Assembly (NCBI GenBank): GCA_026625185.1
Contig: CP113000.1
Location: forward strand, 645,622 to 677,621
Length of the DNA stretch: 32,000 nucleotides
Origin: Thermodesulfobacteriota bacterium
GTDB lineage: Bacteria > Desulfobacterota > WTBG01 > JAGOGO01
Direction of reading: 5' to 3'
The position numbers and the translations under genes are program-made. Under the pieces are notes generated by a model. That model saw only the letters and a program-made list of their open reading frames with translations. It was not told the origin of the DNA and made no database searches. This document shows positions 1-32,000 of this stretch, piece after piece (within the stretch, counting starts at the first letter, position 1; each line of letters opens with the position of its first letter).

Positions 1-1
1 C

Positions 2-229
2 AACTCCGCGATCCTGCAGATCGTGGCTGCGCCTTCGCGGCCAATTAAGGTCTATGAAGTAGAGGGTGTGTATCGGGGGGAGGCCAGAATTAACGGTCAA
101 CCGGCTTTTCTCACGAAGATCTTCGTCACCTCGATTAAAAATGGCTTGTTTCGAAAGACTAACTTTATTGAATTATTTGGTAAAAACCTTAAAACCGGCG
201 TTGATTGTTATGAAAAGCTCACGCCGTAG
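2..229 (+). CDS. C-terminal fragment of a hypothetical protein; the gene starts upstream of the window
   Basis: The frame is open from base 2 to the TAG at 227-229, extending the 23..229 ORF to the window edge. The translation ...ILQIVAAPSRPIKVYEVEGVYRGEARINGQPAFLTKIFV... looks protein-like, but I recognised no family. Confidence 0.35.
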   Translation, partial: NSAILQIVAAPSRPIKVYEVEGVYRGEARINGQPAFLTKIFVTSIKNGLFRKTNFIELFGKNLKTGVDCYEKLTP

Positions 230-235
230 TCAAAA

Positions 236-352
236 TACTAATCCCAAGTCGCCTTCATTTGCATATCTTGGTTGTCTCCTTGACATACTCTCCCCTGCGT
301 CGATTCCTCGTCGCCGCCTCGATCTGTTTTTGAATGCAACTTGGGATTAGTA
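236..352. repeat. Long imperfect hairpin closed by a perfect 14-bp inverted repeat
   Basis: TACTAATCCCAAGT (236-249) is the exact reverse complement of ACTTGGGATTAGTA (339-352). Pairing continues imperfectly inward for about 7 more positions. It lies in the convergent gap between the partial CDS and ribF. Confidence 0.5.
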
Positions 353-506
353 TGACGAAGTCCTAAAAAGGCAAGTTTTCTTCAGTGGGTCATTCTTTAT
401 GCGAAAGCAGGAATCCGGTTACTCCAATTGGTTCTGGACTCCGGCTGGAGTTTATTCCGGTGAAAACCAGGGACGGAGTGACGGATTTCGAACTTTTTAT
501 GGTCCA

Positions 507-1439
507 TCAAATACGATTGCTCCCCAAAATTTTTCTCGCCTCGATGACATCTTGATGCATCTGGTGGATAAGTTCCTGCGGCGAACGAAATTTCTCTTCT
601 TTTCTGATGCGCGCGACAAAATTGATATCGAGTTTCTCCCCGTATATTGATTCATTAAAATCGAGGATATACACTTCCAAAGAGAGTTCCCGATATTTAA
701 AAGTAGGATTGTATCCAATGTTCATAGCCCCAGGAAATCGCTGATCGCGGAGGGTTACCCATACCGCATAAACCCCTGTCCCAGGATGAAGGATTTTATC
801 AGGTTTAATATTAGCAGTCGGGAAACCCAAATTGGCTCCCCTCCCTTTCCCCTTTATTACCTCACCGCTAAAACTAAAATGTCTTCCCAGAAGCCGATTG
901 GCAGTTGATATGTCTCCCTGTCGGATAAATTCCCGAATTTTACTGCTTTTTACTATAATGTTGTCCTTAATCTGAGATTCAATAATCTTTACCCGAAAAT
1001 TGAGGCTTTTACCCATAGTTATTAGAAAATGAATATTCCCCTGACGCTTACTTCCGAAGTTGTAATCCTCCCCCACAAAGATTTCTTTTGTTCCGATTTT
1101 GCTACAGAGAATATTTTTAACGAATTCTTCCGCGGAAAGCCGAGAAAATTCTAAAGTAAAAGGCTCACAAATTACTACCTCAATACCAGCCTTCTCAATC
1201 AGCTTTAATTTTTCCTCTAAGGTAGTAATATTTAAAAATTTGCTTCCCGGTGTCAGCACAGAAAGAGGGTGGGGATGAAAAGTATAGACCAAAGAAGTCC
1301 CTTGTATCGCTTTTGCCCTTTCACGTACGCGCGAAAAAATCTCTTGATGCCCCAAGTGAACTCCATCAAAATTGCCCAAGGTCACAACGGGGTTGAAAAA
1401 TTTTTGGTTTAGAAATTTATAACCTTCAAAGACTTTCAT
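507..1439 (-). CDS. ribF: Bifunctional riboflavin kinase / FMN adenylyltransferase
   Basis: 310 aa. The N-terminus has the nucleotidyltransferase motif VVTLGNFDGVHLGHQ, and the C-terminal riboflavin kinase region contains GRGANLGFPTANI...GVYAV. Length and architecture are typical of RibF. Confidence 0.9.
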   Translation of the reverse strand: MKVFEGYKFLNQKFFNPVVTLGNFDGVHLGHQEIFSRVRERAKAIQGTSLVYTFHPHPLSVLTPGSKFLNITTLEEKLKLIEKAGIEVVICEPFTLEFSRLSAEEFVKNILCSKIGTKEIFVGEDYNFGSKRQGNIHFLITMGKSLNFRVKIIESQIKDNIIVKSSKIREFIRQGDISTANRLLGRHFSFSGEVIKGKGRGANLGFPTANIKPDKILHPGTGVYAVWVTLRDQRFPGAMNIGYNPTFKYRELSLEVYILDFNESIYGEKLDINFVARIRKEEKFRSPQELIHQMHQDVIEARKILGSNRI

Positions 1440-1526
1440 ATCTTTTAAGAGTTCAAAAACTTACGCGTAGATACCGCTTGACTATCAAAGTTTACTATTA
1501 TAAACTATTTTTTTAAAAAAGAACCT

Positions 1527-1610
1527 GCCGAAGTGGCGGAATTGGCAGACGCGCTAGGTTCAGGGTCTAGTGAGGGCAGCCTCGTAGGGGTTCAAGTCCC
1601 CTCTTCGGCA
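1527..1610 (+). tRNA. tRNA-Leu, anticodon CAG
   Basis: Hand-folded cloverleaf: acceptor GCCGAAG/CTTCGGC plus discriminator A; anticodon stem CTAGG/TCTAG with loop TTCAGGG (anticodon CAG); a long variable arm; T-arm GGGGTTCAAGTCCCC. No CCA is encoded. Confidence 0.9.
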
Positions 1611-1727
1611 TAGTAAACTTTACGATAATTAATTTATTCTTTTTGTTCTTCTGAAAAATATCTTTTTTCCTCCATGCAAAAGAAAAAAAATTTATTTTAC
1701 TCCTTTTTTTCATTTTTTTCTATACTC

Positions 1728-1756
1728 TTGACATTATTTTTATATTACATTAAAAG
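1728..1756 (+). promoter_or_regulatory. Candidate sigma70-type promoter for the rpmA-obg operon
   Basis: TTGACA at 1728-1733, a 17-nt spacer, then TAAAAG at 1751-1756, inside an AT-rich 280-bp gap about 130 nt upstream of rpmA. The -10 element is only a 4/6 match. Confidence 0.3.
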
Positions 1757-1889
1757 TTACCGGTCAAAATACTTAAGGTCGTTTAAATTTAAGTTTAAAT
1801 AAATTAAATAATGAATTATCTAAATGGTAGAGAACAAATAAAAAGCGCAACCTAATAGATAAGATAACAGAATCAAAGGAGAAATTAAG

Positions 1890-2144
1890 ATGGCGCATAA
1901 AAAAGGACAGGGCAGTTCCCGTAATGGTCGAGATAGTCAAGGCCAGCGGTTTGGAGTTAAACGTTTTGGCGGACAATTGGTACTGGCTGGAAATATTCTG
2001 GCCCGCCAGGTGGGTACGAAATTTCATCCCGGCAATAATGTAGGATTGGGAAAAGACTTCACCCTTTTTGCCAAAATCGATGGAAAAGTAAAGTTTGAAA
2101 GACTTGGCCGAGACCGAATAAAAGTAAGCGTTTACGCTAATTAA
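1890..2144 (+). CDS. rpmA: 50S ribosomal protein L27
   Basis: 84 aa. [29 protein letters not shown] is the canonical L27 N-terminus. An AAAGGAG Shine-Dalgarno sequence lies upstream. Confidence 0.95.
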
Positions 2145-2160
2145 CCTATCACGCAAATAA

Positions 2161-3165
2161 ATGCGGTTCGTAGATGAAGCCAAAATCTGGGTACAGTCCG
2201 GCGATGGAGGTCGAGGTTGTGTAAGCTTTCGCCGTGAAAAATTTGTTCCTCGAGGGGGGCCTGATGGCGGCAATGGGGGAAAAGGAGGAGATGTAATATT
2301 AGTTGCTTCCAACAAACATCCAACGCTGTTGGATCTCGCGCTTCAGCAGCATTACCGGGCTAAACGGGGACAGCACGGAAAAGGCAAGTTGCAGCATGGC
2401 AAACATGGTGAAAACCGTGAGATTTTTGTTCCCTTAGGAACAGTCGTTCGAGATAGTCAAACAAACAACATTCTCATAGATTTAGTTTCAGAGGGGGAAC
2501 GCTTTATCGTTGCCCGAGGGGGGAGAGGCGGACGAGGCAATGCCTCTTTTAAATCCTCTACCAACCAGGCCCCCAGAAGAGCTCAAGAAGGGCAAAAAGG
2601 CGAAAGTGCATGGCTTAAGCTAGAACTTAAACTTTTAGCTGATGTTGGAATTATTGGCCTACCCAATGCAGGAAAATCAACCCTCATTTCTAAAATATCT
2701 TCAGCCCATCCGAAAATTGCTGATTATCCTTTTACCACCTTAACCCCTAACCTGGGGGTGGTACAGAGTGAAAATTTTGAAAATTTTGTGGCAGCAGATA
2801 TTCCGGGACTCATTAAGGGGGCGCACCAAGGATCGGGGCTTGGGCTTAAGTTTCTCAAACACATTGAAAGAACAGGCCTTTTAGTATTCTTGCTTGATGT
2901 GAGTTATCTTGATGAAGGTAATCCAGGAAGAGATTACAACATTATTCTTACTGAGATAGAAAACTATAATCCTATCCTTTTGAAAAAACCGCGAATTATT
3001 GCCTTGAATAAGTTGGATCTACTCTACCCCCCAGTGCTTCCTGACAACATTAAGTCTTTTTACAAAAAACTTCCCTTCCCTTTTGTTTCTTTTTCGGCAC
3101 TCACGGGAGAAGGAATAAAAAAATTATTAACCCTGATAAACGACATGTTAAAACAAAAGCCATGA
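2161..3165 (+). CDS. obg: GTPase Obg/CgtA
   Basis: 334 aa. MRFVDEAKI... starts the glycine-rich Obg fold (GGRGG, GGNGGKGG). G1 is GLPNAGKST and G3 is DIPGLI. It sits in the conserved position after rpmA. Confidence 0.95.
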   Translation: MRFVDEAKIWVQSGDGGRGCVSFRREKFVPRGGPDGGNGGKGGDVILVASNKHPTLLDLALQQHYRAKRGQHGKGKLQHGKHGENREIFVPLGTVVRDSQTNNILIDLVSEGERFIVARGGRGGRGNASFKSSTNQAPRRAQEGQKGESAWLKLELKLLADVGIIGLPNAGKSTLISKISSAHPKIADYPFTTLTPNLGVVQSENFENFVAADIPGLIKGAHQGSGLGLKFLKHIERTGLLVFLLDVSYLDEGNPGRDYNIILTEIENYNPILLKKPRIIALNKLDLLYPPVLPDNIKSFYKKLPFPFVSFSALTGEGIKKLLTLINDMLKQKP

Positions 3166-4298
3166 CCATTAACCATCTGCGCGCGGAAGTCATTAAAAAA
3201 GTTCGTCGAGTAGTCATAAAAATCGGGAGCAGCGTTTTGACTGATTCCGCGACCAACATCAATTTTAATGCGTTTGCCAGTATCGTGGATCAAATTGCTT
3301 GGATTAAAAAGATTGGGATTGAACCGGTTGTCGTCTCCTCCGGCGCTATCGCAATTGGCACGCAAAAGATAGGCCTTAAGCAACGTCCCCAAAGCATTCC
3401 CCTTAAGCAAGCGGCGGCTGCGGTAGGACAGTCCGGTCTCATGGAAAATTATGAGCGATTTTTTAAAGAAAAGAATTTAAAAATCGGCCAAGTTCTCCTT
3501 ACCAACTTAATCCTCAAAGAACGCCCCTTGTTTTTAAATGCCCGGAACACGCTTTTCGCTTTACTGGAATTAGGAATCATCCCGATTATTAATGAAAATG
3601 ACTCGGTCGTCGTCGATGAAATTAAGCTGGGAGATAATGATAATTTAGCCACCATTACTACCAACTTAGTTGGAGCTGATCTCCTGGTCATTCTCACTGA
3701 TCAAGATGGGCTTTTTGAAGCTGACCCCCAAACAAATAAAAATGCCCGATTGATTTCCGTGGTAAAAAAAATTGACAAAAAGCTTGAATCATTAGCAAGT
3801 ACGCGAAAAAGCACTCACGGAGTGGGCGGAATGGAAACAAAAATTGCGGCTGCAAAAAATGCCACCACCTACGGAATTCCTGTTGTTATGGCAAATGGCC
3901 GGCGTCATGGTATTCTGGAGGCTATTTTTCAAGGGAAAGACGTGGGCACCCTTTTTCTTCCTCAAACATCAAAGCTTAAAAGTCGCAAGCACTGGATCGC
4001 CTTTACACTTAAGCCCCGGGGAAAACTCTTTATCGATCACGGAGCAGAGGAAGCAATCCTCAAAAAGGGGAAAAGCCTTTTGGCCGTCGGGATCACTAAG
4101 GCAGAAGGCGAGTTTAAGTTTGGCGATTCAGTAAGCATCCTGAATCAATACCAGCAAGAGATTGCCCGCGGACTGGTAAATTATGATTCTTTAGAGATCA
4201 AAAGAATTAAGGGAGCGCCAACCAAGGAGATTGAAAAAATATTGGGATATAAATATTATGATGAGGTCATCAACCGCGATGACCTGGTCGTTTTATAA
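3162..4298 (+). CDS. proB: Glutamate 5-kinase with C-terminal PUA domain
   Basis: 378 aa. Amino-acid-kinase fold (VVIKIGSSVLT, NENDSV, GDNDNLA) and a PUA-like C-terminus (LAVGITKAEGEFKFGDSV). The start overlaps the obg stop (ATGA). Confidence 0.93.
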   Translation: MTINHLRAEVIKKVRRVVIKIGSSVLTDSATNINFNAFASIVDQIAWIKKIGIEPVVVSSGAIAIGTQKIGLKQRPQSIPLKQAAAAVGQSGLMENYERFFKEKNLKIGQVLLTNLILKERPLFLNARNTLFALLELGIIPIINENDSVVVDEIKLGDNDNLATITTNLVGADLLVILTDQDGLFEADPQTNKNARLISVVKKIDKKLESLASTRKSTHGVGGMETKIAAAKNATTYGIPVVMANGRRHGILEAIFQGKDVGTLFLPQTSKLKSRKHWIAFTLKPRGKLFIDHGAEEAILKKGKSLLAVGITKAEGEFKFGDSVSILNQYQQEIARGLVNYDSLEIKRIKGAPTKEIEKILGYKYYDEVINRDDLVVL

Positions 4299-4310
4299 GG
4301 GAAAATTGAT

Positions 4311-5570
4311 ATGACTTCTATTCAAGAACACGTTCTCGGTATTGCTCAGGGCGCAAAAAAGGCTTCCCGAATCCTCAGTCGGCTTCCCACTGAGAAAAAA
4401 AATAAAGCCTTAGGTCGAATGGCAGAAGCGCTGATCGCCAATGCTGCCCGGTTAAAAGAAGAAAACACTAAAGATGTAACCCTGGCGCAAAAGAGCGCTT
4501 TGAGCAGCGCGCTCATTGACCGGCTTACGATCACCGATAAAACCATAACCGAGATGGCTTCCGGTTTAAGAGAGGTGGCAAGCCTTCCTGACCCGGTAGG
4601 AGAAGTGACGGGAATGTGGCGAAGGCCAAATAATCTTTTGGTAGGGAGGATGCGGATCCCGCTTGGGGTAATCGGAATAATTTACGAAGCCCGGCCAAAT
4701 GTTACGGCGGACGCAGCCGGACTGTGTCTAAAATCAGGCAATGCCGTTATCTTACGAGGAGGGTCAGAAGCCTTTCACTCCAACCTTTTCATAGCTGATA
4801 TCCTCCAACTAGAAGCCGAGAAGGAAGGTATACCGCGCGAAGCTATTTCATTTTTCCCGATCACTGACCGGGAAGCAGTGTACGCGCTTTTACAATTAGA
4901 AGATTTGATTGATGTGATTATTCCCCGGGGAGGAGAAGAACTTATCCGGGCAGTAGTCGAAAAATCTAAGATCCCCGTCATAAAGCACTATAAAGGCACC
5001 TGTCATATTTTTATTGATCGCACGGCTGATTATGAGATGACTGAAAAAATCGTTCTTAATGCGAAATGTCAGAGGCCTGGAGTATGTAATGCGGTTGAAA
5101 CCCTTTTGGTTCATCAAGACATTGCCCCCCAGGTTCTTCCCCCGCTTATAACACGACTCCAAAAAGCGGGCGTGGAAATTCGAGGATGTTCTCAAACCAT
5201 AAAGCTTTTGCCGGACTTAAACCAAGCCACAGAAGACGACTGGTATGCTGAATACTTAGCTCTCGTCTTAGCAGTTAAAATAGTAAAAAATATTGACGAG
5301 GCGATGGAGCATATTGAAACCTATGGCTCTCTCCATACGGAAACAATCATTACCCAATCTTATGAAAATTCACAGAAATTCCTCAAAGAAGTGAATTCTT
5401 CAACGGTATTGGTCAACGCCTCCACGCGTTTTAGCGATGGATTTCAGCTTGGGTTGGGCGCGGAAGTGGGAATCAGCACCACCAAGCTCCATGCCTTTGG
5501 GCCCATGGGGGTTAAAGAACTTACAACCACTAAATTTATTGTCTTGGGAGAAGGGCAGATACGAGAGTAA
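4311..5570 (+). CDS. proA: Gamma-glutamyl phosphate reductase
   Basis: 419 aa. Aldehyde-dehydrogenase-like, with IYEARPNVT, VIPRGG, CNAVETLLVH and HTETIIT, all characteristic of ProA. Adjacent to proB. Confidence 0.93.
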   Translation: MTSIQEHVLGIAQGAKKASRILSRLPTEKKNKALGRMAEALIANAARLKEENTKDVTLAQKSALSSALIDRLTITDKTITEMASGLREVASLPDPVGEVTGMWRRPNNLLVGRMRIPLGVIGIIYEARPNVTADAAGLCLKSGNAVILRGGSEAFHSNLFIADILQLEAEKEGIPREAISFFPITDREAVYALLQLEDLIDVIIPRGGEELIRAVVEKSKIPVIKHYKGTCHIFIDRTADYEMTEKIVLNAKCQRPGVCNAVETLLVHQDIAPQVLPPLITRLQKAGVEIRGCSQTIKLLPDLNQATEDDWYAEYLALVLAVKIVKNIDEAMEHIETYGSLHTETIITQSYENSQKFLKEVNSSTVLVNASTRFSDGFQLGLGAEVGISTTKLHAFGPMGVKELTTTKFIVLGEGQIRE

Positions 5571-5752
5571 AATCCATTAGAAATTTGATCGCTAAGATGG
5601 CAAGCAGGTCTTTTCTAACGGGGTAAGTTTGAATTTATTGTATTACTGAAGAATAAGTTGTTCTTATTACTCTCCCGGAAACGTAAACAAAATTTAGTCA
5701 TATTAACACGCAAAAAAATTAAATAATGATTGTGAAAGTCAAAGGAAGCTAT

Positions 5753-6433
5753 ATGAATAAAACCGAAGAATTACAAACCGAAAAGGAACGGATCGGCCTT
5801 TTTGGCGGGACCTTCAATCCCATTCACGTCGGCCATCTTCGAGCGGCTGAAGAAATCCACGAATTTTTTCATCTGGATAAAATCATTTTCATTCCCGCTC
5901 GAATTCCACCACATAAAACGGAAAAAGCAATTATTGCCCCGGATCATCGTTTAAACATGGTTAAACTAGCTATCCAAGACAATCCTCGGTTTGAAGTCTC
6001 TAACTTTGAGATTCAAAGAGATTCGAAATCTTATTCAATCATAACCATCGAGCATTTCCAAAAAAAATTGGGTTTAAATACTTCTCTTTTTTTCTTAATG
6101 GGCATGGATGCTTTTCTCGAAATCAACACCTGGAAAGACTTTTCCCAATTGTTTTCTCTGACCAATTTTATTATTATGTCGCGGCCGGGGTATCACAAAA
6201 AAGCGAGCGCTGACCTGTTCTCCATTGACGGGAATAAAAATTTTGCTTATAATCCGGAAGGAAATTATTATACGCATTCAACAGGCCATAAGCTCTTTTT
6301 TCAAGAAATAACATTGTTGGATTTTTCATCCCGGGCAATTCGAAGCCGATTAAAGGGAAAGCGGTCAATACGTTATTTAGTGCCTCCGGTAATTGAGAAT
6401 TACATAAAAAAACATGGCCTTTATGATGATTAG
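5753..6433 (+). CDS. nadD: Nicotinate-nucleotide adenylyltransferase
   Basis: GLFGGTFNPIHVGHL is the (H/T)xGH nucleotidyltransferase motif, and the C-terminus contains SSRAIRSRL. I chose the ATG at 5753 because AAAGGAAG precedes it; the ORF-track start at 5726 has no Shine-Dalgarno sequence. Confidence 0.88.
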   Translation: MNKTEELQTEKERIGLFGGTFNPIHVGHLRAAEEIHEFFHLDKIIFIPARIPPHKTEKAIIAPDHRLNMVKLAIQDNPRFEVSNFEIQRDSKSYSIITIEHFQKKLGLNTSLFFLMGMDAFLEINTWKDFSQLFSLTNFIIMSRPGYHKKASADLFSIDGNKNFAYNPEGNYYTHSTGHKLFFQEITLLDFSSRAIRSRLKGKRSIRYLVPPVIENYIKKHGLYDD

Positions 6434-6439
6434 CTTTTT

Positions 6440-6901
6440 TTGTATAAAAACAAGTCGTGTGAAATTAAAAAACTAAACAAACTCAAGGAGGGAACTATTC
6501 CAAAAACGAAACCCGCAAAAGATTCCAAAGAAAAATTTTCTCTCTGCGTTCAAAGCGCCCTTGATAAAAAAGCAAAAAAAATGGTCGTTTTAAAAATTGC
6601 AGAGATCTCATCATTTGCTGATTATTTTCTTGTTTGTCATGGTGATTCAAGCCGACAGGTTCAAGGGATCGCCAGAAATATTGAAGAAAAATTGAAAAAA
6701 ATAGGCTTTGCCCCTCTCGGCATTGAAGGTTATCAAGAAGGCAGCTGGATACTCATGGATTATGGCGATGTTATCATTCATATCTTTCAAAAACCGTTTA
6801 GGGAGTTATATGACCTTGAACGCCTTTGGGTTGATGCCCCCCGGCTTGACGTGGATGACGAGAAACCAATTACCACGCTTTTGGACCGGTGGGGCAGCTA
6901 A
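6440..6901 (+). CDS. rsfS: Ribosomal silencing factor RsfS (iojap-like); start uncertain
   Basis: ADYFLVCHGDSSRQVQGIARNIEEKLKK and WILMDYGDVIIHIF are typical RsfS motifs, and the gene follows nadD as usual. The TTG at 6440 has no Shine-Dalgarno sequence. A strong AAGGAGG (6485-6491) sits 5 nt before an in-frame ATT (6497). Confidence 0.8.
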   Translation: MYKNKSCEIKKLNKLKEGTIPKTKPAKDSKEKFSLCVQSALDKKAKKMVVLKIAEISSFADYFLVCHGDSSRQVQGIARNIEEKLKKIGFAPLGIEGYQEGSWILMDYGDVIIHIFQKPFRELYDLERLWVDAPRLDVDDEKPITTLLDRWGS

Positions 6902-7616
6902 AGTAATATCCTCAGCGCTCGACTTCCTGTTTCCTCCGGTTTGTTCACTCTGTGGCTCTAAGAACTTATACCAAGCAGGGTCCCTTATATGTAAAGATTG
7001 CTTCAGTTCAATTTCCTTCATTTCCCACCCCGTTTGTGCGCGTTGTGGTAAGCCATTTTTGACTGAAACGACTCGTAGTCATGTCTGTGGAAATTGTTTA
7101 ACTCAGGAACCTTCCTTCAATCTCGTCCGCGCGCTCGGCAGATATGAAGGCGCTCTGGAGACAATCATTCATAATTTTAAATATAAACAGAAATTTTCCA
7201 TGGTAAATCTTTTTAACTTCTTACTTGATAATATGCAAAACCATGAGATTATTTTTGCCTCCTACGATCTCCTGATACCAGTGCCGCTCCACAGAAATCG
7301 TCTTCGGCAAAGAGGATTTAACCAGGCAGTAATTTTAGGAAATATCCTTAAGAAAAAATACCAAATGTCCTTGCAATCCAAGATGCTGCAAAGGATAGTT
7401 TATACTCATCCTCAGGTTACCCTACCCGTAAAAGCAAGAAAGATTAATATGCGAAACGCTTTTAAGGTTAAAGAGTCACAATCGGTTGAAGGAAAAACCA
7501 TTCTCCTTCTTGATGATGTTTACACAACGGGAGCAACGATGAATGAATGCGCCCGGGTTTTAAAAAAATCCGGGGCTTCCCGAGTAGATGGCTTTGTTAT
7601 CGCCCGCGCAGTATAA
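6855..7616 (+). CDS. ComF-family phosphoribosyltransferase-domain protein
   Basis: The N-terminus has Cys clusters (FPPVCSLCG...CKDC, CARCG...CGNC). The C-terminus has the PRTase motif LLLDDVYTTGAT. The first 49 codons of the 6708 ORF overlap rsfS out of frame and are not ComF-like, so I chose the ATG at 6855. Confidence 0.75.
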   Translation: MTRNQLPRFWTGGAAKVISSALDFLFPPVCSLCGSKNLYQAGSLICKDCFSSISFISHPVCARCGKPFLTETTRSHVCGNCLTQEPSFNLVRALGRYEGALETIIHNFKYKQKFSMVNLFNFLLDNMQNHEIIFASYDLLIPVPLHRNRLRQRGFNQAVILGNILKKKYQMSLQSKMLQRIVYTHPQVTLPVKARKINMRNAFKVKESQSVEGKTILLLDDVYTTGATMNECARVLKKSGASRVDGFVIARAV

Positions 7617-7626
7617 AGGATAAGAA

Positions 7627-8601
7627 ATGAACATTGAATCTGTTTATAATATGATTGCCCAGGATCTTCAAGCAGTAGAACGAGAACTGGATAAAAACAT
7701 CCAATCGGAAATAGATCTGGTTCCAACCATGGGGAGGTATATTCTTAATAGCGGAGGCAAACGTTTTCGTCCTTTGCTCCTTATCCTGTCCGCCCGGTTA
7801 TGCGGATACAAAGGCAAGAATCACATCCAACTCGCCTGTATTTTGGAATTTATTCACACTGCCACGCTTCTCCATGACGATGTGGTCGATAACGCGAATA
7901 TCCGGAGAGGAAATATGTCGGCGAATGCGCTATGGGGCAACCAGGCAAGTATCCTCATCGGAGATTTGTTTTTTGCTCAGTCATTTTCCCTGATCGCCCA
8001 AACCCGGAATTGGCGGGTACTTAAGGTGTTGACGGGCGCGACCACCAAATTAGCGCAGGGAGAAGTATTAGATCTGGTCCAAGAAGGCGATCTTGCTTGT
8101 GATGAATCAAACTATCTAACTACTATTACCTATAAAACCGCAAGTTTGATAAAAGCCGCCTGCCATGTCGGTGCTATTTTAGGAAATGTGGATCAAAATA
8201 AAGAAAAGGCTATGAAAAACTTTGGCAACAACCTTGGTATTGCCTATCAGCTTATGGACGACACTCTGGATTATGTCTCAACCGAAGAAGAGTTTGGGAA
8301 AACAATCGGGAAAGATCTCGAAGAAGGGAAAATTACCCTCCCGCTTATTCACACCTTGCAGAAAAGCGCTCCAGAAGATCGGGAGTTTATTGTTTCGGCC
8401 TTAAAAAAAGAGAAACTAACCAAAAAGCTCCTTACGAATATTTTACATTTAATAAGGCACTATCAGGGATTAGAATATACGGCACAAAAAGCAAAGCAGT
8501 ACGCACTCAAAGCAAAAAAAGAATTAAAAAGCTTTCTCCCTTCTCATGAAAAAGAAGCGCTGATAGCAATTGCTGATTATGCAGTAGATCGTCGTCACTA
8601 A
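7627..8601 (+). CDS. Long-chain trans-polyprenyl diphosphate synthase (IspB/HepT-like)
   Basis: 324 aa. First Asp-rich motif LLHDDVVDNANIRRG; second motif QLMDDTLDY. The product chain length cannot be read from the sequence. Confidence 0.88.
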   Translation: MNIESVYNMIAQDLQAVERELDKNIQSEIDLVPTMGRYILNSGGKRFRPLLLILSARLCGYKGKNHIQLACILEFIHTATLLHDDVVDNANIRRGNMSANALWGNQASILIGDLFFAQSFSLIAQTRNWRVLKVLTGATTKLAQGEVLDLVQEGDLACDESNYLTTITYKTASLIKAACHVGAILGNVDQNKEKAMKNFGNNLGIAYQLMDDTLDYVSTEEEFGKTIGKDLEEGKITLPLIHTLQKSAPEDREFIVSALKKEKLTKKLLTNILHLIRHYQGLEYTAQKAKQYALKAKKELKSFLPSHEKEALIAIADYAVDRRH

Positions 8602-8733
8602 CAAGATCCTTGTCACCGGTCAAAGTCAGCACACCACACCCGTGAAAAAATAGGAAGGAAGACAGCACGTATGAAGATGGTTATCATTGAAAATATGCCC
8701 GAACAAACATAAGCGAGAATAAGCTTAGTTCCC

Positions 8734-9205
8734 TTGCCCTACAGTTTTTTTCTCTTGGTCATTCGTAGGCGAAGAGGATATTCTAAAATTTCTAAAAAAA
8801 CATTGGTGCTTGAACTTCTGAATAACCTCGATATCAAGCTTTTCCTTTTCCTCAATGGGTTCCACTCCCTTTTAGGGGATACCATCATCCCTTATTTCAG
8901 CAAAATGGTGGGCTGGTTACCGTTACATTTTCTTACGGGGTATTTAATTTTTCAGAAAATTTAATGGGAAGGAATTCTGGGTTCTTTTGTTTATAGCAGT
9001 GTGCCTAACCCTTACCGACAGGTTATCTTTCCACGCCTTCAAAGAAGTATTTCGCCTGCTACGTTCCGGTTACTATCCTTACATTTCTCACCTGATTCAT
9101 ATGGTGGGTAAAAAAGGGAGGCGACTGTATGGCTTTGTATCCTCATTGCAGCCAAACTTTCTCCAAAAAATACTCATTGACCAACTACCTCCCTCTAAAA
9201 AATAA
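8734..9205 (+). pseudogene. Decayed PAP2-family (acid phosphatase / lipid phosphatase) gene
   Basis: Two ORF pieces in different frames (8734-8964 and 8987-9205) together resemble the PAP2 N-terminal two-thirds: LELLNNLDIKLFLFLNGFHS..., then ...CLTLTDRLSFHAFKEVFRLLRS (KX6R followed by S instead of P), then YGFVSSLQPN where YGFVSSHAAN is expected. The frame switch maps to the A4 run at 8955-8958. The His of motif 2 is lost and the third PAP2 motif is missing. Confidence 0.5.
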
Positions 9206-9497
9206 AAAATCCTGAAGTCTCCGAGTACTCATGACAATTTCTAATGGGGAGCTCGATTGCCCGGGAAAATAAAAAACAAGATACGGGTGGTGGATAATAA
9301 TATTGTGATGCAACTAAAAAAATATTGTATTTTCAAAATAATGGAAAAATTACGAATGGCCTTGCTTGATTTTATTCCAATACCATGAGATTATGATTTA
9401 TTTAAAGTTAAGGCAATAAAGCAAAACAAAACTGCATGCAAACCATAAAACTTTCAAAAACTGACTTTTTTGTTTTTTGCGAAGGAGAATTGAGTTG

Positions 9498-11123
9498 GTG
9501 AAAAAAAAGATGGATTGTGTTTTCCAATGTTATAAAAATTTTCTATCGAAAAGCGTTAATTTTCATATTTTTTGCTTTTACTTAGCAATGGCTTTTATCC
9601 TGGGTTGGTTTTTAATTTTTCCGGGTTCAACATTATCTGCCACTGCCCCCAAAGCAAAAAAAACCTTTAACTTTGAAAATGTCGTTGCCAAAGCTCGTGA
9701 TCTTGCCCGCCAGTCATTTCAACTCTCTAAGGAAGAAGTCCCGGAGTTTCTCTTAAAAATCAATTACAGCGCCTGGCGAGACATCCGGTTTAAACCGGAA
9801 AAAGCTCTTTGGGTAAATGAGAAACTTCCCTTTACCGCTCAGTTCTTTCATCCTGGTTTTTATTACAACCGGCTTGTTGCCATTAATCTTGTTGAACATT
9901 CAGAAGTAAAGCGGGTTCCGTTTTCTCCCGCTTTGTTTGACTATGGTAAAAACGATTTTCAAGATAAGGTTCCTCCTCACCTGGGGTTTGCGGGGTTTCG
10001 TTTACATTACCCGATCAATACTAAAACCTATTATGATGAAGTTGTAGTATTCCTTGGTGCCAGCTATTTTCGCGCCGTTGCTCAAAACCAGAATTATGGT
10101 CTGTCCGCCCGAGGTCTTGCGATCAACACTGCTCTGCCTAACGGAGAGGAATTCCCTTACTTTAAAGAATTCTGGCTCGTAAAACCGTCTTCTGGCGCTA
10201 AGCAAATGACGGTCTTTGCATTGCTTGACAGTCCAAGCTTAACCGGGGCATATACTTTTATTATCGTTCCTGGGAAAGAGACCTCTATCCAAGTAAAAAA
10301 CACCCTGTTTATGCGACAAAAAGTAGAAAAGCTCGGCATCGCCCCGTTAACCAGCATGTTTTTTTACGGAGAAAACACCAGCATGAGGCCGGCTGATGAT
10401 TTTCGTCCTGAAGTTCATGATTCCGATGGATTGATGATCGCTTTACGCTCCGGTGAATGGCTCTGGCGCCCTTTAAAAAACCCCCAAACCCTTCTTATAA
10501 ATTCCTTTATGGATACCAACCCAATTGGCTTTGGGCTGATACAACGCGATCTTGACTTTGACCACTATCAAGACCTTGAAGCACACTATGAAAAGCGGCC
10601 CAGCGTCTGGGTCACCCCAATCGGTTCATGGGGTGACGGCCATATCGAACTCATCCAAATCCCGATGGACAATGAATGGAATAACAATATTATTGCTTCT
10701 TGGGTTCCCTCGGTTCAAACAGAACCAGGCCGGAAGCTTTCTTTTGCTTATACGATAAATTGGCATTTCTCCGGAGGTACCCGTCCGCCGGATGGTCGAG
10801 TCATTGCAACCCGAACCGCACGAGGGAAAGATGATCTTACGAAGAAATTTATTATTGATTTTGCAGGGGGAAAGCTGGAGTCGCTTTTTCCAAAGAAGAA
10901 ACTCGATGCGGTGATTACCGTAGATCCGAGAGCGATGCTGGTGGAACACCAGCTAATAAAAAACGAAATTACCAAGGGATGGCGGTTAGTGTTTCAGGTC
11001 CGTTTCGAAGAAGAAGGCTTGATGGAACGAATCCTCACGGGGAAGAAACCCGCGCTTGAGCTTCGAGCCTTCTTAAAAGATGGTGATGAAGTCCTTACCG
11101 AAACGTGGAGTTATGCCTATTAG
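9498..11123 (+). CDS. opgG: Periplasmic glucan biosynthesis protein, OpgG/OpgD (MdoG) family
   Basis: About 540 aa. It has a hydrophobic signal-like segment (AMAFILGWFLIFPGSTLSA) and family-typical blocks (FFHPGFYY, FAGFRLHYPIN, VFLGASYFRA, EEFPYFKEFWL, DSDGL). An opgH gene lies downstream. The start is somewhere in 9477-9510; GAAGGAG at 9481-9487 favours TTG 9495 or GTG 9498. Confidence 0.85.
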   Translation: MKKKMDCVFQCYKNFLSKSVNFHIFCFYLAMAFILGWFLIFPGSTLSATAPKAKKTFNFENVVAKARDLARQSFQLSKEEVPEFLLKINYSAWRDIRFKPEKALWVNEKLPFTAQFFHPGFYYNRLVAINLVEHSEVKRVPFSPALFDYGKNDFQDKVPPHLGFAGFRLHYPINTKTYYDEVVVFLGASYFRAVAQNQNYGLSARGLAINTALPNGEEFPYFKEFWLVKPSSGAKQMTVFALLDSPSLTGAYTFIIVPGKETSIQVKNTLFMRQKVEKLGIAPLTSMFFYGENTSMRPADDFRPEVHDSDGLMIALRSGEWLWRPLKNPQTLLINSFMDTNPIGFGLIQRDLDFDHYQDLEAHYEKRPSVWVTPIGSWGDGHIELIQIPMDNEWNNNIIASWVPSVQTEPGRKLSFAYTINWHFSGGTRPPDGRVIATRTARGKDDLTKKFIIDFAGGKLESLFPKKKLDAVITVDPRAMLVEHQLIKNEITKGWRLVFQVRFEEEGLMERILTGKKPALELRAFLKDGDEVLTETWSYAY

Positions 11124-11155
11124 GCATAAAACAACCAATAGCAGCAGGTCACAAA

Positions 11156-11665
11156 ATGTCTCTCCTCGATAGTTTTGGTACCGACAACCCCACCGATCAG
11201 TGCGAGCGGAAACCCGACTTAGTTCCCCCGTACCGGCAAGAGGCTTTTCACCGAGTTTTTCTTTATCTTCAAACGCTCAATGTTCCGGAAGAAAAAGCCC
11301 GGGAACTCGCTCGCGAAGCACTACAGATTGCCGGCAACAACCAAAAAGATACCGCCGGAAGCCCCTTCATCACTGAAGCCATGCGGGCTCTCCGCGAGCT
11401 TTTAGTTGAACAACTTCCCCTCTTAAGGAAAGAATCCTTCAGCCTAAAAAGTGTTTCCCTTTATGAAAATCTGAGCGGGATTAGCTCCATGCCGCCACTT
11501 AACCGGGGCTTTATGTCACCGGATGCGATGGATTTAATTCCCTGGCGCACTTTTCTTGTACGCTCCTTAAAAAGAGCTGCTGCCATTGTTTCCCGGCCGT
11601 TAATTTTTTTTATTTTTTTTATTTTTCTTCTAATTTTTTTCGTTTATCTCACCCTTTGGAGATAA
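11156..11665 (+). CDS. Hypothetical tail-anchored protein between opgG and opgH
   Basis: 169 aa from the ATG at 11156. The N-terminal ~145 aa are soluble and helical-looking. A single C-terminal Phe/Ile-rich hydrophobic segment (PLIFFIFFIFLLIFFVYLTLW) is encoded by the T-rich run at about 11594-11650. No family recognised. It fits tightly between the two opg genes on the same strand. Confidence 0.55.
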   Translation: MSLLDSFGTDNPTDQCERKPDLVPPYRQEAFHRVFLYLQTLNVPEEKARELAREALQIAGNNQKDTAGSPFITEAMRALRELLVEQLPLLRKESFSLKSVSLYENLSGISSMPPLNRGFMSPDAMDLIPWRTFLVRSLKRAAAIVSRPLIFFIFFIFLLIFFVYLTLWR

Positions 11666-11690
11666 TCAAATAATCTAATAGAGAAGACTA

Positions 11691-13802
11691 ATGAATCACC
11701 CATTTACCAATGCTGCCTGGAAAAAGACTTCACGAATACGACGCATCATCTTGATAATCATTATCCTTACTACCACTGTCGTTGCCTGTTTGTTTATGTC
11801 TAATATTCTGCCCCATAAAGGCTCTACCGGGCTGGAGGTTGCTATGGTCCTGGTTTTTGGGGCCTTGTTTGCCTGGATATCAATAGGGTTCTGGATGGCA
11901 ACAGCAGGTTTTGCGACTTTGATGCGTAAGTATGATCGTTTTGCCATTACCTCTACCTGCTTAGAGAACCATCGCCGGGGGGAACTCTCCGGCCGCACGG
12001 CTATCCTGATCCCAATTTGTAATGAAGACGTTGAACGGGTATTTACCCGTCTGAAGATTACCTATCAGTCCCTTGAAGCAACCGGGAAACTCCAACATTT
12101 TGATTTCTTTATCCTCAGCGATTCGACCGATCCTGATTCCTGGGTTGAAGAAGAAGCTGCCTGGGCTGAAGTAAATCAAACGCTGGGAGCGGCTAACCGG
12201 ATTTTTTACCGGCACCGAAGGGTTAACATCAAATATAAAAGCGGCAATATTGCCGATTTTTGCCGGCGTTGGGGCAAAAACTATCATTATATGATTGTGT
12301 TTGATGCGGATAGCTTGATGACCGGCTCCACCTTGATCCGAATGGTTCAGGTGATGGAACAAAATCAAAGCGTTGGTATCCTCCAGACCGCCCCGCTCGG
12401 GTTTAACCGAGAAAGCGTCCTTGCTCGGGTTCAGCAATTTTCTAATCATGTTTACGGGCCGATCTTTGGAGCAGGTTTGAATTTTATCCAGCTGGGAGAC
12501 TCTCACTTCTGGGGACACAATGCCATTATTCGGGTTGCTCCTTTCATGAAACATTGCTCTCTTCCTCGTCTTTCCGGCAAACCCCCTCTCGGAGGAAATA
12601 TTCTCAGTCATGATTTTGTAGAAGCAGCATTGATGCGCCGGGCTGGATGGGAGGTATGGTTAGCCTATGACCTTGAAGGCAGTTATGAAGAAATGCCCCC
12701 TACCTTACTGGAAGAATTAAAACGCGACCGTCGCTGGTGTCAGGGGAATATTCAGCATATGCGTCTGCTTTTCTCCAAAGGCTTGTTCCCCGCCCACCGA
12801 GTCCTTTTCCTTCACGGCGCCATGGCTTATGTATCCGCGCTTCTTTGGTTTTTGTTTTTGAGCTTAAGCACTGCCGAAGCCATTTTGGAAGTTGTTCGAG
12901 TGCCCGACTATTTCCCCGTCATGCGTAGTCTTTTCCCCACATGGCCGGTTTGGCATCCGCAGTGGGCCTTAACCCTCTTAGCGTCAACCGGAATAATTTT
13001 ATTTTTGCCGAAATTTTTAAGCTTGCTTTTAATAATTTTCCGACAAAAACGATCCCGAGAATTCGGGGGAGTAATAAAACTGTTCTTGAGTGTTATGGCA
13101 GAAATAGTTTTTTCTTTTCTGTTTGCGCCGATCAGGATGCTTTTCCACAGCAAATTCGTTTTTATAACCCTGATGGGGCGTCAAGTCGGCTGGACATCCC
13201 AGCAACGAAGTGAACACGAGACATCCTGGCGCGAGGCGATCCGCTTTCATGGACTAGGAATGGCTTTAGGATGTATCTGGGGAACAGTCCTTTTTTTTAT
13301 GAATCGGTCTTTTTTCTGGTGGAATACACCTATTATTGTTCCGCTTATTCTCTCGATTCCGCTTTCGGTATTGTCCAGCAGCACCCGTTTGGGAAAATTT
13401 TTTCAAAACCTGGGGCTCTTTCTCATACCAGAGGAAATTAATCCTCCTCGGGAACTCCAACTTCTGCAAACGACGATTCAAAACCAAAAAACTTTTTTTG
13501 CACCCATTCCAATTCCCCTCAAGGAAGGTTTTACCAGGGCGGTAGTGGATCCTAAAGTAAACGCTTTACACCGATCATTGCTCGAGGGAAAAAGAAAACT
13601 CATGCCTTCCATAATAAAGCGTCGCCAAGAATTCCTGGAAAAAGCGCTCACCCAGGGGCCTAAGACCTTAAGCCCCAAAGAAAAAAAAGAACTTTTGCTC
13701 GATCCTCAGTGCCTTCTCCAACTTCACGAGCGTTTATGGGAAACCCTTGACCACATGATCGCGCAAAAGTGGGGGTTTCCACCAGAGAGGAATTCTCTTT
13801 AG
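11691..13802 (+). CDS. opgH: Glucans biosynthesis glucosyltransferase H (GT2, OpgH/MdoH)
   Basis: 703 aa. N-terminal TM helices, then a GT2 core (AILIPICNED, FILSDSTD, VFDADS, HNAIIR, DFVEAALMRRAGW, RDRRWCQGN), then C-terminal TM helices. Confidence 0.9.
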   Translation: MNHPFTNAAWKKTSRIRRIILIIIILTTTVVACLFMSNILPHKGSTGLEVAMVLVFGALFAWISIGFWMATAGFATLMRKYDRFAITSTCLENHRRGELSGRTAILIPICNEDVERVFTRLKITYQSLEATGKLQHFDFFILSDSTDPDSWVEEEAAWAEVNQTLGAANRIFYRHRRVNIKYKSGNIADFCRRWGKNYHYMIVFDADSLMTGSTLIRMVQVMEQNQSVGILQTAPLGFNRESVLARVQQFSNHVYGPIFGAGLNFIQLGDSHFWGHNAIIRVAPFMKHCSLPRLSGKPPLGGNILSHDFVEAALMRRAGWEVWLAYDLEGSYEEMPPTLLEELKRDRRWCQGNIQHMRLLFSKGLFPAHRVLFLHGAMAYVSALLWFLFLSLSTAEAILEVVRVPDYFPVMRSLFPTWPVWHPQWALTLLASTGIILFLPKFLSLLLIIFRQKRSREFGGVIKLFLSVMAEIVFSFLFAPIRMLFHSKFVFITLMGRQVGWTSQQRSEHETSWREAIRFHGLGMALGCIWGTVLFFMNRSFFWWNTPIIVPLILSIPLSVLSSSTRLGKFFQNLGLFLIPEEINPPRELQLLQTTIQNQKTFFAPIPIPLKEGFTRAVVDPKVNALHRSLLEGKRKLMPSIIKRRQEFLEKALTQGPKTLSPKEKKELLLDPQCLLQLHERLWETLDHMIAQKWGFPPERNSL

Positions 13803-13923
13803 CTTTAATTTGGCTTAAGGGTTTATTATATTTTTTCTTGCAAAATTATTTTTTTTTTGCTAAAAGCAATGCTTTCTTTAACTCATTATAAATTTTAACC
13901 TTTGGGAAATATGGAGAGTCGCA

Positions 13924-15159
13924 ATGAGCATCAAAACGATAATCGATAAAATTAGTTCAACCACGGTGCCGAAAGTTAAAAAAGTAGCCTTGGCGTATTC
14001 CGGGGGTTTGGATTCTTCTCTGGCGGTAGCTTTGCTCCGGTTGGTATATAAAGCCAAAGAAATTGTTCCCATAACCCTCGATATTGGACAGGGAGAGGAA
14101 GAAATCATAGAAGGCAATAAGAAAGCCAAAGTTCTTGGTATCGAGCCGATTATGGTGAATATGAAAAAAGAATTTACGCACACGTGGCTTACCCGCGCCA
14201 TCCATGCCAACTCCGACTATTTAGGTTATCCGGTTTCAACCTCCATGACCAGGCAGATTATCGCCAAGAAGGTGGCGGAGATGGCAGTAGAAATGGGATG
14301 TGACGCCATTGCCGAAGGGTCAACGGGCAAAGGAAATGACCAATATCGAATGCATAATGTTTTCAAGACGTTTGCACCTACCCTCACCATCTTAGTGCCG
14401 GTGCGTGATTTTGATCTTACCCGCGTGGAAGAGGAAGAGCTTTGCCGCCACTGGGGTGTTCCCGTTACTGAGACGATTCGGGGAGGGGATGATAAAACCA
14501 TGTGGTGCCGATCAATTGCCAGCGGAGCGATTGGCCTTAACCAAGCGCTGGCGGATGATCTGTGGATGTGGTATTGTCCCCCGGAAAAAGCGTCGGAGAA
14601 ACCGGAGATAATTTCACTTGAGTTTAAAGAAGGGGTACCGGTTGCGATGAATGGGAAAAAGAAAAACCTGGCTCAGATAATCTTTGATCTTAATAAAATC
14701 GGAGGCCGGAATGCGATCGGGAAAATAGATATGTTTGAGGACGGCATTATGGATCTTAAGAGCCGAGAAATTTACGAAGCCCCGGCCGCTACGATTATTT
14801 TGAAGCTTCATCGTGACTTAGAACAGTTCTGCTTAACTAAGGATGAGATCCAGTTTAAAAAAATGGTGGAACAGAAATGGGCCTATCTTATTTATCATGG
14901 CATGGCGTATCATCCTTTACGAGCTGCGCTGGATGCTTTTTTGAAGACTACCCAAAAGGTAGTAAGTGGAAAATATCAGGTGAAACTATACAAAGGGAAT
15001 ATCGATATCCTCAGCCGCGAATCAGCCACCAGTCTTTTTGCGCCGGAAGTAAGGTCAATCGAAAGCAGGAGTTTTAATCAGAAAATGTGTGCTGATGCCG
15101 CTCACATAAAAGGGCTTCCTTTTGAAATTCTGGGTAAACGGGGGATCATCCCGTCTTAA
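13924..15159 (+). CDS. Argininosuccinate synthase-like PP-loop enzyme (diverged, archaeal-type layout)
   Basis: 411 aa. It has the PP-loop VALAYSGGLDSS, the GSTGKGNDQYR motif, DLTRVEEEE and DLKSREIYEAP. As I recall the canonical motifs, several citrulline/aspartate-pocket positions differ here (see findings). Confidence 0.75.
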   Translation: MSIKTIIDKISSTTVPKVKKVALAYSGGLDSSLAVALLRLVYKAKEIVPITLDIGQGEEEIIEGNKKAKVLGIEPIMVNMKKEFTHTWLTRAIHANSDYLGYPVSTSMTRQIIAKKVAEMAVEMGCDAIAEGSTGKGNDQYRMHNVFKTFAPTLTILVPVRDFDLTRVEEEELCRHWGVPVTETIRGGDDKTMWCRSIASGAIGLNQALADDLWMWYCPPEKASEKPEIISLEFKEGVPVAMNGKKKNLAQIIFDLNKIGGRNAIGKIDMFEDGIMDLKSREIYEAPAATIILKLHRDLEQFCLTKDEIQFKKMVEQKWAYLIYHGMAYHPLRAALDAFLKTTQKVVSGKYQVKLYKGNIDILSRESATSLFAPEVRSIESRSFNQKMCADAAHIKGLPFEILGKRGIIPS

Positions 15160-15262
15160 AAAAGTTTCGCGTTGAGATGTGTCAGGGACACCCGAAACCG
15201 TAAATTCGAACCTGAGGAGTTGTTTTTCCCTTATTCACTAAACATTCTTTAGGGGGAAATCC

Positions 15263-16780
15263 ATGAAGGTTGAACGACTCTGGGGATCAAGGCTGCAAGA
15301 AGCGCCCGATAAAGAATTTATTAAATTTATTTCCGGCCGAGACATTCAAGGATTACCTCCCTGCGATGAATTGCTTCTCCCCTTTGATATCTGGGGCAAT
15401 CGGGTTCATACGATCATGCTCTGGAAACAGGGGATTATTTCTCAAAGCGACGCTCACTTAATCGTTGCGGGTCTTAAGGAAATTAAAAGCTTATATGAAC
15501 AGGACAAGTTTCCTTTAGACCCATCAAAAGAAGATGTCCACACCAACATTGAAAGCTTTCTGATCGAAAAATATGGAATTGCCGTAGGGGGTAAGCTTCA
15601 TACTGCTCGAAGCCGCAATGATCAGGTTACGCTGGATATGACTCTATTCTTGCGTGAAAAAAACCTCGATTTTCTGAAACGGATCCTTCTTCTCGAAGAT
15701 ACTATCATAAACTTGTCAAGGACTCACGCCGAAACCATCATCCCGGGATATACCCACCACCAGCATGCCATGGTAACCACCTTTGGTCATCTTATCTTCG
15801 CTTACGGAGAATCATTTTTCCGGGACCTCGTGCGGCTTAAACACTGGCATACTCTTTTTAATGCTAATCCCCTGGGAGGCGCTGCTTCCTATGGAACCAG
15901 TTTTCCAATCGATCGGGAACTCACTTCCCGGTTGTTAGGATTTGACCGACCATCATTAAGCTCCCTTGACCTCATAACCAACCGATGGGAAGCCGAAACT
16001 GAGTTGGCGTATGCGATCTCAACGGTTATGAATCATTTAAGCAGTCTGGCTCAGACGCTCATTTTATTTACTACCACAGAATTCGGCTTTGTTACTTTAA
16101 GCGATCGATACTGCGGAGGGAGTTCCATCATGCCGCAGAAACGAAACCCGAGCGCTTTAGAAGTAAGTAAGGCCAAAGCTGCGGTCGCACAGGGACTGCT
16201 CAGTAGCCTCCTCTCGTTGAGCCGAGGATTCTTCGTAGGATACAACCGGGATTCTCAATGGACAAAATATATTATTATGGATTTAATCTATGAATGTGCA
16301 GAAGCGCCTACAATCATGGCTTCAGTGCTTAACACCCTTAAAATCAACCAAGAGAGGGCAAGGGAACTTTGTCTCCTGGGCTTTATTACTGCCACGGATT
16401 TGATGGAAGCCCTGGCCCAGGATTTTTCTATTCCTTTACGGCAAGCAAAAATGGTCATTGAAAGAGCGGTAAAATATTCCGAATCGCAGAACGTTGAAAC
16501 TGTATCGTGGGAAGGATTAATGAGAGCCCTGAAAGAACTGGATGTTACTGTGAATATTTCTCCGGATTTTGTAAAGGGACAGCAGGAACCGGAAACAGTA
16601 GTTCGTCGTCGAAAAGCGATTGGGGGGCCTGCTCCTGAAGTCTTGTTGCGCGCCATTGATACCCTTAGCTCCCAGATACAGGACGTTAAAGTATGGCTTG
16701 CGGAAAAAGAAAACCAGCTTCAATCATCCTACCAAAAGCTGGAGGGACTTGAAAAGAATTTATTAAACCTTACGCCATGA
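15263..16780 (+). CDS. Argininosuccinate lyase-like fumarate-lyase superfamily enzyme (diverged)
   Basis: 505 aa. LWGSRL N-terminus, HTARSRNDQV, and the signature loop GGSSIMPQKRNP. Some ASL-typical blocks differ: GYTHHQHAMV appears where I recall GYTHLQRAQP, and YNRDSQWTKY where I recall YNxDLQEDKE. There is an extra C-terminal tail of about 45 aa that looks coiled-coil. Confidence 0.75.
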   Translation: MKVERLWGSRLQEAPDKEFIKFISGRDIQGLPPCDELLLPFDIWGNRVHTIMLWKQGIISQSDAHLIVAGLKEIKSLYEQDKFPLDPSKEDVHTNIESFLIEKYGIAVGGKLHTARSRNDQVTLDMTLFLREKNLDFLKRILLLEDTIINLSRTHAETIIPGYTHHQHAMVTTFGHLIFAYGESFFRDLVRLKHWHTLFNANPLGGAASYGTSFPIDRELTSRLLGFDRPSLSSLDLITNRWEAETELAYAISTVMNHLSSLAQTLILFTTTEFGFVTLSDRYCGGSSIMPQKRNPSALEVSKAKAAVAQGLLSSLLSLSRGFFVGYNRDSQWTKYIIMDLIYECAEAPTIMASVLNTLKINQERARELCLLGFITATDLMEALAQDFSIPLRQAKMVIERAVKYSESQNVETVSWEGLMRALKELDVTVNISPDFVKGQQEPETVVRRRKAIGGPAPEVLLRAIDTLSSQIQDVKVWLAEKENQLQSSYQKLEGLEKNLLNLTP

Positions 16781-18135
16781 GTACCACCCCCCGGCGGATT
16801 GCTCTCTCGATACTCAACGCTGTTGATAAAGGAGGAGTCCACGCTGATCAATTTCTGGGTAAAGGTTTTAAAAACCAACCCGAATTAACCTCACGAGAAA
16901 AAGCTTTTATTACTGAGCTGGTCTATGGTGTCCTGAGATGGCGTGATAGCCTTGACTGGGTGATAAGTACTTTTTCCGCGCAACCCCACCGACCGACCAG
17001 CCGGCTTCTACATAACCTCCTCCGGCTCGGAATCTATCAAGTGCTTTACTTAACCAACATTCCGGTTCCTATATCGGTTTCGGAAACCGTCGAAGCAGCA
17101 AAAGAAATATTCAACGAGAAAATCGCGAAACTGGTCAATGGAGTTCTCCGAACCGTTGAGCGCAACCGCGATGCACTCCCCTACCCTTCTTTTCACGATG
17201 ATCCGCTCAAAGCGATTGCGATCCGCTATTCGCATCCCTTATGGTTAGTAGAAAAATGGGTAAAACACTATGGGGTGGAAACAACCCTCTCCCTTTGTAA
17301 AGCTAATAATACTTCTCCGCCTCTCATTATTCGCACCAATACCTTAAAAACAACCAGAGAAAAGCTGATTGAGAGCCTTCATAAAGAAGGCTTGTCGTGT
17401 GAACCAACCGCCTATTCTCTCGAGGGCATACTCGTTCATCACCCGGCTGATATTACCCGCCTTTCCTCTTTCCAAAAAGGATGGTTTCTGGTGCAGGATG
17501 AGGCTGCCCAATTAATTTCCTATTTAGTTAATCCAAAACCAGAGGAATATCTTTTAGACCTCTGTGCCGCGCCCGGAGGAAAAACTACTCACCTGGCTCA
17601 ATTAATGCATAATGAGGGGCATATAATCGCAATAGATATCCGACAAGATAACACTCGTCTTCTCAAAGAAAACCAATGCCGCCTCGGAATAGGTATTATT
17701 GATCCGTTTTTAGCAGATGCTACTCGGCCGCTTCCCTTGAAAGAAACGAGGCGCTTTGATAAGGTCCTCCTGGACCTACCCTGCTCCGGCCTGGGAATCT
17801 TAAGACGCCATCCGGATGGAAAATGGAGAAAATCGTTGACAACCATCGCAAAACTGAAAAACACCCAATGGAAAATTATCCAAATTGCTTCCCAGTATGT
17901 TAAACTAGGAGGGATAATGGTTTACAGCACCTGCACCCTGAATCCTGAAGAAAACGAAATCATGATCGAACAATTTCTCTCGCGCCCAGGAAATGATTTC
18001 ATGGTTGAGAACCCGCTTGCCGATTTACCTCCCCAATGTAATTCTCTTATCACCTCGCAGGGTTATCTCCAGACGTTTCCCCACCGGGATTTCATGGACG
18101 GTTTTTTTGGCGTGCGGCTTCGGGAAAAGGGCTGA
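16777..18135 (+). CDS. rsmB: 16S rRNA (cytosine967-C5)-methyltransferase RsmB/Sun
   Basis: 452 aa. N-terminal NusB-like domain, SAM site DLCAAPGGKT, and catalytic motifs DKVLLDLPCSG and YSTCTL. The start overlaps the upstream stop (ATGA). Confidence 0.88.
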   Translation: MSTTPRRIALSILNAVDKGGVHADQFLGKGFKNQPELTSREKAFITELVYGVLRWRDSLDWVISTFSAQPHRPTSRLLHNLLRLGIYQVLYLTNIPVPISVSETVEAAKEIFNEKIAKLVNGVLRTVERNRDALPYPSFHDDPLKAIAIRYSHPLWLVEKWVKHYGVETTLSLCKANNTSPPLIIRTNTLKTTREKLIESLHKEGLSCEPTAYSLEGILVHHPADITRLSSFQKGWFLVQDEAAQLISYLVNPKPEEYLLDLCAAPGGKTTHLAQLMHNEGHIIAIDIRQDNTRLLKENQCRLGIGIIDPFLADATRPLPLKETRRFDKVLLDLPCSGLGILRRHPDGKWRKSLTTIAKLKNTQWKIIQIASQYVKLGGIMVYSTCTLNPEENEIMIEQFLSRPGNDFMVENPLADLPPQCNSLITSQGYLQTFPHRDFMDGFFGVRLREKG

Positions 18136-18223
18136 TTTATTTCGGCGGGTAATCTTCTCGATGTATTTTGTGAAATCCAAGTCAATAGTTTCAAATAGTT
18201 AAGTTGGCGAGGTTGTCAATATT

Positions 18224-18270
18224 TTGCCGTAAAATGCAACCTATACGCAACCATTTGCCTTAGTTTGCAA
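18224..18270. promoter_or_regulatory. Two copies of a TTGC-N8-GCAA palindrome (candidate operator pair)
   Basis: TTGCCGTAAAATGCAA at 18224-18239 and TTGCCTTAGTTTGCAA at 18255-18270. The starts are 31 bp apart, in the 300-bp gap upstream of the tautomerase gene. Confidence 0.25.
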
Positions 18271-18442
18271 AGGTGAAATAAGTGAGATAAAATTATTTCT
18301 TCTTGGAAAGTTGAGGTTCGGTAACATCGTTTTAACTCCGCTTACCAAGATGGGGGCAAACGCCACCGGTAACACCACCAAGCTTGATCTGAGGACGTGT
18401 TTTCAAGCGAGCGGCAACAGCAATACACTAAGGAGGTGCAAG

Positions 18443-18844
18443 ATGCCCATTGTTCATATTTATTTACTCGAAGGAAAGCCCCAAACCTATCTTAAGGCTT
18501 TGGGCGATTCTATTCATCAAGCTCTCATGGAAACCTGGGGAATCCCTGAAAAAGATCGGTTCCAAATGTTCCACGAGAAAAAAGCAGAGAACTTCAAGAT
18601 TGATCACTTTTCGTATCTGGAAGGCGAAGGTGTTCAGCGATCCGATGATGTGACTGTGATCCAGATAACAACCTCCCCGAGAACCATAGACATGAAGCGC
18701 GCGTTCTACAAGCGCTTACCTGAATTGCTTAAGGACAGCATTGGCCTGAGCCCTGCCAACGTGTTCATCAATGTGGTGATGACAGACGAAGAAGACTGGT
18801 CATTGGGGCTTGGAAAGATGACACTTATTGAAAAACTGAAATAG
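18443..18844 (+). CDS. Tautomerase-superfamily protein (4-OT-like, about 130-aa type)
   Basis: ATG at 18443 preceded by AAGGAGG. The N-terminus is MPIVHIYLLEG, with the catalytic Pro1 right after Met. The upstream 44 codons of the ORF-track entry have no Shine-Dalgarno sequence and look non-coding. Confidence 0.75.
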   Translation: MPIVHIYLLEGKPQTYLKALGDSIHQALMETWGIPEKDRFQMFHEKKAENFKIDHFSYLEGEGVQRSDDVTVIQITTSPRTIDMKRAFYKRLPELLKDSIGLSPANVFINVVMTDEEDWSLGLGKMTLIEKLK

Positions 18845-18930
18845 TAACCGGCGGCGACCTCTCCCCCCAAACCTGTTCTATCGGATAAGGTAAATTATAA
18901 TTCCTTTTAACAAAAAAGGGGGGGGAACAG

Positions 18931-19227
18931 ATGAAATGCCGGATACATCGAAGCAATAAAAAACCCAGTCGGTATGTTATCGTGCCATTTCAGAAAAAAC
19001 CCATTGACTTGCCTGAATCAGTCCTGAATGTGATCAAGTGGGTAAAAGCATGGTAAGAAATTAATCTCAATCCAAAACAACCTGTTATCGGGCTTGACCG
19101 CAAAAAGGCGATTTAAAGCATAGAAACAAAAGGATACCACATGCAGGAAACGCAAATTTTATTTGAAGAGAAAATAAGAATTTTGGCAAATCAAGTTCAC
19201 AAGAAGAATTATTACTTCGGCAATTAA
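18931..19227 (+). pseudogene. YcgL-domain-like gene interrupted by two in-frame TAA codons
   Basis: The single-frame translation is MKCRIHRSNKKPSRYVIVPFQKKPIDLPESVLNVIKWVKAW*EINLNPKQPVIGLDRKKAI*SIETKGYHMQETQ.... It aligns without gaps to my recollection of E. coli YcgL (FCVIYRSSKRDQTYLYV...VPEEL...GYYLQ). The stops are at 19054-19056 and 19114-19116. Confidence 0.55.
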
Positions 19228-19301
19228 AGATTTAAATATTTATTTGCCGAGTTAATACTACTAAAATTAGCATTACAACACAATCTCAAAAGGTTACTGG
19301 C

Positions 19302-20399
19302 ATGAGCAAACCTAAGCAGACAGTGCGGAAAACCGGGCCGAAAGATCACCGCGTCAGGGAACGCAAATTGTATAATGCCATTACGGACGTTGCGGGTATA
19401 GAGGTCGGCCATTGTACTGACCTTGAGCACTTAACCGGGACAACCGTGATCCTGGCGCGGGACGGGGCAGTGGCCGGGGTTGATGTTCGCGGATCAGGGC
19501 CCGGAACGAGAGAGACCGACCTCCTCAATCCGGTCAACCTGATCGAAAAAGTCTACGCCGTGGTTCTGACCGGGGGAAGCGCTTATGGGCTTGCCGCGGC
19601 TGACGGAGTAATGCATTACCTGGAGAAACAAGGGATCGGCTTTCGTGTCGAAAATGGCACTGTCGTGCCGATTGTGCCGGCCGCTGCGCTCTTCGATTTA
19701 GGAAGAGGGGAAGCTGGTATTACGAAGAGGCCGGATGCTTCCTTCGGTTTTACCGCCTGCGTTCAGACGAGTACCGGGCCGGTTGAACAAGGTAATGTTG
19801 GAGCCGGTACGGGCGCGCTTACGGGTACGCTTATAGGAAACGAGGTAAAGGGCGGGATAGGAACTGCAAGCACTAACCTCGGTAATGGGATAATTGTCGG
19901 CGCTCTGGTGGCGGTGAATTCCGGGGGCAGCATAGTTAACCCCGAAACCGGTGAATTTTATGCCGCGTTTTTGGAAACGGACAATGAATTCGGCGTCCTA
20001 AAAGCAACCTTCTCCTTAACCCCCGAGACTTCAAAAAAGAAGAGGAGAACTCGGGGCCCTCATGCCATAAACAAAACAACCATTGCAGTGGTAGCAACGA
20101 ATATTGAGCTGACCAAAGCGCAAGCAACCAAAGTTGCGCAAATGGCTCATGACGGACTGGCACGAGCGATCCGGCCGGCGCATACCATGTTTGACGGGGA
20201 TACTATTTTCGCCTTGAGCACGGGAAAGAAAGGAATCGCCGACATGGAAACGCGAGGCCGGTGGGGTGATCAGGCAGCAAAGCTTAATGCCATCGGATCG
20301 GCTGCCGCGGATACGCTTTCCCGGGCGATTGTGCACGCCCTGATAACCGCAAGAAGTATTGCCGGTATGCAGAGCTATCGCGATCTTTATCATCGTTGA
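19302..20399 (+). CDS. Peptidase family S58 / P1 (DmpA-like L-aminopeptidase/D-esterase)
   Basis: 365 aa. NAITDVAGIEVGH, GTTVILA, VDVRGSGPGTRETDLL, NKTTIAVVATN and HTMFDGDTIFALSTG match the DmpA/BapA Ntn-hydrolase pattern. Confidence 0.85.
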   Translation: MSKPKQTVRKTGPKDHRVRERKLYNAITDVAGIEVGHCTDLEHLTGTTVILARDGAVAGVDVRGSGPGTRETDLLNPVNLIEKVYAVVLTGGSAYGLAAADGVMHYLEKQGIGFRVENGTVVPIVPAAALFDLGRGEAGITKRPDASFGFTACVQTSTGPVEQGNVGAGTGALTGTLIGNEVKGGIGTASTNLGNGIIVGALVAVNSGGSIVNPETGEFYAAFLETDNEFGVLKATFSLTPETSKKKRRTRGPHAINKTTIAVVATNIELTKAQATKVAQMAHDGLARAIRPAHTMFDGDTIFALSTGKKGIADMETRGRWGDQAAKLNAIGSAAADTLSRAIVHALITARSIAGMQSYRDLYHR

Positions 20400-20590
20400 A
20401 ACAGAAACCCTCCCACCCATAAACGACCGGAAATGAATCGGCTGAAAAGGAAATATAAAAAACGATAGGGGTCGCGTTATCCCCCCGCAACAACGGAGAA
20501 TCGTAAAAAAACCTGCTTTTGTAAGAAAACAGTGGGAACGAGGTAAATATGTGAAGGCGTTTGGGGTTGTTGTTTTTCCACTTCCTTTCC

Positions 20591-21094
20591 TTACTCTACC
20601 TTTTTTAAAAATTCCTCAACAATTTTTTTCGCTTTTTCTGCGAGCTGTTGAGCAGATAAGAACTTTCCGGTCCGGTGTCCTGCATAGTTAAGAAGCTCCC
20701 GGACAATTGTTTCATTTTGTTTTTCTAAAGACATTTTGGGAAACTCATGGGGATTTATAAGAATCAAAATGTCTACGCCGCAATTCATAAGGCAGAGCTG
20801 AGACATATGGGGAAACTTTTCTTTTGCTGCCGGGTCGGTAAAACGCTTCTTGGGTTCTTTAATGGAGATAGTCAAAGAGGTAGAGTAATCAACTCGCTTT
20901 TTCCCTTCTTTTTCATCGGCTGAAGTCGCGGAAGATTTTTTTGTTAATAATTCATACTGAACGGCCAGATCATTTTTTTCTTGGGCAAATTTTTTCCATT
21001 TATCGGCGGTGAGAAAAAGCATTCGTGCTTTTCCCGTAAGAGCTTCTTGCTTGAGAGTAAAATTAATTAAATTTTCAAAATGTTTTTCCATCAT
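20591..21094 (-). CDS. Hypothetical protein
   Basis: 167-aa ORF with a Lys/Glu-rich, helical-looking sequence. It is co-directional with rsmE and lies downstream of it. No family recognised. Confidence 0.5.
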   Translation of the reverse strand: MMEKHFENLINFTLKQEALTGKARMLFLTADKWKKFAQEKNDLAVQYELLTKKSSATSADEKEGKKRVDYSTSLTISIKEPKKRFTDPAAKEKFPHMSQLCLMNCGVDILILINPHEFPKMSLEKQNETIVRELLNYAGHRTGKFLSAQQLAEKAKKIVEEFLKKVE

Positions 21095-21290
21095 AGTATC
21101 TCTAAGCGTGATGAGCGTTACCTATGATCATCAATAAAAAAAGCCTGAGAAAACGTTATCTAATGACTTAACCCCCCTAAAACCTTTTTTACTAAAGCAA
21201 AGTCTTTATCCAGAGGGATTTCGCTACCTATGCTTCCTTCCATGATGGTTCCTGTTTAAGGACACTTCAGTTTTTTGTGTTTTCCCAGGG

Positions 21291-22097
21291 TTATGTCATA
21301 TCCCCCAGCTCATACTGGAGGATGCTGAGAAAGGTGAGGGCCACGGTTTCGGTTCTCAGGATACGCTCACCTAAGCTTATGGGTTTAAAACCGTGATTTA
21401 GGGCACGGGTTATTTCTTCAGGCGCGAATCCTCCTTCCGGTCCCACCAAAAAAAAGATACCGCGTTTATTCCGGTTGGTCCTAAGAAAATTTTTGAGTGG
21501 GTCGTGGGAAGGGTTTTTTTGCAGTATGACCTTAAGACTCCCTGGTGATGGTAAAGTTAGCAGCTCGATAAAATCAACCAAAGGATTTACCGTGGGGATA
21601 TGGACACGGCCGGACTGTTGAGAAGCTCCCTGACAAATCTTTCGCCACCGTTCAACCTTTTTCATTGCCTGGAGGCTGGTTAAACGAGGTATGGTGCGGG
21701 AGGAAAAGAAAGGGTGAATTTCACCTACCCCAAGCTCTACTGCTTTTTGAATAATAAAATCCATTTTTTGTGATTTAGGCACTGCTTGCCCCAGATGAAT
21801 TTCCAGGGGCGATTTATCTGGGTGATAAGTTTTTTCCACTATTTTAAGCTCACCTGTTTGAGGTGAAATAGAAACAATCTGGGTGAGATATTCGTAACCT
21901 GCGCCGTCGAAAACGCTCAGGGAATCTTTAGGCTTAAGTCGTAAAACCAGCCGAACTTTTTTAACCGGTTCACCTCGAAGGATAATCCGATCCTGGCTTA
22001 TATTTTCAGGACTGACAAAAATACGGTGAGGCCCAGCTGTAGAAATTTGATTGGGGTTAAGGGGAAGATTTGAGTTGAAAGCTTCTCTTTTATTCAA
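21291..22097 (-). CDS. rsmE: 16S rRNA (uracil1498-N3)-methyltransferase RsmE
   Basis: The core starts at HRIFV, followed by a PUA-like N-domain and the SPOUT C-terminus (FLVGPEGGFAPEE...LGERILRTETV). About 25 extra N-terminal residues result if the TTG at 22097 is the start; there is no closer in-frame start codon. Confidence 0.85.
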   Translation of the reverse strand: MNKREAFNSNLPLNPNQISTAGPHRIFVSPENISQDRIILRGEPVKKVRLVLRLKPKDSLSVFDGAGYEYLTQIVSISPQTGELKIVEKTYHPDKSPLEIHLGQAVPKSQKMDFIIQKAVELGVGEIHPFFSSRTIPRLTSLQAMKKVERWRKICQGASQQSGRVHIPTVNPLVDFIELLTLPSPGSLKVILQKNPSHDPLKNFLRTNRNKRGIFFLVGPEGGFAPEEITRALNHGFKPISLGERILRTETVALTFLSILQYELGDMT

Positions 22098-22121
22098 CTA
22101 AAGGCAAATCTCCATTGGCTG

Positions 22122-22322
22122 TCACTTTGAAGGGTTATCCTTAGACAGTTCCTTTTCCTTTGACTTTTCGTTTTCGTCCAATTCACCGGTGGCTGCTTTT
22201 TTGAAATTTCGAATACCCCTGCCTAAACCAGCGCCTATTTCCGGAAGCTTTCCCGCCCCAAAGATTACCAGGACAATAACTAGAATTACGAGAAGCTCTG
22301 ACATTCCGATGTTGGGTAACAT
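22122..22322 (-). CDS. tatA: Twin-arginine translocase subunit TatA/E
   Basis: 66 aa. [38 protein letters not shown] is the canonical TatA TM helix plus amphipathic helix. AAGGAG lies 8 nt upstream. Confidence 0.9.
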
Positions 22323-22463
22323 GATTTCATCTCCTTAAAGAGATTAAGGTGAAGGGGCATTATTTGATCATATTTATGCTCGGATTAATAACTCCTTAAA
22401 AAGAGTTTACATTTTAAAATACCAAAATAATCTTTTGATTGCAAACTTTTTCTCTTTTGGCGG

Positions 22464-22510
22464 AAACAAAAGAAGACGAAAAGGCACATTATCTTCGTCT
22501 TCTTTTGTTT
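22464..22510 (-). terminator. Intrinsic terminator-like hairpin after the SDR-thiolase-DUF35 operon
   Basis: Perfect 17-bp inverted repeat AAACAAAAGAAGACGAA (22464-22480) / TTCGTCTTCTTTTGTTT (22494-22510) with a 13-nt loop. It sits 53 nt downstream of the DUF35 stop on the minus strand. The arms are A/T-run rich, so it could act in both directions. Confidence 0.6.
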
Positions 22511-22562
22511 CAATACTTGATAAAGCGCGGTAGCTTTTAACCTCGCTTGCTGGTTCGGCTGA

Positions 22563-22994
22563 TTACGCTTTTTGAAATTCGTACGAAATTTTTCCGTTGG
22601 CGAGCTGCACCGGCAACGCCTTAACTTTCATTCCCACAACAACATCGGCATCAGAGAGTTCTTTGCTCATTCGGCCGAATACTTTGACATCTTTGAATTG
22701 GGCAAGCGCAATCGTGTAGGGTAGCTCTCCTTCAAACCCCACCGGACCGTACTGTAACTTGCTAAACGTTAAAAGAGTCCCTTCGCCGGTAACTTCCATC
22801 CAGTCCATATCACTGGAGAGACAGCCACTGCAATCAGCCCGGGGAGGGAAAAACGTCATCCCGCATTTCTTGCATTTGGTGCCCATTACCTGGCCTTTTT
22901 CGAGATAACCGATAAAGTCATTAACCTTAGAAATGGAAGTAAAACTAACGGTTCCAAATTTTTTAAACCGATCGTCAATTTCTTGCTTTGCCAT
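22563..22994 (-). CDS. DUF35-type Zn-ribbon / OB-fold protein (thiolase partner subunit)
   Basis: 143 aa. CKKCGMTFFPPRADCSGC is a rubredoxin-like zinc ribbon and is followed by an OB-fold region. The start lies 1 nt after the thiolase stop. Confidence 0.85.
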   Translation of the reverse strand: MAKQEIDDRFKKFGTVSFTSISKVNDFIGYLEKGQVMGTKCKKCGMTFFPPRADCSGCLSSDMDWMEVTGEGTLLTFSKLQYGPVGFEGELPYTIALAQFKDVKVFGRMSKELSDADVVVGMKVKALPVQLANGKISYEFQKA

Positions 22995-22995
22995 T

Positions 22996-24165
22996 TTAGT
23001 CCCTCCCTAAGATAGTAACGTTGCCATAAAGCCCCACTCCGCCGATATTATGAACCAAACCAATTTCAGGATTGCTTACCTGCATTTGTCCGGCCTCTCC
23101 ACGAAGCTGGAGAACGATAGTCCTTAATTGAGAACCTCCGGTCGCGCCAATCGGGTGTCCCTTGGAAAGAAGCCCCCCATCAACATTAACCGGGATGCTT
23201 CCTTCTTTGTAAGTCTCTTTGGCTCTGATAAGGTCTTTGCCTTCGCCGGGTTTGGCAAATCCCAGATTTTCATACGCCATCATTTCGGCGATGGTAAAAC
23301 AGTCATGGACTTCAGCTACGTCCACATCCCTGGAGCTTATTCCTGCCATCTTATATGCTGTCTTGCTTGCTTCTACGGCCACGGTAAGCCCGCTAAAAAG
23401 ATCACGCCCGGCCATATTAACCGCGGTTGATGCCGCGCCGACACCTAATATCCATACGGGTTTTTCAGAGAAGACTTTAGCTTTTTCTTCGCTGGCCACG
23501 ATAATACAGGAACTGCCGTCAGCATTGGCACAGCAGTCCCCAACCCGTAGGGGAGATGCGACCGGCCCCGCCATATTATCTTGGGGGTTTTTGAACATTT
23601 CGAGGGTAACCGGTTTCTGATAAACCGCCCGGTCATTGATCTGGCCATAGGTCGCGGCTTTAACCCGGATTAAAGCGAGGTCTTCTTCAGTAGTGCCGTA
23701 TTTTGCCATGTGGGCGCGGGCATGAAGGGCATAATAGGCTGGCATCATGGTGCCAAAGGGAGATTCCCACTGGATATCCGCACCTCGTCCCATTCTTTCC
23801 TGAGATTCGGCGGAAGTAATTTCCGACATTTTTTGAAACCCAAGAACACAGATAGCATCATGCAGACCCGCTTTAACCATAGAATAGGCAACTTTTAACC
23901 CGGTGCTGCTGGATGAACAAACGGTTTCGAGATAAAAGGTCGGCTGAGGAGTAAGACCTAGATATTCAGCAATTACCCCAGCCGGGGATCTCTGCTTATC
24001 GTATTCCGGGGCAGAACAAATTATTGAAGCATCGATATCTTTACTCGTCATTTTTGCATCCTGTACCGCCTCCCGAAAAGCTTCAAAAGCTAACTCCCGG
24101 ATACTTCCCGGGTAGCCGCGGACAAATTTACTTTGGCCTACGCCAATAATTGCAACTCGTGCCAT
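22996..24165 (-). CDS. SCP-x / archaeal-type thiolase-like protein
   Basis: 389 aa. Nucleophile context ETVCSSSS, plus EVHDCFT, SKGHPIGATGG and HNIGG. This pattern is typical of DUF35-associated thiolases. Confidence 0.88.
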   Translation of the reverse strand: MARVAIIGVGQSKFVRGYPGSIRELAFEAFREAVQDAKMTSKDIDASIICSAPEYDKQRSPAGVIAEYLGLTPQPTFYLETVCSSSSTGLKVAYSMVKAGLHDAICVLGFQKMSEITSAESQERMGRGADIQWESPFGTMMPAYYALHARAHMAKYGTTEEDLALIRVKAATYGQINDRAVYQKPVTLEMFKNPQDNMAGPVASPLRVGDCCANADGSSCIIVASEEKAKVFSEKPVWILGVGAASTAVNMAGRDLFSGLTVAVEASKTAYKMAGISSRDVDVAEVHDCFTIAEMMAYENLGFAKPGEGKDLIRAKETYKEGSIPVNVDGGLLSKGHPIGATGGSQLRTIVLQLRGEAGQMQVSNPEIGLVHNIGGVGLYGNVTILGRD

Positions 24166-24206
24166 TTTGCCCTCCTTCTTATTGATCTATAACTGCTATT
24201 TGTTTA

Positions 24207-24956
24207 TCAACCAACGTACCCGCCATCAACTCCGATAACCTGGGCGGTAATCCAATTTGCTTCATCCGAACCCAGAAATACGAAAATGGGGGCAACATCC
24301 TCTACTGTCCCAAACCGGCCAAGCTGTATTCTACCCATATACACATCCTTTAACTTCGGATCGGTGCGGATTGTTTCAGTCATTTCCGTCTCAATAACTC
24401 CGATCTCCACCGCATTCACGGTGATTCCCGCCCGCCCAAGCTCTCGAGAGGCAGATTTAGTGAACCCTATCAACCCGGCTTTTGCAGAAGCATAATTGAT
24501 TTGGCCCGCAGTGCCGTATACGCCGGCAGTGGAAATAACATTAATGATTTTACCATACTTTCGGTCCCGCATATGATTAGCCACCGCCTGCGTGCAAAGA
24601 AAAGCGCCTTTAAGGTGAATGTCCACAACCTCATCCCACTGTTCTTCCGTCATTTTCCAAAGCATAGCAGCCTTTGATACGCCGGCATTATTTATCAGAA
24701 TGTCCACTTTGCCAAACTTTTCCACGGCTGCTTTTACCAGGTTGTCACAGTCTTCTTTTTTAGCCACATCCGCCTTCACCACCACGACCTTCCGGCCCAG
24801 CTTTTCGATTTCCTTGGCAGTATCATTGGCGGTGTTCGGATTCTTGGTGTAGTTTACCACCACATCGGCACCCTCTTGGGCATATTTTATGGCGATGGCC
24901 CGTCCTATTCCGCGTCCAGACCCAGTTACGATTGCTGATTTACCCGCAAGTCTCAT
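24207..24956 (-). CDS. Short-chain dehydrogenase/reductase, FabG / acetoacetyl-CoA reductase-like
   Basis: 249 aa. TGSGRGIGRA cofactor motif, NNAG, and the YASAKAG catalytic Tyr/Lys. It is the first gene of the three-gene minus-strand operon. Confidence 0.88.
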   Translation of the reverse strand: MRLAGKSAIVTGSGRGIGRAIAIKYAQEGADVVVNYTKNPNTANDTAKEIEKLGRKVVVVKADVAKKEDCDNLVKAAVEKFGKVDILINNAGVSKAAMLWKMTEEQWDEVVDIHLKGAFLCTQAVANHMRDRKYGKIINVISTAGVYGTAGQINYASAKAGLIGFTKSASRELGRAGITVNAVEIGVIETEMTETIRTDPKLKDVYMGRIQLGRFGTVEDVAPIFVFLGSDEANWITAQVIGVDGGYVG

Positions 24957-25041
24957 AGTTAAAAATCTCCTTTTATATTATTTTTTAGACTATTTTATCT
25001 GCCGGAACGGCGGATATTCAAAGACATTAAAATTTTTTTTC

Positions 25042-25059
25042 TGAATGAACATTCATTCG
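25042..25059. promoter_or_regulatory. Palindromic operator candidate TGAATGA-ACAT-TCATTCg
   Basis: 7-bp arms, 6 of 7 positions complementary with the outermost position failing, and a 4-nt spacer. It lies in the divergent 240-bp region, 86 nt upstream of the SDR start codon. From memory, the format resembles the TGAATGA-N4-TCATTCA boxes of the TetR-type fatty-acid-degradation repressor FadR/YsiA of Bacillus. Confidence 0.4.
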
Positions 25060-25219
25060 GAGGTAAAAAAAACATATTGATATTAAAATGTCAAGTTTTT
25101 TCCGGAAAAAAGCAAAAATTTGTGGTAAAATCTTATAAATCCGATAGTTACTCGGTTATAAAAACCAACGGTTTGGCCTTGATAAAAAAATTATATTTTT
25201 GCACCTTAAAGGAGACGGG

Positions 25220-25678
25220 TTGATAGTCAGGGTGAAGGCATCACCAGTGTTGGACGCAATAAAGATGAGCATGTCCGGAAATGACCATTTCGCTTTACAA
25301 AACCTTCTGGGCGTATTTGGAGAGCGAGGGATTAATATCTGTTTAGGCGTGGAGATAAAAAATAAAGAAGATGTAATGAATATTACGTTATGTTTTAACC
25401 CGAAGGAAACTGATTATGTTACTACTTTTATCCGGGAGCATTATCCAACCCTCTCTTTTTCCATGATAAAATCAGTAAGGATTATCTCGGTCTTCCCTTT
25501 CCGGGATAATGCTGAGGTTGCTTTTCAGTTTATAAAAACACTGGAGGACAACGCAGTCCCTGTGCTTGCTTTAAGCACCTCGTTATCTTCGATATCCTGC
25601 CTTGTACCTCAAGTGTATTGCTCGATTGCCGTCGAATCCCTGGAAACAACCTTTAATATCAGTAATAAAAATTCATGA
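25220..25678 (+). CDS. Stand-alone ACT-domain protein (aspartokinase regulatory-subunit-like), copy 1
   Basis: It contains two ACT-like halves: ...LQNLLGVFGERGINICLG... and ...RIISVFPFRDNAEVAFQFIKTLEDNAVPVLALSTSLSSISCLV.... I chose the TTG at 25220 because AAAGGAG (25208-25214) precedes it. Confidence 0.55.
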   Translation: MIVRVKASPVLDAIKMSMSGNDHFALQNLLGVFGERGINICLGVEIKNKEDVMNITLCFNPKETDYVTTFIREHYPTLSFSMIKSVRIISVFPFRDNAEVAFQFIKTLEDNAVPVLALSTSLSSISCLVPQVYCSIAVESLETTFNISNKNS

Positions 25679-26193
25679 ACAACGAAAAAATCCGCGCTTA
25701 CCGAATCATCAACCATCAATTTTTGACCCTGGTCAGAATAGAATTTCCTGGGGGCGCTGATTCTCAGTTTGGGGAAATTTTCGAGATTTTTAAACAACGC
25801 AACTTCTCGCTTCGTTTTCTGGCTTCGGAAATGTCCTTAAAAGGAGAAAAGACTCTTTATCTGGGGGTGGACCTTCTTTCGGAAGAAACAATGGGAGAGC
25901 TGATTGATGCCCTGCGAGGAATAGAAAACCGCAGAGAACTTGCTTTGATTTCCCAGGTGAGCATGGCCATGCTTTATGGCCCCCATTTCGGCGAAATGCC
26001 GGGAATTTTTGGGCTGACGCTCTCGGCGTTTGCCGGTTCAGGCATTATTCCCTTAGCTATAAGCGCTTCTTCCTCATCCCTCTCCTGGCTGTTTCCTTCC
26101 GGTCAGTTTAAAAAAGCTCTTGAAATTCTTCATAATATCTTTGAATTTCCCAAGGCTTTTTCTTCCTGGGATGAAAATAGCGATGATCTTTGA
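25675..26193 (+). CDS. Stand-alone ACT-domain protein (aspartokinase regulatory-subunit-like), copy 2
   Basis: 172 aa. LVRIEFPGGADSQFGEIFEIFKQRNFSLRFL and VSMAMLYGPHFGEMPGIFGLTLSAFAGSGIIPLAISASSSSLSWLF resemble the ACT pairs of aspartokinase C-termini. The ATGA overlap with copy 1 suggests translational coupling. Confidence 0.55.
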   Translation: MNNEKIRAYRIINHQFLTLVRIEFPGGADSQFGEIFEIFKQRNFSLRFLASEMSLKGEKTLYLGVDLLSEETMGELIDALRGIENRRELALISQVSMAMLYGPHFGEMPGIFGLTLSAFAGSGIIPLAISASSSSLSWLFPSGQFKKALEILHNIFEFPKAFSSWDENSDDL

Positions 26194-26218
26194 GGAGAGA
26201 AAAGCCTTCTAACTGGGT

Positions 26219-27064
26219 TTACTGCGGGTCTTTTTTGAGAAAATCGTTAATTTGGATTACCTTGTCATGAAAGGATGATTCTTTTTTAAGGTGGCAGCCT
26301 TTTTCGATTCTTTCGATATATTTTGATAGCTCCGGATTTTTTTGGATAATCAGGTCTATTTGTTTTAATAACTCTTCAGCATTGAGCTTTATTTCGCTCA
26401 GGTCCAAGTCAAAACCAACTATTTTTTTTAAACACTCAAGGATCTGGCAGGTAATGGGGAAGTTATTGTTGGTAAGATATTGCGGGACATGGCCCCAGAT
26501 ATTTATTCCCTTGATTCCGATTTCCTCCGCTTCCTTGAGAAGAAATGTATGGATGCTTACCGGCCCTTCATATTGCCCGTTTTTTATTCCTGAAGCAACC
26601 ACTTTGTCTTTCAGAACATTATCGGTAAACACTCCTGATATCCAGGGGTTTTGTTTGTGGGTGACATAATCGTACGTTCCTCCTATGGTAATAAGCATTG
26701 CAACCTCAAAATCGGTTGCTAATTTGAGGAAAGATCGGGTAAACTGTTTCCATCGAAGCTGTGGTTCTTTACCGAGGAAAAGAATCAGATCCGGGAAACC
26801 GGCGCTCTTTTTATAAAAGAATTCATACGGAGAGAAAAGAAGGTACTTTACTTCACCGCCATCAATTTTGGCATACGGACGGTTATTGGAATATTTATGA
26901 AAAAGATCTGGATTTACCTCAGCAAACTTTTTTACTCCCAGCCCCTTTTTTAAAAAAGTTAATACATCAGATGAAATACAGCCCGCATTGGGCCATCCCT
27001 CAAATCCGGCAATAAGGATGGGGTGATTTAAATTCGGCTTTTTAGAAAAATTGATGAATCTCAT
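26219..27064 (-). CDS. PAC2 (proteasome assembly chaperone 2-like) family protein
   Basis: 281 aa. HPILIAGFEGWPNAGCISS near the N-terminus and the overall length and layout are typical of bacterial and archaeal PAC2-family proteins. Confidence 0.7.
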   Translation of the reverse strand: MRFINFSKKPNLNHPILIAGFEGWPNAGCISSDVLTFLKKGLGVKKFAEVNPDLFHKYSNNRPYAKIDGGEVKYLLFSPYEFFYKKSAGFPDLILFLGKEPQLRWKQFTRSFLKLATDFEVAMLITIGGTYDYVTHKQNPWISGVFTDNVLKDKVVASGIKNGQYEGPVSIHTFLLKEAEEIGIKGINIWGHVPQYLTNNNFPITCQILECLKKIVGFDLDLSEIKLNAEELLKQIDLIIQKNPELSKYIERIEKGCHLKKESSFHDKVIQINDFLKKDPQ

Positions 27065-27177
27065 GTCTAAAGTATACTACATAGTCTTGGTGAGTCAATT
27101 TTTTCATTTTTTACCATGCTTCCAAGGGGAAGTGTGAGACATCATGGTTATTTTTTCTATTATGTCGGGCAGTTGAT

Positions 27178-28149
27178 ATGAAGCGCGTTGTTTTAGCGGC
27201 TGATCTTGGGGGAACCAATATCCGCGTTGCTGCCATTGATGAACAGGGCACGATTGAGAAACGGCTTCAAAGGCCGACGCACGCGCATGAAGGCGAGGCA
27301 TCGGTTTTGCGAAGCCTCTTTTACGCTCTGGGAGAAGTTTACCAGGCTTTCCCCGAAAACCGGATAAAAGGGGTGGGGGTGGGCATCGCGGGAGCGATTG
27401 ATATTGAAAAGGGTATTGTCACCCAGTCCCCAAACTTAGTGGAATTTGACGGCTACCCCCTCAGAGATAAACTGCAAGCATCTTTTCTTAAACACCTTGC
27501 TATTCTGGTGGACAATGACGCTAATCTCGCGGCCATGGGTGAAAAGTGGAAGGGAGCTGGTGTGGGTGTCAACGACTTAATCTGCCTCACGCTCGGCACG
27601 GGTATCGGCGGCGGCATCATCATCCGGGGCAACCTGGTACATGGCACTGATGGTATGGCGGGTGAGGTTGGTCATGTCACCGTTGATCCGCAAGGCCCGC
27701 CGTGTAACTGCGGCAATCGCGGCTGTTTAGAAGCTTTGGCGTCGGCAACCGCGATCAAACGAGAAGCGATCGAAGCGCTTTTCACGCATCCGGAAAGCGA
27801 GTTACATCAACGGTGTCGCCACAATCCGGAAACCATTACCGCTGAGCTGGTCTATCAGTCAGCCCAAGCCGGAGATCAGATATGCCGAAAAATTTTTCAG
27901 GACATGGGCCGATACCTCGGTATTGGTATTGCCGGCCTGGTCAACATTTTTAATCCGGAGATGGTTGTTCTTGGCGGAAAAGTAAGTAAATCCTGGGATA
28001 TGTTTTTTTCGTTTACCCAAGAAGAAGTACACCAGCGGGCGCTTAAGATTCCAGGGACGCGGGTAAAAATAGTGCCGGCAGTCTGCGGCGATGATGCCGG
28101 ATTGCTGGGCGCGGCGTATTTAGTTTTTCATCAGAAAAAGCTTTCTTAA
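27178..28149 (+). CDS. ROK-family sugar kinase (glucokinase-like)
   Basis: 323 aa. N-terminal ATP motif LAADLGGTNIRVA, DNDANLAA, GTGIGGGII, and the ROK zinc motif GHVTVDPQGPPCNCGNRGCLE. Confidence 0.88.
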   Translation: MKRVVLAADLGGTNIRVAAIDEQGTIEKRLQRPTHAHEGEASVLRSLFYALGEVYQAFPENRIKGVGVGIAGAIDIEKGIVTQSPNLVEFDGYPLRDKLQASFLKHLAILVDNDANLAAMGEKWKGAGVGVNDLICLTLGTGIGGGIIIRGNLVHGTDGMAGEVGHVTVDPQGPPCNCGNRGCLEALASATAIKREAIEALFTHPESELHQRCRHNPETITAELVYQSAQAGDQICRKIFQDMGRYLGIGIAGLVNIFNPEMVVLGGKVSKSWDMFFSFTQEEVHQRALKIPGTRVKIVPAVCGDDAGLLGAAYLVFHQKKLS

Positions 28150-28183
28150 TATTTTAATACTGAACCGGAAAGGGGATTAAAAT

Positions 28184-28897
28184 TTGGAAAAGCAGATTCG
28201 AATAGCAGCTAAAGATCTCGGGCAGCTTGTGCTGCCGGACTTCTGTCCGCGATGTTTTTGGCTCAAGCTCCGGCTTAGGAATCAACTCCCCTTTCAAATT
28301 TTTCCCGGTATCTTCAGCTCGATCGATTCTTACAACAAACGTATCGTTCACACGTGGTTTGACAAATATCATAAACCCCCGGTTTGGATGAGCGGGCTGG
28401 GAGACATAATCGGCTACCGCGAGCCGCCTCATCACTCAAAATTTTATCTTAACGACCCATCAACCGGTGTTCTCTTAACCGGCAGTCCTGACGGGATTTT
28501 TATCCGGGGTGATGGCTCCCACCTTATCGTTGACTATAAAACCGCACGCTACACCGGTACCCAGGACCAGCTTTACCCGATGTATGAGGTGCAGTTAAAC
28601 GCCTATACGCTGATCGGAGAAAGCCTTAACCTCAAGCCGGTTTCCGGCCTGGCCTTAATTTACATGGAACCCATAACCGACAGTCTTTCCGCTGCCCAGG
28701 ATGAAAATCACCGTGACTATGGTTTCTCGATGGGATTTAGCGCCCACATACTGGAAGTAAAGCTTGACCTCATGATGCTTTCTCCTCTGCTTGCAAGAAC
28801 AAGAGATATTTATACTTTGGAAAAAAGTCCGGAAGGTTTGCCAGGATGTAGTGACTGCCGAGCGCTTCAAGAAATTTTTAGACTTGTTTCCCGGTGA
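28184..28897 (+). CDS. PD-(D/E)XK nuclease, Cas4/RecB-like
   Basis: 237 aa. N-terminal CPRCFWL (Cas4-like CPRxxW/Y), GSPDG (motif II Asp), IVDYKT (D/ExK), QLNAY, and C-terminal CSDC. TTG start with GGGGA upstream. Confidence 0.7.
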   Translation: MEKQIRIAAKDLGQLVLPDFCPRCFWLKLRLRNQLPFQIFPGIFSSIDSYNKRIVHTWFDKYHKPPVWMSGLGDIIGYREPPHHSKFYLNDPSTGVLLTGSPDGIFIRGDGSHLIVDYKTARYTGTQDQLYPMYEVQLNAYTLIGESLNLKPVSGLALIYMEPITDSLSAAQDENHRDYGFSMGFSAHILEVKLDLMMLSPLLARTRDIYTLEKSPEGLPGCSDCRALQEIFRLVSR

Positions 28898-28931
28898 GCT
28901 CCATATCTGGCTAATTCCCCTTTTGAAAGAA

Positions 28932-28988
28932 TTTCCTCTCCCCACTGGTGAGAGGATAAAGGTGAGGGGTGACACCGACATTAAGTAT
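28932..28988. repeat. Composite intergenic repeat, copy 0 (A module only)
   Basis: CCTCTCCCCACTGGTGAGAGGATAAAGGTGAGGGGTGACACCGACATTAAG matches 31517-31567 with 3 substitutions. It contains the hairpin CCTCTC..GAGAGG. Confidence 0.75.
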
Positions 28989-29082
28989 TAACCCCCTTAC
29001 AACTTACAACTAAAAACATAGCCCGTAAAACTTATTATCCCCTACCACTGTGGTTTTTTCTTCCATTTTTTTTTAAATTCGC

Positions 29083-29088
29083 TATAAT
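29083..29088 (+). promoter_or_regulatory. Consensus -10 box (TATAAT) upstream of the guaA-B-like gene
   Basis: gcTATAATtc lies 38 nt upstream of the ATG at 29126, preceded by a T-rich tract. GGAGGAG (29114-29120) lies 5 nt before the ATG. The -35 element is weak (CTTCCA at 17-nt spacing). Confidence 0.4.
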
Positions 29089-29125
29089 TCAAAAAATAAT
29101 TTTATTTAACCTTGGAGGAGACGAC

Positions 29126-30094
29126 ATGAGGAAAATGAAAGAAATTAAAGCCGGCACAATGAATGTGAGAAAATTTATGGAAGATAAGGTGCACGATATC
29201 CGTGAAGCCGTTGGTGACGGGCTTGCCATCAACGCGCTCTCGGGAGGCGTTGATTCATCGGTGGTTACCTCGCTGGGGCACCTGGCGCTGGGCAAAAGGC
29301 TGAAAACATATTTCATTGACAACGGCATCATGCGGGAAAACGAGCCTAAGCAAGTGGCGGCGGCTTTTAAAAAGATCGGCATTCCGGTGGAAGTAGTGGA
29401 CGCGTCCAAAGCTTTTTTCTCCGCGCTCAAAGGCCTCACCGACCCGGAAGAAAAAAGAGAAGCCATTACCCAGACATTCTATAAAAAGATATTCGGCAAA
29501 CTGGTGGTTAAAAGCAAGGCTAAATATCTCCTGCAGGGAACTATTCTGACCGATGTGGATGAAACCGTCGCGGGAATCAAAAGGCAGCACAATGTGTTTG
29601 AACAGTTCGGCATTGATCCGCAAAAAGCCTTTGGCTATAAAATTCTGGAGCCGCTCATTGAACTGCGCAAGGACGGCGTGCGCAAAGTCGGTCATGCCTT
29701 GGGTTTGCCGGAGAGTATGTTCGGCCGGATACCATTTCCCGGACCGGCGCTGGCCGCCCGCGTAATCGGCGAAGTCACGCCCGCCAAGATCGCTCTGGTT
29801 AAGAAAGCGACCGCCATTACCGAAGCGGCCCTCAAAGATGTCAAGGCGTTTCAGTATCTGGCTATTTTGCATGAAGACCGCGTTACCGGCATGCGCAACA
29901 ATAAAAGGGTATTCGGCAATCAGATTGAAATCCGCTGCTGGGACAGCCTGGACGCGCGAACCGCCACGCCGACCCGGCTTCCTTTTGATGTCCTGGAAGG
30001 CATCGCCGCCAAAATCACCAAAACAATTCCGGAAGTGGTAAGCGTCACCTACAACATCACCACCAAACCGACCTCAACGATTGAAGCGATTTAA
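29126..30094 (+). CDS. Stand-alone GMP synthase ATP-pyrophosphatase subunit-like protein (GuaA subunit B-like PP-loop ATPase)
   Basis: 322 aa, collinear with the C-terminal two-thirds of GuaA. It has the PP-loop NALSGGVDSS, DPEEKR, LLQGTI, EPLIELRKDGVR, PFPGPALAARV and the C-terminal YNITTKPTSTIEAI (compare DISxKPPATIEWE). No glutamine amidotransferase domain or gene is adjacent. Confidence 0.8.
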   Translation: MRKMKEIKAGTMNVRKFMEDKVHDIREAVGDGLAINALSGGVDSSVVTSLGHLALGKRLKTYFIDNGIMRENEPKQVAAAFKKIGIPVEVVDASKAFFSALKGLTDPEEKREAITQTFYKKIFGKLVVKSKAKYLLQGTILTDVDETVAGIKRQHNVFEQFGIDPQKAFGYKILEPLIELRKDGVRKVGHALGLPESMFGRIPFPGPALAARVIGEVTPAKIALVKKATAITEAALKDVKAFQYLAILHEDRVTGMRNNKRVFGNQIEIRCWDSLDARTATPTRLPFDVLEGIAAKITKTIPEVVSVTYNITTKPTSTIEAI

Positions 30095-30121
30095 AACTGA
30101 AATTTAAAATATTCTCATCTT

Positions 30122-30284
30122 GAGAGGGGTTTCACGGACATTAAGGATTATGGGTTAAGTGAAAAGGGATTAAGTAAATCAGTGAATACGTAGGGGCACG
30201 TTGCAACGTGCCCTTTTTTTCTTTGAATTTTACGGTCTGTATTACTTAATTTGTCAAGGGGAAAGATTGGACCCTCTATCTTCT
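30122..30284. repeat. Composite intergenic repeat, copy 1 (degenerate A module plus B module)
   Basis: 30152-30220 matches 31567-31635 at 66 of 69 positions. 30249-30284 matches 31639-31674 at 32 of 36. The A part is reduced to GAGAGGGGTTTCACGGACATTAAG. Copy-specific insertions are GATTATG and about 25 nt at 30221-30248. Confidence 0.8.
30193..30220 (+). terminator. Rho-independent terminator-like hairpin inside repeat copy 1
   Basis: GGGCACGT-TGCA-ACGTGCCC followed by T7, about 100 nt downstream of the guaA-B-like stop codon and between convergent genes. Confidence 0.65.
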
Positions 30285-31439
30285 CTAATCACTACTTATC
30301 CTGTTTAAATCTGACAATGGAATAACCGTCACATTGCGACCCAAAGGATAAGACTCCTTGCCGGGGTAAAGAATCCATAGATGCTTTATTGATAAGTCTT
30401 GTAATACCGCATTCATTGATCTGGTAACGGTTGGGGCCTGCGCGTATTTTACTCCGACGCCGTAAAGGCCGCCTTTTTTTTGGAACACCAGATCAATCTC
30501 AGCAGCAGCGTGCACCCCCCAGAAAAAAGCTTCGTCTTCTGTTAAGCGGGCGGTTTTAATCGCCTCTTCTAACGCAAAGCCTTCCCAGGAGGCGCCAAGT
30601 TTAGGATGCAAAAGGATATCTTTTTTCCCCTCCAAAGTAAACAGGGCGTGCAAGATACCGGAGTCGCGAAAATAAATCTTTGGCCTTTTGATGATTCTTT
30701 TTTTGGTATTATAAAACCAGGGACGCAACTGACGGACCATGAAGGTTCCGGAAAGCAGATCAAGATACCTTTGCGCAGTGTGGTCAGATATACCCAGACT
30801 TTTGCCTATTTCTGAGGCATTGAATATTTGGCCGTGATAATGCGCAAGCATTCTCCAAAAACGGCCTAATGATCTGGCAGGTATATTAATTCCCAATTGC
30901 GGAATATCCCGTTCTAAAAAAGTTGCAATAAAGTCCTGGCGCCATTGATAGGAAGCCGCTTCGCTTGAGGAGAGAAAGGATCTGGGGAAGGTTCCCCGGA
31001 TCCATAGTTTTTCCGCTTTTTCGGGGCCCAGTAACGAAAGGGAAAACCCGCCGATTTCCGCGTAACTGATCCGGCCGGCAAGCGATTCGGAAGACTGCCT
31101 GATTAAGTCCCGGGAGGCGCTTCCCAGAATCAGATATTTTACCTTTTTCTGGCGGTCGGCCAGAACACGGAGCACCGGAAAAAGATCGGGTGATCGTTGG
31201 ATTTCGTCGATGATAACGAGACCATCAACGTTTCCCAAGGCCAGCAAAGGTTCCTGCAGCCGCTGGGTGTCGCGGGGACTTTCAAGGTCAAAAACAGTGA
31301 CCTGTTTCGGCCATTGCGAAGAAAACTGACGGGCAAGGGTGGTTTTACCGCATTGTCGCGGCCCCAAGATCGCAACAATCGGGTTATTTCTGAGGAGGCG
31401 GTTTAATAGCGCAATCTCTGCGGTTCTTTGTATCTGCAT
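30285..31439 (-). CDS. AAA+ ATPase with C-terminal DUF4143-type domain (AAA_14/DUF4143 family)
   Basis: 384 aa. Walker A ILGPRQCGKTTL, Walker B LVIIDEIQ, and a wHTH-like middle region (IGKSLGISDHTAQRYLDLL). The C-terminal WEGFALEE...EIDLV is consistent with the restriction-endonuclease-like DUF4143 region. Confidence 0.85.
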   Translation of the reverse strand: MQIQRTAEIALLNRLLRNNPIVAILGPRQCGKTTLARQFSSQWPKQVTVFDLESPRDTQRLQEPLLALGNVDGLVIIDEIQRSPDLFPVLRVLADRQKKVKYLILGSASRDLIRQSSESLAGRISYAEIGGFSLSLLGPEKAEKLWIRGTFPRSFLSSSEAASYQWRQDFIATFLERDIPQLGINIPARSLGRFWRMLAHYHGQIFNASEIGKSLGISDHTAQRYLDLLSGTFMVRQLRPWFYNTKKRIIKRPKIYFRDSGILHALFTLEGKKDILLHPKLGASWEGFALEEAIKTARLTEDEAFFWGVHAAAEIDLVFQKKGGLYGVGVKYAQAPTVTRSMNAVLQDLSIKHLWILYPGKESYPLGRNVTVIPLSDLNRISSD

Positions 31440-31445
31440 GACAAG

Positions 31446-31473
31446 AGCATATCATGAAATTTCGATATGTCAA
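31446..31473 (-). promoter_or_regulatory. Candidate promoter giving a leaderless or near-leaderless mRNA for the AAA+ ATPase
   Basis: On the minus strand: TTGACA (31473-31468), a 16-nt spacer ending in TGa, then TATGCT (31451-31446). The ATG (31439) starts 7 nt after the -10 box and no Shine-Dalgarno sequence is present. An imperfect 12-bp inverted repeat (ATGAAATTTCGA / TCGAATTTTCAT, 31454-31486) overlaps the promoter. Confidence 0.35.
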
Positions 31474-31513
31474 GTCGAATTTTCATAATCCAAGGCCGGG
31501 CATTATTCTTTTA

Positions 31514-31676
31514 TCTCCTCTCCCCGCTGGGGAGAGGATAAAGGTGAGGGGTGACACGGACATTAAGGGTTAAGTGAAAAGGGATTAAGTAAATCAGTGA
31601 ATACGTGGGGGCGCGTTGCAACGCGCCCTTTTTTTGTTCATTTGTCAAGAGGAAAGATTTGACCCTCCATCTTCGA
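31514..31676. repeat. Composite intergenic repeat, copy 2 (complete A plus B modules)
   Basis: The A module has the hairpin CCTCTCCCC-GCT-GGGGAGAGG followed by ATAAAGGTGAGGGGTGACACGGACATTAAG. The B module has GGTTAAGTGAAAAGGGATTAAGTAAATCAGTGAATACGT, the palindrome GGGCGCGTTGCAACGCGCCC followed by T7 (31607-31635), and then TTTGTCAAGAGGAAAGATTTGACCCTCCATCTTC. Confidence 0.8.
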
Positions 31677-31847
31677 GTCCTGCGCCCAATCAGGCACCTC
31701 TCGGTATCGGTAATCACGAGGCACAAATGGAAGAACTTTCATCATATTCCAGCGCTCTCATCCTTTATAGTGATCCGCAAAACCTCACTGCTAAGAATGT
31801 TATAATGTTATGGACGTCCCCCATGTTTCTTCTGGTTGATGGTGAAT

Positions 31848-32000
31848 TCAAATTGCAAGTGCACCACGAGCTGCATTCCAGAACACTTCATAGGGTGTCC
31901 GGTAGTTGAGAGATTTTCTTGGCCGATTATTAAGCCTTTTAACAGCACGAGAAATATCACGTTCGGTAATTTTTCTCATGTAAGTTCCTTTCGGAAAATA
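31848..32000 (-). mobile_element. IS30-family transposase gene, C-terminal 50 codons; the element continues past the window end
   Basis: The minus-strand translation YFPKGTYMRKITERDISRAVKRLNNRPRKSLNYRTPYEVFWNAARGALAI* carries the IS30 hallmark (Y)FPKG...LNxRPRKxLxxxTPxEVF. The stop is TGA at 31850-31848. This ORF is not in the supplied ORF track because it is truncated by the window edge. Confidence 0.8.

What the first reader, a model, noticed from the sequence alone, without database searches (positions are those of the whole stretch)
28932..31676. One composite repeat punctuates three consecutive accessory genes in a repeat-gene-repeat-gene-repeat layout
The same intergenic element occurs three times within 2.8 kb, at 28932-28988, 30122-30284 and 31514-31676. 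It separates the Cas4-like nuclease, the orphan GuaA-B-like PP-loop ATPase, the AAA+/DUF4143 ATPase and the IS30 copy. Only copy 2 is complete. Copy 1 has a shortened A module and two private insertions, and copy 0 has only the A module. The spacers are gene-sized (core-to-core offsets of 1160 and 1422 bp), and each enclosed gene appears to carry its own promoter. This looks like a modular, cassette-like organisation, or like repeated insertion into or recombination at a MITE/REP-like element. It does not look like ordinary operon structure. I recall A-module-like sequences (CTCTCCCC..GGGGAGAGG followed by AAGGTGAGGGGT) as intergenic repeats in several unrelated phyla, where they get mistranslated as ...PLPxGERxKVRG peptides. 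I do not know of an established function for them.
Basis: partly seen in the sequence, partly recalled or inferred. Interest (0 to 1): 0.7.

Follow-up and report, generated by a model that had tools for sequence, protein, structure and literature searches.

The report
BoxC-type triplex repeat plus duplicated terminator
The three repeats are real, but they are a patchwork of a known, very widespread triplex-prone intergenic repeat (BoxC/PIT/TM) and a duplicated copy of one gene's own terminator, sitting at the seams of a small lineage-specific gene islet rather than forming a new cassette system.

Summary
Three related copies lie at 28931-28991, 30122-30283 and 31513-31674.

- **A module.** It is a known element: a BoxC/PIT/TM potential intrastrand-triplex motif (Holder et al. 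2015, PMC4666352). Copy 2 gives a perfect 10-triad purine motif, copy 0 has one mismatch, and copy 1 has decayed to a 5-bp hairpin. The same motif was found in more than 120 loci from over 15 phyla and in 5408 of 5426 E. coli genomes.
- **B module and hairpin.** These are not part of a mobile element. They are the PP-loop gene's own 3' flank and intrinsic terminator, conserved behind the same gene in its closest relative found (L149). Copy 2 is therefore a displaced duplicate of that flank.
- **Dispersal.** Core, B and tail were found nowhere else in the data I could search.
- **Location.** All copies lie inside a 6.36-kb segment that replaces a 408-bp spacer in a related Smithellaceae genome.
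- **What is missing.** There is no integrase and no attC, TIR or TSD feature. No cassette boundary is conserved.

Most likely reading: a structure-prone triplex repeat marks the junctions of a mosaic islet built by local duplication and insertion, and the hairpins act as ordinary terminators. The causal role of the triplex motif is inferred, not shown. This is a new member of a known kind, of modest interest.

The parts
28132..32000 (.). Left part of a 6.36-kb lineage-specific islet. The whole islet is L001 9007-15362, which equals window 28132 to about 34487, past the window end. A related genome has a 408-bp spacer in its place.
   Evidence: blastn of L130 (PAC2 protein 81% identical) against L001: homology stops at L001 9006 and resumes at 15363. 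Gene order in L130 is ROK, then DUF3786, then a 575-aa partial ORF whose DNA aligns to the L001 DUF3786-uvrA stretch.
28184..28897 (+). PD-(D/E)XK nuclease gene (weak Cas4-like match), absent next to ROK in relatives
   Evidence: Pfam PDDEXK_1 E=1e-5. PADLOC Cas4b E=0.0046. Absent in L128, L130 and L131.
28934..28969 (+). Copy 0 triplex motif (TM): TCCTCTCCCC-ACT-GGTGAGAGGA-TAA-AGGTGAGGGG, 10 triads with 1 mismatch
   Evidence: Own TM finder and triad table.
28970..28991 (+). Copy 0 'core' (TGACACCGACATTAAGTATTAA). Similarity to the other copies ends here.
   Evidence: The sequence after 28991 is not similar to the B module.
29045..29125 (+). T-run, promoter-like region and Shine-Dalgarno site of the PP-loop gene, conserved in L149, the closest relative of this gene with recoverable flanks
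   Evidence: Local alignment to L149 upstream region, 0 of 1000 shuffles as good. Promoter-like site at 29072-29100.
29126..30094 (+). PP-loop ATPase gene (GMP synthase C-terminal-like). Highly conserved in Smithellaceae, with a different neighbourhood in different relatives.
   Evidence: Pfam and NCBIfam matches. Homologues at 85-92% identity. Neighbourhoods in relatives.
30113..30125 (+). Copy 1 decayed hairpin TCTCA-TCT-TGAGA in place of the TM. Homologous to the hairpin ATATCCCCTCTTGAGAGGGGT in L149.
   Evidence: Fold. Local alignment 19/22, 0 of 1000 shuffles as good.
30122..30146 (+). Copy 1 core (GAGAGGGGTTTCACGGACATTAAGG)
30147..30191 (+). Copy 1 B segment, including a private 7-nt unit (30147-30153) and a 14-nt internal tandem (GGGTTAAGTGAAAA / GGGATTAAGTAAAT). 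It is the native 3' flank of the PP-loop gene.
   Evidence: Homology to the L149 downstream region, 0 of 1000 shuffles as good.
30192..30222 (+). Intrinsic terminator of the PP-loop gene (GGGCACGTTGCAACGTGCCC plus a T-run)
   Evidence: Terminator scan. Conserved in L149. One A-T versus G-C compensatory pair relative to copy 2.
30224..30247 (+). Private ~24-nt insertion in copy 1. It is complementary to ATTAAGTAAATCAG of the B segment, so it extends the hairpin.
   Evidence: Inverted repeat I15. DNA fold.
30249..30283 (+). Copy 1 tail. It ends 1 nt before the stop codon of the AAA+ gene.
30285..31439 (-). AAA_14 + DUF4143 ATPase gene, matching a candidate phage-defence family (PADLOC PDC-S01). 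It is bracketed by copies 1 and 2.
   Evidence: Pfam. PADLOC PDC-S01 E=1e-79.
31446..31473 (-). Promoter-like site for the AAA+ gene (TTGACA-16-TATGCT, TG-extended)
31516..31551 (+). Copy 2 triplex motif: TCCTCTCCCC-GCT-GGGGAGAGGA-TAA-AGGTGAGGGG, a perfect 10-triad purine motif
   Evidence: 80-92% identical to E. coli intergenic sites, which I take to be BoxC, in 5408 of 5426 genomes.
31552..31573 (+). Copy 2 core
31574..31636 (+). Copy 2 B segment and terminator hairpin with T-run. This is a displaced duplicate of the PP-loop gene's 3' flank, with no co-directional gene upstream.
31640..31674 (+). Copy 2 tail
31675..31840 (-). Possible degraded 3' remainder of a BrnT-like toxin gene. Its N-terminus lies on the far side of the IS30.
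   Evidence: Reconstruction without the IS gives MKAIRFEWDAQKNKINQKKHG.... Pfam BrnT_toxin E=0.049, which is weak.
31841..32000 (-). IS30-family insertion sequence (left inverted repeat and transposase C-terminus; continues beyond the window)
   Evidence: 26-nt IRs at L001 12716-12741 and 13798-13823, with GAT duplication. NCBIfam transpos_IS30 E=1.8e-88.

Best explanation
The 'composite repeat' is a patchwork of two unrelated things.

1. A ~60-nt BoxC/PIT/TM-type element. It consists of a pyrimidine arm, its purine complement and a mirror-repeat purine third strand, followed by a ~22-nt lineage-specific 'core'. On single-stranded DNA it can fold into a hairpin or an intrastrand purine-motif triplex. 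It is present three times here: once perfect, once with one mismatch, and once decayed.
2. The PP-loop gene's own 3' flank: a heptad-repeat B segment, an intrinsic terminator and a 35-nt tail. This flank was duplicated once together with the adjoining triplex element. As a result a 1.2-kb defence-candidate AAA+ gene is bracketed by two ~165-bp direct repeats.

Everything lies inside a 6.36-kb lineage-specific islet between ROK and DUF3786/uvrA.

Proposed mechanism:
- The triplex or hairpin-prone element stalls replication on single-stranded DNA.
- Stalling provokes slippage, template switching and illegitimate or short-homology recombination.
- Gene-sized DNA and local duplications therefore accumulate next to it.
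- The G+C-rich hairpins with T-runs act as ordinary terminators that keep each monocistronic gene insulated.

Shown here: the identity and folding potential of the A module, its wide distribution, the islet status, and the homology of B and the terminator to the gene's native flank.

Inferred: that the triplex element caused the rearrangements, and the order of events.
For: - **A module is a triplex motif.** There is a perfect 10-triad motif in copy 2 and a 1-mismatch motif in copy 0. These are the only such motifs in 32 kb, and 0 of 200 dinucleotide shuffles give any.
- **It matches the published class.** Architecture and sequence family match BoxC/PIT/TMECO, which forms a triplex in vitro and sits in locally hypervariable intergenic regions (PMC4666352).
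- **Direct sequence similarity to E. coli.** The A module matches intergenic sites, which I take to be BoxC, in 5408 of 5426 E. coli genomes. Only the A module matches.
- **Wide distribution.** More than 120 loci in many phyla carry the motif. The unconstrained base before the pyrimidine arm is C in 127 of 128 hits.
- **B and terminator belong to the gene.** They are homologous to the 3' flank of the same gene in L149, its closest relative with recoverable flanks (0 of 1000 shuffles). Copy 2 is closer to that relative than copy 1 (scores 46 vs 41).
- **The hairpin is maintained.** The stem keeps pairing through an A-T to G-C double change.
- **Islet status.** L130 aligns up to the ROK end and again from the DUF3786 end, with 408 bp where this genome has 6356 bp.
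- **Slippage and template-switch signatures in the copies.** These are a 7-nt unit gain, a 14-nt tandem, and a 24-nt insertion complementary to the B segment.
- **No sign of dispersal.** No other copy of core, B or tail was found anywhere searched.
Against: - The causal link between triplex motif and rearrangement rests on a correlation reported in E. coli. Triplex formation was not detected in vivo there (PMC4666352).
- I could search only about 45 kb of the source genome. A genome-wide family of TM+core, or of the whole composite, is therefore not excluded.
- Copies 0 and 1 overlap by about 30 nt (24/30 identical), and their mismatches to copy 2 fall on opposite sides of a possible crossover. 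This also fits reciprocal recombination at a short site.
- The islet comparison rests on one relative (L130).
- How a ~165-bp block came to flank the AAA+ gene is not explained in detail.
Confidence: 0.55

Rival explanations
1. Bystander model. The repeats are only the debris of a local segmental or tandem duplication of the PP-loop gene's flank, followed by gene insertion or replacement. The triplex motif happens to be there and plays no causal part.
For: - B, terminator and tail occur only here and belong natively to the PP-loop gene.
- IS30 activity and a possible truncated toxin gene show that the islet is being reshuffled by other means.
- A second, unrelated direct-repeat pair flanks the DUF4404 gene without any triplex motif.
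Against: - There are three copies of the TM+core unit within 2.8 kb and none in the other ~29 kb of the window, plus one unrelated TM in the ~13 kb that continues past the window end.
- Copy 0 carries TM+core without B, so a single block duplication does not explain it.
- Published data link this motif class to local variability.
Confidence: 0.18
2. The whole ~165-nt composite is a dispersed non-autonomous mobile element (MITE/REP-like) of the source genome. It has landed, or been recombined, three times here.
For: - The direct copies are 90-94% identical.
- In other genomes the triplex motif comes with lineage-specific flanks repeated at several loci, for example in Dyella/Rhodanobacter, Reyranella and one Omnitrophota MAG.
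Against: - The two ends of the element share no terminal inverted repeat, and no target duplication is visible.
- B and the terminator are the native flank of the PP-loop gene in a relative that lacks the A and core modules there.
- No further copy appears in about 45 kb of the same genome, in about 160 kb of Smithellaceae loci, or in any collection scan.
Confidence: 0.12
3. The copies are functional RNA elements: a 3'-UTR or terminator-linked regulatory RNA. Copy 2 would be an orphan ~135-nt small RNA, transcribed from the weak promoter at 31462-31489 and ending at the terminator.
For: - The plus strand folds better than shuffles (z = -3.3).
- A 40-nt stretch of B is identical in copies 1 and 2, and the terminator stem shows a compensatory change.
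- A promoter-like site lies upstream of copy 2.
Against: - No Rfam family matches, even at E<=5.
- According to PMC4666352, purine-motif triplexes cannot form in RNA.
- Only three homologous sequences exist, so covariation cannot be tested.
- The promoter match is weak (9/12) and such matches are no more frequent than in shuffles.
Confidence: 0.08
4. Site-specific cassette capture. The ~30-nt core is a recombination site at which promoter-bearing single-gene circles (1160 bp carrying the PP-loop gene, 1422 bp carrying the AAA+ gene) are integrated by an unlinked recombinase, in an integron-like way.
For: - Copy 0 (A+core) and copy 1 (core+B) look like attL and attR of one split element.
- Their mismatches to copy 2 fall on opposite sides of 'CAC'.
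- The PP-loop gene sits in at least four different neighbourhoods among relatives.
Against: - No integrase or recombinase other than the IS30 transposase appeared among the ORFs I scanned with Pfam or among the precomputed gene calls covering the ~45 kb.
- B is natively linked to the PP-loop gene, so it is not a resident attB half.
- The flanks of the PP-loop unit are not conserved between relatives beyond about 100 nt.
- The element has no attC-type imperfect palindrome.
- The mismatch pattern has a post-hoc probability of only roughly 0.02-0.1.
Confidence: 0.07

Closest known systems
BoxC / PIT (potential intrastrand triplex) / TMECO triplex motifs (Bergler 1992; Hoyne et al. 2000; Holder et al. 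2015, PMC4666352)
   Same: - Same architecture: a pyrimidine arm of 9-10 nt, a loop of 3-6, the complementary purine arm, a loop of 3, and a mirror purine arm with G*G-C, A*A-T and T*A-T triads.
- Same sequence family: ...CTCTCCCC...GGGGAGAGG...GGTGAGGGG.
- 80-92% identical to E. coli sites that I take to be BoxC.
- Intergenic position, and location in a variable region.
   Different: - It fails the literal TMECO pattern CCCTCNCCC-N3-6-GGGNGAGGG-N3-GGGNGAGGG by a one-triad register change (a T-A*A end triad in place of C-G*G).
- The host is a Smithellaceae (Thermodesulfobacteriota), outside the proteobacterial set in which TMECO was counted.
- Here it is followed by a lineage-specific 22-nt core.
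REP/BIME elements and their RAYT transposases
   Same: Short, structured, intergenic repeats that are often near terminators and have been linked to genome plasticity.
   Different: There is no GTAG-type 5' motif and no RAYT gene in the 45 kb seen. The defining feature here is the three-part mirror/triplex arrangement, not a simple palindrome.
MITEs (for example Correia/NEMIS, ERIC, Nezha)
   Same: Size (~165 nt), a structured RNA or DNA fold, and possession of a terminator.
   Different: No terminal inverted repeats, no target-site duplication and no cognate transposase ends (the IS30 IRs are unrelated). Half of the unit is a gene's native 3' flank.
Integron gene cassettes with attC sites
   Same: A repeat-gene-repeat-gene-repeat layout with gene-sized spacers.
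   Different: No IntI and no attC-type imperfect palindrome with R''/L''/L'/R' boxes. The genes carry their own promoters, one gene is inverted relative to the repeat, and the repeats are not the same unit at each junction.
Rho-independent (intrinsic) terminators
   Same: The B-module hairpin GGGCRCGTTGCAACGYGCCC plus a T7 run is a textbook terminator. It is conserved behind the PP-loop gene in a relative.
   Different: Copy 2 has no co-directional gene to terminate. It is a displaced duplicate.

Membership tests
BoxC/PIT/TM intrastrand triplex motif (ITxF class II, purine motif) | Three consecutive blocks: a pyrimidine arm, its complement, and a mirror purine arm. Stems are 6-15 nt with at most 1 mismatch, and loops are 1-6 nt. 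| tested here: met
   Copy 2 gives 10 triads with 0 mismatches and loops of 3 and 3. Copy 0 gives 10 triads with 1 mismatch. Copy 1 is not met because it has decayed.
BoxC/PIT/TM intrastrand triplex motif | The literal TMECO consensus CCCTCNCCC-N3-6-GGGNGAGGG-N3-GGGNGAGGG | tested here: not met
   Reading the sequence shows the window copies have TCCTCTCCC(C)/GGGAGAGGA/AGGTGAGGG. The end triad is T-A*A instead of C-G*G. The pattern itself is taken from PMC4666352.
BoxC/PIT/TM intrastrand triplex motif | Over-represented relative to chance, intergenic, and highly conserved in sequence across genomes | tested here: met
   - 0 of 200 shuffles of the window give any TM.
- More than 120 loci match where about 0.03 would be expected under uniform base composition (my own estimate).
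- 48% of hits lie inside long stop-free frames, while such frames cover 89% of the loci.
- E. coli matches lie under no annotated feature.
BoxC/PIT/TM intrastrand triplex motif | Forms a triplex in vitro (CD/NMR) | not testable with these tools
   Shown only for E. coli TMECO oligonucleotides (PMC4666352). The ViennaRNA DNA fold gives the hairpin only.
MITE | Terminal inverted repeats and a target-site duplication | tested here: not met
   No inverted-repeat pair joins the two ends of the element. The flanks of the three copies share no duplication.
MITE / REP | Many dispersed copies in the host genome | tested here: inconclusive
   No further copy was found in about 45 kb of the source contig, in about 160 kb of relatives, or in about 1 Mb of other loci. 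The whole MAG could not be searched.
Integron cassette array | An IntI tyrosine recombinase with attI next to the array | tested here: not met
   No integrase domain appeared among the window ORFs I scanned with Pfam or among the precomputed gene calls for the extension.
Integron cassette array | attC sites: imperfect inverted repeats spanning the whole site, with RYYYAAC...GTTRRRY boundaries | tested here: not met
   Folds show separate local hairpins and no site-spanning palindrome. Rfam gives no attC-like or any other hit.
Intrinsic terminator | A G+C-rich hairpin followed by a T-run, downstream of a co-directional gene and conserved with it | tested here: met
   Copy 1: 10-bp stem plus T7, about 100 nt after the PP-loop stop codon, and homologous to the site behind the same gene in L149. 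Copy 2 has the hairpin but no co-directional gene upstream.

The most novel reading that the evidence does not exclude
The TM+core unit is a recombination landing pad at which promoter-bearing single-gene units are captured without a linked integrase. The units here would be the 1160-bp PP-loop unit and the 1422-bp AAA+ unit. This would explain the TM-gene-TM-gene-TM layout, the attL/attR-like split of copies 0 and 1, and the different neighbourhoods of the highly conserved PP-loop gene in relatives. It would give the cross-phylum BoxC/TM repeats a concrete role as gene-capture sites.
Probability: 0.08. Interest if true: 0.75.

Novelty: new member of a known kind. Interest (0 to 1): 0.3.

Why it matters
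It removes an apparent novelty. The widely mistranslated 'PLPxGERxKVRG' repeat is the BoxC/PIT/TM triplex motif, and the gene-punctuating 'composite' is that motif plus a duplicated gene terminator.

It also adds a clean natural example, outside the Proteobacteria, of such a motif sitting at the seams of a recently assembled accessory islet. That fits the proposal that these motifs promote local genome plasticity. In addition, it shows that near-identical motif copies occur in far more phyla than the set in which TMECO was originally counted. Why one ~35-nt sequence recurs across phyla remains an open question.

Tried and rejected
- **Rfam.** Searches at the gathering threshold and at E<=5 gave nothing relevant, only chance sub-threshold hits.
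- **Metagenome scan for the core.** It gave one chance hit inside a coding region, and the collection does not hold the source sample.
- **Viral scans.** Three scans for B, core and tail found nothing.
- **Mistranslated peptide search.** A protein search with the mistranslated minus-strand peptide of copy 2 found no candidate.
- **Strain variants.** Look-ups by the exact ROK, PP-loop and AAA+ proteins returned the same arrangement in every contig. No variant lacks a gene or the IS30.
- **Split-element idea.** I first thought copies 0 and 1 were one element split by a 1160-bp insertion. It is weakened because B is natively linked to the PP-loop gene in L149.
- **Diverged-B idea.** The private part of copy 0 is not a diverged B module; similarity is no better than shuffles.
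- **IS30 abutting or mobilising the repeat.** Rejected. The IS30 IRs are unrelated to the repeat and lie 166 bp away.
- **Shine-Dalgarno role.** The motif supplying a ribosome-binding site for an opposite-strand gene holds for only 6 of 118 hits, and not for the window copies.
- **Integron reading.** Rejected; see the membership test.
- **Plasmid search.** Only the A module matches, mainly in Azospirillum replicons.

Full report
**Observation**

The repeat finder on 27000-32000 gives:
- a 61-nt family at 28931-28991 and 31513-31573 (90% identical);
- a 77-nt family at 30147-30223 and 31562-31638 (94%);
- a 47-nt tail at 30237-30283 and 31628-31674 (83%);
- a 39-nt stretch shared by all three, with offsets of 1160 and 1422.

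Pattern searches with up to 3 mismatches find only these copies in the 32-kb window and none in 100 shuffles. Copy 2 is complete. Copy 1 lacks the long A hairpin and has a 7-nt and a ~24-nt private insertion. Copy 0 shares only the A module and about 22 nt after it.

**Genes**

- 28184-28897 (+) is a PD-(D/E)XK nuclease.
- 29126-30094 (+) is a PP-loop ATPase with a GMP-synthase C-terminal domain.
- 30285-31439 (-) is an AAA_14 + DUF4143 ATPase. It matches the PADLOC defence candidate PDC-S01 at E=1e-79.
- The rest of the window is housekeeping: ribF, obg, proB, proA, nadD, argG, argH, rsmB and others.
- The window is a JGI contig. The same locus, extended by 13 kb, is in MAG GCA_029216075.1 (L001, L136).
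- Names attached to homologues place the organism in Smithellaceae/Syntrophales.

**What the A module is**

They come from:
- Xanthomonadales, Reyranella and other Alphaproteobacteria;
- Thermodesulfobacteriota/Syntrophaceae, Omnitrophota, Dehalococcoidia and other Chloroflexota;
- Rokubacteria, Methylomirabilota, Nitrospirota and Nitrospinota;
- Planctomycetota including anammox bacteria, Elusimicrobiota and Verrucomicrobiota;
- Clostridia, Ignavibacteria, Acidobacteriota, Atribacterota, Armatimonadetes, Aerophobetes, Stahlbacteria and a CPR genome.

By my own estimate, about 0.03 matches would be expected under uniform base composition.

A full-text search for the two purine words led to Holder et al. 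[quoted passage not shown] The motif is the element first called BoxC, then PIT, then TM/TMECO:
- a pyrimidine arm, a loop, the complementary purine arm, a 3-nt loop, and a mirror purine arm;
- it forms a stable purine-motif triplex in vitro;
- it is always intergenic in E. coli;
- earlier work found no promoter or terminator activity;
- triplex formation was not detected in vivo;
- it sits in regions that vary much more between E. coli strains than control intergenic regions.

The window copies fit this class.
- Copy 2 reads TCCTCTCCCC-GCT-GGGGAGAGGA-TAA-AGGTGAGGGG, which gives ten perfect triads (T-A*A, C-G*G, T-A*T). Copy 0 has one mismatch.
- My triplex finder reports only these two sites in the window and none in 200 dinucleotide-preserving shuffles.
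- Among the 128 genome hits, the base before the pyrimidine arm, which my pattern did not fix, is C in 127.
- Hits are depleted in long stop-free frames: 48% lie inside them, against 89% coverage of the loci.
- blastn of copy 2 against 5,426 complete E. coli genomes matches 5,408 of them at 80-92% identity. Only the A module matches, and the listed matches lie under no annotated feature.
- Plasmid hits, mainly Azospirillum replicons, also cover only the A module.

The window copies miss the literal TMECO consensus by one triad: T-A*A in place of C-G*G. I therefore file them as members of the class, not of the E. coli subfamily.

**What the rest of the 'composite' is**

Core, B and tail occur nowhere else that I could look:
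- not in about 160 kb of Smithellaceae loci;
- not in viral contigs;
- not among called proteins, tested by searching with the mistranslated peptide.

The metagenome scan returned only a chance hit in a coding region.

The decisive result came from L149, the closest relative of the PP-loop gene whose flanks I could recover (CDS 89.7% identical in DNA).
- There the gene is followed, 10 nt after its stop codon, by AAGGGAATAAGTGAATAGTGAAT...ACGTAGGGGCGCGGTATCCGCGCCCTTTTT.
- That sequence is homologous to the B segment and terminator of copies 1 and 2. No shuffle in 1000 scores as well, and copy 2 scores higher than copy 1 (46 vs 41).
- About 100 nt upstream of the gene (T-run, promoter-like region, Shine-Dalgarno site) are homologous too.

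So B and the hairpin are the PP-loop gene's own 3' flank and intrinsic terminator. Copy 2 is a displaced duplicate of that flank, without a co-directional gene. The stem differs between copies 1 and 2 by a compensatory A-T/G-C pair, and L149 shares the G-C state.

Relative to L149, the window has about 55 extra nucleotides between the stop codon and B. These carry the core and a decayed hairpin, ATATTCTCATCTTGAGAGGGGT. That hairpin is homologous (19/22, 0 of 1000 shuffles) to a perfect hairpin, ATATCCCCTCTTGAGAGGGGT, which lies 370 nt upstream of the gene in L149.

**Context**

- In L130, a relative whose PAC2 protein is 81% identical, DNA homology to the source contig runs to 18 nt before the ROK stop codon. 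It resumes 4 nt before the end of the DUF3786 gene. L130 has 408 bp where the source has 6,356 bp.
- The nuclease, the PP-loop gene, the AAA+ gene, the IS30, a DUF4404 gene and all three repeat copies lie in that extra segment.
- Two more distant relatives have other genes next to ROK.
- The PP-loop protein is 85-92% identical across many Smithellaceae, so it is not an accessory orphan. Its neighbourhood differs, however: after a MerR/acetyl-CoA synthetase pair in one group, next to a His_biosynth gene in another, next to a cupin gene in a third, and next to a GIY-YIG gene in L149.
- DNA homology among these relatives stops at the CDS plus about 30 nt. No conserved cassette boundary exists.

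**Fine structure**

- The IS30 spans L001 12716-13823 (window 31841 onward), with 26-nt inverted repeats and a GAT duplication.
- It interrupts an ORF that reads MKAIRFEWDAQKNKI|NQKKHG once the IS is removed. This may be a BrnT-like toxin N-terminus whose remainder has degraded. The Pfam support is weak: E=0.049, 14.4 bits against a 34.5-bit cutoff.
- Copy 2's tail is therefore 166 bp from the IS30. Copy 1's tail ends 1 nt before the AAA+ stop codon.
- The 7-nt insertion in copy 1 is a unit gain in a heptad-like run. B contains a 14-nt tandem.
- The 24-nt insertion is complementary to ATTAAGTAAATCAG on the other side of the terminator, so it extends the hairpin. These look like slippage or template-switch products, which is an inference.
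- A second, unrelated direct-repeat pair flanks the DUF4404 gene, and heptamer arrays lie beside it.

**Interpretation**

- The layout is real and sits in accessory, recently assembled DNA. It is not one repeat family acting as a cassette boundary.
- It is a TM+core unit present three times, plus one duplication of a gene's terminator region.
- No integrase, attC-like palindrome, terminal inverted repeat or target duplication is present.
- The best-supported reading is that a structure-prone BoxC/TM element marks, and probably promotes, local duplication and insertion. This would work through replication stalling, slippage and recombination, as proposed for E. coli. The hairpins would serve as ordinary terminators.
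- The causal step is inferred.

Alternatives that remain open:
- the motif is a bystander;
- TM+core, or the whole unit, is dispersed in the unsearched part of the genome;
- copy 2 is a small RNA gene;
- the ~30-nt overlap of copies 0 and 1 (24/30 identical, with mismatches to copy 2 on opposite sides of a possible crossover) reflects site-specific capture of single-gene circles.

The last is the most novel reading, and I rate it unlikely.

**Limits**

- Only about 45 kb of the source genome was accessible.
- The islet comparison rests on one relative.
- The relation to L149 rests on one 2.25-kb contig.

Noticed in passing
window 31841-32000; L001 12716-13823: The IS30-family element has 26-nt inverted repeats and a 3-bp GAT duplication. 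It is inserted into the N-terminal part of a possible BrnT-like toxin gene (MKAIRFEWDAQKNKI|NQKKHG...). The remainder of that gene (window 31675-31840) is frameshifted and truncated. The Pfam match is weak (E=0.049).
   Followed up: partly
L001 14006-14061 and 15127-15182: A second, unrelated direct-repeat pair (about 56 nt, 75% identical, GGTCAATAATTCTTTTTGTTTTTAGCCGG...) flanks the small DUF4404 gene. This is another repeat-gene-repeat unit in the same islet.
   Followed up: no
L001 14075-14207: Heptamer tandem arrays lie just right of the IS30: (AACGAGG)x5, (TTAAGGG)x2.6 and (AGGAGCG)x7. The B module contains related TTAAGGG-like heptads and a 14-nt tandem.
   Followed up: no
L136 3179-3211 (minus strand of L136), between a multihaem cytochrome gene and uvrA: A different perfect 9-triad intrastrand triplex motif, CTCCCCTTT-GAT-AAAGGGGAG-TAA-GAGGGGTTT, in the same genome. 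It lies directly after the cytochrome gene's stop codon.
   Followed up: no
L008-L127: The triplex motif recurs with near-identical sequence in more than 120 loci from over 15 phyla. Of 128 hits, 36 have an inverted partner within 160 nt and 21 have the complementary pyrimidine strand directly upstream, forming a long hairpin. Flanks are lineage-specific but repeated within a lineage. Why one ~35-nt sequence is shared across phyla is unexplained.
   Followed up: partly
L033, L035, L036, L054, L066, L087: In 6 of 118 TM hits (three of them with the same ...CATGTTC spacing in Reyranella-like Alphaproteobacteria) the pyrimidine arm lies 2-7 nt from an opposite-strand ATG that opens a long ORF. 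The purine arm (GGAGAGG) could then serve as that gene's ribosome-binding site.
   Followed up: partly
window 30285-31439 (-): The AAA_14 + DUF4143 ATPase matches the PADLOC phage-defence candidate PDC-S01 (E=1e-79). No NCBIfam model matches it.
   Followed up: partly
window 29126-30094 (+): The PP-loop protein scores below the NCBIfam cut-off for guaA_Cterm (292 vs 338.75 bits). It is nevertheless 85-92% conserved across Smithellaceae, always as a stand-alone gene without an adjacent glutamine amidotransferase subunit in the loci seen. Its real function may not be GMP synthesis.
   Followed up: no
L149 528-549: A perfect hairpin, ATATCCCCTCTTGAGAGGGGT, lies next to a GIY-YIG gene, 370 nt upstream of the PP-loop gene. 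It is homologous to the decayed hairpin in copy 1 (window 30108-30130), which lies downstream of that gene.
   Followed up: partly
L145 about 7070-7130: Downstream of the Smithella sp. SDB PP-loop gene there is another purine/pyrimidine mirror-like motif (GAGGGAAAGAGGGAGGG...CCCCCTCCCTTT). It is a possible triplex or hairpin element of a different sequence.
   Followed up: no
window 28184-28897: Gene callers disagree on the nuclease start: 237 aa from a TTG at 28184 in most JGI calls, against 169 aa from an ATG in the NCBI MAG and one JGI contig.
   Followed up: no
window 1527-1610: A tRNA gene (Rfam RF00005, 49.8 bits), the only Rfam match in the window.
   Followed up: no
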